A model generated the notes under the pieces. The model had not been told where the DNA came from. It searched no databases and saw only the letters and a list, made by a program, of their open reading frames with translations. From NCBI GenBank assembly GCA_963675665.1, contig OY776510.1, positions 4,704,001 to 4,768,000 of the forward strand: DNA of 64,000 nt. The letters run 5' to 3'. Source of the DNA: Spirochaetia bacterium (lineage in GTDB: Bacteria; Spirochaetota; Spirochaetia; UBA9216). A program made the translations under genes and the position numbers. Shown here in pieces: positions 1 through 64,000 of the stretch; the stretch's first letter is position 1; each line of letters begins with the position of its first letter.

Positions 1-130
1 CAATAATGCTGATTACATCAAACGCAACAACCCGGTCCAGAACCGAAGGCCCTTTTATAAACCTTATTAACGCGATAAAAATACTCAACAGAGAAATAAT
101 CGCCGCGATAAGAATAATTTTGTCAGCCAA
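1..130 (-). CDS. mnhF: Na+/H+ antiporter subunit F (5' part only; runs off window)
   Basis: Manual translation from TTG at 130: MADKIILIAAIISLLSIFIALIRFIKGPSVLDRVVAFDVISII, with the MrpF 'GP..DRvvA.D' motif; overlaps the mnhE stop. Confidence 0.85.
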   Translation of the reverse strand, partial: MADKIILIAAIISLLSIFIALIRFIKGPSVLDRVVAFDVISII

Positions 131-614
131 AGAGCACCTCCAGATATCTTTCAAATTTCCGGACTATCTTTTCGGTTGCCCCGTCTATATCAACGGACGA
201 TGCGTCAATCCAGTGAATATACAGCGTATCGTCCCTGATATCTGTGGTGAGTGTTCCGGGAGTAAGGGTAATTGAGTTGGCAAGAGCAAGCCTGCCCAGG
301 CGGGACTTCAACCCGGTTTTGACCTCGACAATGGCGGGGTTTATCCTGACCTTTGGAGAAACAACCCTGGACATTACATCGATATTGGATTTTACAAGTT
401 CTATAAAAAAAACGACTAACCATGCAATGAGCGCAAAAAATGCCTTCGGGGTCAGTCGAACTTCTTTAAAAATACCTGAACCGATATAAAAGAGAGATGT
501 TATCACTGTTATTATAATACCGGTAATAACAACTTCCTGACTCAACGTCCCGTTGAGGCCAAGCCAGATAAGCAGCCCCGGAACGAGAGCAATGAAAGCG
601 GCTTTGAATTTCAC
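123..614 (-). CDS. mnhE: Na+/H+ antiporter subunit E
   Basis: MrpE motif ANSITLTPGTLT...LYIHWID; SD GGAGG upstream. Confidence 0.92.
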   Translation of the reverse strand: MKFKAAFIALVPGLLIWLGLNGTLSQEVVITGIIITVITSLFYIGSGIFKEVRLTPKAFFALIAWLVVFFIELVKSNIDVMSRVVSPKVRINPAIVEVKTGLKSRLGRLALANSITLTPGTLTTDIRDDTLYIHWIDASSVDIDGATEKIVRKFERYLEVLFG

Positions 615-813
615 CTCGATCCTCCGTTTATTAACTGATACAATAAATCTTAGTCAATCAATTCTGCAAAATCAAATTTTATCGTCAGTATGTATCTATA
701 TATTATATTTTTACTCATGTTTATCTATATGTCAATATCTATATACTATTATCTTTATATAATTGATGTTTTATTTTTAATTCTAATACCGCCGCATTGT
801 TCCGCGCCTGAAT

Positions 814-846
814 AAAAAAAGCCCCTTTTAAAAAAAGGAGCTTTTT
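814..846 (-). terminator. Rho-independent terminator of the mgl/melA operon (possibly bidirectional)
   Basis: Minus strand AAAAAGCTCCTTT...AAAGGGGCTTTTTTT hairpin with U-tract, 30 nt after the melA stop. Confidence 0.75.
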
Positions 847-876
847 CGGCTGTCGCAGAGTTCAGGCAGTCTTTAA

Positions 877-2256
877 TTATTTCAAATACGATATAAATTC
901 TCTATGAGCATCAAAAAGCTCATCAGTCATATCCCACATTTCATCAAGGTTCATAATCGAACTTGCGAGAGGATCCAGCATTACAGCATGATAAACATTC
1001 TCTCTTTTCCTCTGCAAAGCCGCTTCTATTGCCAGCATCTGCACATTTATATTGCTTCGATTATAAGCTGCAAGCTGTTCCGGCAAATTCCCGATATATG
1101 TAGGCTGTACTGCATTTTTATTTATCAGGCAGGGAACTTCAACACAGCAATTATACGGCAAATTCGGAATCAAGTTAGTGTTCAAGACATTCCCGTTAAT
1201 ATTACAATCAACACCGGTTTCTATTGAATGTATAATATAACCTGCATACTCCTGGCTTGTATCGACATACAACTCCCGGCCGCTTTCAATTTTTGTCTTT
1301 ATATCATCAAATTCCTCAATATTGATTTTACATCGCCTGATGTATTCATTAATCGGTATAGAGTATTTCTTAATCAGTTCTTCATCTTTGATAAAATACG
1401 GGCAATATTCAGCATTATGCTCACTGGATTCTGTGACAAAATAGCCGAGCCTGTACATCATTTCAAAACGAACTTTGTCTGTTAAAAAAGTCTCAGCAGC
1501 ACTATCCTTGAAATTCTCTCTGAACCAGGTATCACTGCCTTTATATGCATAGAGATGCTCCGGAACAAAATCAGGATCCTTGTCAATTTTCCGCTTAAGC
1601 TGATGCAGTTTTTGATAACAATTTTCTCCTTTATGCATTAAAGAAAGAAACCACGCCTGATGATTAATTCCGGCTACTTTTACCTGCAATTCTTCATACG
1701 GTATATTTAAGTAAAGAGCCAGCTGTTTTGTTGTTGTCTGAACACTATGACATAACCCCACATACTTCAATCCTTCATATTTTCTGAGCACATATCCGGA
1801 AAGAATTGCCATTGGATTTGTATAATTCAGCAAGACAGCATCAGGATTTATATCCTGCATGGCAGAACATATCTCATCAAGAACCGGGATGGTTCTCAGG
1901 CCCCTGAATACTCCACCTATACCCATAGTATCTGCAATAGTCTGTTTCAATCCGTATTTTTCGGGTATCTGAAAGTCTACCAAAGTAGATTTAAATCCGC
2001 CGACCTGAACCAGACAAATGATATAATCCGCACCTTTTACAGCTGTCCGAATACTGTTTGTCGTCTCTATGGATATCCCGCTGCTTTTTTGTTTTGCGAA
2101 CATCCGGGCTACTTTTTCTACCATACCCAAACGTACATTATCTATATCCATTAAGCAAAAAGTACTATCTTTCATTTCCGGAAAACTCATAATATCAATC
2201 ATCAGCTGTTTTGAGAAAACAACACTTCCGGCTCCAATTAAGGAAATTTTGGCCAT
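877..2256 (-). CDS. melA: GH4 NAD+-dependent alpha-galactosidase
   Basis: IGAGS Rossmann motif, QTIADTMGIGG, NYTNPM, GLCHSV, GINH, TESSEH signatures. Confidence 0.9.
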   Translation of the reverse strand: MAKISLIGAGSVVFSKQLMIDIMSFPEMKDSTFCLMDIDNVRLGMVEKVARMFAKQKSSGISIETTNSIRTAVKGADYIICLVQVGGFKSTLVDFQIPEKYGLKQTIADTMGIGGVFRGLRTIPVLDEICSAMQDINPDAVLLNYTNPMAILSGYVLRKYEGLKYVGLCHSVQTTTKQLALYLNIPYEELQVKVAGINHQAWFLSLMHKGENCYQKLHQLKRKIDKDPDFVPEHLYAYKGSDTWFRENFKDSAAETFLTDKVRFEMMYRLGYFVTESSEHNAEYCPYFIKDEELIKKYSIPINEYIRRCKINIEEFDDIKTKIESGRELYVDTSQEYAGYIIHSIETGVDCNINGNVLNTNLIPNLPYNCCVEVPCLINKNAVQPTYIGNLPEQLAAYNRSNINVQMLAIEAALQRKRENVYHAVMLDPLASSIMNLDEMWDMTDELFDAHREFISYLK

Positions 2257-2288
2257 TATTATTACCCCTTGTTATTCAATTGTATTTT

Positions 2289-3272
2289 TTATCGATAAAA
2301 TTCATATTTAAAGTCGACATTCCCAAATGCTGCAAATCCGGGCTTGACAGTCAATAAATGCGCTTCCTTTTTAAAACCCCTTGCATCCAGATTAGGTGCG
2401 TCAGTAGAACATGTCTGCTTTTCAACACAGAAGAAAGGCCGGCCTTTCGGCGTATACACCTGCATATGGGTAAAATCATCAGTTGAATCCATATAAACCC
2501 GCAATGCGATATTTTCGTAATCGATAAATACGCGCCTTTCCGGCAACATCCCTGTAAAACAATTATCCAAATCGAGATCACCTGCTGCTACCGGAGTTCT
2601 TAAATCAAACGGTTGATTCTCAACAGAAAGAAGTTTTCCTGTAGGCAACAGATCATCAGTCAGCTCCATCATATAATCCGCAGGAATACAAATTTTTGAT
2701 TTATCATCATTTCCCAACTTTGAAAAAAACGTATGATATGAGATACCATACGGTAGCTCTTCATCTCCCTGATTCAACAATTCATATCTGATGGAAAATC
2801 CCGCACTATTTAATTTATAAAAAACTTTCAACGTATGTTTGAACGGAAACCCTTCATATACCGGATGCTTTTCATCAACAACAAGCGACGTTTCAAGTTC
2901 AATTCCGTCATCCGATACTACCGGTTCATTACTGTTCCACACTTCATCATATACAAGTGAGTGCAGAAAGATTGGAATTCCATTTTTCTGTTGCCACCGT
3001 TTTTTTCCTTTAAACTCATACCTGCAGTTTCTTAGCCTGTTTGGTATGGGATAAAGAATCGGATTACCGGTATAATATGAAGTCAATGAGAACTGCGGAT
3101 CATAATGCACCACCTCATGTTCCCCAATCCTGAAACAATAAAGATTATTACCTAATTCCGGCGCAATTTTTATTGTTAAATCTTTTGTTCTGCTGTTTTT
3201 CGCTTTATATCCAAGAACCAGCGATGTGGTATTCTCGATTTTGTCAAACGTATGATAAAATTCTGTACGCAC
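2289..3272 (-). CDS. Aldose 1-epimerase (mutarotase) family protein
   Basis: PILYPIPNRL, LH, YHTFF, LDNCF, FFCVE motifs; GTG start with AGGAG SD. Confidence 0.85.
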   Translation of the reverse strand: MRTEFYHTFDKIENTTSLVLGYKAKNSRTKDLTIKIAPELGNNLYCFRIGEHEVVHYDPQFSLTSYYTGNPILYPIPNRLRNCRYEFKGKKRWQQKNGIPIFLHSLVYDEVWNSNEPVVSDDGIELETSLVVDEKHPVYEGFPFKHTLKVFYKLNSAGFSIRYELLNQGDEELPYGISYHTFFSKLGNDDKSKICIPADYMMELTDDLLPTGKLLSVENQPFDLRTPVAAGDLDLDNCFTGMLPERRVFIDYENIALRVYMDSTDDFTHMQVYTPKGRPFFCVEKQTCSTDAPNLDARGFKKEAHLLTVKPGFAAFGNVDFKYEFYR

Positions 3273-3301
3273 GATTATCTCCTGCTAAAAAAGTCGTTTA
3301 A

Positions 3302-4339
3302 TTATTTTTTTTGTACATATTTTTGTGCATCTATTGCTACAGCAAAAATGACGATTGCACCTTTGATGATATAGAGCATGTAGGGGCTGATGCTTATATA
3401 AACCAGTCCGTAATTTATAACCTGGAAGATAAGTACGCCGGTAACAATACCTGAAATAGACCCCACACCTCCCATCAGTGAAACACCGCCTACAACGCAG
3501 GCTGCTATGGCATCAAGTTCATACCCGTTACCCAGGTTATTCGTGGCGCTGCCGGTCCTTGCAGCTTCCAGCGCACCTGCAAATCCATACAGTAAACCGG
3601 CAATAAGATAGATTAAAATAATATTTTTATTGATATTTACACCTGAAACTTCAGCAGCCTCGCTGTTACCGCCAATTGCAAACATATTTCTGCCCAGTTT
3701 TGTTTTATTCCAGATAAACCAAACTAATGCCACTGTGATTGCTGCATATATAATAAGATAGGGAATCGTAAATATTCCCAGATCAATTCCCCCCTGGGCA
3801 AACCGGGAAAAGTTTTTATCCAAACCTCCGATTGGAGATGCTCCGCCGACCTCTTCAAAGTATGTTGAAGCTACGCCATAGAGGATCATCATCATTCCAA
3901 GGGTAGCAATAAACGGCGTTACATGAAATTTCGTAACAATAAAACCGCTGATTGTGGAAAATATCCCGCAGATCAAAACCACAAGTAAAATCGGAATTAT
4001 AATCGGCAATTCGGCAAATTGCGGAAAAATAATATTGGGGTTTGCTATATCCTGAAGAGCTGAAGCTGAAATGACGGCAGCAAGCCCAACCATTCTTCCG
4101 ATAGACAGATCACATCCCCCAAGAACAATTATTCCTCCGACTCCAAGAGCCAGAATGATCCTTGTTGAGGCCTGGGTAAGAATAAATTGAAAATTCTTTA
4201 ATGAAAGGAAAGTGCTGTCAACACAGGCTATAACAATAATTAATACTGCAAGAACTATGTAAATAGCATTATTAACCAGAGTTTTTTTTATATTTTCTTT
4301 TTGAAAACTATATCTTATCTTTTCGACAGCTGGTATCAC
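3302..4339 (-). CDS. mglC: Galactoside ABC transporter permease
   Basis: DLSIGR, GRNMFAIGGN.EAAEVSG, YELDAIAACVVGG motifs; operon context. Confidence 0.9.
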   Translation of the reverse strand: MIPAVEKIRYSFQKENIKKTLVNNAIYIVLAVLIIVIACVDSTFLSLKNFQFILTQASTRIILALGVGGIIVLGGCDLSIGRMVGLAAVISASALQDIANPNIIFPQFAELPIIIPILLVVLICGIFSTISGFIVTKFHVTPFIATLGMMMILYGVASTYFEEVGGASPIGGLDKNFSRFAQGGIDLGIFTIPYLIIYAAITVALVWFIWNKTKLGRNMFAIGGNSEAAEVSGVNINKNIILIYLIAGLLYGFAGALEAARTGSATNNLGNGYELDAIAACVVGGVSLMGGVGSISGIVTGVLIFQVINYGLVYISISPYMLYIIKGAIVIFAVAIDAQKYVQKK

Positions 4340-4354
4340 ATCAAATCTCCCATA

Positions 4355-5857
4355 TTATAAATATTTTCCGGATAACCTAAGGATTTCTTCCTGATTTGTA
4401 TCTTTTGCATTGACAATGCCGGATATTTTCCCGTTGCTCATAACCAATATTCGATCAGCTATCCCTAAAAGTTCCATCATCTCGGATGAAATCATTACTA
4501 TACCTTTTCCACGTTCCGCCAATTCTATTATCAACTGATATATTTCATACTTTGCGCCGACATCTATTCCTCTTGTCGGCTCATCAAGTAGAAGAATCTC
4601 CGGTTCGGTCAGCAACCATCTTCCCAGAATTACTTTCTGTTGATTGCCGCCTGAAAGATACCTAATCAATGTCTTCTGTGAAGGAGTTTTTACCTGCAAA
4701 GAGTTAATTACCCAATCAGTTTTTTCTTTCATCTTTTTTTCATTAAGAACACCGCCGTGTGAACTATAGGCATCAATATTGGCTATGGTTGCATTATCCC
4801 TCACATTAAGTCCTTCAAAAATACCGTTAAATTTTCGCTCTTCAGTCAGAAGGGCAAATCCGTTTTTAATGGACATGCGGCTGTTCCTGTTACGACAATC
4901 TTTCCCGTGCAGAGAGACCTTCCCGGAACGTCTTTTTCTAATCCCGAAGATTGTCTCAACCATCTCGGTTCGTTTCGAACCTTCCAATCCTGCAATACCC
5001 AGGATCTCTCCTTTTCTGAGATTGAAGGTGATATTATCAAGAAGAGGTTCATAAACTGCATTAAGCTGACTAACCTCAAGAAGAGGTTCTCCGGCAACAT
5101 TTGTTTTAGGCGGGAACAGATTTTTCAGTTCACGTCCAACCATCAGGGTTATAATCCTGTCCTTTGTTAAATCTTTCGCCGGGACGGTATCAATCCATTT
5201 CCCGTCGCGCATTACAGTAACTGTATCTGCAATACGTAAAATCTCATCCATCTTGTGAGAAATATATATAATTCCGCATTTTTTTCTTTTAAGTTTATCA
5301 ATAACACGAAATAAGTGATCAACCTCCTTCTCGGTCAACGAAGAAGTTGGCTCATCCATAACGATGATTTTGGCGTTCTGAGATGCTGCTTTTGCAATTT
5401 CAATCATTTGCCGTTCTGAAACCGACAGTCTCTCTACCTTTTCCAGGGGATCCATATCAATCTCAAAATCATCAAAAATCTGCCTTGTTTTTTTCAGCAT
5501 ATTTACTTCATCAATAGCAGGCCCCACACTGGGAAAACGTCCAAGCCAGATATTATCCATAACCCGAAGTTTGGGAACCTGATTCAACTCCTGATGAACC
5601 ATTGCAATACCAAATTCCAGCGCCTGTCTGGTATTAATACATTCAATTGGCGTCCCGTTCATAATAAAACTTCCCGAGTCAGCATGGTACATTCCAAACA
5701 GGCATTTCATCAGAGTTGATTTGCCGGCTCCATTTTCTCCGACAAGAGCATGTACTGTTCCCGATTCAAGGCACAGCTGCGCATCATCCAGGGCCTGCAC
5801 TCCGGGAAAAGCTTTAAAAACATGCGTCATTTCCAGTAGTGTTGAATTGTCAGTCAT
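4355..5857 (-). CDS. mglA: Galactoside ABC transporter ATPase (two NBDs); start reassigned to ATG 5857
   Basis: GENGAGKST, LSGGNQQK, DEPTRGIDVGAK; GGAG SD before 5857. Confidence 0.92.
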   Translation of the reverse strand: MTDNSTLLEMTHVFKAFPGVQALDDAQLCLESGTVHALVGENGAGKSTLMKCLFGMYHADSGSFIMNGTPIECINTRQALEFGIAMVHQELNQVPKLRVMDNIWLGRFPSVGPAIDEVNMLKKTRQIFDDFEIDMDPLEKVERLSVSERQMIEIAKAASQNAKIIVMDEPTSSLTEKEVDHLFRVIDKLKRKKCGIIYISHKMDEILRIADTVTVMRDGKWIDTVPAKDLTKDRIITLMVGRELKNLFPPKTNVAGEPLLEVSQLNAVYEPLLDNITFNLRKGEILGIAGLEGSKRTEMVETIFGIRKRRSGKVSLHGKDCRNRNSRMSIKNGFALLTEERKFNGIFEGLNVRDNATIANIDAYSSHGGVLNEKKMKEKTDWVINSLQVKTPSQKTLIRYLSGGNQQKVILGRWLLTEPEILLLDEPTRGIDVGAKYEIYQLIIELAERGKGIVMISSEMMELLGIADRILVMSNGKISGIVNAKDTNQEEILRLSGKYL

Positions 5858-5887
5858 TATTTTGTACTCCCCAACTTTATAGAAGTT

Positions 5888-5922
5888 AAACTGTGCACAG
5901 CAAACAGCGCTGCACACAGTTT
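5888..5922 (-). promoter_or_regulatory. Intercistronic stem-loop after mglB (mRNA-stabilising or attenuating)
   Basis: AAACTGTGTGCAGCG-ctgtt-TGCTGTGCACAGTTT pairs, with G-U pairs, on the minus strand. Confidence 0.55.
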
Positions 5923-5952
5923 TCATTTTTTAATTTGTTTTTCAGGGATTAA

Positions 5953-6996
5953 TCAGTCGCTATAAGCTTCTACCGCCAAATCAAGATTGTCTTTTGTGAT
6001 CTTAACACAACTTACTCTGACATCTTTATTCTTTCCGAATGTCCATTTTGTTCCGGCCAGAGGGTCCCTGCCGTTGGCAACATTCTGAACAAGATCAAAT
6101 GTTGCGACTCCAAGACTTTTAGGATCATTTAAAACTGTTCCCAGCATCTGGCCTTTTTTGATAAGCTCAACAGCTTCAGGGATACCGTCAACACCTACAA
6201 CCGGCATATATTTGTCGCCGCTGAAGTAGCCTGCGGCCTTTAATGCTTCTACAGCGCCTAAAGCCATGGCATCATTATTTGCAATAACAAACTCAATTTT
6301 GTCATCATACTTTGCCAGCCAGGTTTCCATTAGGTCCTTTCCTTTGGAGGAATCCCACATTCCTGTCTGAAGTTCAAGTTGTTCCACGGAAATACCGGCA
6401 GCTTCTACTGTTTCTATGGATGCTGTTGTTCTGACTTCGGCATCAGCATGTCCCGGTTCACCTTTGAGCATAACGTATTGAATTACGCCGTCGTTATTTT
6501 TATCAAGTTTGGGGTTACTCTTCCAGGCATCCACGATTAATTCGCCTTCCATGACGGCAAATTCCCTTGATGTAATACCTGCATACCAGCACTTATCATA
6601 ACTTTTCAGAACATCGGCGGCCGGTTCTTTGTTAAAGAAGATTATCGGTACGTCAGCTTTCCGGGCTTTCTCTACAACAGTTCCGGCAGCTGCAGGATCA
6701 ACCAGATTTATCGCAAGAGCTTTTACGCCTTTTACAATATATGTATCGATCTGATCATTCTGTTTTGACTGATCATTCATTGAATCAGCCAGTAACAAAT
6801 CAACTTTTCCCACTGCAGCTTTCTCAAAAGCTTTACGAACAAATGACATATAATTGTCATCAAACTTATAGATGGTCGCACCAATCTTGACTGTTCCACT
6901 GCCATCTGCGTCTTGTTGCCCGTTTGCATATAAACAAAAAGGCCCCAATACCAGAAGCATGACACAAATTACACAAAATACGTTTTTTTTCAACAT
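5953..6996 (-). CDS. mglB: Galactose/glucose-binding protein
   Basis: IYKFDDNYMS, INLVDP, Ca-loop DKNNDGVIQ, KGEPGHADA, NNDAMALGA. Confidence 0.92.
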   Translation of the reverse strand: MLKKNVFCVICVMLLVLGPFCLYANGQQDADGSGTVKIGATIYKFDDNYMSFVRKAFEKAAVGKVDLLLADSMNDQSKQNDQIDTYIVKGVKALAINLVDPAAAGTVVEKARKADVPIIFFNKEPAADVLKSYDKCWYAGITSREFAVMEGELIVDAWKSNPKLDKNNDGVIQYVMLKGEPGHADAEVRTTASIETVEAAGISVEQLELQTGMWDSSKGKDLMETWLAKYDDKIEFVIANNDAMALGAVEALKAAGYFSGDKYMPVVGVDGIPEAVELIKKGQMLGTVLNDPKSLGVATFDLVQNVANGRDPLAGTKWTFGKNKDVRVSCVKITKDNLDLAVEAYSD

Positions 6997-7041
6997 GTCC
7001 TCCTCTGTAATGCCGTATCTGCGGCATCCATCGATATTTAT

Positions 7042-7080
7042 TTTGCTAACTTTATTTATTCACCAAACAAAGTTAGCAAA
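7042..7080. promoter_or_regulatory. ROK (XylR-like) operator palindrome just downstream of the mglB promoter
   Basis: 12-bp inverted repeat TTTGCTAACTTT-N15-AAAGTTAGCAAA; core ACTTTATTT-N7-AAACAAAGT resembles Firmicute XylR operators. Confidence 0.7.
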
Positions 7081-7083
7081 ATA

Positions 7084-7112
7084 AATATAACATGATAGCA
7101 AAAATAACGCAA
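7084..7112 (-). promoter_or_regulatory. Sigma70-type promoter of mglB
   Basis: TTGCGT-N17-TATATT with extended -10 TG. Confidence 0.65.
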
Positions 7113-7179
7113 CTTATTTTATTTTATTAATATTTTATATGATTTTTAATCATCTTAGTTTATTCATAAAACAAAGACG

Positions 7180-8409
7180 TTAACCTGAAGTAATTTTGGG
7201 AACTACAAAAATATTACTTATCGCCATAGAGGCTGCGCCGAGTGCTCCGGAATCACCCTTCAGGGAAGAAAGAACAACAGACACATCCTTAAAACATTCA
7301 TCCATCGCAAACCTGCCTGCACTTTCCACCAAAGGCTTTAACAGAAAATTTCCGGCCAAAGCCATTTCTCCGCCTATCACAATCATCTGCGGATTAAGGA
7401 TATTTACGACATCCGCAATAGCAATACCTAAAAACCGACCGACTTCTTCAAGTGAAGAAAGGGCTACGACATCCTTTTCGGCAGCAGCCTGATTAATTAT
7501 TTCAATTGAAATTTTTGTGAGATCTCCATTTACCAGATCGATAATTCTTGTGTTGTATCCCATATTTATATTGGCTTTTATCTTTTTGATTAAACTTTTT
7601 ACTGAAGCGACAGTATCAAGACAACCGAATTTTCCACACACGCACCGCATTCCGTCATCTACAACCTTAATATGTCCGACCTCACCGGCCGCTTGTCCTC
7701 TTCCTTTATACAATTCTCCGTTCAATACTATTCCGCTTCCGATTCCTGTTCCGACATGCACAAAAACATAATCATCAATGCCTTTGGCTATCCCGAACCA
7801 TTTCTCACCCAAAGCTTTTGCACGGGCATCATTATCAATAGTTACCGGAAGATTGAATTTTTTAGATATTTTATCTGCGATAGGAACATTATGCCAATTG
7901 AAAGCAGGAGCATAAATCGATACTCCGGCTGTAGAATCTACTATGCCGTGCATTCCCACGCCAATACCGAAGAATCTATCGTCGGACAACCCGCTCTCCC
8001 TGATGGCTTTATCAATTGATTCAATTATTACCGATAAAACCGTGTCTTTCTCTATTGCCTCGACTAACGGAAGCGACACGGTATTTATGATCGTCCCTTC
8101 CAGATTAACTACTGCAGATATTACTTTTTCTTTTTGAACATCAACCCCTATACAGTTAAATGAATTTTCACTCAGTCCGATCAATATCGGTTTTCTTCCG
8201 CCGGATGATTCCCCGTCTCCAAGACATTTTATCAAACCTTCTTCTTCCAGCTGCCTTACATTACCTGAAACAGTTGCAGGATTTAGTCCCAGGATTCTTG
8301 CAACCTCTGCACGCGATACAGGACCGTATTCCCGAACAGTTTTTAAAATTAACGATCTGTTAATCTCTTTGATAAAAGCCTTATCGCCTGTTTTATAAGC
8401 CATTCCCAA
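7180..8409 (-). CDS. ROK-family transcriptional repressor
   Basis: N-terminal wHTH (SRAEVAR...ATVS), SSGGRKP, IDNDARA..GE, GEVGH, CxCGxxGC zinc motif. Confidence 0.92.
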   Translation of the reverse strand: MGMAYKTGDKAFIKEINRSLILKTVREYGPVSRAEVARILGLNPATVSGNVRQLEEEGLIKCLGDGESSGGRKPILIGLSENSFNCIGVDVQKEKVISAVVNLEGTIINTVSLPLVEAIEKDTVLSVIIESIDKAIRESGLSDDRFFGIGVGMHGIVDSTAGVSIYAPAFNWHNVPIADKISKKFNLPVTIDNDARAKALGEKWFGIAKGIDDYVFVHVGTGIGSGIVLNGELYKGRGQAAGEVGHIKVVDDGMRCVCGKFGCLDTVASVKSLIKKIKANINMGYNTRIIDLVNGDLTKISIEIINQAAAEKDVVALSSLEEVGRFLGIAIADVVNILNPQMIVIGGEMALAGNFLLKPLVESAGRFAMDECFKDVSVVLSSLKGDSGALGAASMAISNIFVVPKITSG

Positions 8410-8605
8410 ATAATCCTATGCTGTTTCTTTTATTGGTAAATAAAGACTCATGAAGATTACACCCGATTCAAAATAAATTCTACGGCTAAACTCTTTTAGT
8501 TTTAACTCCTGCACTCTCAATAAAATAAACTGTTTATCTCCGGAAAGCTTGATAAAATCCCTGCTTTTACTGATAATAAACCGTAAAAGACAGCAGGGAG
8601 GATTG

Positions 8606-9913
8606 ATGCTTTACATTGACGAAGGAGGAAAGGATCGTCTTCTTAACAATGAGGATCTTGTCCGCCTCACGAATTCAGCACTTCAAAAACTTGGAAACAG
8701 AAAAAAGGTACTTATACTCCCTCCGGATTACACAAGACTTCCCTCACGTTCAGGTATAATCACAAAAGCCGCCTGTGATTACTATCAGTCGGCAGTTAAA
8801 GACATAATGCCGACTATCGGAACGCATCAGCCTATGACGCCGGATGAAATATCCGGCATGTACGGGGATATCCCCCGAAGTCTCTTCCGTGTGCACAACT
8901 GGAGAGGCGATCTTGTCACCCTCGGACGGGTTCCGGCTGATTATATAAGGGAAATTTCAGGAAACCGGCTTGATTTCGACTTGCCGGCACAGGTTAACCG
9001 GATACTTTTAGACGGCGGCCATGATTTAATAATATCGATCGGACAGGTTGTTCCGCATGAAGTAGTCGGGATGGCTAATTACAATAAAAATATTTTCATC
9101 GGTATCGGGGGAACAGAAGGCATTCACAAAAGTCATTACCTCGGCGCAGTCTGCGGCATGGAGAATATAATGGGGCGAACGGACACGCCCGTCCGCCGGG
9201 TTTTGAACTATTCCTCGGAAAAATTCTCGTCAGGAATCCCCATACTCTACATTCAGACTGTTGTTGCTCCCGATGAAAACGGAAATCCTGTTGTTAAAGG
9301 TCTTTTTATTGGTGACGACGCTGAATGCTTCGAAAAAGCCGCCACGCTTTCTTCCCGGGTTAACATAACAATTCTTGAAAAGCGGCTGAAACGGATAGTA
9401 GTATATCTACCGCCGGAGAGCTATAAAAGCACATGGCTCGGCAACAAGGCAATTTACCGAAGCCGCATGGCTATTGAAAACGGCGGCGAACTGACGGTTA
9501 TTGCGCCGGGAATAAAACAGTTCGGAGAGGACCCGCAAATCGATCGGATTATCAGGAAATTCGGCTACCGTGGCACTGAAGAAATAATACGCAATGTCTC
9601 TGTGAACCCGGAGCTTGCAAATAATCTCGGCGCAGCAGCGCACCTGATTCACGGCTCGTCGGAAGGCAGATTTACAATTAAATATGCCGCCGGGGAAATG
9701 AGCCGAAAAGAAATCGAGTCTGTAGGTTACCAGTGGTGCGAACAGAATGAGGCCATGAATTTGTTCGATCCTGTCAATAAAAATACCGGCTTTCATAACG
9801 ACGCAAACGGTAGCGAATTTTACCTGATAAAGAATGCAGGAATAGGCTTGTGGTCTGCCGAAGGAATAAACTCATTACAGCCTCCGCTTCGCCCGGAGAA
9901 CGGCAATGAATAA
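8606..9913 (+). CDS. LarA/DUF2088-family nickel-pincer racemase/epimerase homologue (probably not lactate-specific)
   Basis: PPDYTR, GTH, HNW, VVPHEVVG..NYNK, WLGNK motifs; SD GGAGG before ATG 8606. Confidence 0.75.
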   Translation: MLYIDEGGKDRLLNNEDLVRLTNSALQKLGNRKKVLILPPDYTRLPSRSGIITKAACDYYQSAVKDIMPTIGTHQPMTPDEISGMYGDIPRSLFRVHNWRGDLVTLGRVPADYIREISGNRLDFDLPAQVNRILLDGGHDLIISIGQVVPHEVVGMANYNKNIFIGIGGTEGIHKSHYLGAVCGMENIMGRTDTPVRRVLNYSSEKFSSGIPILYIQTVVAPDENGNPVVKGLFIGDDAECFEKAATLSSRVNITILEKRLKRIVVYLPPESYKSTWLGNKAIYRSRMAIENGGELTVIAPGIKQFGEDPQIDRIIRKFGYRGTEEIIRNVSVNPELANNLGAAAHLIHGSSEGRFTIKYAAGEMSRKEIESVGYQWCEQNEAMNLFDPVNKNTGFHNDANGSEFYLIKNAGIGLWSAEGINSLQPPLRPENGNE

Positions 9914-10718
9914 AAAACCAATAATTCTTCTGACAAATGACGACGGTATCAGATCGCCCGGACTCATAGCCGCAGCCGGGCAACTTGCCGACCTGGGTGA
10001 AACCTGGGTTGTCGCCCCGCATATCCAGCAGACATCAGCAGGCAGAAGCTTTCCGCCCCAATCAACAGGCACTATAAAAATAACAGACAATTTCCCTGTC
10101 GGAATAAAAGCATATTCGGTTGAAGCATCTCCTGCCCAGTGCGTCAACTATGCTATTCTGCATATAATGCCGAAAAAACCGGATCTCATCGTATCGGGAA
10201 TTAATTCGGGAGTTAACGTAGGCATAGACATCACACGTTCGGGAACAATAGGAGCTGCTCTTGAAGCCGCCTGTGCGGGCTTCAGGGCAATTGCAGTATC
10301 CCTTGAAATACATCAGGATGAAGTTTTTGCCGAAGAGCCGGCGGCGGATTTCAGTACTGCCGCGTATTTTACCCGGTTTTTTTCCGAGGCAGTTCTTACA
10401 AAAAATCTTGAGAGCGATACAGCCGTGCTAAAAATTGATGTTCCTTCTTCTGCCGTACAATCAACGCCATGGGAAGTATGCAGGCTGTCGCCGGGAGCCT
10501 ACTACAAAGTTTGCGCGCCGCTTGAAAGCGGCGGCACGGGCCCCGGGCAGCTTGAATGGGTAATAGAAGAGGATGATTCAACCTTTATCAAAGGCACTGA
10601 TGCACATACTGTATTTGTCAAAAAGAAAGTAGCGGTCACCCCTTTAAGCCTTGATCTCACTTCGAGGGTCTCTTTAAGCAGCCTTGAAAAAAGCCTGAAA
10701 ACCGGTATTCCGCAATAA
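9906..10718 (+). CDS. surE: 5'/3'-nucleotidase SurE
   Basis: ILLTNDDG, SGINSGVNVG, SGTIGAA, VTPL motifs. Confidence 0.93.
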   Translation: MNKKPIILLTNDDGIRSPGLIAAAGQLADLGETWVVAPHIQQTSAGRSFPPQSTGTIKITDNFPVGIKAYSVEASPAQCVNYAILHIMPKKPDLIVSGINSGVNVGIDITRSGTIGAALEAACAGFRAIAVSLEIHQDEVFAEEPAADFSTAAYFTRFFSEAVLTKNLESDTAVLKIDVPSSAVQSTPWEVCRLSPGAYYKVCAPLESGGTGPGQLEWVIEEDDSTFIKGTDAHTVFVKKKVAVTPLSLDLTSRVSLSSLEKSLKTGIPQ

Positions 10719-10767
10719 TCTTACAGGTTTCTGAATTCTCATTAAAAAAAACAGTTATAGGAATAAT

Positions 10768-11448
10768 ATGAAGACAGAAAAATATTATTCAAATATTTCG
10801 GCGCTTCCCAAAGCCGAGCGGCCTCGTGAACTTCTTTTCGAACACGGACCGGAATACCTCAGCGATGAGCAGCTGATTGCCATTCTTATCGGTTCCGGCA
10901 CCCGCGGCAACGATGTAATGAAACTGTCCCGGCAGGTACTTGAACTTTACCGGCAAAATCCTGTAGAGCTGGTCGATCCGGCCATGTTCTGCGATATCGA
11001 CGGAATGGGAACCGCAAAAGCGGCGCAGCTGGCCGCTGCGCTGGAATTTGCCCGCCGAAGAATAAACCCGGCGGCAAAACGAATTAATTCTCCATCGGAT
11101 GTGGTTCCGCTGCTGTTTCATTATGCCGCCTGCCGAAAGGAACATTTTCTGAGTATTTCTCTTAACGGTGCGCACGAGGTTTTAGCGGTAAGAGTGGTCT
11201 CTATCGGCACCCTCAATCGTACAATTGTTCATCCCCGTGAGGTTTATGCCGATCTGATCGGCGATCATGCCGGAGGACTTATCTGTGCGCACAACCACCC
11301 GTCAGGCAATACTGAACCAAGCCGTGAAGACATCGAACTGACCGAACGTCTTCGCAGCGCGGGCGACATTATCGGGATAAATCTGCTTGATCACGTGATA
11401 ATATCCGAAACAGGCTATTTCAGCTTTCTGGAAAACGGATTGCTGTGA
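10768..11448 (+). CDS. radC: RadC/JAB-domain protein
   Basis: ERPRE, HPREV, HNHPSG..EPS.ED, LLDHVII. Confidence 0.93.
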   Translation: MKTEKYYSNISALPKAERPRELLFEHGPEYLSDEQLIAILIGSGTRGNDVMKLSRQVLELYRQNPVELVDPAMFCDIDGMGTAKAAQLAAALEFARRRINPAAKRINSPSDVVPLLFHYAACRKEHFLSISLNGAHEVLAVRVVSIGTLNRTIVHPREVYADLIGDHAGGLICAHNHPSGNTEPSREDIELTERLRSAGDIIGINLLDHVIISETGYFSFLENGLL

Positions 11449-11474
11449 TCTGTATAGCCGTTAATAAAAATAGT

Positions 11475-12476
11475 TCACTTAACACTGATTCTTTTCCAGA
11501 AATCCTGCGAATAAACAACTATATCATCACTTGTATCTAAGGGTGTATTATTATCATAAACCTGAATAAGGTTATTAATATCCATATTAATTTCAAGATT
11601 ACCGGCGCTTTCAATATAAACAGGCTCCATGGAAGAAATTACAATCGCATAGTTTGTGTATGAAGAAAAAAGCGGGTATTCTGTCTTAATATAATCAGGA
11701 TCTGAAGACAAAATAATTCCGTCGGCATCTATGAGATCATTAAAAACTATTACATCCGGCAGAAACGGTCTGTCTATTGTCAAGAACGAAGAGAAATCAT
11801 TTTCAGCAGCAGGAACAATTGCAGGGAATAGACAACTTGCGGGAACGGAAAAAACCGAACCTCCCAGATAAGTTAAAGGCACAATGAAATTAAATTCATT
11901 TCCGAGAGTGTTCTCCGGATGAAGTGAATTGACATCAATGTTGTTTTTTTCAACATAGTACTGCTGAATAGTCTTCGGCATATTACTGTCCGTGTATCCC
12001 GGAAGTTTAAAAACCACCCGGGACTCGCCGTAATATTGGCTGCTTTTATCCAGAGCCGGATTCGGAGCAAGATTAAAAAATAACTCAAGCTGGTTATAAG
12101 TTCCTTCAGGAACAAGCAAAGATTCCTTAACCGCTCCGGCTGAAAAATCCACTACATTATTCCAGCCCTCATCTTCTCCACTGAAACTGCCGAAAAAGGG
12201 ATACACATCCTCAGCATTCGAAACAGCCGCCTGAAAAATTGTAACCTTGAATTCCGAGGGTGTCACGCCGTCACCGCCTTCAAAGATTACAGGAGAGCCA
12301 ATCCTGGTATAAGTTTCATCCAGATATGAAGAACAGTCATCAATAGTCTCCAGACTTTTTGCACCGGTATTACCTGAAAATACCACATCAGTTCTGATAT
12401 GAAACAGTTGCGATAAAAAGCTGCAGCCGGAAATGAGAACAGCGCCAAGCAGAACAAATATAATTGCTTTTTTCAT
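11475..12476 (-). CDS. Hypothetical lipoprotein
   Basis: Signal peptide with lipobox ISGC; acidic, beta-rich sequence. Confidence 0.75.
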   Translation of the reverse strand: MKKAIIFVLLGAVLISGCSFLSQLFHIRTDVVFSGNTGAKSLETIDDCSSYLDETYTRIGSPVIFEGGDGVTPSEFKVTIFQAAVSNAEDVYPFFGSFSGEDEGWNNVVDFSAGAVKESLLVPEGTYNQLELFFNLAPNPALDKSSQYYGESRVVFKLPGYTDSNMPKTIQQYYVEKNNIDVNSLHPENTLGNEFNFIVPLTYLGGSVFSVPASCLFPAIVPAAENDFSSFLTIDRPFLPDVIVFNDLIDADGIILSSDPDYIKTEYPLFSSYTNYAIVISSMEPVYIESAGNLEINMDINNLIQVYDNNTPLDTSDDIVVYSQDFWKRISVK

Positions 12477-12575
12477 TACGAAGAACCCCTATCAGTTTAT
12501 TATCCCGGATTATAGACAGAACCGGAGGATTATCTATAACACCTGTTTTTCAGTAAGCTATATTTTTAAACCTTG

Positions 12576-13328
12576 TTACCCTTTCTTATTCCTCAACAGG
12601 ATAATCGTCGGGACAAAGAAAAACAACCCCATCACTGCAATTACAATTACGGCTTCAAAATCTATGGCAGCATCAATTACCAACGGATTGAGAACCAGAA
12701 AAACTATCAATCCGATAAAAAGCAGACTTGCCTGTAGATAGCACGGCAGGACATTTGACTCTCCAAAGGCTTTTTTTCTTATTAAACCGACGCCCACAAC
12801 CCACCAGATAATGGAAATAATTATATCGGAAATACTGACCAGCATGTCCGTAATTGTTGACATTCCGACTGCATACTGATAAATAACATTCGCTCCCCGC
12901 ACAAGAAATCCCAGTCCGAAAAGGAGGAGTAAAATGCTGAATAATACCCTGCCCCTGATTTTTAATTCGGAGAAACTTTCAGCATCACGGCTGTCGATAT
13001 TTTTTAGAATAAATACGGCGAATGCGCCTGCAAAACAGATAATTGACAATATCCGCGCAACAGGGTTGGATACGATCACAAATACGGGCAAACAGCTGTA
13101 GATAATAAACAGAAGCATGGCCCTTTGCAGTTTCTCAAGCGTAGTTTTTTTTCTCAATATGAATCTTGAAAACAGATAAAGACCTGCTATGAAGCCGTTG
13201 ATTACATTCGTCAGAAACAAACTTGTCCATGCTTCATAATTTACATAGGCTCCGGCAGGCAAAACAGCTGCAAAAATTGAGAGTATCAGGAAAAGTAACT
13301 GAACAACCGGTTCCGCAATCTTGGTCAC
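12576..13328 (-). CDS. Hypothetical integral membrane protein (about 8 TM)
   Basis: Repeated hydrophobic segments over 250 aa. Confidence 0.7.
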   Translation of the reverse strand: MTKIAEPVVQLLFLILSIFAAVLPAGAYVNYEAWTSLFLTNVINGFIAGLYLFSRFILRKKTTLEKLQRAMLLFIIYSCLPVFVIVSNPVARILSIICFAGAFAVFILKNIDSRDAESFSELKIRGRVLFSILLLLFGLGFLVRGANVIYQYAVGMSTITDMLVSISDIIISIIWWVVGVGLIRKKAFGESNVLPCYLQASLLFIGLIVFLVLNPLVIDAAIDFEAVIVIAVMGLFFFVPTIILLRNKKG

Positions 13329-13454
13329 AACATCAGATTATACCCTACGCCGGCTGTATCCACAAATGCTTTTTTCAGGAACAGTGAGTATATAACAGGC
13401 AAGCTCCCCCGACTCAGCTTTATTAAATAAAAACAATGGTATATCATTTCACAC

Positions 13455-14579
13455 ATGAACCATGAACAGGAATACACCGGCTACGAGACAGGACCGATAA
13501 GACCTCCGAGCGAGGCCAACAGCCTGCTGCTGCGAATTTCCAGAAACTGCCCATGGAACAAATGCACCTTCTGCGGACTTTACAAAGGCGAACGCTTCAG
13601 TGCGCGGCCGGTTGAGCATATAAAATGCGATATTGACCAACTCAAAGCCTGGACAGACTATTTCAGGGCTAAAGAAGCCGGAGGATATCCCGAACAGCCT
13701 GAAAATGAGGGCTCCATGGTTGTCTATACGGCTGAAAACTGGGTGAGAAGCCGCATGCGCTCAATCTTTCTGCAGGATGCAAACAGTCTTGTTATCAAAC
13801 CGGAGCAGATGATAGAGATACTGAAATATCTGCGGAAGAGCTTTCCGGAAACTGAAAGAATCACCTCTTACGCGCGTTCGCAGACGGTTTCACGTATCAG
13901 CGACGAACACCTTGCCGAAATTGCCGCTGCAGGGCTGAACAGAATCCATATCGGTCTTGAATCGGGCTGCGACGAGGTCCTTCAGCTGGTAAGAAAGGGA
14001 GCGGATAAACAAACCCACATAGAGGCCGGATGCAAGATAAAGAAAGCGGGCATGGAGCTGTCCGAATACTATATTCCCGGGCTCGGAGGGAAAAAACTAT
14101 CGGAGCGAAACGCACTTGAAACGGCCGACGCGTTGAACCGGATTAACCCCGACTTTATCAGAATACGTACGCTTGCTGTTTCAGACAGTATCCCGCTGGC
14201 TGACGATTATGCAAACGGGACATTCACCCGTACAAACGATATTGATATGGTGAAAGAGCTGCTTCTGATGATAAAAAACCTGGATGGAATTACAAGTTAT
14301 ATAAAAAGCGATCATATAGTAAACCTGCTTCCCGAAGTCAGGGGCAAACTTCCGCAGGATAAGGATCAGATGATATCAGTAATCGAAAAATTTTTGGGTT
14401 TATCAGAAGAAGACCAGATGATTTTCAGGGCCGGGCGCCGTACCGGAACCCTGACCCTGCTGAAAGGCCTTGAAAACAGTGAAAAGAAAGAAGCTGTAAA
14501 AATAATGATGCGCGCCGGTAATATCAATAAAGACAATATTGATATTGTATGCGACAACCTCATAAAAAGATTTATTTAG
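13455..14579 (+). CDS. Radical SAM protein
   Basis: CPWNKCTFC (CxxxCxxC), IRPPSEA, GLESG. Confidence 0.9.
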   Translation: MNHEQEYTGYETGPIRPPSEANSLLLRISRNCPWNKCTFCGLYKGERFSARPVEHIKCDIDQLKAWTDYFRAKEAGGYPEQPENEGSMVVYTAENWVRSRMRSIFLQDANSLVIKPEQMIEILKYLRKSFPETERITSYARSQTVSRISDEHLAEIAAAGLNRIHIGLESGCDEVLQLVRKGADKQTHIEAGCKIKKAGMELSEYYIPGLGGKKLSERNALETADALNRINPDFIRIRTLAVSDSIPLADDYANGTFTRTNDIDMVKELLLMIKNLDGITSYIKSDHIVNLLPEVRGKLPQDKDQMISVIEKFLGLSEEDQMIFRAGRRTGTLTLLKGLENSEKKEAVKIMMRAGNINKDNIDIVCDNLIKRFI

Positions 14580-14956
14580 ACAACCTTTTTACCGTTTTCA
14601 TATACCTCTTCTATATTGACCACTGCCGCTCCGTGCCCCGGATGCCTGTCCTCACTCCAGGATTTCATAAACCTGTAATTTTCACCGCCGTATTCATAAT
14701 GGATATCACCTTTAACTAGGTAGAGTTTTCTGTCTTTTGTAACAAACACAAGAGAACCTTCGCTGTCAGGCAGCCTGTTTTTCATTGTACGATCAATAAA
14801 CTCATTGGCGATAACAATCCTGTCGTCGTGATACAGTTTGACATCAGTTGCATAGATATTATTCTGGTTGCCGTCATTACCTACAGTAGTAAAAACAATC
14901 GGGCCCTTCCTGTTTTCCCATGCTTTTTTTATTGAATCGGAAACTGTTGTCGGCAT
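14576..14956 (-). CDS. Pyridoxamine 5'-phosphate oxidase-family FMN-binding protein
   Basis: VFTTV..G..N, T..N, LVKG pattern; SD AGGAGG. Confidence 0.8.
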   Translation of the reverse strand: MPTTVSDSIKKAWENRKGPIVFTTVGNDGNQNNIYATDVKLYHDDRIVIANEFIDRTMKNRLPDSEGSLVFVTKDRKLYLVKGDIHYEYGGENYRFMKSWSEDRHPGHGAAVVNIEEVYENGKKVV

Positions 14957-15050
14957 AATATTCCTCCTGATGAATAAGATCCTGTTATAATCTTACTATT
15001 ACTAAAACGATAAGGCAACGAATATTAAATTATTTATATATATTTATCTT

Positions 15051-16406
15051 TTAATAGTCACACCATAAATTCAAGCCGAGTGAAACATGGTGTTGATAAT
15101 CTACATACGTTCCCGACGGCATGTACTGAAATCCGTAGCCGAGCGAAAGGCCGTAAAGCACGTTTCTGCCGAATATTCCGGAAGATGGGAAAAGAGGTAT
15201 AGCATCCGTTCTTATGCCGGCCTGGGGATGAAGCATGAACCCGTAACGGTGTTCAACCGATCCTCCCAGGTTCCAGTATTTTTCGTGTCTGAGACCGGCG
15301 CTGATTCCCGCAGAAAACTCCAGGGGAATATCTGCGAAACCGGGTCTGAACCCTATATCCAGACCTGCTGCAGGCTGAATAAGCCTTATCTGCCTCTCCG
15401 TATTGTAAAAATCATCAATAGCGTCGCCGTACATATATTCAATAAACGGCAGCAGCCTGACAGAAAAAAGCCGACCGGTTTTATCTGCGTTTAGTTCATA
15501 TGGAAAAAGCAGTTTCATCCGCTTTTCAAAGCAGAGCAGATCAAGGGTATAATCAAGAATAAAATCACAATGCTCATAATCATGCAGGTTTTGCCTGCCG
15601 GATGAAAAAAACAGGCTTATATAACCGTTTGCATATTCGGTTGCCGGGTAAACCGCGGCTTTATATGCCAGAATACCAGTCTGAACAGCCCAGCCCGCAT
15701 AAAATCCGCTCTCCTGTGTAATGGCAAGATCTATTGTTCCGCCGGGAAAATCAGCGAACGAATCCGACCGGCCTGCGAAGATCCTGAAAAAGTCGTCAGA
15801 ATCATTTTCAAGATTTACGCTTAAGACCGAATCCAGCATTAAGCCGGAAGGAGCGCAGTATTCCAGCTTCAAATCAAATTTCGGCTCAAGGCTGTGCTGA
15901 TTGTCCGATACAAGGACGAAACTGTATCCCGTGTCGGCGCCGACAAGAAACTCGCCGTTAAAAGCCTTTCCGTTCCGGCCCTCGTCATAGATTAAATCTA
16001 CATGTTTTAAGCAGAAAATGCTGTGGATGAGGTTCTGAACCGTCTGCCCGCCGACGTTTCCCGAAAGTATTCCTCCGAGATAAGGCGTAAACCGGAAGCG
16101 GCCGTATTTCGGGTTCCCGGGAAACTCAATGCCGGCTTTAAACATTATCTCGTCGGTTCTCAGATTATTTCCGCGATCGGTATAGCCGCTGAAAAACAGG
16201 TCAGCAAAACCTCCGTTGTCGAACTGCCGGTTCCCTCCGAATCCATAGCTGAGATAATCGTCCCGGCATAAAGCAAGCTCTCCGCCGAAAGCATCATTGC
16301 ACATTGTGACGGTAAATTCGTCAGTTTTTACCGGGTTACCGAAAATTGAAATCCCGTAGAGCAGAAGGAACATTGTTGGAAATACATATTTTTTAATAAA
16401 CATCAT
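15051..16406 (-). CDS. Putative outer-membrane beta-barrel protein with an LpxR/DUF2219-like N-terminal region
   Basis: Signal peptide; ND...DDYLS.G and GG..VQNLIH motifs; amphipathic strands; aromatic C-terminus. Confidence 0.5.
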   Translation of the reverse strand: MMFIKKYVFPTMFLLLYGISIFGNPVKTDEFTVTMCNDAFGGELALCRDDYLSYGFGGNRQFDNGGFADLFFSGYTDRGNNLRTDEIMFKAGIEFPGNPKYGRFRFTPYLGGILSGNVGGQTVQNLIHSIFCLKHVDLIYDEGRNGKAFNGEFLVGADTGYSFVLVSDNQHSLEPKFDLKLEYCAPSGLMLDSVLSVNLENDSDDFFRIFAGRSDSFADFPGGTIDLAITQESGFYAGWAVQTGILAYKAAVYPATEYANGYISLFFSSGRQNLHDYEHCDFILDYTLDLLCFEKRMKLLFPYELNADKTGRLFSVRLLPFIEYMYGDAIDDFYNTERQIRLIQPAAGLDIGFRPGFADIPLEFSAGISAGLRHEKYWNLGGSVEHRYGFMLHPQAGIRTDAIPLFPSSGIFGRNVLYGLSLGYGFQYMPSGTYVDYQHHVSLGLNLWCDY

Positions 16407-16481
16407 GCAATATTTATAGCGGATCAGCATATCTCTTTCAATCAAAACTTCAACACATAGTATTTTTTATATATATAAGTC

Positions 16482-16510
16482 TTGACTTAATTGCGCAAAG
16501 CAACTATATT
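16482..16510 (+). promoter_or_regulatory. Sigma70-type promoter of the glutaredoxin gene
   Basis: TTGACT-N17-TATATT. Confidence 0.7.
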
Positions 16511-16571
16511 TTTATTGATAAAAATCACCCTTCGTGGTGGAAGTTTTTACAGTTTTTACAGGAGGAATTAT

Positions 16572-16802
16572 ATGTCAGTTATAATGTATTCAACACCTAC
16601 ATGCACCTACTGCCGGCTTGCAAAAGATTACTTCAGGCAAAACAAAATTCCCTTTACCGAGTATAATGTCGCCTCAGATACAAGACGTGCAGAAGAAATG
16701 ACGCGCAAATCCGGGCAGATGGGAGTTCCTGTTCTTGATATTAACGGAAGGATTCTGGTCGGGTTCAATAAAGACCAGATTGAACGGGCTATTCACAGAT
16801 AA
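16572..16802 (+). CDS. Glutaredoxin-like protein (NrdH/YruB type)
   Basis: CTYC active site, SGQMGVPV, GF; SD AGGAGG before ATG 16572. Confidence 0.9.
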   Translation: MSVIMYSTPTCTYCRLAKDYFRQNKIPFTEYNVASDTRRAEEMTRKSGQMGVPVLDINGRILVGFNKDQIERAIHR

Positions 16803-17214
16803 AGATTTTATCATACCGCCCCGAACTTGAAGGCGGTATGCTGTTCGGTAAAAGCTGTTCCGAGTAAGCATGAAGCAAATCCAGCATATCGGCCTTTGAT
16901 TCAACAATAGTATAACTGTAGTAGCATTTGTTTTCCAAAAGAATCCGGCGCCTGGCGCGGTCGCTTACTTCAGCAGGATCGGAAGCCCTTCTTATTTCAG
17001 ATCTTAATCCGCCGTACCAGACACGCTCCATATAAAAAAGATGAATTTTACCGGATTTATCTTTATAATGAAGCCTGAAAATTCCTGAACGCGCCGGTAC
17101 TGAAACAGTTATTCTGTACCGGTTAACAGGCTCGCATTTTGACCAGTTTGTACTGAAAAAAGCACATCCGTCCTTAACCTTCTTAAAAGTAACATTATCG
17201 GTACGGTAATTCAT
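16789..17214 (-). CDS. Hypothetical protein, weakly GIY-YIG-like
   Basis: VPARSGIFRL...LFY....GGLRSEIR pattern; start overlaps the moaE stop. Confidence 0.6.
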   Translation of the reverse strand: MNYRTDNVTFKKVKDGCAFFSTNWSKCEPVNRYRITVSVPARSGIFRLHYKDKSGKIHLFYMERVWYGGLRSEIRRASDPAEVSDRARRRILLENKCYYSYTIVESKADMLDLLHAYSEQLLPNSIPPSSSGRYDKIFICE

Positions 17215-17576
17215 CAGTCAAGAAGCGTTTCATCTTTGGTAGTGCATTCAGTCTTGATTGCTTCGAGCGTATCCGACAGCACCTTTTTTACATTCGGTCT
17301 TATATCGCCGGCTACTGCAAGCACCATCACATCATCGCCTGGAAAGAGGACTTTTCCGTCATAGATTTCAACGATCACGTCTATAATACCGTTCTGCTTC
17401 TTTTGCTTTTCGATTAATTTCTCAAGAGCGGCATAATCAACATGCACCTTAAGGCTCTTTACAGGCTCGCCGGCCCTGGAAGTTTCACGCACAATCCCGT
17501 TATGATAAAGAACCATCCCGCATTTTTTATAGTCGGGATTGGATTTGATTTTTCCTATTACATCTTCAAGCGCCAT
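17214..17576 (-). CDS. moaE: Molybdopterin synthase catalytic subunit MoaE-like protein
   Basis: GMVLYHNGIVR, VAGDIR, K.E motifs; SD GGAGG before ATG 17576. Confidence 0.8.
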   Translation of the reverse strand: MALEDVIGKIKSNPDYKKCGMVLYHNGIVRETSRAGEPVKSLKVHVDYAALEKLIEKQKKQNGIIDVIVEIYDGKVLFPGDDVMVLAVAGDIRPNVKKVLSDTLEAIKTECTTKDETLLD

Positions 17577-17589
17577 GCTATCCCTCCGT

Positions 17590-18816
17590 TTACTCTGAGA
17601 CAAGATAAAGATAACTGAGAAAATCAAGCTGCTTGTTATAAAACAAGTCGGGATTTTCCCTGTTTATATAAATATCAACAATTATACCCAGAAGCTCACG
17701 TGTGGTATACAGCTCTTCCTGTTCAACTCCGGCTATAAGCGCATAAAATTCCAGCAGTTCGGTGTCGGAATCCGCCAGAACAGTTATCGCGGGCTGAATC
17801 ATAGTCTGATAGCAATCATCATTCGTAAAGAAAGACAATTCCGGAAGCGACCGGAACTCAAGAAGCTCCGCTGCCGTTCTCCGCTGACCGGGCTGCAGGG
17901 ATAAAAACATGTTTTCAATAAAATCACTCTCGTCGCTCAGATAAAAAAATCTGCCGGAAACCCTGTTAAAAGAACGGAGGCAATCCAGATATCCCAGCTT
18001 TATCAGCCTGGCTGCATTCTCTGAACTGAAGTCAAGAACGGAACCGGAAGAAAATCCCGGGCGGATAAAACGGACATCGAAATCAAAATCCGAATAGTCC
18101 GACAGGTATTCAATTGCGTCTTTTGGCATATACATGTCCAGCGAAACAACAACAGCCTCAGAGAATTTAGCGGGGTCAACCATCTCAACTGCAATATTCT
18201 TGTAAATTCCGCCGTCGATATATTCCTGCCCGTCTATAACCTGTCTCCGGAATGCCGGGAAATTCGCACTGGCCAGTATATACTCGACAAGCCTGCCCGG
18301 GGGGATATCCTCCAGGTACAGAATCCTTTCCGACAACCTAGACAGTGAATAAGTCATCAGGCCGTAGTCAACGGAACTTTGCCTGACTTTTACCTCGTTT
18401 ATCTCGGAATAAAGAAGGTCTTCAAGCGGCGAAACGTTGATGCCGCCATGTTTCAACCACTCTTCAGTCGCTTCAGCCAGATCAGTTAAAGAAAAAGAAC
18501 CTGATAACACCCTGCTTCCCGCACTGCTCAGCTGCATGACATCGTCTTTATCAAGATTAAGCCACAGCTGTTCAGCTCGCTGATAATCATTCTGCAAAAT
18601 CATGGCTCCGTTTATGGCCCCGACCGAAACTCCGTAGACACCGCCTATTTCAACTTCCATTTCCCGGAGTGCTTTCCACACTCCGATATGATACGCTCCA
18701 CGGGCTCCGCCCCCGCCGAGCACCAGCGCAACCGGATCGGCCGCGATGCTGCCTGTCTGTAACATAATAAAAAATACCAAAGCAGATAAAACTGTTTTTA
18801 AAATACATCTTGTCAT
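17590..18816 (-). CDS. Patatin-like phospholipase with signal peptide
   Basis: GGGARG, GVSVG (GxSxG), DGG. Confidence 0.9.
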   Translation of the reverse strand: MTRCILKTVLSALVFFIMLQTGSIAADPVALVLGGGGARGAYHIGVWKALREMEVEIGGVYGVSVGAINGAMILQNDYQRAEQLWLNLDKDDVMQLSSAGSRVLSGSFSLTDLAEATEEWLKHGGINVSPLEDLLYSEINEVKVRQSSVDYGLMTYSLSRLSERILYLEDIPPGRLVEYILASANFPAFRRQVIDGQEYIDGGIYKNIAVEMVDPAKFSEAVVVSLDMYMPKDAIEYLSDYSDFDFDVRFIRPGFSSGSVLDFSSENAARLIKLGYLDCLRSFNRVSGRFFYLSDESDFIENMFLSLQPGQRRTAAELLEFRSLPELSFFTNDDCYQTMIQPAITVLADSDTELLEFYALIAGVEQEELYTTRELLGIIVDIYINRENPDLFYNKQLDFLSYLYLVSE

Positions 18817-18853
18817 CAATTGAACCTAACCCAAAAACGGTTTATTATCAATT

Positions 18854-20086
18854 ATGTGCCCAAAAACCGATTTGCTTTATTATAAAAATCCGGATATTAC
18901 TGAGTTTTCTGCCGCAGTTCTTTCAATTGATTATGCTGAAAACAGACTCAGATTAATTCTTGACCGGACCGCATTCTATCCCGAAGGCGGCGGGCAGCCG
19001 GCTGATCGCGGAACCATAAACGGATTAATTGTGGCCGACGTCCGGAAAAACGACGGTACAGTACATCATTTTATCGAAATCCCCGATGAGAACAGCGCCG
19101 TTCCTGAACCGGGAGATAAAGTGAATTGCACAATCGATATTCCATACCGAAAAGATTATATGCAGCAGCATTCAGGGCAGCATGTAATTTCGGCGGCAAT
19201 GATGAAATCATGCGGGGTTGAAACAGTTTCGGTTCGCCAGGGATCCGATTTCACTGCGATAGAAACCGCTTCCGCCGAGCTTGATTTGGATACCATGCTC
19301 CGGATTGAGGACACGGCGAACAGCTTCATCAGGCTGAACGCCCCGATAAACGCGCTTGTAACGGACAAGGACGGCCTCAAGCAATACAAACTGCGGAGAC
19401 CGACGAAACACACATCAAATATAAGGATAATAGAGATTCCCGGCATCGACTGTGTTGCCTGCGGGGGGATGCACCTCAGAACCACCGGTGAGATTGGACT
19501 TGTTAAATACATCTGGCAGGAGAAGATCAGAAACCGGATACGTACATACTGGAAAATTGGCGGCCGCGCCTATCGTGACTACGCCGAAAAAACTGAAATA
19601 ATCAATTCCCTGAATGAGTTTTATTCGGCAAGGCAGTTTGAACTTGCGGAAAAAGCCGCAGGCGTTGCCGAACAGTTAACCGAAGCTCGGTACAGATACA
19701 ACAAGCTGGAAGAGGAATACGCGGCGTTTTACGCTTCCGGCCTGATATCCGAACCCGGTGGCGCCGTAATAAAAATATTTAAAAACCGGCCGAACAGTTT
19801 CATAACAAACCTGCTTAAATCGCTTTCGGAAAACCTGACAGCCGTACCCGCCTTCATATTCAACCGAACCGGCGATGCTCTCACATGGGCGGCAACCTGT
19901 CCCGAAGGGTTACCTTTTGATTTTAATGAATTCAGAAAGGAGCTTCTTCCGATAATCGACGGGAAAGGAGGAGGAAAGCCTCCGCTCTGGCAGGGAATCG
20001 CAAAAAATCCGGACGGGATTGAAGAGTTGATCGGTTTGCTTCAAAAAAAATATTCAGTAACAGTTGAAAGAAATCCGGTTGACTGA
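18854..20086 (+). CDS. AlaX-like alanyl-tRNA editing protein with DHHA1 domain
   Basis: FYPEGGGQP.D, QQHSGQH, CGGMH, GKGGG. Confidence 0.88.
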   Translation: MCPKTDLLYYKNPDITEFSAAVLSIDYAENRLRLILDRTAFYPEGGGQPADRGTINGLIVADVRKNDGTVHHFIEIPDENSAVPEPGDKVNCTIDIPYRKDYMQQHSGQHVISAAMMKSCGVETVSVRQGSDFTAIETASAELDLDTMLRIEDTANSFIRLNAPINALVTDKDGLKQYKLRRPTKHTSNIRIIEIPGIDCVACGGMHLRTTGEIGLVKYIWQEKIRNRIRTYWKIGGRAYRDYAEKTEIINSLNEFYSARQFELAEKAAGVAEQLTEARYRYNKLEEEYAAFYASGLISEPGGAVIKIFKNRPNSFITNLLKSLSENLTAVPAFIFNRTGDALTWAATCPEGLPFDFNEFRKELLPIIDGKGGGKPPLWQGIAKNPDGIEELIGLLQKKYSVTVERNPVD

Positions 20087-20093
20087 GCAACTG

Positions 20094-21284
20094 TTATTTT
20101 GCCATCAGGTGGGCAACAGTCTTTTCAAGACCGTTCAGTGAAATATCAAACATGGTAAATATATCGTTGATAATCCCTATCGATTTGGTATATTGCCAGA
20201 GATAATCGGGGACCGGATTAAGCCAGACTGAGTGCCGGAACCCCTTTTCAAGGGCTTTCAGGTAAACAAGCCCGGGAGCCTCGGCTCTGTCTTCAGCATG
20301 AATTATTCCGTTTCGGTACAGCAGTTCATACGGCGACATGCTTGCATCGCCGACGATGATGAGCCTTGTTTCAGGATCGTATTTCATCATTTCTTCAATC
20401 CTGACGGGATGTTTGTATCGCGCCGGATCAGTCCAGACTTTATCGTAAATCGTATTGTGAAAATATACTACTTTCAGATCCTTGAAAAAACTGTTTGCAT
20501 GATCAAACAGTTTTTTCACGATATTGACGTACGGATCCATGGAAATCCCGCCGTTATCGATTGCCAGAACGACCTTCAGCCTGTCTTTAAGGCTCTGTCT
20601 GAAGACAATTTCAATCTCTCCGGCGTTCTTCATAGTGTTGTTTATAGTTTCTTCTATATCAATCCTGTCGCACGGTCCGTGAGGCACCATGTTCCTTAAT
20701 CGCTTCAGGGCCTCCATCATTGTAGACTCCGACAAAGGGCCTTCTGTATTATAATCCTTGAAACGCCGGTCCCCGGCAACCTTGATTGCGGACATTCTTG
20801 CTGATACTCCGCCGATTCTCATCCCGGAAGGGTGATACCCGGAGTGACCGGTAGGAGAAGTGCCTGAAGTGCCTATCCACTTGGTACCGAAATCATGCCG
20901 TTCTTTCTGATCATTCAGCCTGTCCTGGAAATACTGCAACAATTCTTCAGGCGTCATATTTTTGAGCATCATCTCGTCAATATCGAATTCCCTGGCGGCA
21001 TCGGCCGGATTTTCAAGCCATTTCGCAATAAGCGCGGCCATATGTTCATCAGGCGTAATCCCGTCGAACAGCGGTTCGTCGGCGCCTTCGAAATAAGCCA
21101 TAAAAAGCTGGTCATACATATCGAAATAACGTTCGCTTTTTATCAGGATACTTCGCGCCGAGACGTAAAGTTCATATACGGAATTGATAAGCCCCAGATA
21201 AAGGGCTTTCTGCAAAGTCATAAACGATTTCAGACTAACCGGAATACCGGCATTCCGCAGTTTTATGAAAAAGTCGGAAAACAT
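20094..21284 (-). CDS. VWA-domain (CoxE-like) protein, partner of the MoxR ATPase
   Basis: WIGTSGTSP.G, DNGG.SM MIDAS-like motif, VGDASMSPYEL, WLNP; ATG 21284. Confidence 0.85.
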   Translation of the reverse strand: MFSDFFIKLRNAGIPVSLKSFMTLQKALYLGLINSVYELYVSARSILIKSERYFDMYDQLFMAYFEGADEPLFDGITPDEHMAALIAKWLENPADAAREFDIDEMMLKNMTPEELLQYFQDRLNDQKERHDFGTKWIGTSGTSPTGHSGYHPSGMRIGGVSARMSAIKVAGDRRFKDYNTEGPLSESTMMEALKRLRNMVPHGPCDRIDIEETINNTMKNAGEIEIVFRQSLKDRLKVVLAIDNGGISMDPYVNIVKKLFDHANSFFKDLKVVYFHNTIYDKVWTDPARYKHPVRIEEMMKYDPETRLIIVGDASMSPYELLYRNGIIHAEDRAEAPGLVYLKALEKGFRHSVWLNPVPDYLWQYTKSIGIINDIFTMFDISLNGLEKTVAHLMAK

Positions 21285-21288
21285 CTGT

Positions 21289-22110
21289 TCAACCGCTGAA
21301 CCGCCTGGCTTTCTCCAGGTCCTCGCTGCGTTTGAATAAAATGCCCGGAAACGGAACCCGGCCTGCCGACAGTTCCCCGATATTGAACTCAGAATCAAGC
21401 TCGAGGGCCCTTATCCAGTTGATCAACTCTCTTGTTGCCGGTTTCTTCTCGATATCCTTTAGTTTGCGCAGGGAATAGAACATCCCGACAGCCTTTTCAG
21501 CAAGATGCTGTTCTATCCTCGGAAAATGAACATCGACTATTCTGCGCATAAGTTCATCATCCGGAAAGGCGATATGATGAAAATTGCAGCGACCCAGAAA
21601 CGGATCGGAGAGATCCTTCTTGCTGTTGGACGTTATAATAATAACCGGGCGCTTCCTGGCTTTAATTCTTTTATCAATCTCGGTGATATCGAATTCCATC
21701 TGGTCAAGAACGTCCAGCATATCGTCCTGGAAGTCCGTATCAGCCTTGTCAATTTCATCTATCAGCAGGACCTGTCTGGTTTCCGCGGTAAAGGCCTGTC
21801 CTATTTTCCCCATTTTTATGTATTCTTCGATATTGCTGACGTCCCTTTCGGAATCGCCGAACCTGGAATCATTAAGCCGCGTCAGCGTGTCATAATGATA
21901 AAGGGCATCGACAAGCTTCATACTGGATTTTACATTAAGGACAATAAGGTTCATGCCGAGCCCTGCTGCCACTGCATGTGCGAGTTGGGTCTTCCCTGTT
22001 CCGGGCTCTCCCTTCAGCAGCAGAGGCATTTCAAGAGCCATCGAAACATTTACTATTTGTGAAAGTTCTTCATCAAGAACATATGTGTTTGTACCTTTAA
22101 AATTAACCAT
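21289..22110 (-). CDS. MoxR/CoxD-type AAA+ ATPase
   Basis: GEPGTGKT, LLIDEIDKAD, IITSN, KKPATREL. Confidence 0.9.
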   Translation of the reverse strand: MVNFKGTNTYVLDEELSQIVNVSMALEMPLLLKGEPGTGKTQLAHAVAAGLGMNLIVLNVKSSMKLVDALYHYDTLTRLNDSRFGDSERDVSNIEEYIKMGKIGQAFTAETRQVLLIDEIDKADTDFQDDMLDVLDQMEFDITEIDKRIKARKRPVIIITSNSKKDLSDPFLGRCNFHHIAFPDDELMRRIVDVHFPRIEQHLAEKAVGMFYSLRKLKDIEKKPATRELINWIRALELDSEFNIGELSAGRVPFPGILFKRSEDLEKARRFSG

Positions 22111-22127
22111 ATCTATTCCAGGAAAAT

Positions 22128-23090
22128 TTATTTGTGGTTTCTCAGCTTTAACAGCTCGTTTGCCGTTTCCTCATCGGTTATCAGCGAGTTGATGTATTTC
22201 CCGTTGATCGCACCGAGGATCGGCAGGGCTTTTTCCTTGCCCGAGGTCACCCCGATACGCAGGGGTATTTTGCTCAGCTCTTCAAGCGAAATAGCCATAA
22301 CCCTGTCTGCAATGCTGCTTTTAACGACCTTTCCGTTAATATCATAATGCCTGCACAGAATATCGCCGACAGCTCCGGCCTGTTTCAGCTCCTGGTTTTC
22401 CTCTCTGGTTATTGAGCCCGTAACTACAAGCGATGCGGCATCACTGAAATCACCAATACCCACAAGGGCTTTGTTGCAGCTTCTGCCCAGCGTAAGGGCC
22501 TCATTTATGCTGAAGTCGCGAATCAGCGCTTTCTTAATATCAAGATGCGCTACAACGGCAGGAGTATTCAGCCAGATTCCGCGCGCGCTGAGTTTTGAAA
22601 CCATCAGTTCCATAACCTTTTGCGGCAGCAGTTCTCCGCCGGTATTCATTCCGCCCGAAAGCTGTACAACGGTCAGGTCCCTGTCGCGCACGGCCCTGAG
22701 AGCAGCCCCAACATGGTAAAGGTTCCGGCCCCAGGAACAGCCGATGACATCACCGTCGGTCAGGTTCTGTTCCAGAAACCCGGCGCAGGCAACACCGACA
22801 CCTTCACGGGTGTCTTCAGGACTTTCGCCCTGCGGAACAACCCTTACTGTCTCCAGCGAGAAGCTTTCTCTCAGCATCTCTTCGATTTCAAAACAGGTCC
22901 TGAATTTCCTGCTGATATTAATCTCGACAATACCTTCTTCCCTGGCCTGTGCCAGCAATCTGGTTACTTTTGTGCGCGAGAAATCAAGTTTCTTCGCAAT
23001 TTCTTCCTGCGTCAGCCCCTGAATGTAGTACATCCAGGCTATTCTGGCCAGAAGAGATATTTTTCTGTGTGAACTGGTTTTATCACTCAT
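22128..23090 (-). CDS. SorC/DeoR-family sugar-binding transcriptional regulator
   Basis: AWMYY..GLTQEEIA HTH, SWGR, GAVGDI, LITDE. Confidence 0.9.
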   Translation of the reverse strand: MSDKTSSHRKISLLARIAWMYYIQGLTQEEIAKKLDFSRTKVTRLLAQAREEGIVEINISRKFRTCFEIEEMLRESFSLETVRVVPQGESPEDTREGVGVACAGFLEQNLTDGDVIGCSWGRNLYHVGAALRAVRDRDLTVVQLSGGMNTGGELLPQKVMELMVSKLSARGIWLNTPAVVAHLDIKKALIRDFSINEALTLGRSCNKALVGIGDFSDAASLVVTGSITREENQELKQAGAVGDILCRHYDINGKVVKSSIADRVMAISLEELSKIPLRIGVTSGKEKALPILGAINGKYINSLITDEETANELLKLRNHK

Positions 23091-23185
23091 CGGTCTAACT
23101 TTAACGGGAAAATCCATTAATATCAACATAAAAATTGACATTTGTGCGCCGTTTAATATTACGCACAAACATTCAGCCTGACAGT

Positions 23186-24679
23186 TTAACGGTTAGCTGC
23201 ATCCAGCTTTATGGTCCATGCAAACGGCAGGCTTGAGACCGGGTAAATATACCCCATTTTATCGTTGTTAATGTCCATTATATAACCCGGAAACCCGAGC
23301 AGTTCATAATATGCATCAACCACAGCGCCCCCCGAGTTTCCGCTGCTGATCAGCGCGTCTGTTTTGATCAGTGTAAACTCTGCTGACGCCTCAAATCCGC
23401 TTACGTAACCGGAGGTAAATGTTATCGAGGTTCGGGAGCCCGTTCCGCCCACTTCAGGATAACCTATTATGCTTAAAGGCTGACCTATTCGCAGTTTAGA
23501 CGGATTTCCAAGGTTGAAATACGGAAACTCGTATCCGTAAGGCAGAGACTGTCCGTACCGGCCGGAATTGATCTTCAGCAATGCAAGATCGAGTTTCTCG
23601 TTGTAATCAACAACTTCAGCCGAAAAGACTTCGGCCGGCGGAAGATAATTGGAAAGCGAAACCGCCACATAGTTGTTTTCCGATGGGTTTCCGTCGGCGC
23701 CCTTTATAACGTGCCAGTTTGTTATTATATGCCCTTCTTTGCTGACAATACAGCCAGAACCCTTGCCGTTGTCTGAAATTATCTCTACTGTGGACATAAG
23801 TGCAGATTCCAGGCTGTCTCCCGGTTCGGGGAATACGGGAATGGTATTCAATAATTCCGGAGCCTTGTCGTCAAGCGTCAAAACAACCGAAAGCTCCTGC
23901 GGCATCTCTCTCGCAAGTTGATCAACAAAAGAGATATAATAACGCCCGGTAACAAGCCTGTTATTGGAATACCCCTTTACAATAAGGCTTTCACTGCCCA
24001 GCATGCTTTCAGCGGCATAAATTGCTTCATCCCGGCTTTTGGCGGGCGTACGCAGCGCGGCAAATATATCTACATCTGAATTGGTATCAAATACATCGAT
24101 TCTGAAAGCATCTGTGCCCGACGGTATATCGACAGCAGCAACCGCAAACATTCCGTTTTCCGGTTTCAGCATCATTTTACGGGGCTCGCCGGGCCTCAGC
24201 GTTGTTTCGGCCTCGGCTTTTATGATTTCAAAATTAATCGAGAATTCTATCTCTTCACTGGTTTTTCCGTTGATAATCGGCAGGTAATCATATTGATAAG
24301 CCGCAGCGATGTAGTAGATCCCGGTTTCCAAAGGGGCCCCGGATTGCCTGGATATGAAAAGATTTTCGTTGTAATTTTCGGTTTCGGAGAGATAATCAAC
24401 CACGGCAAAATCGTCAATCTTCGACCCCTTCTTGATAAAAAGGTCAAGATCAGCCGCTGCACCGCTTATGGATAATCGAACGGCATAGGCATTCTTGGGA
24501 ACCCGGAATGAGAACATTTTTGAAGGTATTCCGAAATCCTCGTTAAGTTCAATTACCGAATTCCTGGAAACACCATCCTTCAACTCTTCTACATTACCTG
24601 TTTTCGATGATTTCTCAGCTGATGCTGATACGGCAATCATCAAAAGACAGCAGACTGTCAACAGATTCTTCAATTTCAC
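23186..24679 (-). CDS. Secreted trypsin-like serine protease with two PPC-like domains
   Basis: TNWHV, DLALL, GNSGG triad; DLDLF/DVDIF repeats; GTG start with GAGGT SD. Confidence 0.85.
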   Translation of the reverse strand: MKLKNLLTVCCLLMIAVSASAEKSSKTGNVEELKDGVSRNSVIELNEDFGIPSKMFSFRVPKNAYAVRLSISGAAADLDLFIKKGSKIDDFAVVDYLSETENYNENLFISRQSGAPLETGIYYIAAAYQYDYLPIINGKTSEEIEFSINFEIIKAEAETTLRPGEPRKMMLKPENGMFAVAAVDIPSGTDAFRIDVFDTNSDVDIFAALRTPAKSRDEAIYAAESMLGSESLIVKGYSNNRLVTGRYYISFVDQLAREMPQELSVVLTLDDKAPELLNTIPVFPEPGDSLESALMSTVEIISDNGKGSGCIVSKEGHIITNWHVIKGADGNPSENNYVAVSLSNYLPPAEVFSAEVVDYNEKLDLALLKINSGRYGQSLPYGYEFPYFNLGNPSKLRIGQPLSIIGYPEVGGTGSRTSITFTSGYVSGFEASAEFTLIKTDALISSGNSGGAVVDAYYELLGFPGYIMDINNDKMGYIYPVSSLPFAWTIKLDAANR

Positions 24680-24721
24680 GTGCCAATACCTCGTGATTGA
24701 ATATAACACAAAACCGGTCTA

Positions 24722-24750
24722 TTGCCTATTATGATGATGAGATTTATACT
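24722..24750 (+). promoter_or_regulatory. Sigma70-type promoter of pepF
   Basis: TTGCCT-N17-TATACT. Confidence 0.65.
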
Positions 24751-24785
24751 CCAAAAACATTAACTGAAAAGAATCAGGAGTCATA

Positions 24786-26561
24786 ATGGATTTAAACAAC
24801 ATTCCGCTCTGGGACCTGACAGAAATCTTTACAGGTTTTGAAGATCCGGCTTATATCGAAATGTACAGACGCTTCAGCGATAACATATCCGGCCTGAACA
24901 GTATGATTGACGGGAAAAGCCTAAATGAAAAAAAGTTGTCGGAATTAATCGTAATATATAACGATACCTCTTCATTCTATGAGGAACTTCTCTCCTACGC
25001 TTACTGTATGTATACAACAGACACATCGAATCAGAAAGCCCTTGCAGAGATTAACCGCATAGAAGAAATTGCCGTCGGGTTCAGCACCATTCAGGTGAAG
25101 CTCAGAAACTATCTTGCCGCAACAACTGATCTTCAAAGCATCATCAACAGCAGCAGCTATCTTTCGCAGTTCAGGTTCTTTTTTGAAGAACAGCTTATGC
25201 TTCAAAAAAAACAGATGCCGGCGGAAATGGAGGAGCTGGCGTCTGATCTTGCACGCTCGGGGTCATCTTCCTGGGAGAGGCTTCACCAGACGCTGTCATC
25301 TTCAACACTCGTAACCTGGGATGAATCAACCGGCGAACAGAAAACAGCGATTGAGCTGCGCGCCATGGCGGACAATCCTGATGAGAAAATCAGGAAAAAA
25401 GCTTGGGAAAAGGAGCTCGAACTTTGGAAGAGCATTGAAGTTCCGCTGGCGTTTGCTCTTAACGGTGTGAAGGGAGCGAGTAATTCAGTAAATTCAAGAC
25501 GGAATTTCTCAACAACACTTGAACGCTCAACTTTCCAGGCCCGGATCAGCCGGCAGACACTCGATGCAATGATAAGCGTGATGAATGAATCGCTTCCGTT
25601 ATTCAGGCGGTACCTGAAACTTAAAGCAGGCTTTCTGGGAAAAGACAAGATAGCATTTTACGACCTCTTCGCACCCGTAGGCACAACAGGAAAGACCCGC
25701 ACGTATACGGAAGCAACAGACTTCATTATCAGGCAGTTCAGCGGTTTCAGTACGGAACTCGGAGAGTTTGCCCGCCGCGCGGTTGATAACAACTGGATAG
25801 ACGCCCGGCCGAGAAAAAATAAAGTCGGAGGAGCATACTGTACCGGCTTTAATTATTCGGGAGTCTCAAGAATACTCTGCAATTTCAACGGTTCTTTTAA
25901 CAGCCTTTCAACAATAGCGCATGAACTGGGGCATGCCTATCATAATGAAGTGCTGAAAGACGCACCTGAAATATACCGGGACTTTCCAATGACTCTGGCT
26001 GAAACAGCATCAATTTTCTGTGAAACGATAGTTCTTGAGGGGGCCCTGGAAACCACCGGAAGCGATGAGCAGATCAGCCTTATAGAACATGAACTTATGG
26101 AATCGACACAGATAATCGTGGACATTCTTTCACGCTTTGTATTCGAAAAAAATGTTTTCGAGCGCCGTCTGAACGGGGAATTATCTGCTGCCGATTTCTG
26201 CAATCTTATGATTGACGCGCAGAAACAGACATACGGCGATGCAATAGACGAAGAATGCATGCATCGGTACATGTGGGCAGTAAAGGGACATTATTATCAT
26301 CAGGAATTAGGGTACTACAATTTTCCCTACGCTTTCGGCAAGCTCTTCGGGCTTGGTCTGTACTCGCAATACAGAAGCCAGGGAAGTGATTTTACCGAAA
26401 AATACAGAAGTATTCTCTATATGACGGGAAATGCTTCTGCCGAGGATGTTACAAAATCAGCCGGATATGATATAACAACCGAAGACTTCTGGCGCAGCAG
26501 CATCAGCATGCTTAAAGCAAAAGTCGACAGGTTTGAACAGCTGTGCCTAAACAGGAAATAG
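24786..26561 (+). CDS. pepF: M3B oligoendopeptidase F
   Basis: WDL, GGAYC, HELGHAYH, LAETASIF, YNFPYAFG. Confidence 0.92.
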   Translation: MDLNNIPLWDLTEIFTGFEDPAYIEMYRRFSDNISGLNSMIDGKSLNEKKLSELIVIYNDTSSFYEELLSYAYCMYTTDTSNQKALAEINRIEEIAVGFSTIQVKLRNYLAATTDLQSIINSSSYLSQFRFFFEEQLMLQKKQMPAEMEELASDLARSGSSSWERLHQTLSSSTLVTWDESTGEQKTAIELRAMADNPDEKIRKKAWEKELELWKSIEVPLAFALNGVKGASNSVNSRRNFSTTLERSTFQARISRQTLDAMISVMNESLPLFRRYLKLKAGFLGKDKIAFYDLFAPVGTTGKTRTYTEATDFIIRQFSGFSTELGEFARRAVDNNWIDARPRKNKVGGAYCTGFNYSGVSRILCNFNGSFNSLSTIAHELGHAYHNEVLKDAPEIYRDFPMTLAETASIFCETIVLEGALETTGSDEQISLIEHELMESTQIIVDILSRFVFEKNVFERRLNGELSAADFCNLMIDAQKQTYGDAIDEECMHRYMWAVKGHYYHQELGYYNFPYAFGKLFGLGLYSQYRSQGSDFTEKYRSILYMTGNASAEDVTKSAGYDITTEDFWRSSISMLKAKVDRFEQLCLNRK

Positions 26562-26563
26562 AG

Positions 26564-27631
26564 ATGGAACAGATAAACAGAAAAAAGATAGGAATAATTA
26601 ATGCAGGAGCATGGGGGACTGCAATATCAAAGGTCCTCGGAGAAATCGGACATGAAGTCGAAATCTGGGAATATATGGAAGATGTGGTCAATGAGATCAA
26701 TTCGGAACATACAAACTCCAGGTATCTGCTGGGCGTCAGCCTTAACAGCAATATAACAGCAACTGGAGACTTGCTCAAAGCCGTCTCCGGCAAGGACTTC
26801 ATAATTGTGGCAACTCCGTCGCTCTACATCCTTGATATCGTGAAAAAAATAGTACCGGTTCAGGACATAATGGAAGGCAAACCGGTTATCGGAATATTAA
26901 CAAAAGGTTTTATAAAAAGTCCTAAAGGTCCTGTTCTGATCACCCGCGCCATGGAAGACTATCTTCCGGGATTCTATAAAGACGGGCTGGTATATATTTC
27001 CGGGCCGAGTCATGCCGAAGAGGTCTCCCGCGGGATACTCACTGGCCTGATCAGCGCCAGCAAGAACGGAATGAATTCAATCAGGTTCAGGGAACTGCTG
27101 AGCGGCGCAAACCTGATGGTCTACTCGTCACTGGACGTCGTTGGTGTTCAGACTTGCGGCGCAGTTAAAAACGTAATAGCAATTGCATACGGAATGCTTG
27201 ACGCGCTAAGCGAGATATCCTCCAACTTCGGCGATAATACCGAATCTCTGCTTCTTGCCGCCGGTCTGAATGAAATTCAACAGCTCGGAACAGCACTCGG
27301 TTCTGAATACCCCGAAACTTTTACAAGCATTGCCGGAGTCGGCGATTTGGATGTAACCTGCCGGTCAAAATTCGGGAGAAACCGGAAATTCGGGCGTGAA
27401 ATAGTAAGCGATCATAAAATTGCGGAGTTTAGGGATTCAGCCGACCTGATAGAAAACATAGACCGTATAGGTTACCTGCCGGAAGGTGCAATAGCTGCGA
27501 CTTATGTTAAACAGCTTATGGAGCAGTACAAGCTGAAACTGCCGATATGCGAGAGCGTTTACCGTATTCTCAACAAGGAAGATCAGCCGCTCGAAGCAGT
27601 CCGCGAAATGGTGAAGAAACTGCATATATAA
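26564..27631 (+). CDS. gpsA: NAD(P)H-dependent glycerol-3-phosphate dehydrogenase
   Basis: AGAWGTA, SGPSHAEEV, KNVIAIA.G, GVGDL.VTC. Confidence 0.93.
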   Translation: MEQINRKKIGIINAGAWGTAISKVLGEIGHEVEIWEYMEDVVNEINSEHTNSRYLLGVSLNSNITATGDLLKAVSGKDFIIVATPSLYILDIVKKIVPVQDIMEGKPVIGILTKGFIKSPKGPVLITRAMEDYLPGFYKDGLVYISGPSHAEEVSRGILTGLISASKNGMNSIRFRELLSGANLMVYSSLDVVGVQTCGAVKNVIAIAYGMLDALSEISSNFGDNTESLLLAAGLNEIQQLGTALGSEYPETFTSIAGVGDLDVTCRSKFGRNRKFGREIVSDHKIAEFRDSADLIENIDRIGYLPEGAIAATYVKQLMEQYKLKLPICESVYRILNKEDQPLEAVREMVKKLHI

Positions 27632-27644
27632 GGGATCCTGTAAG

Positions 27645-29006
27645 TTACTTTAAAACCCGGTTTTTCGACATCATTTTCAACCTTTGCATGTCTTCACGGG
27701 TAAAACCCTCCCACTCCATCGGGAAAAAACTGTTGTTATGGTAAAGAGGCTCTTCTGCCAACGGAAACCTGCATGAAGAAACACAGCGATCCCACATCGG
27801 AGATCCGGGGACAGGTGAAAATTCCGAAATCGAGAGCTGAAGACCTTCGCCGGCTGCAAACCTGATTGTTTCCTCAACCTCTTCCGCCCTCTGTTCCGGA
27901 AGCCCCGCAAGGATATAAACTATAACCTCATTTCTGCCGAACCCGGCATCAGAAAGCATTTTAACGGTATTATGAAACCCCCGTTCGCTGTATTTATTAT
28001 CATATTCGGAATGAAAATCAGGCGAAGAGCTTTCAAAACCAAGACGGACTTCGCGGAAACCGGCTTTTTTCATGAGTGAAGCCGTTTCGGCCGTCATATA
28101 GCGGATATGCATGGCGTTCGGGGTATAGAAGTTAATGCTGCGGCCTGTTGTTTCGAGATAATCTATAACCATATGAAGAAACGGAATAAAAACACTGTCG
28201 GATTTAAAAAGCAGGGCATCGTCATAAAATGCAAAATTTACAATGCCCCTGGTTTCGTTCATCATCTTCAGCCAGTTAAAAACCGGGACAGGATCACCCT
28301 CTTTAAACCCGGATATTCTGTTTGAAGCACAATACTCACAGCTGAGGGGACAGCCTTCATTCAATCTCAAAACTGCCGCTTCTTTCCAAAAACAAACATC
28401 AAGGGGCATAACAGGCGTTTCTCCGTTAAAGCCGGATATTGCCGGCAGCCCGCAGGAAGACAGCCAGCTATTCAGTAATCCACCGCCGCGTGACGCGGCA
28501 TTTCCCGCCAGGTTGTAATCCGGCCCGCAGACAGAATTACAATGTTCGGGCATCAGACTGGCATAGACCCCGCCTGTTACGACAGGAACATCCGGCCAGA
28601 TATCGCGAACAGCGCGGATCGTTTCCATTACACCCTTGTACCAGTAGGTCATTCCCGTTGAAATAAATACTGCATCGGGCCGTTTTTCTGAAATTTTCTG
28701 CCGCATAATCTCTGCCGGAATACCGTAACGAGCAAATCTGCGATTGACAGACCTTAAAGAAGAAGGACTGCTCACCGGGCAACGGTGAACTTTTCCGGTT
28801 CCGTCGGCAAACCTTTTTACTGCGCCAAGACATCTGACTGTTTCGGCATCGGTATAATCAAGCGCGTTTATTAAATTTATATTCCAGCCCCCGGCTTCAA
28901 GCAATGTTCCCAGCCTCAGCAGCCCGAAAGGCTTCAAAAATAAATCATACAGGGCAAAATCATACACCGGCGGATATATAAGAAGGGCTTCAGCGGAATT
29001 ATTCAT
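27645..29006 (-). CDS. B12-binding radical SAM protein
   Basis: GGVYAS cobalamin-domain motif, GCPLSCEYC, FYDDAL, GFES; ATG 29006 overlaps the GGDEF gene stop. Confidence 0.85.
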   Translation of the reverse strand: MNNSAEALLIYPPVYDFALYDLFLKPFGLLRLGTLLEAGGWNINLINALDYTDAETVRCLGAVKRFADGTGKVHRCPVSSPSSLRSVNRRFARYGIPAEIMRQKISEKRPDAVFISTGMTYWYKGVMETIRAVRDIWPDVPVVTGGVYASLMPEHCNSVCGPDYNLAGNAASRGGGLLNSWLSSCGLPAISGFNGETPVMPLDVCFWKEAAVLRLNEGCPLSCEYCASNRISGFKEGDPVPVFNWLKMMNETRGIVNFAFYDDALLFKSDSVFIPFLHMVIDYLETTGRSINFYTPNAMHIRYMTAETASLMKKAGFREVRLGFESSSPDFHSEYDNKYSERGFHNTVKMLSDAGFGRNEVIVYILAGLPEQRAEEVEETIRFAAGEGLQLSISEFSPVPGSPMWDRCVSSCRFPLAEEPLYHNNSFFPMEWEGFTREDMQRLKMMSKNRVLK

Positions 29007-30108
29007 CGTCCGGGAATTCGTACGGTTCAATAAAAGAAGATCTGTTGCGGCCGTTATTTTTGGATTTATATAATGCGGCATCAACCCGTTTCAGAAGATT
29101 GTCCTCTTCGGAGTATGCATCATCAAAGGTCGCAATTCCCAGGCTCACGGTAATCTTAAGAAGATTGTCCTGGTATAAGGTTTCCATTTCTTCGACGGCT
29201 GTTCTGATTCTTTCCGAAGCAATCCAGGCCGCCTTTCTGTCGGTATGGGGCAGAAGGACCATAAATTCTTCCCCTCCGAACCTCGAAAGAAGGTCTTCTT
29301 CCCTTAATACCTGTTTGAGTTTGGCAGCAAGCCTGAAAATTATTTCATCGCCTGCAAGATGACCGTATTTATCGTTAAGATCCTTGAATTTATCTATATC
29401 AAGCATTATAACCGAAAAGGGATTTCCGGTTCGTTTTGCACGGGCAGTCTCTTCTTCAACCCTGCGTACAAAAAAATTATGATTATACAGTCCCGTCTTG
29501 GGCTCGCGGACGGAATGCTCATAATGTATGTTATTCTGAATACCGATGGAGGTAAATTTTGTCAACCGGTCTATATAGGTTATTTCCTCTGCTGAATACT
29601 CCTGCCCGAGGACCTTCGGGCCGAACAGAATTATACCGTAGAGACCGGACAACCCTTTTACCGGAACAATTATTTCAGGATTATAAGGATTAAAGGGAGA
29701 AATCAGATCTATATTATTAATCTCACTTTCAAAAATCAGATAACTTGTGGTTCCGTTATACTTTTTAAAAAAGTTCTCGTATGGTTCAAGATTATTAATA
29801 TTAAGTTCCGATTCAATGTATTTAAGATTTCTGTATACAAAACTCTTTATTTTATTGATCATTATCCCTTGATTCAGGATAAAAATTAAACTGGACGGCA
29901 CAAATTTATCAGAAAGGCACTTGATTGTATAATTCACAAGCTCTTCAACTGATTCCTTCCTGAAGATTTCATAAGATTCGGCTATCAGTCTTTTGAGATT
30001 GATATTCTCAATTTTGATATTACTGTTGTATTCAAGAATCCCTGTTTCTTTAAGCAAATCGTAGTTTTCAATAACCCTGGGGTCCTGAAGAATCGCATCC
30101 CATTGCAT
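28999..30108 (-). CDS. Diguanylate cyclase (GAF-like domain plus GGEEF)
   Basis: DIDKFK..ND.YGH..GD, RxxD I-site (REED), GGEEF. Confidence 0.92.
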   Translation of the reverse strand: MQWDAILQDPRVIENYDLLKETGILEYNSNIKIENINLKRLIAESYEIFRKESVEELVNYTIKCLSDKFVPSSLIFILNQGIMINKIKSFVYRNLKYIESELNINNLEPYENFFKKYNGTTSYLIFESEINNIDLISPFNPYNPEIIVPVKGLSGLYGIILFGPKVLGQEYSAEEITYIDRLTKFTSIGIQNNIHYEHSVREPKTGLYNHNFFVRRVEEETARAKRTGNPFSVIMLDIDKFKDLNDKYGHLAGDEIIFRLAAKLKQVLREEDLLSRFGGEEFMVLLPHTDRKAAWIASERIRTAVEEMETLYQDNLLKITVSLGIATFDDAYSEEDNLLKRVDAALYKSKNNGRNRSSFIEPYEFPDDE

Positions 30109-30193
30109 GCGGATAAGATTAAAATAAATTCACCTCAAAAACAAGTTACATTATCTCTCATTTTAAAAAAATATAAAGTTTTCAAGAATTTAC

Positions 30194-30221
30194 TTGCATT
30201 TTCACGATTCTGGTTTAGAAT
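30194..30221 (+). promoter_or_regulatory. Sigma70-type promoter with AT-rich UP region, about 290 nt upstream of the next annotated CDS
   Basis: TTGCAT-N16-TAGAAT. Confidence 0.55.
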
Positions 30222-30227
30222 AAATAA

Positions 30228-30369
30228 TCATTGTAAATGGGGAAGCAATTCTTTGAGAGATAATTCATTAAATATTTATTACTCAGGTTGATTAAAAGAG
30301 GAGATGTTTGATTGCGTCCGGAGGTTGAGGTTGATTAAAAAAGGATGCGTTTGAACAAGGAGGCCATTT
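30228..30369 (+). ncRNA. Candidate GGA/SD-rich small RNA or structured leader
   Basis: Repeated GGA/GGAGG motifs, a 27-nt direct repeat, and ends AAATGG/CCATTT that are complementary. Confidence 0.35.
30285..30354. repeat. Imperfect 27-nt direct repeat, period 43
   Basis: AGGTTGATTAAAAGAGGAGATGTTTGA (30285-30311) vs AGGTTGATTAAAAAAGGATGCGTTTGA (30328-30354); 23/27 identical. Confidence 0.85.
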
Positions 30370-30470
30370 AAAAAAAAAGCCCCTCAGGGGAAAGGAGGTA
30401 GTAAAACCCTGAGGGGAACATCTAAAAAAAAGGAGGTTAATGAAAAAAACTCCACGCTTCATAAATAGGA
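30370..30470 (-). ncRNA. Candidate anti-Shine-Dalgarno small RNA ending in an intrinsic terminator
   Basis: Two ACCUCCUUU motifs; hairpin CCCCUCAGGG-loop-CCCUGAGGGG followed by C and U9; no minus-strand gene ends here. Confidence 0.5.
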
Positions 30471-30510
30471 ACAACATACCCATATTAAGGTTACAAAATA
30501 AATAAAAAAA

Positions 30511-31578
30511 ATGAAAATTTTTAAACCGATAATTATAGTTATTGCGGCAGCTGCAGTTCTCATGCTATCAGCGCTGCTTTTTTTTGTGCTCACCGAATAC
30601 CGTCCCGACGACGTTGTTTTACTGAAACCGGTTTACGGTACCGAAGCTGAACCTGTTGCTCCGGGCGGATTGAGAATAATGTCATGGAATATCGGGTATT
30701 GCGGTCTTGATGCGGAAATGGACTTTTTCATGGAAGGCGGAAGCATCATGGAACGTTCACCTCTTGAAAACCAGCGAAAATCACTCGACACAATTATAAA
30801 GAAAATAAACCTTCAGGAACCGGACATTTGTTTTATTCAGGAAATCGATACGGCATCCCGCAGATCATTCAAGGTTGATCAGCTGTATACCGCTATAACA
30901 GGCCTGAAGAAATACGAGGCGCTGCATGCCTTGAATTTTAAAAGTCCGTTTGTTCCGGTGCCCGTAAAAGCACCTATCGGAAAAGTTGAATCGGGAATTG
31001 CAACTTTTTCACGCTTTTCAACCTTTAACGCGGAACGAAGACAATTACCGGGAAGATACAGCTGGCCGGTCAGAATCTTTCATCTGAAACGCTGTGCACT
31101 GCTATGTCAGATTCCTTCTCCTGTTGCCGGGAAAAACTGGTATCTCATCAATATTCATCTCACCGCGTACGGAGACGGCGGCCAGCGGGCAAAACAGCTT
31201 GAGTATCTGAAAAAAGAGATTACCGGATTATATGCTGAAGGCCATTATGTAGTTGTCGGCGGAGACTGGAATTCGCTTTTCCCGGGCGTAACAAAAGATC
31301 AATTCGGCACATACACTACACCTGAAGAATACCTGTTCTGGCTTCAGTCGGTTCCTTCCGACTGGACTCCGGAAAACTGGCAATGGTGTTATGATGCTGA
31401 AGTTCCCACCGCCAGATCACTTGAACAACCGTATAAAGCCGGTGAAAATTTCACCTGTATAATCGACGGCTTTCTCGTGTCGCCGAACCTGAGGGTTGAA
31501 GAGGTAAAAGGAATTGATTTCAGGTTTGAAAATACCGACCACAACCCGGTTGCGATTACGGTCAGTATAAGAGACTAG
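30511..31578 (+). CDS. Membrane-anchored endonuclease/exonuclease/phosphatase-family protein
   Basis: SWNIGY, QEID, NIHL, GGDWN, IDGF, TDH.P. Confidence 0.88.
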   Translation: MKIFKPIIIVIAAAAVLMLSALLFFVLTEYRPDDVVLLKPVYGTEAEPVAPGGLRIMSWNIGYCGLDAEMDFFMEGGSIMERSPLENQRKSLDTIIKKINLQEPDICFIQEIDTASRRSFKVDQLYTAITGLKKYEALHALNFKSPFVPVPVKAPIGKVESGIATFSRFSTFNAERRQLPGRYSWPVRIFHLKRCALLCQIPSPVAGKNWYLINIHLTAYGDGGQRAKQLEYLKKEITGLYAEGHYVVVGGDWNSLFPGVTKDQFGTYTTPEEYLFWLQSVPSDWTPENWQWCYDAEVPTARSLEQPYKAGENFTCIIDGFLVSPNLRVEEVKGIDFRFENTDHNPVAITVSIRD

Positions 31579-32894
31579 TTTTTCATTGTAAGCGGCATTC
31601 GGGTCGTCTGAAGAACATCCCTCCACAAACTTCCTTCCGGATCAACGAAATTTCGTTTGGAAACCGCCATTTTCATTGGAACCATTACAAATTTATCGTT
31701 CATCATTGATATAAGGGCTTTTGTTTTACCCGCCATGGCGGCATGCACGGCATTGTTCCCAAGCCTGAGGCAATAGATGGAATCATTTGGATCGGCCGGT
31801 GTAGAACGAATCAGGTAACTGGGATCAATATACTTAAGATGCATCTCGATTCCTTCCTTCTCAAAATAGTCGATAATCCGGTCCTGAAGATACTGACCGA
31901 TGTTCTGCAGTTTCTTGTTGCCCGACAGATCAGTTTCATTACTCTTTTCAAGAAATTCCTGCCCTGCTCCTTCGGCTACAATTATTACAGCACGGTGTTT
32001 TTCCATAATTCTTTTTTTAAGCTGATTCAAAAGTCCTTTCTCGCCCTCAAGATCAAACGGAATTTCCGGAATCAGTACAAAATTCACAACGCTCATCGCA
32101 AGCGCCGTATTGGCCGCAATAAATCCGCTCTCCCGACCCATCAGTTTAACAAGACCGATACCGTTATACGCATCTTTTGCTTCCACATGTGCCCCGGCTA
32201 CAGCTTCCACAGCCTTGGAAACGGCTGTCTCGAACCCGAAAGAACGTTGAATAAAGCTGAGATCATTATCTATTGTCTTGGGTATTCCGATTACCGCAAC
32301 TTTCAGGTTTCGTTTTTCAATTTCTTCGGCAATAGCAAGAGCGCCTTTTGTGGTTCCGTCTCCTCCAATTGTAAAAAGCATATTAAGGTTCAGCCGCTCA
32401 ATAGCGTCGACGAATTCGGATATCTGTCCCCCGCCGCGGGATGAACCAAGCATGGTTCCGCCCATATAATGTATATCATCAACAACATCCGGATTTAACT
32501 CCTTGGTAGGAAGATTGTATTCCGGAAGCAACCCCCTGTAACCGTTTCTGATTCCGGTAATGCGTCTTACCCCGTACTGGTACCACAGTGTTCTGACAAT
32601 AGACCTGATAACGTTGTTCAGCCCGGGACAAAGACCTCCGCAGGTAACTATTCCGGCATGCACATGTCCGGGGTTAAAATAGATTTTACCCCGCGGGCCG
32701 GCTTTCTGAAGACAAAAACTCGAATCTGCTTTTGGAAGATCAGTACCCTTTCTTACTTCAACATCATAAAGTATATATTCATCATCCCGAACGTAATTAA
32801 CAATCTTGTCGCCATAGGTTTTCGACATCTGTATCGGCGAATCAATCCTGGGCTCTCCCAGTGAAGATACTTCAAAATCATATTTTTTAGCCAT
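31575..32894 (-). CDS. pfkA: ATP-dependent 6-phosphofructokinase (group X)
   Basis: TCGGLCPG, GGDG, PKTIDND, MGR, DPSY. Confidence 0.93.
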   Translation of the reverse strand: MAKKYDFEVSSLGEPRIDSPIQMSKTYGDKIVNYVRDDEYILYDVEVRKGTDLPKADSSFCLQKAGPRGKIYFNPGHVHAGIVTCGGLCPGLNNVIRSIVRTLWYQYGVRRITGIRNGYRGLLPEYNLPTKELNPDVVDDIHYMGGTMLGSSRGGGQISEFVDAIERLNLNMLFTIGGDGTTKGALAIAEEIEKRNLKVAVIGIPKTIDNDLSFIQRSFGFETAVSKAVEAVAGAHVEAKDAYNGIGLVKLMGRESGFIAANTALAMSVVNFVLIPEIPFDLEGEKGLLNQLKKRIMEKHRAVIIVAEGAGQEFLEKSNETDLSGNKKLQNIGQYLQDRIIDYFEKEGIEMHLKYIDPSYLIRSTPADPNDSIYCLRLGNNAVHAAMAGKTKALISMMNDKFVMVPMKMAVSKRNFVDPEGSLWRDVLQTTRMPLTMKN

Positions 32895-33045
32895 TGGATT
32901 CTCCTCAGTTATTAATACTAAATATAATCAATATCATTTGCAATAGTTTTTTCGGCAAGCCGGCGGAATAAAGAAAAAGGTTGTTACAGACAAGATCCCG
33001 GGGTATATTACTGTAAAATAAAATGTTTTACCGGAGCTGATACAA

Positions 33046-33567
33046 ATGAAAAAAAGTAAATGGATAATCCTGTCTCTTTTAGTCTTTCTGGCTGCAGGAT
33101 GCGATCTTTTTGATCCTGCAAGGAATGTATACGAAAGCCATATTCTGGACATTATTGACTATCTGCAACGGATGGAATATGAAGTCAGGGTAAATAATAT
33201 CGGTGATGATCCCCCTGAAAGCGCCACCTTGTGGCAGAAAGATTCATCCATCCGGGAGGATAATATAAAACTGGAATACAGCAATCTTTCCATAACCGAT
33301 TTAGCATATGATGCAACGGTCACCTGCTTTGAATCTCTGTGCCAGTCGCCGGTGTTTTCTATTTCGGGCGAAATGGAGTTTTCCTATAATGCCTCCGACA
33401 ATGAACATAAAGTTATTAGCGGAACTTTTACCATTAAGGATTCTGATCCGCAAAAGATGCCCATAACCGAATTGACTCTTGAAATTGATCTTGTTCAATC
33501 ATGGGCATCAGGAACTGCAACTGCAAACGGAAAAGAGTTCATTCTTGAAGAAGATTCTATCCGCTGA
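33046..33567 (+). CDS. Hypothetical lipoprotein
   Basis: Lipobox AAGC; SD GGAG. Confidence 0.75.
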   Translation: MKKSKWIILSLLVFLAAGCDLFDPARNVYESHILDIIDYLQRMEYEVRVNNIGDDPPESATLWQKDSSIREDNIKLEYSNLSITDLAYDATVTCFESLCQSPVFSISGEMEFSYNASDNEHKVISGTFTIKDSDPQKMPITELTLEIDLVQSWASGTATANGKEFILEEDSIR

Positions 33568-33576
33568 CTGCAACAG

Positions 33577-34884
33577 TCAGTTTACGCTGCTTGCGAGAAA
33601 CTCGGTTACCCTCCGGGCAATTGAAGAATAAATATCCGCGCGTTTCGAGTCGTCCGTTTCAAGAAGCGTAAACCTGAACCCCTTGAGTTCCGAACAGAAC
33701 CCGGTAAGAGGAACAACACAAATACCCTCGGCACCCAGAAGATAATAGACAAACCTTTTATCAAGCGGCATTCCTTTGGTAATCTGCTCAATATATGCTT
33801 TTATCCGGGGTTCCGGAATTTCAAGTTTCTGGTCCTCGTTCAATACACCGTCTTCAAAAAGAACAGTAAAATACAAAGCGCCCTGCGGCATGATTACATT
33901 GATACCGGGAATATTCTTCATAATATTAAAAGCTTCGCATGCCCGCGATGCAAGTATCAACGATTGGCGGCTGAGATGCTCCGCATAACGCGGATCACCC
34001 ATTATCAGCGGGATCGAGAGCTGCGGCAGTGTTGTTGAACATACTTCAAGCCTCTTGGCGTTTATCAGGCTGTTTATATAGGTGTTAAACTCTTCGTCCT
34101 TTTCGCGGTTATAAACTTCAATCCAGCCGCAGCGGGCTCCCGGCCAGGGATACTCCTTACTGACAGATTTCATTGATATTGCCGGAACGTCTCCGATTAC
34201 TTCGTTAATATAGGTGAAATTTACCCCGGGAAACACAACATTGCAGTATGTTTCATCTGCAATAATAAAAAGATCATGCTCGGCAGCTATATCGACTATC
34301 TGGTGTAAAACCTCCCTTGAATAAACAATACCGGTTGGATTATCGGGGTTAATAAGAAGGATCCCGGCAATCGAATCATTATATCTGACTTTATTGCGCA
34401 AATCTTCAATATCGGGAAGCCAGTTGTTTTCCGGATCAAGTGTGTATGTAAGATGTTCATAACCGGAATGCGCAGCTTCCGCCGAAGAATGTGTCGAATA
34501 TGCCGGCGAAGGTCCGATTATTCGGGCTTCCCTTTTCAAAAACCCGAAAATCTTGGCGACGGCGTCTCCGAGCCCGTTAAAAAATATAATATCGTCTGCC
34601 GAGGCCCTGGCCCCCTTCCGGGTCCCGAGCTGCGAAGACAGGAATTCCCTTGTGCCGACATCACCCTGACTGTCGGTATAACGATAACTCGCATCTTCGG
34701 CGGCCAGTCCGATAATAATCTCTTTCATCCACGGCTCCAGCTCCGCGCCTTTCTCTACCGGGTCGCCTATATTTTCCCATTTGATTTCTCTGCCGAGTTC
34801 CGAGATTTTATGAGCTATGCTCACAATCTGGCGGATCTCATAGGTAAGCTGCCTGGCCCCTAAATGTACAATTTCACGTCTCAT
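33577..34884 (-). CDS. alaA: PLP-dependent class I/II aminotransferase, AlaA-like (probable alanine-synthesising transaminase)
   Basis: YEIR...ENIGDP N-terminus, INPDNPTG, ADETY, SVSK...PGARCGW; SD GGAGGAG before ATG 34884; Ala-rich leader upstream. Confidence 0.7.
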   Translation of the reverse strand: MRREIVHLGARQLTYEIRQIVSIAHKISELGREIKWENIGDPVEKGAELEPWMKEIIIGLAAEDASYRYTDSQGDVGTREFLSSQLGTRKGARASADDIIFFNGLGDAVAKIFGFLKREARIIGPSPAYSTHSSAEAAHSGYEHLTYTLDPENNWLPDIEDLRNKVRYNDSIAGILLINPDNPTGIVYSREVLHQIVDIAAEHDLFIIADETYCNVVFPGVNFTYINEVIGDVPAISMKSVSKEYPWPGARCGWIEVYNREKDEEFNTYINSLINAKRLEVCSTTLPQLSIPLIMGDPRYAEHLSRQSLILASRACEAFNIMKNIPGINVIMPQGALYFTVLFEDGVLNEDQKLEIPEPRIKAYIEQITKGMPLDKRFVYYLLGAEGICVVPLTGFCSELKGFRFTLLETDDSKRADIYSSIARRVTEFLASSVN

Positions 34885-34912
34885 TTTCTCCTCCGTTTGT
34901 TGCAGCTGTAAT

Positions 34913-34946
34913 AAAAAAACCGGCAAAGCCTGAAGACCTGCCGGTT
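34913..34946 (-). terminator. Attenuator terminator (E:F) in the aminotransferase leader
   Basis: AACCGGCAGGUC-UUCA-GGCUUUGCCGGUU then a U-tract (U7 in total), ending about 30 nt before the start codon. Confidence 0.85.
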
Positions 34947-34995
34947 ATAATTCGAACATGTTACCGCAAGTCGCCAGACGACTGCGGCATTTTTT

Positions 34996-35076
34996 TCAGG
35001 AAAGACACAACGCCGCAGTCAATATTGCTGCTGCTGCCGCGGCGGTTGTTATTTTGCTGTCAATCCTTCTGTACAT
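34996..35076 (-). CDS. Ala-rich leader peptide MYRRIDSKITTAAAAAAILTAALCLS (26 aa)
   Basis: ATG 35076 to TGA 34996; GCC GCG GCA GCA GCA GCA run plus GCG GCG; embedded in alternative hairpins. Confidence 0.8.
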   Translation of the reverse strand: MYRRIDSKITTAAAAAAILTAALCLS

Positions 35077-35082
35077 GCAATA

Positions 35083-35111
35083 AAATTATCGGCCAATTCT
35101 TTTTTTGTCAA
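35083..35111 (-). promoter_or_regulatory. Promoter of the leader-peptide/aminotransferase transcript; predicted +1 at the leader AUG
   Basis: TTGACA-N17-TAATTT-N6-ATG; no SD. Confidence 0.7.
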
Positions 35112-35153
35112 GATGATCTTGCCAAAATCTCCCATATGATACTATTATTCAAT

Positions 35154-36263
35154 ATGCGCCCGCGTATCGTCAAAAACCTTTCAGCACTTTTTTTATTTAC
35201 AGTCACGATTACCGTGTCCGCCGCCGGACAAGACAGCAACACCGGCAGTACAGCATTGTTTATTGATTCGAACCCGATAAACGCTTTAATTATTATGGAC
35301 GGAGAGCCCCTGCTTCAACAGACTCCCGCTCTTGTCCGGAACCTTTCGCCGGGAGAACATATTATCGGAATTCGCAAAGACGGATATTCGCCTGAAGACG
35401 CAACAGTAAATCTTGAAGCAGGAATGACGGAGATTATCAAAGCGGAATTATCCCGCGGCACAATACTGGTAAATCTGCCGGACGAAAATTCTGTTTATCT
35501 CCAATCAGAGAGCATCGGGAATGTTCCCGAAGTATTCAGAATTCCCGAAGGCACCTATAATTTCCTGAAAAAAGAAGACGGATTATATATTAAGCCTGTT
35601 TATCCGAAAACCCGACTGCTGACAGTTACCGGCACGCTGTTTTTTGCGGCGCTGGCAATTAATACCGTATCAATTGCTATGGAACTTAACAGCAACGGAG
35701 AGTTGTTCCTGCCGCATTCCGACAGACTTATTATCACTGAAGCCGCCGCCGCAGTCTCCGGCCTGGCGGAACTGGCCATGCTGATTGACAAAAGATCTTT
35801 TATCAGCGATTTTGAGTTGCATCAGGCAGATTTGAAAAACCTTGAATCGGAAGCGGAAAAGATTTTCCAGACTTCCCAGCGGTCGTTGTCCTCCGGAAAG
35901 CTTGAGGACGCTCTTTCAGGTTTCAGCAGCCTCGTAAGCAGTTACCCGGATTCGCCCAGATTCTCCGAATCTTTATACAAGATTGCCAAAATTCACAGTA
36001 TTTCCGGAGATACAAACCTTGCAATATCGGAACTGAATATTATTATCGACCGTTTTCCTGATGCAGAGATCTACGACAGTGCCTGCCAGACGCTTGCGCT
36101 TTTGTATTCCAACTCCGGCAACCCTCAGGCCGCGGAAGAAATTGTAGGAAAGATGGTCTTCCTCAATTCGATTTTTTCCGAAACGGAAAAAGAGATTGAA
36201 GAACTCGGAATTGAAAAGGTAATTGAAAACTGGGCAAGAAATCCGGAAGGACGTACCGAATGA
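35154..36263 (+). CDS. PEGA-domain and TPR (BamD/YfiO-like) membrane protein
   Basis: IDSNP.NA....DG....TP...L.PG.H...K.GY PEGA motif; YPDSP..ESLY TPR region; start reassigned. Confidence 0.8.
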   Translation: MRPRIVKNLSALFLFTVTITVSAAGQDSNTGSTALFIDSNPINALIIMDGEPLLQQTPALVRNLSPGEHIIGIRKDGYSPEDATVNLEAGMTEIIKAELSRGTILVNLPDENSVYLQSESIGNVPEVFRIPEGTYNFLKKEDGLYIKPVYPKTRLLTVTGTLFFAALAINTVSIAMELNSNGELFLPHSDRLIITEAAAAVSGLAELAMLIDKRSFISDFELHQADLKNLESEAEKIFQTSQRSLSSGKLEDALSGFSSLVSSYPDSPRFSESLYKIAKIHSISGDTNLAISELNIIIDRFPDAEIYDSACQTLALLYSNSGNPQAAEEIVGKMVFLNSIFSETEKEIEELGIEKVIENWARNPEGRTE

Positions 36264-36895
36264 AATCTGCAATTTTCCGCCGGATATTTCCGGTTTTGAC
36301 GATATTTCTGTATGTCTCGGCTTCGGTATACAGCCAGGAGAATACTGTTCCCGCTGCCGAACCGGAAACAGTTTTTATCGATTTTCTTTTCAACGAATAT
36401 ATTGAGCTTGAAAAACAAATCTTCGAAGAAACAGACGATTCAGAATCCATATCAGCTGAAACCCTCGAAAAAATCGGGGTTCTTGAAAACAAAGCTGTTT
36501 CAGCCAACAGGAAAGATATAATAAGCAGGCTGCGGATGCTGAACTTCATCATTGAATCGGATGTTTATGAAAATGAGCTTAATCTTAACGCAGATACTGC
36601 ACTTCATAGCATTCGTGAAACCGAAAAAATATACAGAAGAACAAAAAGTACTGAAAAAATCGGCCGTAAGGCTTTTGGGATAACAATCGGTACAGCTGTG
36701 GTTTCAGGAACAATATTCGCCGCAAGCTCGCTTGCTTCATCCGGATACTACGAAAAGTATACCCAAACGGAATACGCAGATCAGGCCGCTTTTTACCTGT
36801 TCTGGTGGCAACTTCTGGAAGATGTATCAACAGGCAGCGCAATACTCACTGTAGCGTCGTCTGCCGCTGCGGGAATACTTGCCGCTGTTTTCTAA
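36260..36895 (+). CDS. Hypothetical exported/membrane protein
   Basis: Signal peptide, C-terminal hydrophobic hairpin; ATGA overlap with the upstream gene. Confidence 0.75.
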   Translation: MKSAIFRRIFPVLTIFLYVSASVYSQENTVPAAEPETVFIDFLFNEYIELEKQIFEETDDSESISAETLEKIGVLENKAVSANRKDIISRLRMLNFIIESDVYENELNLNADTALHSIRETEKIYRRTKSTEKIGRKAFGITIGTAVVSGTIFAASSLASSGYYEKYTQTEYADQAAFYLFWWQLLEDVSTGSAILTVASSAAAGILAAVF

Positions 36896-36906
36896 TCAGT
36901 TACTGA

Positions 36907-38565
36907 TTATTTTGTTTTCATAATTTCTACGCCGTTCCAGTCTTCCGGAGGAGGATTCTTCAGGTAACGCATGCTGCGTTCAATAAAAACCCCGGACAGA
37001 TAATCATCCGGCATAGTCTTGCCGGCAGCCGAAAAATATCTAACGGCTTTACTGAAATCACGGCTGTAAAAAAGTTTTGCGCCGGCGTTATGATAAGACC
37101 ATCCTTTTTTCTGTTGTTGCGTAAGGTTAACACTCGCAGTGTAGATACTTTCACCCTGCGTTTTTCCTTTTACCTGGACCTTGTCAACCATCCTGCATGG
37201 AATCTGAGTACGGACTTTTCTGTAGACGCTTTCTGAAATAATCAGTTCCTGTTTATACTGCTTTGTAAGACCTTCAAGCCTGGAACCAAGGTTAACCATA
37301 TCTCCGATAACGGTATAATCCATTTTCTTTTCGGAGCCGATATTACCGACTGTTACAACCCCATAGTTTATCCCGATTCCCGTTTTAAACTCGGGTTTTC
37401 CTTCTTCTACACGTTCCCTGTTTAATTTGCCGAGTGTTTCCTGCATTTCAAGCGCAGCCATTACCGATTGGTATGCGTCGTCGTTGTGCTTTACAGGCGC
37501 TCCGAAAAAAGCCATTATCGCATCGCCGATATATTTATCGATTACTCCGCCGCGGTTGATAATGATATCAACCATTTTTTCAAAATACTTGTTAAGATCT
37601 ATAACAAGTTGATCCGGAGAATAACCTTCTGATATTGTTGTAAAACTTCTGATATCAGAAAACAGGATGGACAGAACCCGGTTCTGTCCTACAAGCATTT
37701 CTTCAGGGTTTGTAAAAACGCTGTCGATAACATCCTTGGGAACATACTTCTGAAATATATTTCTAATCTTTCGTTCATTGCGCTCAGCCAGCACGGCCTT
37801 GAAAGCAAATTCCTTGATTTGCTGGTATGCCCGGTTAAGCTCATTAATCATGATATTAAAGGTGTTTGCCAGGTGCCCTATCTCATCGCGGTATTCGACA
37901 TGGACCTGTCTTGAAAGATCATTATCCTTGATGATTCCCTGCATTGCAGTTGAAACCCTGGTCAGGGGGCCGGTTATATATGCGGCAAGTACCAGCAGAA
38001 GAATAAATGATATAAAAATGGATATCCCGAGAATGATATAATTCTGGGTCAGCATTTCAGTGATTTCACGATAAAAGATGGAACTGTCTTCCGAAAGAAA
38101 CACATACCAGTCGAACGCTTCAAAGTAAAACATCTGACCGACTCTTTCACTTCCCTCGAGATTAAAAGATACCCAGCCGGCGCTGTCCCGTGAGAGCATC
38201 CGGTTTAAAGCTTCCAGTTCGCCCTCGGCAAACTGGAAATCCGAAGTCTTCATCCTGACTGAACCTTCGCTGTCGATAGAAAAGATCATCTCGGTTTCGC
38301 TTCTTATAAGCGTAAACGCATAAGAAAGGACTGCTGTTTTGGCAACATCAACATATTCGGGTTTGTCCGAAAAACCGTTGTCAACCAGAAGTGACCACTG
38401 GTTTCCCATATATTTTTCCATCTCTTCAGCTTTAAAACCCAGAGAAGCCATTGCCAGCCTTGTCATTCCTCCGCGGGCTGAATTTGACGCGAAAAAACCG
38501 GTTATGAGAAGGGCCGCCACAATTAACGGCAGAACGATTAGTATTAAACGTGCGCGTATTTTCAT
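36907..38565 (-). CDS. Membrane class III adenylate cyclase (sensor, HAMP, cyclase, TPR-like tail)
   Basis: FSDIRSFT, DKYIGDAIMA, DYTVIGD.VNL.SRLE (K/D specificity for ATP), VKGK. Confidence 0.92.
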   Translation of the reverse strand: MKIRARLILIVLPLIVAALLITGFFASNSARGGMTRLAMASLGFKAEEMEKYMGNQWSLLVDNGFSDKPEYVDVAKTAVLSYAFTLIRSETEMIFSIDSEGSVRMKTSDFQFAEGELEALNRMLSRDSAGWVSFNLEGSERVGQMFYFEAFDWYVFLSEDSSIFYREITEMLTQNYIILGISIFISFILLLVLAAYITGPLTRVSTAMQGIIKDNDLSRQVHVEYRDEIGHLANTFNIMINELNRAYQQIKEFAFKAVLAERNERKIRNIFQKYVPKDVIDSVFTNPEEMLVGQNRVLSILFSDIRSFTTISEGYSPDQLVIDLNKYFEKMVDIIINRGGVIDKYIGDAIMAFFGAPVKHNDDAYQSVMAALEMQETLGKLNRERVEEGKPEFKTGIGINYGVVTVGNIGSEKKMDYTVIGDMVNLGSRLEGLTKQYKQELIISESVYRKVRTQIPCRMVDKVQVKGKTQGESIYTASVNLTQQQKKGWSYHNAGAKLFYSRDFSKAVRYFSAAGKTMPDDYLSGVFIERSMRYLKNPPPEDWNGVEIMKTK

Positions 38566-38643
38566 TTGTCTATTAACAGAATCGGCGAACCGGACTCAAA
38601 AATTAACAATCATATGCCGATAATATATTCGCAGGAGTATGAT

Positions 38644-41118
38644 TTGAGCGACAATCACATTGATCTTGAAGAACAGGAACGAGTTGAGATACTCGAAGAG
38701 ATAGACAAGCTCGTTGCCACCAACCGGCTTCCGGTATCCGATGCCATGGAGAAACTCAAACCCCAGAAAAGCGGCGTCGGGTTTCCTCTTGTTATCAACC
38801 TCCTTGCAGTTGCGGCAGTTGTCAGCACGTTCTATTTTTCCAACCGCATGTTTGAACAGAAACAGGAATCCCTGAGTATGGAGAACGCCACCTACCAGTC
38901 TGCAGAAGGAAAGCTTCTTGAAGAACTCAAAAGAGAATCCGCGGAAAGGCTTGAACAGAAGGATCAGGAAATAGGCGTTATTCAGAAAGAACTTGAAGAA
39001 CTCGACAAACAGAGCCGGGAACTTGCGGCGACTATGGACCAGCAGATAGCCGACAGGGAAAACGAACTCAGACTGGCCCTTGAAGCCGAACTTGAAAATG
39101 AGCGTGCCAAACTGAGATCTCAGGGTAAATCTGAAGCTGATATTGAAACCGAACTGAATAGAATAGAATCTGAACGAAGCGCTGAATATGAGGCTGAACT
39201 GTCGGCATTCAGGGAAGAAACCGAACAGGCAATAGCGGAAAAGGAAGAAGAACTTGCCCGCGCAAAACAGATCAATGAAGAACTTCTTGCGGAAGTTAAT
39301 GCAGAAAAAGAACGAATTCAGGATGAAACATTAAAAAGAGAAAATGAACTGACAGCCCAGTTTGAAGCTGAGAAAGCGGAACTTGCCGAGGAAGCCGCTT
39401 CGGCACAGGCCCGCCTGCAGCAGCTTACTGAAAACCAGGCAAAAGAATCACTGATCATAGACCAGATAAACGGATCATATGAATCCATCTTTAATTATAT
39501 ACAGGCCGGCAATACAACCGACGCACTGTCGGCAATAACGGCCCTTAAACAGTTGATAGAAGACCCTGCTGTTGCAAAGCTTAAAGCTGTAAACGCCAGA
39601 AGTTCCAATGATCAGGAAATGCTGAATATTCTTCGACAAAGAATTGAGGAACAGGCTTATAAAGACAATACCGATACCAAAAGCCTTGCCGCAGCAGCAG
39701 ACCTGCTTCTTTCTGCGCAGGAGATTGCAGCCCTGGGAACAGAAGCTTACAATATCGGAAATACCACGGCAGCCGAAGAATATTACACGCGCTCGTTAAG
39801 CAAAATTCCGGCTATAAAGCAGGCGTGGGAAAACCTGGAAAGGATTTCACGCGATGCGGAAGCTGAACGTCTGTCGGAGATTATACAAGAGGGCAATGAA
39901 CTGGCTTCCGCAGGGGACCAGCTGGCGGCTTCAAGACAGTTTGCATCCGCTGCAGGTTCGGCATATTCCCTTAACCCGGAACTTCTTAGGCAGGCCGTAG
40001 CAGGTATGCTTGATTCATCAGATGCATACAGCACAAGCCGGATTGCTCAGAAAGATTCGGCAATAAAATCTCTAGAAATTGAAAGCAGTACTGAAATCGG
40101 GAAACTGGAAAGCAGCCTGGAAGAGATGAAAGCCGGATACGAATCTGAACTTGCAGCAGCTAAAGCGCAAAATGAAGCAACAATCGAACAGACTGTTACC
40201 GAATATGAAAACAAACTTGCGGCGGCAGAAGCTGAATATCAATCCGCTCTCGAGAAAGCTGAAACAGAATATGAAACATTACTTGCCGACGCAGATGTTT
40301 CAGCTTCAGAACTGGAAACGTCCAAAGATGAAGAAATTGACAGGCTGACAAGATTAATTGGAGAACGGGACCAGGAAAACCTTAATATTAATGCTGAAAA
40401 AACGGAAATTGAAGAAGCACTGGCTGCAGCGGAAGAAGTAATAGCCGAAAAAACCGCCGAGCTGGAACAGTACAGGCTTGATTCTGCTGAAGAAATGGGC
40501 ACGCTTAATACCATGGCATCGGAAGAAATTAAAAGACTTGAAAAAGAACTTGAAGCATCTGTGCTGCGTTATACGGAACTCGAAGAAACATATAAAAATG
40601 AACAGATTGTTGCGTCAAACAGGCTTAAAGCATCAGAAATGACCGGGTACACCAACGGTATTCGACAGGGCCGGCAGGAAGCTCTGGAGGATATTCTGTA
40701 TTTCTCCTCTTATCTTGAAGGCGCCGCTGCATATGATCCTGAAGCGCAGACACGAATTTCCGAACTCGTTAATGAAGACCCGGTATACAGCGAAGCTGTT
40801 CAGAAAATTCAGAATATAGCCGCAGCAGGAGGAACCGAAACCGAAGGGACTCTTATTCCGGTTGCCCGGAATATTCTGATCGGAACAATTTCGTTTGCTT
40901 CCGGCGACGAGATAATTATTGAGCCGCTGACTGACCAGATGGTTGAATCCGGCGCCAGGGTAATGATATACCGCAAAGAACGTGGCAGGGATGAAACCTA
41001 TATCACCTTCGGAATAGTTACTTCGGCAACCGAAAACCGGATCAAAGCCAGAACAGATCCCGCAGGCACCGCTCCGGCGCAAAGCATGGATCTGGTTTAT
41101 ATGACTGTGACGGATTAA
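38644..41118 (+). CDS. Large membrane-anchored acidic coiled-coil protein
   Basis: One TM segment, long E/A-rich heptads, C-terminal beta domain; SD AGGAG before TTG 38644. Confidence 0.8.
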   Translation: MSDNHIDLEEQERVEILEEIDKLVATNRLPVSDAMEKLKPQKSGVGFPLVINLLAVAAVVSTFYFSNRMFEQKQESLSMENATYQSAEGKLLEELKRESAERLEQKDQEIGVIQKELEELDKQSRELAATMDQQIADRENELRLALEAELENERAKLRSQGKSEADIETELNRIESERSAEYEAELSAFREETEQAIAEKEEELARAKQINEELLAEVNAEKERIQDETLKRENELTAQFEAEKAELAEEAASAQARLQQLTENQAKESLIIDQINGSYESIFNYIQAGNTTDALSAITALKQLIEDPAVAKLKAVNARSSNDQEMLNILRQRIEEQAYKDNTDTKSLAAAADLLLSAQEIAALGTEAYNIGNTTAAEEYYTRSLSKIPAIKQAWENLERISRDAEAERLSEIIQEGNELASAGDQLAASRQFASAAGSAYSLNPELLRQAVAGMLDSSDAYSTSRIAQKDSAIKSLEIESSTEIGKLESSLEEMKAGYESELAAAKAQNEATIEQTVTEYENKLAAAEAEYQSALEKAETEYETLLADADVSASELETSKDEEIDRLTRLIGERDQENLNINAEKTEIEEALAAAEEVIAEKTAELEQYRLDSAEEMGTLNTMASEEIKRLEKELEASVLRYTELEETYKNEQIVASNRLKASEMTGYTNGIRQGRQEALEDILYFSSYLEGAAAYDPEAQTRISELVNEDPVYSEAVQKIQNIAAAGGTETEGTLIPVARNILIGTISFASGDEIIIEPLTDQMVESGARVMIYRKERGRDETYITFGIVTSATENRIKARTDPAGTAPAQSMDLVYMTVTD

Positions 41119-42344
41119 TTAAAATTAAATGATGCCGACACAAAACATACGTAGCCCGTATTCTCACCGTATATTTCATACAGGCTCTCGACAAGGTTTT
41201 CAGGAAGCAGATCCGGAGAAAGGCCAAGATCTAACGCATCATCATACGGAGTTAAAGTAGCATGCTCCACTGCGGCTATGACAAGCTCACAGCTGCCTGT
41301 TGACATGGTACCGGCACCCGGGTATGCAAGAGAACCGCTGTCTGTAAGCATAACTATTCCGTTTGTAGCAGGATCGGGATATATTTCGCCGGTGTCCCTG
41401 TTTATTATGTATAACAGCCTGGTTCCCACGCCGCTTGTAAAACTGTATTCAAAACTGCAGCCTCCGGCCTCCGTAATATCGGTTGGAATATCAGGAAGAG
41501 AGTTGCATCCGACAGCTTCGGGAACCAGTGAGGCAAAATCATAATTCAGACTTTCATTTGCTTTAGTCATATAGCCGTTAACATCTGCAATCATCAGGCT
41601 GTAATTTCCGTTCATGGTGTTTTCAATGTTCAGAATGTTTCTGTGCACTTCGATCAAACCGTTATCCGCGTACATACTGAAAATAATATCACGGCTGTAA
41701 TATTCAGTGTTACTTCCGCATTCGAAACTCTGCCCGTCGGGATAGGTTAAAGAAAAAGTTTTTAAACCGTCGGAAAGATTGCTTCCGAGAACCCGGCTGG
41801 TCACCCCGTGCCGCTGAACATTTGTACGGTAATACTCGTGTACTGCAGGCATATTTTTAAAATCGGCAATCTCTGCTGCGGCGGCTGTGCCTTCGGTATT
41901 GTCACCGCCGTCTGAGCCTTCAGTATACTGCCAGGTCTCGAATATTATTTTATATTCAGAGGTTTCCCAGTAAGCTTCCGCCCTGAAACTCGTTACATGG
42001 TCTGTAACGATTTCAATACTGTAACTGAAGATCTGGATCACTTCAGAGCCTGAATACAACTCGGCATTAATCTGCCATGAGCCGGAATCCATATTGTTAA
42101 CCCGTTCCCAGGCATGGTCACCCTCAAGATCAACACTGATTGTACTGCTTATTCCTTTGGGAGGTGTAAGTTCGTATTTGATACGATCAATGCTCATTGC
42201 ATTGTCAGTCTTTATTTCGAACTGAAGTTCAAGCGAGCCGGTTTGGGAAGAGAAATTTAAAAACCCGTAACCGCAGGAAGAGAAGATGAATAAAACAATT
42301 AAAAAAAGTAATACCGCTCTTGCGGCAAGCCTAAAGCTTTTCAT
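41115..42344 (-). CDS. Hypothetical lipoprotein (paralogue of 42353-43558)
   Basis: Lipobox FSSC; motifs shared with the neighbour. Confidence 0.8.
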   Translation of the reverse strand: MKSFRLAARAVLLFLIVLFIFSSCGYGFLNFSSQTGSLELQFEIKTDNAMSIDRIKYELTPPKGISSTISVDLEGDHAWERVNNMDSGSWQINAELYSGSEVIQIFSYSIEIVTDHVTSFRAEAYWETSEYKIIFETWQYTEGSDGGDNTEGTAAAAEIADFKNMPAVHEYYRTNVQRHGVTSRVLGSNLSDGLKTFSLTYPDGQSFECGSNTEYYSRDIIFSMYADNGLIEVHRNILNIENTMNGNYSLMIADVNGYMTKANESLNYDFASLVPEAVGCNSLPDIPTDITEAGGCSFEYSFTSGVGTRLLYIINRDTGEIYPDPATNGIVMLTDSGSLAYPGAGTMSTGSCELVIAAVEHATLTPYDDALDLGLSPDLLPENLVESLYEIYGENTGYVCFVSASFNFN

Positions 42345-42352
42345 ACCATACC

Positions 42353-43558
42353 CTAAAAAACTTCCTGCTCAACAGACAAGCCAATCATGTTTATCTGTTC
42401 GCCGAAATACATAAACAGCCAGCCTGAAATATTCTCCGGAGAAAGATCCGGCGAGCCTGATGCCGCATATGCGCTTTCCAAATCCGTGCTGTTGATATAG
42501 GTGTCTACGGTAACCAGCACTATATTGAATGTGCCTGCAGCATCATCTACGCCGCCCATAAAGAAATCAGCTGAAGTTGACGGATCATCAACAGAAAAGT
42601 AATTAAGTGTTCCGGTCCCAATCGAATCCTGGACAACATTGGTGCCGTTTCCCGCTTCAACCATATACAGAATATAGCAGCCGGCCGAGGCGGAATCGTT
42701 TTTGTCATAACATGTAGAAGTCAGCGACTCTGCCCCGAGATCGGTATATGACCCGTTCAGGGTGGCAAGACCGGTTGCCGGTTCGTAACCGAAGCTGCAG
42801 TAGTCGTCCAGAATAGTCTCTACATCGTTCGGATCTCCCGCGGTAAGCGTGTAATTGCCCTTCGCATAGTAACCGTCGCGTTGTATGGTAAGATATTCAG
42901 ATGATATTTCAACCTGTATATTTGAAATGCCGGTTGAACGACTGGTTGTATATTCAAAAAAACTGTTATCAGGAAAGCCGATACTGAAGCGCGAAAGACT
43001 CGAGTAAAGATTTGTACCTCCCGCAATCAGAACGGTCATATATTTGGAATTTTCAACAGGGTCGCCGGCTGTGTGGGCGGCTGAAATAAGCGCATCAAAA
43101 CGGTACATATCAAGAAGGGATTCAAGTTCGGATCCTGCCGGCTTTTCCCATTTTACATCAATTCCGCCGCCGCTGTAATAAGTCATCTCGGCTATTACCG
43201 TCTGGGCAAGAGCAAGTTCGAATACGTCATTATGTCCGGCAGCTATTGACCCCGATTCATTATATACCGTAGTATCAAGAGTCCATGTACCCGTATCAAT
43301 TCTTGATATATAACATTCGGCACCCTGACTGCCGTCATAATCATAAATCTCAATATCCTTCCTTATAGAATCACCCGAATCGCTCTCAAGGTTAAAAACA
43401 ACATTCTGCAGATTTTCCGAAACTGCAGGGTCAACGGTGAATTTAATTGAAACATTTCCCGTTTCATCGTTAAAGTTGAATATCCCCTCGGAACAGGAGG
43501 AATAAAACAACCCTGCGGATATAATCAGCAATATAAAAAATGTAATTCTGGCCTTCAC
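42353..43558 (-). CDS. Hypothetical lipoprotein (paralogue of 41115-42344)
   Basis: Lipobox YSSC; GTG 43558 with AGGAG SD. Confidence 0.8.
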   Translation of the reverse strand: MKARITFFILLIISAGLFYSSCSEGIFNFNDETGNVSIKFTVDPAVSENLQNVVFNLESDSGDSIRKDIEIYDYDGSQGAECYISRIDTGTWTLDTTVYNESGSIAAGHNDVFELALAQTVIAEMTYYSGGGIDVKWEKPAGSELESLLDMYRFDALISAAHTAGDPVENSKYMTVLIAGGTNLYSSLSRFSIGFPDNSFFEYTTSRSTGISNIQVEISSEYLTIQRDGYYAKGNYTLTAGDPNDVETILDDYCSFGYEPATGLATLNGSYTDLGAESLTSTCYDKNDSASAGCYILYMVEAGNGTNVVQDSIGTGTLNYFSVDDPSTSADFFMGGVDDAAGTFNIVLVTVDTYINSTDLESAYAASGSPDLSPENISGWLFMYFGEQINMIGLSVEQEVF

Positions 43559-43568
43559 TGATACGCTC

Positions 43569-43946
43569 CTATGGTAAATCAACGATAAAATCAAAGCTTT
43601 TATCGAGAAATTTTAAAAGATAGTACTCGCCGTCTTTTTCAGAATAAACGGAAAATTCAAACCTGTAATCGCCCTCTGTTAAACCGGTGAAATTGAAATT
43701 ACCGCTGTGAGGCAGCACCTCATCAACACTGTAAAGAGCTGTTCCGGGGGCTGCTTTATTATAAAGGTTGTAAACACAGCGCTGATCTTCATTTTCACAT
43801 TCATATGTATAGTTTACGGTTATATCGGATGTACTGTAATTCGATTTCAAGTCGAGACTTAGGTAAGGTATTCTGAATGACGTTCCGCAACTGCTCAGCC
43901 CTGCTGCAACGGTTATTAAAAACAGCAGTATAATCCTGATCTTCAT
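43569..43946 (-). CDS. Small hypothetical lipoprotein (Ig/Fn3-like)
   Basis: Lipobox LSSC; FTGLTEGDYRF beta-sandwich-like motif. Confidence 0.75.
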   Translation of the reverse strand: MKIRIILLFLITVAAGLSSCGTSFRIPYLSLDLKSNYSTSDITVNYTYECENEDQRCVYNLYNKAAPGTALYSVDEVLPHSGNFNFTGLTEGDYRFEFSVYSEKDGEYYLLKFLDKSFDFIVDLP

Positions 43947-44009
43947 ATATAAAGCATATCAAAGTTACTGCTAAATATCTACTAAAAAAGCCCGGCTGCA
44001 ATAATCTTG

Positions 44010-44038
44010 TTGAAAAACGCATCGCAATCTCATAGAAT
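44010..44038 (+). promoter_or_regulatory. Sigma70-type promoter of the M20-gpgS operon
   Basis: TTGAAA-N17-TAGAAT. Confidence 0.7.
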
Positions 44039-44055
44039 AAATACAGGAGTAAAAA

Positions 44056-45222
44056 ATGCCTGATATCAAGAATGTTCTAGGTAAACTTGAAAATTATGAA
44101 ACAAAGCTAAAAGAGCTGAGCGAGCTGATTCTTGCCAATATCGTCATGATCGGAGAGATTCCGGCGCCGACATTCGGGGAAAAAGAGCGTGTTCGTTTCC
44201 TGATAGAGCGTTTTTCAGAAAACAGAATGCTGAACTGCTCTACCGACGAAAAAGGTAACGCTCTCGGTATAATCCCCGGCGAACGCGGCGACAGAAACAT
44301 ATTGATAGTTGCCCATACCGACAGCATTTTTGATGAAAAAATTGATCACACCATAGGAGTTCAGCCCCAGTATATCTGCGGTCCCGGCATAGGCGACAAT
44401 GCGCTCGGCGTAGCCGCTCTCGCCAGTCTTCCGGCTATACTTGAGCATCTGGATCTTAAACTCGATTCCAATATTATCCTGATGGGGTCCTCACGAAGCC
44501 TGGGCAGCGGCGATATTGAAGGCCTGAGGTTCTTTTTAAACAACTCCAACCTGCCGATTACCGCGGGACTATGCGTTGAAGGGGTAAGACTCGGCCGGCT
44601 CAGTTATTCCTCGATAGGAATGATCAGGTGTGAGCTGACATGCCAGGTTCCCGACGAGTACGACTGGACACGGTTCGGAGCTGTAGGCTCAATCATCACC
44701 ATCAACGAAGTAATTAATAGAATACTTGAAATTCCAATGCCCAAACGTCCCAGATGCAATATCGCCTTCGGTTCGATTGAAGGAGGCAAATCCTTTAACG
44801 CTCTGGCGTCAAAAGCCGTGCTGCGCTTTGAAATCAGAAGCGAATCGGGAGAAATGGTATCGAATGTTTTCAAACAGATATCCGATATTGCCTCGGAAGT
44901 TTCCAGCCATACAGGAGAGGAGATAACTCTTGATGTTCTGGCACGAAGGCAGCCGGGCGGAATTGATTTTTCACATCCGCTTGCATCGGCCGCCCGACAG
45001 ATAATGACCTATATGAACATAAAACCGAGAATATCTCCGAGCACATCGGAACTGGCTGCTTTTATTGCAAAAAATATTCCTGCCCTCACAATCGGGCTTA
45101 CTACAGGAGACAATATGAACGGGCTCGATGAAAGTATTGAAGTGTCTCCGATTTATACGGGTTTTGCCCAGCTTGCCGCACTTATCGAAATAATCGACAG
45201 AGGATATTCCAATGAAACTTGA
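44056..45222 (+). CDS. M20/M25/M40-fold protein with degenerate active site
   Basis: PAPTF.E, AHTD, GPGIGDN retained; EE motif, GGHS His and C-terminal His absent. Confidence 0.8.
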   Translation: MPDIKNVLGKLENYETKLKELSELILANIVMIGEIPAPTFGEKERVRFLIERFSENRMLNCSTDEKGNALGIIPGERGDRNILIVAHTDSIFDEKIDHTIGVQPQYICGPGIGDNALGVAALASLPAILEHLDLKLDSNIILMGSSRSLGSGDIEGLRFFLNNSNLPITAGLCVEGVRLGRLSYSSIGMIRCELTCQVPDEYDWTRFGAVGSIITINEVINRILEIPMPKRPRCNIAFGSIEGGKSFNALASKAVLRFEIRSESGEMVSNVFKQISDIASEVSSHTGEEITLDVLARRQPGGIDFSHPLASAARQIMTYMNIKPRISPSTSELAAFIAKNIPALTIGLTTGDNMNGLDESIEVSPIYTGFAQLAALIEIIDRGYSNET

Positions 45223-46201
45223 TACATGGATTAAACAAAATACCTTTCATCACTCCGATTTTGAAGATCTTGATACCCTTGTAAAGAAGAAACAGGAGAA
45301 AAAGCTTAATATATCACTCTGCATTCCGACTCTTAATGAAGAAAAAACCATTGGCAAAGAAATTGTTATATTCAGGTCCGAACTTATGTCCAGGCATCAG
45401 CTTCTTGATGAAATAGCGGTTATCGATTCGGGATCCAAAGATCGAACAGTTGAAATTGCCGAATCTTTCGGAGCCAACGTGTATCTTGCCTCCGATATTC
45501 TGCCCGGAATTGAACCCAGATACGGAAAGGGTGAGAACCTGTGGAAAGCTATCTACCAGCTCTCCGGCGACATTATAGTATACATTGATGCTGATATTAA
45601 AAACATTCACCCAAGGTTCGTATACGGACTTGTGGCTCCGCTAATCTACAATGACGAGATAAAATACGTTAAAGCATTCTATGACAGACCTCTTGCATTC
45701 TCGGAAGGGATCAGACCGTCCGGCGGCGGCAGGGTAACCGAAATTCTTGTACGTCCGCTTTTTTCACTGTTCTTCCCCGATCTGTCCGGAATAATTCAGC
45801 CGTTGTCCGGAGAATATGCCGTTCGCCGTGAAGTACTTGAAGCTATCCCCTTTCCCATCGGCTACGGCGTTGAAACATCTCATCTTATTGATGTTTTCAG
45901 TAAATGGGGGCTTAAGGCTTTTGCCCAGACGGATCTTGATCAACGTGTTCACAGAAACCAGGACACCCGGGACCTCGGCAAAATGGCTTTTGGAATACTG
46001 CAGGCTTTTCTTAAGCGCCTGAAAAAAATGGGTATAATATCGGATCTGCCTGAAATGAACAGTATACTGAGGCAGTTTGTAGCGCATGACCGGGATTTTG
46101 AAGCTGTTGAACACGAGATAGTCGAATTCGAACGTCCGCCGATGATAGAGATACCTGAATATCAGGAGCGGTTGAAAGAACTTAAGAATAAGAACGATTA
46201 G
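45212..46201 (+). CDS. gpgS: Glucosyl-3-phosphoglycerate synthase (GT81)
   Basis: PTLNEE, DSGS.D, GKGE.LW, DAD, GGGRVTE, QPLSGEYA, GYGVE, R.HRN. Confidence 0.92.
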   Translation: MKLDTWIKQNTFHHSDFEDLDTLVKKKQEKKLNISLCIPTLNEEKTIGKEIVIFRSELMSRHQLLDEIAVIDSGSKDRTVEIAESFGANVYLASDILPGIEPRYGKGENLWKAIYQLSGDIIVYIDADIKNIHPRFVYGLVAPLIYNDEIKYVKAFYDRPLAFSEGIRPSGGGRVTEILVRPLFSLFFPDLSGIIQPLSGEYAVRREVLEAIPFPIGYGVETSHLIDVFSKWGLKAFAQTDLDQRVHRNQDTRDLGKMAFGILQAFLKRLKKMGIISDLPEMNSILRQFVAHDRDFEAVEHEIVEFERPPMIEIPEYQERLKELKNKND

Positions 46202-46216
46202 AATTCTGCAGCTCTG

Positions 46217-47233
46217 TTATCCGTGAAACTCATTCATGAGCATATCCTCAATATCATTTATAACCGGATCCCATTCGGGAGTCTTTCCTTCCAGTTCAGT
46301 TATAGCCGCCTGAATGTTGTCGGGAGAGTACGGTAAGTCAGTCAGCAATTTCTTGACTCCTTCAACCAGTTCCGGGTACATACAATCCGTAAAAATTTCA
46401 ATCCCCCGGATTGTTCCGTGCCTCACATCAAGCCGGATATCCATGCCTCCCCAGGAGAAACGCCTGTCTATCCGGTGTGTAAAATCCGGACTTTTCCCGT
46501 ACAGCCATTCTTCGCTGCTTAATATATTAAAATAATTCGTAATTCCGGAATTCTTCTTAAGCGAATCAAGATTAAGAACTTCTTCACTGCCCCTGCCCAA
46601 CCTGGAAAAGAACGACTTCGTTATAGCTTCTGCCAATTCATCAGTACTTATACCCGTATTATATTCTTTCAGATTGGCTACCCTGCTTTTTACGGATTTA
46701 ACTCCCTTGGATTCCAGCTTTCTTGCATCAGGATTCAGATAATTTGTAAGCCGGCCCAGGTCAACATCAACAAGCAGTGTCCCATGATGAAAAGCCCGGT
46801 CGCGCGTTAATTTAAACGCGCTTCCCGAAATCTTTTTATTATTTACAATCAGATCATTTCTCCCGGAAGTTTCCGCTTCGATTCCGTAGTTTCCGAGAGC
46901 GTCGATTATGATCTCAAAATTTCGCTGTTTATCATATATATCCCTCCCTGACATAAAGGTGAAATTCAGATTGCCGGGGTCATGGTACACTGCTCCGCCG
47001 CCGCTCTGTCTGCGGGCAAGCTTTACCCCTTCATCCTTCATTACCTCAAGCCGGCACTCAGCCCAGGGGTTCTGATACCTTCCGATAACCACTGTCTCGG
47101 AGTTCCGCCAAAGAAACAAAACATGTCCGTCTGGATTCATATCCCTGAAAATCCAGTCTTCGGTAGCAAGATTAAACCAGGGATTTAAAGACTCTGAATG
47201 TAGCACGCGTGTAGCGAATGACGACTTCTGCAT
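46217..47233 (-). CDS. lplA: Lipoate-protein ligase A
   Basis: NLATEDW, RRQSGGGAVYHD.GN, KISGSA, HHGTLL, KGVKSV.SRV. Confidence 0.93.
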   Translation of the reverse strand: MQKSSFATRVLHSESLNPWFNLATEDWIFRDMNPDGHVLFLWRNSETVVIGRYQNPWAECRLEVMKDEGVKLARRQSGGGAVYHDPGNLNFTFMSGRDIYDKQRNFEIIIDALGNYGIEAETSGRNDLIVNNKKISGSAFKLTRDRAFHHGTLLVDVDLGRLTNYLNPDARKLESKGVKSVKSRVANLKEYNTGISTDELAEAITKSFFSRLGRGSEEVLNLDSLKKNSGITNYFNILSSEEWLYGKSPDFTHRIDRRFSWGGMDIRLDVRHGTIRGIEIFTDCMYPELVEGVKKLLTDLPYSPDNIQAAITELEGKTPEWDPVINDIEDMLMNEFHG

Positions 47234-47337
47234 GGACTGCATTATAATGAATTTCACCGATAGTTTAAACAATAAAAAGTGCGAAGTTTTAATTCGCAAT
47301 TGTTGCTTTTATACCATTTTAGCTATATATTATAGCA

Positions 47338-48966
47338 ATGGAAATATCTAACAGGATGACGATCGGTTGCACCTGGAAGAAAAGCAGAGATTTGTATGCA
47401 AACCTGCCCTTCACCGCCTCGATTAGCGGTCGCAGCTTCACGTATAAAGAAGCCGGTACCGTAATTTCAGAATTATCATTAATTTTAAATAAAAACGGAA
47501 TCAGAAAAAACACAAAAGCGGCAATACTGAGCGAAAACCGCGCGGAATGGGGGCTTTGCTGGCTTGCAATCACTACAATGGGCGGTATTGCCGTTCCCAT
47601 TATGACTGATTTTGCCCCGGAACAAATTCTTAATATCCTTGAACACTCGGAAGCGGAATATATATTTATATCCGATAAATTGAAGTCCAGAATAACTGAT
47701 TCAGGACTTTATAAAGACGGAAGGTATATGGTTATTGACGACTCGCCGGTTTTTGATAAACCGGCCGAATCGGCTGAATCCCCCCCGGTGGATATAAGCA
47801 CGGTAAATGAACCTGACGATATTGCGGCGCTGATATATACTTCCGGCACTACCGGAACCTCAAAAGGCGTTCTGCTGTCGCATCTGAATATTCTTACCAA
47901 CGCCTATGATTCAACCGTTGTCGGAAAATTCAATGCCGGGGACGCGATGCTTTCCGTGCTGCCGCTTGCCCATATGTACGAATTCACACAGGGATTCATG
48001 CTTCCCATGATTGAAGGCGCCAACATCAGCTATCTCGGTTTAAAACCTTCTCCCACATTGATGCTTAAATCCATATCGGAAGTAAAACCTCACTACATTC
48101 TCAGTGTTCCTCTTCTGATAGAAAAAATTTACAAGAATTCTGTTCTCGGACCAATTACAAAAAGCGCTGTACTCAGCAAGGTATACCGTATTCCGTTGTT
48201 CAGAATAATACTTAACCGCCTGGTAATCGGCAGAAAGCTTCTGAGGACCTTCGGCGGAAGACTGAAGTTCTTCGGAATCGGCGGGGCACCTCTGTCCGAC
48301 ACAGTTGAGAAATTCCTTAGAGAGGCCCGTTTTCCTTATGCCGTAGGATACGGTTTAACAGAGACTTCTCCGGTGCTGGCCGGCTCAGGTTCGTTCCAGA
48401 CAATATTCAGAGGAATAGGCCCGGCCTTCCGCAGCGTAAAACTCAGGATATCAGACGAAGGTGAAGTACAGGCTGCCGGTCCGAGCATTATGAAAGGTTA
48501 TTACAAAGATGAAAAACGCACTGCTGAAGTTTTTACTGAAGACGGCTGGTTTAAAACCGGTGACCTCGGCAGAATTGATGCGCGGGGAAATCTTTATATC
48601 AACGGACGTCTGAAAAATCTTATTCTCGGTCCCGCCGGGGAGAACATCTATCCGGAAGAGATAGAGAACGAGCTGAAAGCCAACCCATTTGTCGAAGAAT
48701 GTCTTGTTCTTAAAAACAAGGCCGGCCTTGTAGCACGTGTCTTTTTTAATCAGGACAGACTTAACCAGTATATGGAAGAGCTCAAACTAAGTCTTGAAAA
48801 CAATCTTGAGAATTTCCAGGAAGCCAAGATTGAACTTCTTGAAACGCTCAGAAAGAGTATGAACAGAAAACTCAGCAATTTTTCAAAGCTTAACCGGATA
48901 ATTGAGCAGGAGCTCCCGTTTGAACTGACGCCTTCACTGAAGATAAAGCGGTTTCTTTATACCTAA
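47338..48966 (+). CDS. fadD: Long-chain fatty acid-CoA ligase
   Basis: YTSGTTG..KG, GYGLTET, GWFKTGDLG, GENIYPEEIE. Confidence 0.88.
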   Translation: MEISNRMTIGCTWKKSRDLYANLPFTASISGRSFTYKEAGTVISELSLILNKNGIRKNTKAAILSENRAEWGLCWLAITTMGGIAVPIMTDFAPEQILNILEHSEAEYIFISDKLKSRITDSGLYKDGRYMVIDDSPVFDKPAESAESPPVDISTVNEPDDIAALIYTSGTTGTSKGVLLSHLNILTNAYDSTVVGKFNAGDAMLSVLPLAHMYEFTQGFMLPMIEGANISYLGLKPSPTLMLKSISEVKPHYILSVPLLIEKIYKNSVLGPITKSAVLSKVYRIPLFRIILNRLVIGRKLLRTFGGRLKFFGIGGAPLSDTVEKFLREARFPYAVGYGLTETSPVLAGSGSFQTIFRGIGPAFRSVKLRISDEGEVQAAGPSIMKGYYKDEKRTAEVFTEDGWFKTGDLGRIDARGNLYINGRLKNLILGPAGENIYPEEIENELKANPFVEECLVLKNKAGLVARVFFNQDRLNQYMEELKLSLENNLENFQEAKIELLETLRKSMNRKLSNFSKLNRIIEQELPFELTPSLKIKRFLYT

Positions 48967-49025
48967 TCTATAGTCAACTTCTAAAAACTGCTGTTTTTAA
49001 AAGTACCCTGATATTAAAATTTGAT

Positions 49026-49064
49026 AAAAAAAAAGGGATGCCCTGGTTCAGGACAGCCCTTTTT
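49026..49064. terminator. Bidirectional intrinsic terminator between fadD and livF
   Basis: A9-GGGATGCCCTG-gtt-CAGGACAGCCC-T5. Confidence 0.75.
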
Positions 49065-49079
49065 ATTATATCAGCTTTA

Positions 49080-49787
49080 TTATATTCCCAGATAGGCTTT
49101 TCTGACTTCATCATCCTTGAGCAGATTTTCACATGTATCGGCCATTGTTATACGGCCGGTTTCCATTACATAACCTTTGTGCGCAATTTTCAACGCAAGG
49201 TTCGCATTCTGCTCCACCAGGAAAACTGTTGTTTTCTGTTCCGTGTTTATCTTCCTGATTATATCAAAGATCTGCTGAACAATAATCGGAGCCAGCCCGA
49301 GAGAAGGTTCGTCCAGCAGGAGGATTCGCGGTTTTGCCATCAGGGCCCGGCTGATTGCAAGCATCTGCTGCTCTCCGCCCGACAGCGTTCCGCCGCGCTG
49401 GTTTCGACGTTCCGATAATATCGGAAACAATTCAAAAACATACTCAATGTCACGTTTTATCTCTTCATCGTCGCGGCGGAGAAAAGCGCCCATATCGAGG
49501 TTTTCCGAGACTGTTAAATCCGGAAAAATCCGCCGGCCTTCCGGAACCTGAATAAGCCCCATGGGAACTATCTCGTCCGGGGCTTTGCCGGTTATATCCT
49601 TGCCGTTCAGATAGATTTTTCCGCTCCGTGGCGGGACAACGCCGCAAATGGACATCAGGGTCGTAGTTTTACCGGCGCCGTTCGCACCTATGAGGGTGAC
49701 AATCTCACCCTCGGCAACATCAATACTGATGCCTTTCAGGGCCTGTATATTTCCGTAATATGTTTCCAGGTTTTCAATTTTAAGCAT
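49080..49787 (-). CDS. livF: Branched-chain amino acid ABC ATPase
   Basis: GANGAGKT, LSGGEQQM, DEPSLGLAP, VEQNA. Confidence 0.93.
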   Translation of the reverse strand: MLKIENLETYYGNIQALKGISIDVAEGEIVTLIGANGAGKTTTLMSICGVVPPRSGKIYLNGKDITGKAPDEIVPMGLIQVPEGRRIFPDLTVSENLDMGAFLRRDDEEIKRDIEYVFELFPILSERRNQRGGTLSGGEQQMLAISRALMAKPRILLLDEPSLGLAPIIVQQIFDIIRKINTEQKTTVFLVEQNANLALKIAHKGYVMETGRITMADTCENLLKDDEVRKAYLGI

Positions 49788-50571
49788 CGGCGTCCTCCCC
49801 GAGATAGGCCTTGATAACTTCAGGGTTCTTTTTAATATCCGCAGGAACTCCCGCAGCAATAAGCTTTCCGTAGTCAACAACATAGATACGTTCGGAAAGA
49901 CTCATTACAAGGCTCATGTCATGCTCAATAAGAAGTATTGTTATATCCTCGGTATCGCGTATTCGAACGATAGTTTCGTCAAGTTCTCGTGTTTCATGAG
50001 GATTCATACCCGCCGCCGGTTCATCAAGCAGAAGAAGAAAGGGCTCTGTTGCCATTGCGCGGGCAATCTCAAGCCGGCGCTGCGCTCCGTACGGCAGATT
50101 CTTGGCCAGTTCATTTACAAAACCTTCAAGATTCAGTTTTTTCAGAATCTCGTAGCTGTCTTCGATTACCTGCTGTTCTTCCGCTTTTGTTCGTTTATCA
50201 CGGAGAATAGCGCCCATAACCCCTGCCCTCATCCGCGGATGCCGGCCTATCATGACATTCTCAAGAACCGTAAGGTTCTGGAACAGCCGGATATTCTGAA
50301 AGGTCCGGGCAAGTCCCCGCTCGGTAATCACATTCGGCTTCATGCCGTTTATCCGTTCAGATTTTCCTGTAGAAGGAGGACAGATAACGACATCGCCGGC
50401 AGTAGGTTTGTTGACCCCTGTGATACAGTTGAAAAATGTTGTTTTACCGGCACCGTTCGGTCCGATAAGAGCGACAATCTCGCCCTTGTTTATATAAAGA
50501 TCTACATCATTTACAGCCCGGAGGCCCCCGAAATCCATACGGAGTTTCTTTACATCAAGTATGGGAGTCAT
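49780..50571 (-). CDS. livG: Branched-chain amino acid ABC ATPase
   Basis: GPNGAGKT, RTFQNIRLF, LPYG.QRRLE, DEPAAG. Confidence 0.93.
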   Translation of the reverse strand: MTPILDVKKLRMDFGGLRAVNDVDLYINKGEIVALIGPNGAGKTTFFNCITGVNKPTAGDVVICPPSTGKSERINGMKPNVITERGLARTFQNIRLFQNLTVLENVMIGRHPRMRAGVMGAILRDKRTKAEEQQVIEDSYEILKKLNLEGFVNELAKNLPYGAQRRLEIARAMATEPFLLLLDEPAAGMNPHETRELDETIVRIRDTEDITILLIEHDMSLVMSLSERIYVVDYGKLIAAGVPADIKKNPEVIKAYLGEDADA

Positions 50572-51821
50572 TATTTACCCCCCTTTTTGAATTCATATTT
50601 TTGCCTTAACGCCGGGATCATTCCGTCCGGTTTGAAAACCATTACAAGAACAAGGACCGCTCCGAAAATGAGCATTCTCAGTTCGGAAAAAGCCCTGAGG
50701 TATTCCGGCAAGAGCGTAATTATCAGCGCCCCGGTAATTACGCCGGGAATGGATCCCATTCCGCCGAGAACAACCATGCACAATACCAGGATTGATTCCC
50801 ACATGGTAAAACTTGCCGGGTTTATAAATGTGGTCTTTCCGGCAAAAATAACGCCCGCAACGCCTGCCCAGAAAGTAGACAATGCGAAGGCTGCTAGCTT
50901 GGTCTTCCACATGTCGATTCCCATCGCCTCGCCTGCAATTTCATCCTCACGCATTGCAACCCAGGCCCGCCCGAGCCTTGAATCTTCCAGCCTGCGGACT
51001 ATAAAGATTGTAATAACAACAAAAGCAATAATTATATAATAGGTTAAATCGGTAGACTGCTGAATGCTGAAATCAAGTCCGAATATTGTCGGCCGGGGTA
51101 TATTTGCAATACCGCTCGGTCCAAAGCTTAATGCGTTCCAGTTTTCCATAACTATTCGGAAAATCTCTCCGAATGCCAGGGTTACAATAGCCAGATAATC
51201 ACCACGAAGCCTCAAGACGGGAATCGCAATCAGTACACCTATTATCATTGCAAACAATCCCCCCAGAGGGAGCGCTACCCAGAAATTCAAACCAAAATGA
51301 TAATTAAGTAAAGCATAGGTGTAAGCACCTACACCGTAGAAAACAATATAACCCAGAACAAGAAGCCCGCCGAGACCGACAATTATATTAAGCCCCAGGG
51401 CCAGCACAACATACAGCAAAGCCGTAATCATTATGCTTGTCTGGTACATTCCGGTAAATACCGGGAAAAGCAGCGCAACTGCCAGGACTACATAGCTGGC
51501 TGTGCGGGCAATTTTCGGATACTTGTCGAACCTTTCACGCAGGGTAAGTTTCGGCGCAACATCAGCCTCCCGTTCAGCCGCGGCGAGTCTGCCTTCCTTG
51601 CGGTCAATCATCAGTTTCCAGACATGGGAAAGGATAAAGCTTGCAATACCGACCACAAACATATTCATCCAGCGCCATTCAACTGTATCAGTTACAGTAT
51701 TAACCTTGATAACCATAATCGGGAAGGTCAGAAACATGAACCATACAGCCATAATAGCCGAACGTTTTACATCTTTAGGGGTAACCCACCGGCTTATGCC
51801 GGTTTTAACTGCATCAGACAT
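50571..51821 (-). CDS. livM: Branched-chain amino acid ABC permease
   Basis: LRLRGDYLAIVTL, GRAW.A.REDE, VVLGGMGS. Confidence 0.93.
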   Translation of the reverse strand: MSDAVKTGISRWVTPKDVKRSAIMAVWFMFLTFPIMVIKVNTVTDTVEWRWMNMFVVGIASFILSHVWKLMIDRKEGRLAAAEREADVAPKLTLRERFDKYPKIARTASYVVLAVALLFPVFTGMYQTSIMITALLYVVLALGLNIIVGLGGLLVLGYIVFYGVGAYTYALLNYHFGLNFWVALPLGGLFAMIIGVLIAIPVLRLRGDYLAIVTLAFGEIFRIVMENWNALSFGPSGIANIPRPTIFGLDFSIQQSTDLTYYIIIAFVVITIFIVRRLEDSRLGRAWVAMREDEIAGEAMGIDMWKTKLAAFALSTFWAGVAGVIFAGKTTFINPASFTMWESILVLCMVVLGGMGSIPGVITGALIITLLPEYLRAFSELRMLIFGAVLVLVMVFKPDGMIPALRQKYEFKKGGK

Positions 51822-51830
51822 ATTACCCTC

Positions 51831-52739
51831 CTAAACCTTTTTCCTCGTCGGTTTTCCAAGAAGCCCCGACGGTCTGAAGATCAGAATGATAATCAGAAAG
51901 ACAAATGCAAATACATCTTCGTAATCGCTGGAAATATAACCCGTACCGAAACTCTCGGTCAGGCCGAGCACAAAACTGCCGAGAACAGCGCCCGGTATTG
52001 ATCCGATACCTCCGAGAACTGCGGCTACAAACGCTTTTATACCGGCAATGAATCCGATATAAAAGTTAATCTGTCCCACATGCGAACTGATAAGGATTCC
52101 TCCTATTGCCGCGGTTGAAGAACCGATTAAAAATGTAAACATAATAACCTTGTTGATATTAATACCCACAAGCTGGGCCATGACTTTGTCCTGGGCGGTA
52201 GCGCGCATTGCCTTACCGATTCTTGTATAGCGTATCAGCAGGGTAAACAATACCATTACAACAGCTGTGGTAACCAGTATAATAAACTGGGTTGTATTCA
52301 TAATATTCTCGACAGGCCTTAAAAAGGCGAAGTCGGGGATCAATTCCGGAAACGGCTGAAAGTCTGATGTCTGGGCAAGCAGAACATAGTTCTGCAGAAA
52401 CATCGACATACCGATAGCGCTTATCAGCGCTGAAAGCCTGGGCGCCTTCCGAAGCGGTTTATAGGCTATCTTTTCCATCGTCACGCCGTAAGATGCGGAA
52501 TATACTACAGCAACAACTGCTGCAATCAAAAATATAAAAACCGGATCAAGCCCGGTAAAAGCAAGAGCTCCCGAAACAATAAGGGCTGTAAAAGCTCCAA
52601 TCATGTAAATTTCACCATGTGCGAAATTTATCAGCTGGATAATACCGTATACCATGGTATATCCGAGCGCTATTAATGCATAAATACTCCCTCTCGTCAG
52701 ACCTCCGAGAAAAAGTTCAATAAAATAAGTACTATTCAT
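51831..52739 (-). CDS. livH: Branched-chain amino acid ABC permease
   Basis: YALIALGYTMVYGI..LINFAHGE, AAVLGGIGS. Confidence 0.93.
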   Translation of the reverse strand: MNSTYFIELFLGGLTRGSIYALIALGYTMVYGIIQLINFAHGEIYMIGAFTALIVSGALAFTGLDPVFIFLIAAVVAVVYSASYGVTMEKIAYKPLRKAPRLSALISAIGMSMFLQNYVLLAQTSDFQPFPELIPDFAFLRPVENIMNTTQFIILVTTAVVMVLFTLLIRYTRIGKAMRATAQDKVMAQLVGININKVIMFTFLIGSSTAAIGGILISSHVGQINFYIGFIAGIKAFVAAVLGGIGSIPGAVLGSFVLGLTESFGTGYISSDYEDVFAFVFLIIILIFRPSGLLGKPTRKKV

Positions 52740-52802
52740 ATTCGAATAACTCCTCTACCTTGAGGCGTAATGTTGTTTCACTTTTATTAAATATACGAAA
52801 TA

Positions 52803-52827
52803 AGGGCTGCCCCTGAAGAGCAGCCCT
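52803..52827 (-). promoter_or_regulatory. Stem-loop immediately after livK
   Basis: AGGGCTGCTC...GGGCAGCCCT inverted repeat. Confidence 0.6.
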
Positions 52828-52833
52828 GTATAA

Positions 52834-53964
52834 CTACTGAATTTCCGCGTATGCGCCGTTCTGAACCTGGAATACGGAGAAACCTACACCGATTGCATCG
52901 CCTTTTTCATCAAAGCTGATGCTTCCGAGAGTTGTATCAACGTAATTGCTCTTCAGAGCCTTGCTGATTGCTTCATAATCAGTTGAACCTGCTTTCTCAA
53001 TTGCATTGAGAATAGCTGTTGTTGCAGCATATGCGTTCAGAAAGAATGCACCCGGATCTTCGCCGTACTTGTCCTGATGGGCTTTATTTGCCGCAATGGT
53101 AAGAGGTTTGGTAGAAGTGTCTTTCGGACCGGTTGCATATACGCCTTCGGCATATTCTCCGGCAACCTTTATAAAGGTATCGTCTTTTACACCGTCGTCG
53201 GAAATAAATACAGTATCCATTCCTTTCTTTCTCATCTGGCTTACCAGCTTGGAAGCTTCAGGATGATATCCGCCGAAAATAACCGCTTCGGCACCGGCGT
53301 TTTTAATCTTGTTAATAACTGCAGAATAGTCAACTGCGCCTACGGTTATTCCTTCATAAAGAACAACTTCAGCTTTGCCGTCTGCTTCAATCATTGCTTT
53401 TGCAAACTCTGCAAGGCCTTTTCCGTAGTCGCCCTTGTCATGAAGAACTGCAAGCTTGGTAAATCCGAGTGTTCCCGTGGCAAAATCAACCTCAAGTCTG
53501 GCCTGGGCATCATCCGGAGCAATTGTTCTGTAAAAATTGGGGTAATCTCCGCTCTGTGTAAGCGGCGGGTTTGTTGCCGACGGAGAAATGGTTACAATAT
53601 TGGAATCCTTGTAGATTCCAAGAGCAGCCTTTGTGGCGCCGGAACAGATATGACCGATAACCGCAACAACACCTTCACCGACAAGCTTGGCTGCAGTATT
53701 GGTTGCAACTTCAGGTTTACAGACATCGTCTTCAACTACAAGTTCAATCTGTCGTCCGAGGACACCGCCCTTGGCGTTCCATTCTGCAACAACAAGCTCT
53801 GCAGCTTTTACTGAAGGGATACCGTAAGATGCAAGGTCTCCGCTGTGTGCACCTGCAACACCAATTTTTATAGCTCCGGCTTCCTGGTCACCGTTTGCAA
53901 AAACGGGAAGAGCTACTGCCATTGCGATAATCGCAATCAGACAAAAAGTGACAATTCTTTTCAT
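52834..53964 (-). CDS. livK: Branched-chain amino acid-binding protein
   Basis: DDVCKP, GHICSG, SATNP, HDK.DYG.GLA, GGYH; SD GGAGG. Confidence 0.9.
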   Translation of the reverse strand: MKRIVTFCLIAIIAMAVALPVFANGDQEAGAIKIGVAGAHSGDLASYGIPSVKAAELVVAEWNAKGGVLGRQIELVVEDDVCKPEVATNTAAKLVGEGVVAVIGHICSGATKAALGIYKDSNIVTISPSATNPPLTQSGDYPNFYRTIAPDDAQARLEVDFATGTLGFTKLAVLHDKGDYGKGLAEFAKAMIEADGKAEVVLYEGITVGAVDYSAVINKIKNAGAEAVIFGGYHPEASKLVSQMRKKGMDTVFISDDGVKDDTFIKVAGEYAEGVYATGPKDTSTKPLTIAANKAHQDKYGEDPGAFFLNAYAATTAILNAIEKAGSTDYEAISKALKSNYVDTTLGSISFDEKGDAIGVGFSVFQVQNGAYAEIQ

Positions 53965-54142
53965 TATAAATGCCTCCATTTATTTTTTAGAATACACCTG
54001 CATTCTTAAATTGGATTAAATTTGTTTTACATGACGAACTTCATGTTTCAGGCATACTAAAATCGCATGTCCATTCAAAACAAGATATTATTTTAGCAGT
54101 AAATTTGGAGATGATCCATAAGATAATAAAATTTTCTATATA

Positions 54143-54463
54143 TTATTTTAGATAAAACACTTCGCGCAGCGGGATGCTTACGGGAGAAAAATCAGTGTTT
54201 GTCTCCATAATGTCGGACATATGCTTCCACCACTTCCGGACTACCGGATTATTACCCAGATCCTGGCTTCCCCCGTCTCCCCCGACCTTCTGGACGGCAA
54301 ATAATGTATCCGTTTCCTCGTCAATAAAGATTGAATAATCAGATACCCCGCTCTGCTTGAGCAGGGCTGAAAGCTCAGGCCAAATCTCATCATGGCGTCT
54401 TTTATATTCTTCTGACGCTCCTGGTTTTATCTTCATTTTAAAAGCAACTCTCTTCTGTTCCAT
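54143..54463 (-). CDS. rhaM: L-rhamnose mutarotase
   Basis: EEYKRRHDEIWPEL, DYSIF, WW..M.DIM. Confidence 0.93.
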   Translation of the reverse strand: MEQKRVAFKMKIKPGASEEYKRRHDEIWPELSALLKQSGVSDYSIFIDEETDTLFAVQKVGGDGGSQDLGNNPVVRKWWKHMSDIMETNTDFSPVSIPLREVFYLK

Positions 54464-54543
54464 ATTTATCAAATACCTTTCTTTTTTTCCGGGAAGTTTG
54501 AAAGTTCTATATTTCAAACTTCAGAGGCTAATTGAACTTTTGT

Positions 54544-55599
54544 TCAATTAGCCTCCGCCTGCTGACTGGCAAGTTTCCGTCTGCCCTTAATCGAATCAAG
54601 TATTCCGGGAAGAAGGACGGCCACTATCAGGAGCATTCCTGTTGTAATGATCATAACCTTGGCGGACAGCATCATCAACCCCATTCCGAACTTCAGATAA
54701 CCAATGAAGAATACAGCGAGAATAACGCCGAAAATATTGCCCTTTCCGCCGGTAATTGAAACGCCTCCCAGCACAACCAGCATTATCGCTTCAAGTTCAA
54801 ACCCTGTTGCAATATTCGGCCGCGTACTGCCTATCCGCGAAGTCAGAAGAACAGCGGAAATTCCGGCGAACAGTCCGTTCAGAATGAAATTAATCATTCT
54901 TATTCTGTTTACCCTGATCCCGGAAAACCTTGCAGCCGATTCTGAATTTCCTATTGCATACAGTTTGCGGCCGTAGGTAGTTTTATGAAGCACAAAGCCC
55001 ATTATAACTGCAAGAACTACAAAAAGCAGCAGCTCAAAAGGTATGACCGTGTCTCCGACATATCCCTGACCAAAATATGCAAATGATTCGGGGTAAACTG
55101 TGTAGGCATGATCTTCCAGCACGGCCTGCGAAATTCCCCGAAAAAGCGATGAAGTTGCAAGGGTGACCGCTATCGCAGGCATCCCGAACCGGGTTATGAA
55201 AAAACCGTTGAACGCTCCTGCTGTAATTCCGACTGCCAATCCTATCAAAACAATACTTGCAGTCTCTGCTCCGGCTGCCGATGCGTATCCCATTGCAAAT
55301 GAACAAAGAGCTATTATTGCAGCAACAGATATGTCGATATCACCCGACATAATTACAAATATCATCGGCAGGGCAAGGATGGCCTTCTCCATAAAGGTAA
55401 AAGTAGCGTTCATCATATTGAAATAATCCAGGAAATATTCAGACAAGTTCGTGAACAGAATTATTTCAAAAACAAACATCAGAACAAGAATTACTTCCCA
55501 CTGGACAAAAAGATTGCCCAGCCGCTCCTTAAAGCTTGCTTCCTGTAAAAGTCTTGTACTTTCCACAAGGCTGTTTTTTTCTTTCTGTCTATCACTCAT
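54544..55599 (-). CDS. rhaQ: Rhamnose ABC permease
   Basis: WE..L, IDISVA, ARFSGI.V, RIGSTRPNIA, VVLGGV. Confidence 0.85.
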   Translation of the reverse strand: MSDRQKEKNSLVESTRLLQEASFKERLGNLFVQWEVILVLMFVFEIILFTNLSEYFLDYFNMMNATFTFMEKAILALPMIFVIMSGDIDISVAAIIALCSFAMGYASAAGAETASIVLIGLAVGITAGAFNGFFITRFGMPAIAVTLATSSLFRGISQAVLEDHAYTVYPESFAYFGQGYVGDTVIPFELLLFVVLAVIMGFVLHKTTYGRKLYAIGNSESAARFSGIRVNRIRMINFILNGLFAGISAVLLTSRIGSTRPNIATGFELEAIMLVVLGGVSITGGKGNIFGVILAVFFIGYLKFGMGLMMLSAKVMIITTGMLLIVAVLLPGILDSIKGRRKLASQQAEAN

Positions 55600-56597
55600 C
55601 AGCTGCATCTCCTCTTTACAGCGGCTTTTTCCTGTTGTTTGTTCATAATCGTATTAATAAACATTGCCGCCAGAACAACTACTCCCTGGATAAACATTTG
55701 AAAAAACGGCGATATATTCACTACAGGAAGGGCATTGTTGATAATCCCCAGAAACAGCGCCCCCAGAACCACCCCGGGAATTCCGCCGGAACCGCCCGCT
55801 ATATTAACCCCGCCGAGTACGCATGCTGCAACTGTCTGAAGCTCAAACCCGGTTGCTGTCTCATTAACAGCAGCCGCGTAACGCGCCGTCCACATTACCC
55901 CGGCAAGACCGCATAACAGTCCGCTCAAGGTAAAAATCAGCATATGAACTTTCTTTTCACTTACACCGACAAAACGCGCTGCGGTTTTATTTCCGCCTAT
56001 GGCGTAGACTTCGCGGCCTGAACGTGTGTAACGGCTGAAGTAATAAGTAAGCACAGCAACAATAACTGCTGCCCAGATGAGATTTGTAATCGCCAGAAAA
56101 TGTCCATGCGGCAAATTCATATACTTCTCGGACATTTCATGGGCAGTAACCCATTGTCCCCGGCTTAAAACAAAGGTAAAACCCCTGTAGATACTCATGG
56201 TTCCGAGCGTTGTGATTATCGGCGGTACCTTACCATAGGTTACAAATATCCCGTTTATTGCTCCAAGCACTGTTCCGATAGCAAGTCCGGCAAGAAGTAC
56301 TATAAAAATCGGAAGCTCCGGGTTGTACTGGTTCATCATTGAAGCAGCCATACCCGAAAATGCAATTGTCGAACCGACTGAAAGATCAATTCCGCCTGTA
56401 AGTATGACGAAAAACTGACCGATTGCTACTATTATCAGTATGGAGGTATCATTAATAATCCTTGACAGATTTTCCAACTTTATAAATCCCGGTGCACGGG
56501 AAGTAACTATTGCCGTCAGAACTACTATCAAAACGATCAGCGTAGCTTCCCTCTTCTGAATTAATTCCTTAACAGCTTTTGATGATTGTATTTTCAT
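55599..56597 (-). CDS. rhaP: Rhamnose ABC permease
   Basis: IDLSVGS, TLGTMSIYRG, W.AH, GFELQTVAACVLGG. Confidence 0.85.
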   Translation of the reverse strand: MKIQSSKAVKELIQKREATLIVLIVVLTAIVTSRAPGFIKLENLSRIINDTSILIIVAIGQFFVILTGGIDLSVGSTIAFSGMAASMMNQYNPELPIFIVLLAGLAIGTVLGAINGIFVTYGKVPPIITTLGTMSIYRGFTFVLSRGQWVTAHEMSEKYMNLPHGHFLAITNLIWAAVIVAVLTYYFSRYTRSGREVYAIGGNKTAARFVGVSEKKVHMLIFTLSGLLCGLAGVMWTARYAAAVNETATGFELQTVAACVLGGVNIAGGSGGIPGVVLGALFLGIINNALPVVNISPFFQMFIQGVVVLAAMFINTIMNKQQEKAAVKRRCS

Positions 56598-58109
56598 ACC
56601 GGGGCCTCCGATTCATTTCTGTGACCCGTTGCAGCCCTGATTATTTTGTCCGAATCAGCCTCATCGCGGCTGAACTCGGCAGTCATCTCGCCTTCATGCA
56701 TTACGATAATTCTGTCCGACATTCCAAGTATTTCCGGCAGCTCAGACGAAACCATAACAACAGCCAGTCCCTGTGACGCCAGATCGGAAACGAATTTGTG
56801 TACTGCCGCCTTGGTTGCAACATCAATACCCTTTGTCGGTTCATCAAGAATCAAAACTTCCGGTTTGGTAGCAAGCCATTTGGCAAGAACAACCTTCTGC
56901 TGATTTCCTCCGGAAAGAGTATCGGCATCTACGTTCCAGCCTGCGGCTTTTATCTCCATCATGCTTCCGTATTCTACGCTGACTTCTTTTTCAAGTTTTG
57001 AATTAATAACACCGCCGGCGCTCAGATTGTTAATCTGCGGAAGCGTGATATTCCTGGCTATGCTCATCTCAAGAATAACGCCCTGATTCTGACGATCTTC
57101 AGGCACATAGGCAATTTGCTCTTTCATGGCATCGCCTGCAAAACGGGGCTTGTAATTTTTTCCGCGAAGAGTGATCTTCCCGGAAGTAATTTTATCTATT
57201 CCGAATATTGCCCGCATAACCTCGGTACGACCGGCGCCTACCAGTCCGAAAAACCCGAGTATTTCACCTTTTCGAAGATTAAACGATATATCCTTAAAAA
57301 CCCCGTCGCTGCCGAGGTTCTCGACTTTCAGAATTTCTTCGCCGAACCCGGCGTTACTTTTCGGGTACATCTGGTCAAGGCTTCGACCGACCATCATTGT
57401 TACTATATCGTCAATACTGTGATCAGCAACTTTACCTTCTCCGATATATTTGCCGTCGCGCAGAACGGTAAAATAATCGCAAATTTCAAATATCTCTTCA
57501 AATTTATGCGATATGAAAATTATAGCTTTGCCGTCCTTTCTCAGCTGCCTGACGATCTTGTAAAGGTCCTCAACTTCTCTAAGCGTAAGCGCCGATGTGG
57601 GCTCATCCATAATAACAACATCAGCATCTATGGAGAGGGCCTTCGCAATTTCGACCATATGTCTCTGTGCCGTACCCAGATTCTTGACCAGCGTATCCGG
57701 ATTTATATCCAGCTCCATTCTTTTGAGCAGAGCGGCGGTTTTTTTTTCTCATCTGCCTCCAGCTGAGCGCGCCGATTTTCCCGCTTTTAAGATGATGTCC
57801 CATGTATATATTTTCAGTAACGCTGAGTTCAGGAAACATTGACGCTTCCTGATGGATTGCGGTTATTCCGGCATCCTGTGCTTCTGTTGCGGTTCTGAAA
57901 CTTGATTCCTGGTCTTTATAAATTATCCTTCCCGAAGTGGGAGGATGGACACCGGTAAGTATCTTTACCAGCGTCGATTTACCGGCGCCGTTCTCTCCGA
58001 TAAGCGCATGAACCTCGCCGGGTCTTATATTCAGATGCACACCGTCAAGGGCCTTAATTCCCGGAAAGAACTTTGTTATATTTTCCAGTTTAAGTACCGT
58101 ATCGCTCAA
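56594..58109 (-). pseudogene. rhaT: Rhamnose ABC ATPase split by one extra A in an A9 tract (57739-57747)
   Basis: GENGAGKST in ORF 57621-58109; DEPT and LSGGNQQK in ORF 56594-57718; A8 restores ...MRKKTAALLKRMELD... Confidence 0.85.
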
Positions 58110-58130
58110 CTTTAACTCCTTAAAAAACTG

Positions 58131-58235
58131 AAGAAAAACAGATTACTGTTTTTCTTTAAAGGCATTTTATAAATATATAATTTATAAAATGCCTATGCTT
58201 GTAAAGAAAGAAGCAGATTCCCAAAGGAATCTGCT
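58131..58235. repeat. Three perfect inverted repeats between rhaS and rhaT
   Basis: 11 bp (58131-58156), 15 bp (58160-58194), 10 bp (58212-58235; followed by UCUUUCUUU on the minus strand). Confidence 0.8.
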
Positions 58236-58255
58236 GTTATTACACGAAAAGACTA

Positions 58256-59272
58256 TTAGAACATTGCCGCAAACTTGGCAATATTACCCTTGTTGAATAC
58301 AAACGGTTCGCCCATTACAGTCACGCCGTTTTCTCCGATTGTGATATCACCCATTCTGCCGGCAGCAATTGTATCGCCCGTATTTCCTTCAACCTTTCCG
58401 GTACACAGAGCTTCGAGAATAAAAGTTGATGTATAACCGAGATCGATCGGGTTCCAGAGGGCCATCTGCCCGCATGTTCCGTTTTCTACGTAATGCTGCA
58501 TTTCGGAAGGAAGCCCAAGTCCTGTAAGCTGAACAACTCCCTGTTTGCCTTCGTCTTCGATTGCTTTTGCAGAAGCAAGGACACCTACCGTAGTCGGAGA
58601 AATAATTCCGGCGAGATCGGGATATTTCTGCATAAGAGCGACAGCTTCCCTGTAACTTTTGTCTGCAGCATCATCGCCGTAAACAACTTCTACAAGTTTC
58701 ATGTCTTTATATTCGGGTTTCTTGATTTCTTCATACATCCACTCAATCCATGCATTCTGGTTTGTTGCCTGAGAAGTTGCCGAAACAATTCCAACCTGTC
58801 CTTTATAATCACAGAGCTCGGCAATCAGTTTCACCTGCTGACGTCCTATGAGTTCTGTTTCGGAAGGTACGAGATCGGCAATTCTGCCGCCCTGTGAAAT
58901 TCCGGAGTCAAAAGAAATGACCTTAATGCCGGCTTTCATTGCTTTTTTGGTAACTGGAATAAGAGCATCAGCATCATTAGCTGAAATTGCAATTCCGTCT
59001 ACCTTCTGGGCAATAAGGGTTTCAATTATTTCAATCTGTCCTTCGGCCGTTGCCGAACTCGGCCCCATGTAAATGGATTCTACATTGCCCAGTTCTTTTG
59101 CGGCTTCTTTTCCGCCGTCCGCACATGCTTCAAAAAATCCGTTACCCAGACTTTTAACGAGAAGAACCAGCTTAAGCTGATCAGCCCCGGCTGCAGATTC
59201 CTTCTGTCCGCCTGCAAAAACCATTCCGCCGGCGAGCACCATAGCCATCATTAAAATTAGCAGCTTCTTCAT
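58256..59272 (-). CDS. rhaS: Rhamnose ABC substrate-binding protein (rhizobial RhaS type, not the enteric regulator)
   Basis: VKSLGNGFF, TAEGQI, SANDADAL, SFDSG, NQNAW, PTTVG, LWNP.DLG. Confidence 0.88.
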   Translation of the reverse strand: MKKLLILMMAMVLAGGMVFAGGQKESAAGADQLKLVLLVKSLGNGFFEACADGGKEAAKELGNVESIYMGPSSATAEGQIEIIETLIAQKVDGIAISANDADALIPVTKKAMKAGIKVISFDSGISQGGRIADLVPSETELIGRQQVKLIAELCDYKGQVGIVSATSQATNQNAWIEWMYEEIKKPEYKDMKLVEVVYGDDAADKSYREAVALMQKYPDLAGIISPTTVGVLASAKAIEDEGKQGVVQLTGLGLPSEMQHYVENGTCGQMALWNPIDLGYTSTFILEALCTGKVEGNTGDTIAAGRMGDITIGENGVTVMGEPFVFNKGNIAKFAAMF

Positions 59273-59312
59273 AAAAACTCTCCTTTTTTATGTCAGATTT
59301 AAATTCTGATTA

Positions 59313-59377
59313 ATTCTAACCCCTTCTGTCGGATAAGTGTTAGGACGCTGATCTACAAAAAAGGATCATTTTCTACA
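59313..59377 (-). promoter_or_regulatory. Activator-dependent promoter of the rhamnose transporter: tandem direct repeats next to -35, with TAGAAT -10
   Basis: TGTAGA-N6-TCCT twice with a 20-bp period (59342-59377); -10 at 59313-59318; poor -35. Confidence 0.6.
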
Positions 59378-59381
59378 GTTT

Positions 59382-60524
59382 TCAGCTGTTTTTGCTGATA
59401 TAATCGGTCGGCGTCATACCATAGCGTTCCCGGAAAAGACGGGTAAAATGCCTGCTTGACATATAGCCGAGCCCCGATGCCGCCTCTTTGACTGTTATAC
59501 CGGGGGTCTTCAATAACTGAAGAGCTTCATTAAGCCTTATATCGGTGATGAATTTTGTAAATGAGACCTGCTTGTATCGTTTGAAAAGGGAACTTAGATA
59601 ATTCGGAGTTACATTCAGTTTATCAGCTATCTGGGCAACCCCGACAGGCTCGGTGTACTGTTGCAGAACCAGTTCTTCAGCCCTTCTTACTATAATTGAG
59701 GACCTGGCCGGGCTTTCATCACCCATTCGGCGATTATCGATTTCTTTCAGTTCGGGTGCTGTTTCAATATACCTTAAAAGCTCAGGAAGGGTCTGTACGG
59801 TCGGAGTTGCAATCTCTTTTACAGAATTCATATCCGCTTCAGGAACAACAATTTCAAGTTCTTTCAGCAGGTCTTCCGGGCTGCTTCCCGCAGCTATTAT
59901 TGCAGGATACCCGTCCAGAACATTGAAAGCCCCTGCATAGTCATGCGGGGGGTTCTGATCCAGTCTTTCTCTCAACTTATAAACAAACCTTCGCAGCATT
60001 TCAACCGAAAAACCTGCCTCTGAATCTCCCGGGATAAAAATCAGGGCTGCATAATTCTCCATCTGCTGCAGAAACTGATCGAATTCAACTGCAGAGGAAT
60101 TGTTTATTACGCCGCCGACCCGGTATTCAAATTTTTCGCGTTTAATTCTTCCGGCATCCTGTCTTTTTTCCGTCGCCTTAAAAAGTGCCTCTTCAACCTC
60201 CGACTCGGTGGCCGGTTTCAGAAGATAATCAACAGCTCCCAGACTCAAAGCTTTTCTGGCATATTTAAAATCGGAATGTCCGCTCAGAATTATCCAGCTT
60301 GTATCTGGAAAATCATCCGCCAGCGTCTCAATAGCATCAAGCCCGCTTATTCCGGGCATTTTTATATCTACAAAACAGATGTCCGGTTTTACTTCTATCG
60401 CTTTTTCAATGAGAGTCCTGCCGTTAACTGCCTCAAAAACCTCATCTGCCTGTGCAATATTTCGAAGGATAGAAGTCAGCCCAACCCGGACAAGCTCTTC
60501 ATCATCTGCAATCAGAATCTTCAT
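59382..60524 (-). CDS. Response regulator with AraC HTH (YesN type)
   Basis: ADDE, DIKMP, LKP receiver motifs; PNYLS.LFK, GY.S..HF.RLF AraC motifs. Confidence 0.92.
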   Translation of the reverse strand: MKILIADDEELVRVGLTSILRNIAQADEVFEAVNGRTLIEKAIEVKPDICFVDIKMPGISGLDAIETLADDFPDTSWIILSGHSDFKYARKALSLGAVDYLLKPATESEVEEALFKATEKRQDAGRIKREKFEYRVGGVINNSSAVEFDQFLQQMENYAALIFIPGDSEAGFSVEMLRRFVYKLRERLDQNPPHDYAGAFNVLDGYPAIIAAGSSPEDLLKELEIVVPEADMNSVKEIATPTVQTLPELLRYIETAPELKEIDNRRMGDESPARSSIIVRRAEELVLQQYTEPVGVAQIADKLNVTPNYLSSLFKRYKQVSFTKFITDIRLNEALQLLKTPGITVKEAASGLGYMSSRHFTRLFRERYGMTPTDYISKNS

Positions 60525-62434
60525 ATCTTCAATTCCACCTTTGTGCCTTTGCCCGGTTCACTGTCAATAAGGAAAATGCTGTTGGGAAACGCAATCTGCA
60601 TACGCTGTCTGACATTCAGCAGACCGATATTTGATTTTTTTTCAATATCGGAGACATCAAACCCGCAACCGTTATCCAGGATAGTTATATCCGTCCCTTT
60701 TTCACCGAGACGTCTGATTTCAACTGCAGTTATTGTCAGATTTCCGCCTTCTTCAAGAGGTTCAATACCGTGAATTACAGCATTCTCGACCAGAGGCTGA
60801 AGAAGAAGCCTCGGGATCCGAAGGTTTTTTATACCTTCTTCCAGCTCAAAACTGAACTTCAGCCGTTCTCCGAAACGTATTTTCTGCAGCATCAGATACC
60901 TGTTAAGAAATTCAAACTCTTCTTCAACTGAAGTCCAGTTATTTCCGGATTGAATATACCTCAGCATATTTTTCAGGGCTTCAACCGTCAGTTTGATGCC
61001 GTCCGAATCGCCTTTACTGTTTAGTCCCAGTATCCCGCTCATTACATTATAGATAAAATGGGGCTGAACCTGGGAACTCAGGGCCTGATACTGAGCTTCA
61101 CGCTTTTCAATTAGTTCGTTATATTTGAGAAAATTATCGATGGAAAGTGAAGCGTATTCTGCAAAAGTCTGCAGGCGGGTAATTCCGAGATCAGAAAAAT
61201 ACTCTCCGGGACGGGTTTTAAGGGCGATAAGTATACCGAAAACCTTGCCTTCAATACTCAGAGGCACAACAAGCATCGATATTACAGATTGAAGTTTTTC
61301 AAAAGTCAGCAATGCAGCATCGGAAATACTTCCCGAATTATACTGAATAACCGAGTTGGGACGAACTATACGGTTGCTGAAATACTGCAGAAGGATCTCC
61401 CGGTCATGCTCTCCCGGAGAACTCCCGTTTTCAGCCTCCAGTCTTGCAGTACCGTCTCTCTCAAATCTGAAAATCAACGATGCATCCGCCGCAGTGTCCT
61501 GCACAACAGCCTGTACAACAAGATGCAAAAGACTCCCCAGTTCAGAACCTTCGGTAATAAACGATCCGATATCACGGGTCAGGTTTAGTATGCTGTCTAC
61601 ATTCTTTTTAAGATCATTCACAAGGGTTGTAAAAGTATTGGAAAAATCTCCAAACTCATCGTGAGAACTTATTTCCATTCGAACCGAGAAATTACCCAAT
61701 GATACCTGTCTGAATGTATTCTCAACCTTAACAAGCTTCCGTCCCAGGTCCCTGGAAATATACAGAGTAAGAAGCAGAGTCAGAAGCACAACGGCGCCGG
61801 CTGATATAATAAAAAAAGCTACAATCCGCTTTTTGAGTTTCTCGCCTTCTTCATTAAGAGACTTTATAAAATAATTCATGAAGCTTTCGAAACTGTTCGT
61901 AAAATAATAGGAAGTTTCCTGGACCTGTCTGAAGAAGGGAGTAATCGTATCATCCTTCTGCATTGTGTTATACAGATTATCCACAGTACGGTACTGCTCG
62001 CGCAGGTAGATGAGCGTTTCTTCCATATTATCAAGCATTTCCATCGCCTTGTCGTTCATCATGAGGGCGGTGAAATACTGGTCGCGAAGATGTTCGTCCC
62101 GGGATTTTACAAAATTGGAGATACTCATGAAATCTGAAAATGTCTTTTTATACTGCAGAACAGCTTCTTTCCACTGCGAAAGGGTCACCGCTGAACGCGG
62201 TGAATATGTAAGTGATCGTATCTGCCCGTACATTTTCGGAGTAAAAAGATCAAAAATCATATCCTTCATCAGGCTTTTAACTTCACGGGAATCTTTCTGC
62301 AGCTGGACACCCAGGTTTATTGACTGCTGGAGCTGTGAGTTGCGGTTCCAGCTGTAAACGGAAATAACGGCAAAAAAGGAAATTCCTGCAATATAAATAA
62401 ACATTAAAAAAGCAAGTTTATAGCGTATTTTCAT
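60521..62434 (-). CDS. Sensor histidine kinase (YesM/LytS type) with HAMP and GAF domains
   Basis: QVQPHF.YN, LQPLVENAVIHG, DNGCG, GKGT; GAF-like segment (LVVPL...GIL). Confidence 0.9.
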   Translation of the reverse strand: MKIRYKLAFLMFIYIAGISFFAVISVYSWNRNSQLQQSINLGVQLQKDSREVKSLMKDMIFDLFTPKMYGQIRSLTYSPRSAVTLSQWKEAVLQYKKTFSDFMSISNFVKSRDEHLRDQYFTALMMNDKAMEMLDNMEETLIYLREQYRTVDNLYNTMQKDDTITPFFRQVQETSYYFTNSFESFMNYFIKSLNEEGEKLKKRIVAFFIISAGAVVLLTLLLTLYISRDLGRKLVKVENTFRQVSLGNFSVRMEISSHDEFGDFSNTFTTLVNDLKKNVDSILNLTRDIGSFITEGSELGSLLHLVVQAVVQDTAADASLIFRFERDGTARLEAENGSSPGEHDREILLQYFSNRIVRPNSVIQYNSGSISDAALLTFEKLQSVISMLVVPLSIEGKVFGILIALKTRPGEYFSDLGITRLQTFAEYASLSIDNFLKYNELIEKREAQYQALSSQVQPHFIYNVMSGILGLNSKGDSDGIKLTVEALKNMLRYIQSGNNWTSVEEEFEFLNRYLMLQKIRFGERLKFSFELEEGIKNLRIPRLLLQPLVENAVIHGIEPLEEGGNLTITAVEIRRLGEKGTDITILDNGCGFDVSDIEKKSNIGLLNVRQRMQIAFPNSIFLIDSEPGKGTKVELKI

Positions 62435-63660
62435 ATTCCCGGCACCGTTACGCTTGCATCAGGCATTATAACAATACGGTTGCCGGCTTCAATCAGTTCG
62501 TCCAGCAGTTTCTGCAGATCAGCGACAGGTTCGATAAAAATAGACTCAAGCACTTCCGGTTCCAGCCCGGTATAGGCCATCAATCTGATTTGCGCACTTA
62601 ATTCAGCAAGCCTGGCAGCTTTGTGGTATCCGAGCCTGTAACCCTTATTGATTTTGCTGAATACTGCTTCAGGTTTATCGCAAGACGACAGCAATCTGCT
62701 GAAAGTATCGTCGCCTACCCCGTCGCGGCAGGCTGACACGAGCACAAGCGTACCGCCTGGTTTCAACGCCAGGCCGGCGTTCTCAATTGCTTTCTGCGAC
62801 TGGTATAAATCGATATCCATGGGATATTTTGCACAGGCAATCACAACATCGGCCTTGCGTTCAATTGGAACTGCAAAGACTTCCGAAGCCTTCTCAACTG
62901 CGCTGCTGAAGGCTTCATTTAACCCGCCGGCTGCAACCGAATAAATCTGCTGCCTGCGATCAAGAACAGTCATTATCGAAAAAATATTTTTGCCGACCAT
63001 TCGGCAGGCTTCAAGCATATCTTCATGTACAGGGTTGCCTGAAAGCGCAAGGGTTCTGGCGCCCGGCAACAACGCAAGCCTGTGGTTTTGTTCAATCGTA
63101 CTGAACGCCGCCACACCCGGAAGCAACCCCTTTCGGCCTCCGGTAAAACCTGCAAAATAATGAGGTTCGACCGAGCCGATTATCAGTATCCGGTCTGCCT
63201 GCTTTATCTTCGCGTTCAGCAGAACTTCAGTGCCGAGTGCGGTTGTTCCCAGCATAAACATCTCGTCGGTTCTGGCGTCATGGACCGAGATTCTTCCTCG
63301 AAACCTTTCGAGTGTACTGCCGAATATAAAACCGAGTTCTTCTTCAGCAGGGGCACGGTGAGCACCGGTTGCAATAATAAACTCTGCAGCGGAAGCCTGA
63401 AGCAAGTCAGAAACAGTTTCCAAAATCAAAGCTGTCGGGGTAGGACGGGTAGCATCATTAACTATAACAATAAGACGGCCTTCCGCCGACAGGAAATTCT
63501 GAAAAGAACCGCTGCCCGACGGATTTTCCAATGCTTCAAGAACAGCCTGAACCGCATCGATATGTCCTGAAACTTCGTTCGGTTCGATAAAAGCTTCGAT
63601 TCCGGATTCAGGGAGGTCAACATCGATGCTTTCTTTTCCGTACGGCAGCCTGATTTTCAT
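62431..63660 (-). CDS. larA: Nickel-pincer-dependent lactate racemase family protein
   Basis: NDATRPTP, ATGAH, HD, EPHYFAGFTGGRK, GNPVH.D, DLYQSQKA. Confidence 0.85.
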   Translation of the reverse strand: MKIRLPYGKESIDVDLPESGIEAFIEPNEVSGHIDAVQAVLEALENPSGSGSFQNFLSAEGRLIVIVNDATRPTPTALILETVSDLLQASAAEFIIATGAHRAPAEEELGFIFGSTLERFRGRISVHDARTDEMFMLGTTALGTEVLLNAKIKQADRILIIGSVEPHYFAGFTGGRKGLLPGVAAFSTIEQNHRLALLPGARTLALSGNPVHEDMLEACRMVGKNIFSIMTVLDRRQQIYSVAAGGLNEAFSSAVEKASEVFAVPIERKADVVIACAKYPMDIDLYQSQKAIENAGLALKPGGTLVLVSACRDGVGDDTFSRLLSSCDKPEAVFSKINKGYRLGYHKAARLAELSAQIRLMAYTGLEPEVLESIFIEPVADLQKLLDELIEAGNRIVIMPDASVTVPGI

Positions 63661-63664
63661 TCTT

Positions 63665-64000
63665 CTATTTACCGACTTTGGCCCGGTAATGCTCAACCTC
63701 CCAATCCCGGATAAAAACAATAAGCTCTTCAGTCATCGGCTGTGCTCCTCCGAAAGACTCGCTGTAAACAGCTATTTTGACCGTATCGATCATCAACGCC
63801 AGAGCAGACGCGGATTTTTCCCCGGTATCTCCGACAGTAAACAGCCCGACGCCTTTTACAAAAACGGCCTGCGGCTCGCGTTTCCATTTTACGTTATATC
63901 CGGCTACAGCCTCTGTCAAGTCATTTATTCTGTCGATCCGAAGCGGCCCGGGACCTGCATACACAATCTGATCCGGATTGAAAGGAAGCCTGACAGGCTC
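63665..64000 (-). CDS. C-terminal part of a class II aldolase/adducin-family protein (probably rhamnulose-1-P aldolase-like); runs off window
   Basis: Frame open to the window edge; PDQIVY.G, G.GLF, FI.DWEVE.YR; rhamnose-cluster context. Confidence 0.65.
   Translation of the reverse strand, partial: EPVRLPFNPDQIVYAGPGPLRIDRINDLTEAVAGYNVKWKREPQAVFVKGVGLFTVGDTGEKSASALALMIDTVKIAVYSESFGGAQPMTEELIVFIRDWEVEHYRAKVGK

Follow-up and report, generated by a model that had tools for sequence, protein, structure and literature searches.

A putative alanine-sensing leader-peptide attenuator upstream of an AlaA-like aminotransferase gene in Spirochaetia

The window, a stretch of 64,000 nucleotides, contains on its minus strand a monocistronic gene (33577..34884, ATG at 34884) for a PLP-dependent aminotransferase of 435 aa. 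The protein matched NCBIfam PRK06855 with 647.5 bits (cut-off 443), a family whose name is only 'PLP-dependent aminotransferase', and its Pfam domain was Aminotran_1_2. The closest solved structures were those of E. coli AlaA (4cvq, 6e-38) and of a Pyrococcus transaminase (1xi9) that is titled 'putative transaminase' in the PDB. The enzyme is called AlaA-like here on the strength of these family and structure relatives, and its probable reaction is the formation of alanine from pyruvate. The same genome also encodes two alanine dehydrogenases and about 12 further aminotransferases of class I/II. On the 3' side of the gene the ORF list contains a convergent ORF (33046-33567, plus strand), and the neighbour upstream of the leader is a divergent gene.

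Between the divergent gene and the aminotransferase gene, the sequence-only reading had placed a promoter, a short ORF with Ala codons, six RNA segments and a hairpin followed by U7; all of these coordinates were verified base for base on the minus strand. The -35 hexamer TTGACA (35106..35111) is followed by a -10 region, GATAATTT (35083..35090), which ends 6-8 nt before an AUG. Read as TAATTT (35088-35083), the -10 leaves a 17-nt spacer and then 6 nt to the ATG (35076-35074), and matches TATAAT at only three of six positions. Read alternatively as GATAAT (35090-35085), it matches the consensus at five of six positions with a 15-nt spacer and would put the transcription start about 2 nt before the AUG. 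A simple consensus scan for promoters and terminators flagged neither this promoter nor the bulged hairpin. It picked a higher-scoring minus-strand site, TTGACG-18-AATAAT (35173-35144), which was rejected as the conserved promoter because it overlaps the 5' end of the divergent gene, is absent in relative L002 and is followed by an ORF (MGDFGK...) that is not conserved.

The leader ORF (34996..35076) comprises 26 codons plus the stop codon, MYRRIDSKITTAAAAAAILTAALCLS; the space before its AUG is too short for a Shine-Dalgarno sequence, so it is probably leaderless. Six consecutive Ala codons, GCC GCG GCA GCA GCA GCA (35026..35043), constitute the proposed sensor, and two more, GCG GCG, are found at 35016-35011. 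The sensor codons themselves form a GC-rich palindrome, GCCGCGGC, that is used in pairing. The Shine-Dalgarno sequence of the aminotransferase gene, GGAGGAG (34888..34894), lies 19 nt past the U-tract, outside the switch and outside every predicted helix. When 34700-35300 was searched with Rfam cmscan at E<=10, the sole match was ArcZ (E=2) on the opposite strand, and none of the leader families (His_leader, Trp_leader, Leu_leader, Thr_leader and the like) gave a covariance-model match.

Six segments of the minus-strand transcript can pair with one another. Segment A (35037..35049), which the Ala run overlaps, pairs with B (or D) when free of the ribosome; B (35007..35021), which includes the two additional Ala codons, pairs with A or C; C (34979..34991) pairs with B or D; and D (34962..34973) pairs with C or, as the antiterminator, with E. 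Segment E (34935..34946) is the terminator 5' arm, and F with its U7 tract (34913..34930) supplies the 3' arm. In the window B:C amounts to 12 bp, and GACUGCGG in segment B was invariant in all eight sequences of the window's family. The minimum-energy fold of 34900-35080 consisted of A:B, C:D and E:F at -64.7 kcal/mol, with a z-score of -3.29 and only one of 200 dinucleotide shuffles folding as well. The E:F hairpin, at -12.8 kcal/mol, is followed by T7, and the best partner of its 5' arm was leader nt 104-114, corresponding to D (-11.5 kcal/mol).

A switch between these pairings was supported by folding predictions for the window: placing a ribosome over the Ala codons changed the prediction from A:B/C:D/E:F to B:C/D:E. 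The predicted terminator probability was 0.89 for the free RNA; placing codons 6-15 in the A site lowered it to at most 0.1, and codons 17-26 gave about 0.9. If the ribosome remained at the stop codon, it would cover part of C and favour D:E (predicted terminator probability 0.04), so termination under alanine sufficiency needs prompt ribosome release. Stalling at the two extra Ala codons inside B would favour termination. Within the window's family, D:E complementarity was individually weak (z -0.5 to -1.9), with eight sequences for covariation. The MAFFT alignments of this family misalign L004 and L005, which have an extra hairpin between C and D, and pair counts from them therefore understate the pairing. 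RNAalifold of six family members returned another terminator-compatible fold, in which A:D encloses B:C.

In the first 41 relatives, each of the 15 regions (the window included) combined an uninterrupted run of 4-7 Ala codons in a short ORF with a hairpin and T-run. A class-wide sample was then considered, in which an orthologue of the aminotransferase was present in 67 of 401 genomes. An Ala-run short ORF was found in 50 of the 65 upstream regions that could be retrieved, representing 17 GTDB families and 25 genera, and one further Ala-run leader was detected by covariance model, for a total of 51/66; the remaining 15 orthologues were without the element. A hairpin with a T-run was present in 49 of the 50 leaders, and a TTGACN -35 at the equivalent site in 47/50, with spacers of 16-18 nt. 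Of the 47 leaders with a promoter-like site, 35 had the start codon 6-7 nt past the -10 (6 nt in the window). The sequence-only reading had named conservation of the Ala run and hairpins before orthologues as a check; the Ala run, the promoter-adjacent start codon and the terminator proved to be conserved in 51 of the 66 class regions, and the computational outcomes by which that reading had proposed to stand or fall all came out in favour of an attenuator.

The specificity of the element was assessed in 80 orthologue loci from many phyla, grouped by record title. By this grouping an Ala-run ORF was present in 11 of 17 Spirochaetia-type loci, in none of 13 Leptospira-type loci and in one of 50 others, the lone match being a 55-aa ORF situated 437 nt upstream.

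The reading frame of the leader was also informative. The best promoter-like site was followed 4-9 nt on by ATG or GTG in 45 of 55 unique regions with (GCN)>=4, and in 44 of these 45 the start codon was in frame with the Ala run with no intervening stop codon. Runs were 4-8 codons long in the 50 class leaders, and their third positions varied (GCC 102, GCA 90, GCG 86 and GCT 24). Alanine accounted for 27.5% of leader peptide residues, the next commonest residue for 7.3%. The N-terminal halves of the peptides were unrelated even within a genus, and neither the start-to-run sequence nor, outside the run, the length (16-37 aa) or sequence of the peptide was conserved. A chance origin of the element was rejected on conservation and reading-frame statistics; that it is more than chance follows mainly from the conservation and not from this one sequence.

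The six-segment, his-like layout that had been proposed stood for the window's own family (eight sequences) and not for most relatives, which have a four-segment, trp-like layout with an antiterminator strand ending at the stop codon of the leader. In 38 of 54 unique leaders, the stretch from run to terminator was more complementary to the terminator 5' arm than 95% of dinucleotide shuffles. The end of the antiterminator strand fell no more than 5 nt from the stop codon in 31 leaders and 12-21 nt after it in nine more. The antiterminator complementarity suggested by the sequence-only reading proved to be conserved and to co-vary between lineages: strand and arm paired at a mean of -17.6 kcal/mol within their own lineage compared to -14.1 kcal/mol across lineages, and none of 10000 permutations was as good. 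In one clade of 13 sequences, 93.7% of cells in the antiterminator helix were paired, as against 35-51% when the helix was slid, and compensatory changes were seen in the terminator and in the 1:2 hairpin.

Equilibrium folding with a ribosome mask, applied to 56 leaders, supported a switch for the window and for a minority of relatives and gave none for most, the median terminator probability being 0.94 with the ribosome on the Ala codons and 0.97 for the free RNA. For most relatives a kinetic argument is therefore needed, in which the antiterminator would form before the terminator 3' arm has been made. In a truncated-transcript proxy for such kinetics, sequestration of the 5' arm averaged 0.88 over the Ala codons (maximum 0.97), a modest contrast to the values for the free RNA (0.75) and for a ribosome positioned at the stop codon (0.81). 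Neither ribosome-mask folding nor the truncated-transcript proxy was decisive.

To look beyond the aminotransferase locus, a covariance model was built from the 13-sequence clade and run over 151 class genomes. It gave 37 matches that had not already been placed before the aminotransferase gene, 13 of which were inspected. These corresponded to the same aminotransferase gene (a second copy in G145, and G023), to leaders of branched-chain type and to plain terminators after tRNAs or other genes. Thus, no second Ala-leader target was seen among the 13 inspected of 37 matches in the 151 genomes, which is weak evidence of absence as the model is biased towards its clade.

The whole 5.15-Mb genome of the window was scanned for a promoter, start codon, short ORF and terminator in succession. 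Ten matches at nine distinct start sites were obtained, and amino-acid runs were present in only three of them: the Ala leader, a Val-rich leaderless-type ORF that precedes ilvB-ilvN, and an Ile/Leu-rich leaderless-type ORF that precedes ilvB-ilvN-leuA. The Val-rich and Ile/Leu-rich leaders serve as an internal positive control of the scan.

In our assessment, the element is likely to be a ribosome-mediated transcription attenuator that senses charged tRNA-Ala and controls the single AlaA-like aminotransferase gene. The anatomy, conservation, frame signature, alternative pairings and co-variation were computed here; the start of transcription, ORF translation, ribosome stalling, responsiveness to alanine and the reaction of the enzyme are inferred. 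Transcription would start at, or within about 2 nt of, the leader AUG, so that the ORF would be translated as a leaderless mRNA. With Ala-tRNA plentiful, the ribosome would pass the six Ala codons and move over B to the stop codon; C:D and then E:F would form, and the polymerase would terminate at U7 before reaching the aminotransferase gene, yielding a predicted transcript of about 165 nt. An untranslated leader would also terminate, through A:B or A:D, then C:D or B:C, then E:F. With Ala-tRNA scarce, the ribosome would stall with an early Ala codon in its A site, covering A but not B. B:C would then pair, the free D would take the emerging E, and F would be left partnerless, allowing the polymerase to read through. 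Most relatives would use a shorter scheme consisting of the Ala run, an antiterminator strand ending at the stop codon and the terminator.

A different account of the same RNA is that it is a riboswitch or protein-binding attenuator which senses a ligand or protein directly, the ORF being incidental and untranslated. Its GC-rich palindromes (CCGCGG/CUGCGG) could make a ligand- or protein-binding fold, and terminator/antiterminator pairs also serve as riboswitch expression platforms. This is nevertheless very unlikely, given that Rfam offered nothing relevant at E<=10 beyond the ArcZ match on the other strand, that 44 of 45 promoter-adjacent start codons are open and in frame with the GCN run, and that positions 1 and 2 of the run's codons are fixed while the third varies. 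The sequence between start and run is not conserved. In most lineages, moreover, the antiterminator strand ends at the stop codon, an arrangement that makes sense only with a ribosome translating the frame, and two sister elements in the same genome have Val and Ile/Leu runs before ilv genes.

Translation of the leader might also report general stress, such as antibiotics or global starvation, in the manner of the whiB7 and erm leaders, instead of alanine specifically. Any slowing of the ribosome in the first ~15 codons would free B, the terminator probability being low from codon 6, and the available text of PMC10274678 describes the whiB7 uORF as answering many amino-acid shortages. We consider this improbable: all that the peptides of 17 families have in common is an unbroken stretch of 4-8 Ala codons, the target gene encodes an AlaA-like aminotransferase and is no resistance or stress gene, and in 151 class genomes the covariance model located the element before this gene only (with 13 of the 37 other matches inspected and a clade-biased model). 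Least probable of all, and hardly credible, is an element without a regulatory role, either a functional hydrophobic micropeptide or a hairpin and U-tract that merely insulate the locus from the promoter region of the divergent gene. The variable length and non-Ala sequence of the peptide speak against the former despite its hydrophobic Ala/Ile/Leu core, and those C-terminal motifs that are conserved, for example IREDRG in Treponema-type leaders, occupy precisely the stretch that can pair with the terminator arm. Intergenic terminators are common, but the upstream neighbour here is divergent and there is no co-directional upstream gene to require one.

The classical leader-peptide attenuators are hisL, trpL, leuL, thrL, pheL and ilvL/ivbL. 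Like the hisL-type leaders, the attenuator proposed here combines a short ORF, in which codons for a single amino acid stand in tandem, with an intrinsic terminator ahead of the structural gene and with mutually exclusive hairpins that would be chosen by ribosome position, and the amino acid sensed would fit the likely product of the gene. The six segments of the window's family, with A:B/C:D/E:F set against B:C/D:E, resemble the his leader, and the four segments of most relatives resemble trp. It differs from the hisL type in that alanine would be sensed and that the target is a single transaminase gene instead of a pathway operon. It also differs in its apparently leaderless ORF, with an AUG 6-7 nt after the -10 and no Shine-Dalgarno sequence, in its host class, Spirochaetia, in resembling none of the Rfam leader families by sequence or covariance model, and in sensor codons that form the pairing palindrome GCCGCGGC. 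A T-box with an Ala specifier likewise senses tRNA-Ala charging and controls a terminator and antiterminator; its direct ligand is uncharged tRNA, and its leader, about 200 nt long, must contain a specifier loop and a T-box sequence. The element described here is instead built around an ORF in a leader of about 165 nt, and cmscan of 34700-35300 at E<=10 gave no T-box match. To our knowledge, the textbook set of attenuator-sensed amino acids (Trp, His, Leu, Ile/Val, Thr and Phe) does not include alanine.

A full-text literature search found no Ala-run leader directly controlling an aminotransferase, the nearest case being the indirect 'Ala leader' of whiB7, and no leader-peptide attenuation in spirochaetes. 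A term search of the accessible text of Naville and Gautheret 2010 (PMC2965389) returned neither alanine nor spirochaetes. An 'alanine leader peptide' in a Treponema pallidum paper is unrelated: in the part available, the term denotes glycine-alanine leaders for bacteriocin secretion (PMC9200625). The statement in the sequence-only reading that no Ala-codon attenuator is known is qualified by the mycobacterial whiB7 uORF. According to the available portion of PMC10274678, this uORF is Ala-enriched, is termed 'Ala leader' and feeds back on the alanine aminotransferase AspC. In both systems a Rho-independent terminator and an antiterminator lie beyond an Ala-enriched uORF; with whiB7, read-through is induced by alanine starvation, as is proposed here, and the final beneficiary is an alanine aminotransferase, as the AlaA-like enzyme probably is. 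Unlike the spirochaete leader, the whiB7 uORF is longer, of mixed composition and without a strict Ala run, and it answers many amino acids as well as antibiotics. It controls a transcription factor that activates aspC, whereas here the Ala-run leader directly precedes the aminotransferase gene (PMC10274678, same portion). The two belong to different phyla and have no sequence relationship.

The mycobacterial 'Cys ribulon' consists, as far as the available text describes it, of leaderless polycysteine short ORFs upstream of genes for the metabolism of that amino acid (bioRxiv 10.1101/834739). These share with the Ala leader a leaderless ORF (probable in the case of the Ala leader), consecutive codons for one amino acid and remodelling of downstream RNA by a stalled ribosome, as is proposed here. 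They differ in amino acid and phylum, and from what the available text gives of them, the conserved hairpin and U-tract terminator and a downstream Shine-Dalgarno sequence outside the structure set the Ala leader apart. Both features point to transcriptional control, and an unmasking of the downstream ribosome-binding site of the polycysteine type was not found, the Shine-Dalgarno sequence being outside all predicted helices.

Together with the Val and Ile/Leu leaders, the Ala leader would probably belong to a class-wide set of leaderless leader-peptide attenuators in Spirochaetia. Within this set, the Ala leader would be the first case of alanine codons acting directly to attenuate a gene for an alanine-forming transaminase, with GCN codons that double as the palindromic GC stem GCCGCGGC, so that sensor and switch would be the same nucleotides. 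The mechanism is textbook-known, and the concept of attenuation itself is unchanged by the finding. If confirmed, alanine would join the amino acids that are gauged via the ribosome, the leader, at about 165 nt, would be a compact natural sensor of alanine, and there would be a regulatory argument for the uncharacterised PRK06855 aminotransferases as alanine-forming enzymes. Free-living spirochaetes would then gauge alanine through tRNA charging, and, with the Val and Ile/Leu leaders of the same genome, leaderless leader peptides would be a general regulatory device of the Spirochaetia.

The minus strand between positions 34600 and 35400 was re-read, and all elements of the alanine-sensing attenuator proposed in the sequence-only reading were found again at their places. 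A -35 element (TTGACA, 35111-35106) is followed, after a 17-nt spacer, by a -10 element (TAATTT, 35088-35083) and, 6 nt later, by an ATG at 35076. This start codon opens an ORF of 26 codons, MYRRIDSKITTAAAAAAILTAALCLS, which ends at 34996 and contains six consecutive Ala codons (35043-35026) and two more (35016-35011). The coordinates of the six complementary segments were also correct; A:B, C:D and E:F (the terminator) are alternatives to B:C and D:E (the antiterminator). The U7 tract after the terminator ends at 34913, and a Shine-Dalgarno sequence (GGAGGAG, 34894-34888) precedes the ATG (34884) of a minus-strand aminotransferase ORF of 435 aa. The minimum-energy fold of 34900-35080 consisted of A:B, C:D and E:F at -64.7 kcal/mol (z-score -3.29 against 200 dinucleotide shuffles, one of which equalled it). 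No Rfam match was obtained for the leader region. A simple consensus scan detected neither the proposed promoter nor the proposed terminator, because TAATTT is a poor fit to the -10 consensus and the stem has a bulge. An alternative -10 element, GATAAT (35090-35085), has a 15-nt spacer; with either, transcription is predicted to start no more than about 2 nt from the AUG. The upstream neighbour is a divergent PEGA-domain/TPR protein with a signal-peptide-like start (35155-36263, plus strand), so the hairpin and U-tract cannot terminate an upstream gene and are placed inside a 5' leader.

Conservation of the Ala run and terminator upstream of orthologues had been proposed as a check on this reading and was found. 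A first sample of 41 genomes comprised the window's own, its relatives and one genome from each family in the class. The aminotransferase had an orthologue in 16, and in all 15 regions with upstream DNA a hairpin and T-run came after a short ORF that contained 4-7 Ala codons in a row. Class-wide, an orthologue was present in 67 of 401 genomes; 50 further upstream regions were taken, one contig being too short. An Ala-run ORF was present in 35 of these and a degenerate AAAGA version in two more. With the first 15, the Ala-run ORF total was 50 of 65 regions, and these 50 represent 17 GTDB families and 25 genera. In these 50 class leaders, the runs span 4-8 codons, the peptides are 16-37 aa long, Ala makes up 27.5% of residues compared to 7.3% for the next residue, and a hairpin and T-run follow in 49. 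A covariance-model match added genome G023, where the gene is split across two contigs, bringing the count to 51 of 66 orthologous regions, with the leader absent from the other 15.

A wider sample held 80 orthologue loci on named public contigs, several of the spirochaete loci repeating genomes of the class sample. Among the 17 titled Spirochaet-, Treponema or Marispirochaeta, 11 had an Ala-run ORF, three a degenerate version and three no leader. No locus with a Leptospir- title (13 loci) had the ORF, and other phyla (50 loci) yielded a single case, which is 55 aa long, lies 437 nt upstream and seems fortuitous. From this distribution, the Ala leader is judged to be a trait of the class Spirochaetia rather than of the enzyme family. 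One Geopsychrobacteraceae contig (L089) bears an Ala/Thr-rich short ORF, MITTFTQRERVEIMTFLTSKAARATKAATTSLKPVHHPVG, and a terminator-like hairpin between about 212 and 92 nt ahead of its orthologue, the only non-spirochaete case with both features; it may be a coincidence or another kind of leader.

Whether the run is translated was assessed from its frame. Blind to frame, the 130 nt ahead of the longest (GCN)n run were searched for their best promoter-like site. An ATG or GTG lay 4-9 nt beyond this site in 45 of 55 unique regions, and in 44 of the 45 it was in frame with the run without an intervening stop. The sole exception was the window, where the scoring favoured, by half a point, a neighbouring site that overlaps the start of the divergent gene; neither that site nor its ORF is conserved. 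In 35 of 47 class leaders the start codon is 6-7 nt past the -10 element, leaving no space for a Shine-Dalgarno sequence. All four Ala codons are used (GCC 102, GCA 90, GCG 86, GCT 24), and the peptide sequence ahead of the run varies even inside a genus. In-frame starts, promoter spacing, mixed codons and a variable N-terminus are together the signature expected if a translated Ala run, beginning at the transcript 5' end, is under selection, unlike that of a fixed RNA motif or a functional peptide.

Most other lineages have a simpler layout: the terminator 5' arm finds its best partner in the stretch that separates Ala run and terminator. In 38 of 54 unique leaders, this antiterminator strand outperformed 95% of dinucleotide shuffles in complementarity (median z -2.9). 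In 31 of the 54, the 3' end of the strand was no more than 5 nt away from the stop codon's first base, coinciding with that base in 18; in nine it lay 12-21 nt past the stop codon. A ribosome stalled at the Ala run would leave the strand free; one arriving at the stop codon would cover it. The conserved peptide C-termini (IREDRG in the Treponema-type, GIAG in another clade) are explained by their codons being the antiterminator strand. Strand and arm co-vary: among 27 representatives, own-lineage pairs averaged -17.6 vs -14.1 kcal/mol for cross-lineage pairs, matched by none of 10000 permutations. In a 13-sequence clade, the antiterminator helix was 93.7% paired vs 35-51% in slid registers; it showed no double compensatory change, being too conserved. 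Compensatory changes were seen in the terminator and in the 1:2 hairpin, in which the antiterminator strand pairs with the end of the Ala run. In equilibrium folding, most relatives kept the terminator with a ribosome on the Ala codons (median terminator probability 0.94 vs 0.97 free), and the attenuation model would depend on kinetics, like classical attenuators. A kinetic proxy, 5'-arm sequestration in transcripts cut before the terminator 3' arm, gave a modest contrast (mean 0.88 at Ala codons, 0.75 in free RNA, 0.81 for a ribosome on the stop codon).

For the window, 28 nt were masked around each A-site codon and pairing probabilities were computed. The predicted terminator probability was 0.89 in free RNA, at most 0.1 with the A site on codons 6-15, including the first four Ala codons, 0.3 at codon 16 and about 0.9 at codons 17-26. 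B:C (12 bp) and D:E both formed in the masked fold, as had been proposed. In the window's family, segment E has A in the window and G in relatives, D has U and C, respectively, and F offers U or C as the partner, a compensatory change in support of both D:E and E:F; D:E complementarity was individually non-significant (z -0.5 to -1.9). With a ribosome at the stop codon of the window's leader, the terminator probability was 0.04; a ribosome lingering there would hide part of C and favour D:E, and a stall at the two Ala codons within B would favour termination. RNAalifold on six family members preferred A:D enclosing B:C as the terminator-compatible fold. Several pairings are possible because the segments have CCGCGG/CUGCGG cores in common. 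Two leaders from the window's genus (L004:388-562 and L005:2801-2975) contain an extra small hairpin, GAAGAC...GUCUU, between C and D, making the C:D element longer.

The 435-aa protein matched NCBIfam PRK06855 'PLP-dependent aminotransferase' (647.5 bits, cut-off 443) and Pfam Aminotran_1_2. Its closest solved structures were the E. coli glutamate-pyruvate aminotransferase AlaA (4cvq, 6e-38) and Pyrococcus transaminase 1xi9. Since the own genome also encodes roughly a dozen further class I/II aminotransferases, as well as two alanine dehydrogenases that score above their family's cut-off, an alanine-forming activity is what we infer from homology and the leader. The gene is monocistronic, as a convergent plus-strand ORF (33046-33567) lies directly beyond it. 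That ORF encodes 173 aa with a lipoprotein-like N-terminus. Just past the aminotransferase stop, and inside the final codons of that ORF, is a 7-bp hairpin (CUGACUG uug CAGUCAG, 33556-33575) with no T-run on the minus strand. Neighbouring minus-strand genes encode a HAMP-adenylate/guanylate cyclase (36907-38565) and an ATP-dependent 6-phosphofructokinase (31575-32894).

As an internal control, the own genome (5.15 Mb, 43% G+C) was scanned for loci combining a -35/-10 pair, a start codon 5-8 nt downstream, an ORF spanning 8-66 codons and, within 170 nt, a hairpin followed by T5. Ten matches at nine distinct start sites were obtained, three with amino-acid runs: the Ala leader and two before branched-chain genes. 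The 39-codon MKNPASVLVSAVVNILNILVEVAVVVAVVVVDRRRFVAG (G000:C1 96346, plus strand; L147, from base 147) starts 6 nt after a promoter, is accompanied by a hairpin with T-run, and precedes ilvB and ilvN, the acetolactate synthase large and small subunits (L147:346-2055, 2131-2616). This leaderless-looking ORF is probably a Val-sensing attenuator. The 28-codon MKRPVSGKSIISILSIIILLNKHTMRED (G000:C1 3231561, minus strand; L148, about base 3962), also leaderless-looking and followed by a terminator, precedes a second ilvB-ilvN pair and leuA (L148:1964-3712, 1346-1942, 3-1343) and is a probable Ile/Leu-sensing attenuator. Its terminator was matched by R1, the covariance model from the 13-sequence clade (E 0.005). 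In a different family of the class, covariance-model searching also revealed a leaderless leader rich in Ile/Val/Leu, in which the promoter-adjacent ORF M(T/S)FVIISLISVLVIIIGASAPQGEIA is followed by a terminator (L178, G054:C1:121851-121935, minus; L183, G018:C1:215545-215629, plus) and looks like a branched-chain leader. By these sequence features, the window's lineage demonstrably couples leaderless-looking, codon-biased leaders to matching biosynthetic genes, and the Val and Ile/Leu cases make the Ala case much more credible.

Mechanistically, the Ala leader presumably belongs with the trp/his class of leader-peptide attenuators, and the Rfam scan placed it outside every Rfam leader family. 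The closest alanine precedent found was the mycobacterial whiB7 uORF, described as Ala-enriched, followed by a terminator and named 'Ala leader' by its authors; it controls aspC indirectly via WhiB7 and responds to many stresses (PMC10274678). The closest leaderless precedent, the mycobacterial polycysteine short ORFs, is reported to act on the downstream ribosome-binding site instead of a terminator (10.1101/834739). A full-text literature search, with most subscription journals outside its coverage, found neither a published Ala-run leader before an aminotransferase nor published leader-peptide attenuation in spirochaetes. Judged on its conservation, the Ala leader is a real regulatory element. 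It very probably works as a ribosome-mediated transcription attenuator, leaderless and alanine-sensing, that controls an alanine aminotransferase gene. The attenuation mechanism itself is well known and carries no conceptual novelty. The Ala leader stands out by a new amino-acid specificity, by its host group, the Spirochaetia, and by the functional hint that it gives for an uncharacterised enzyme family.
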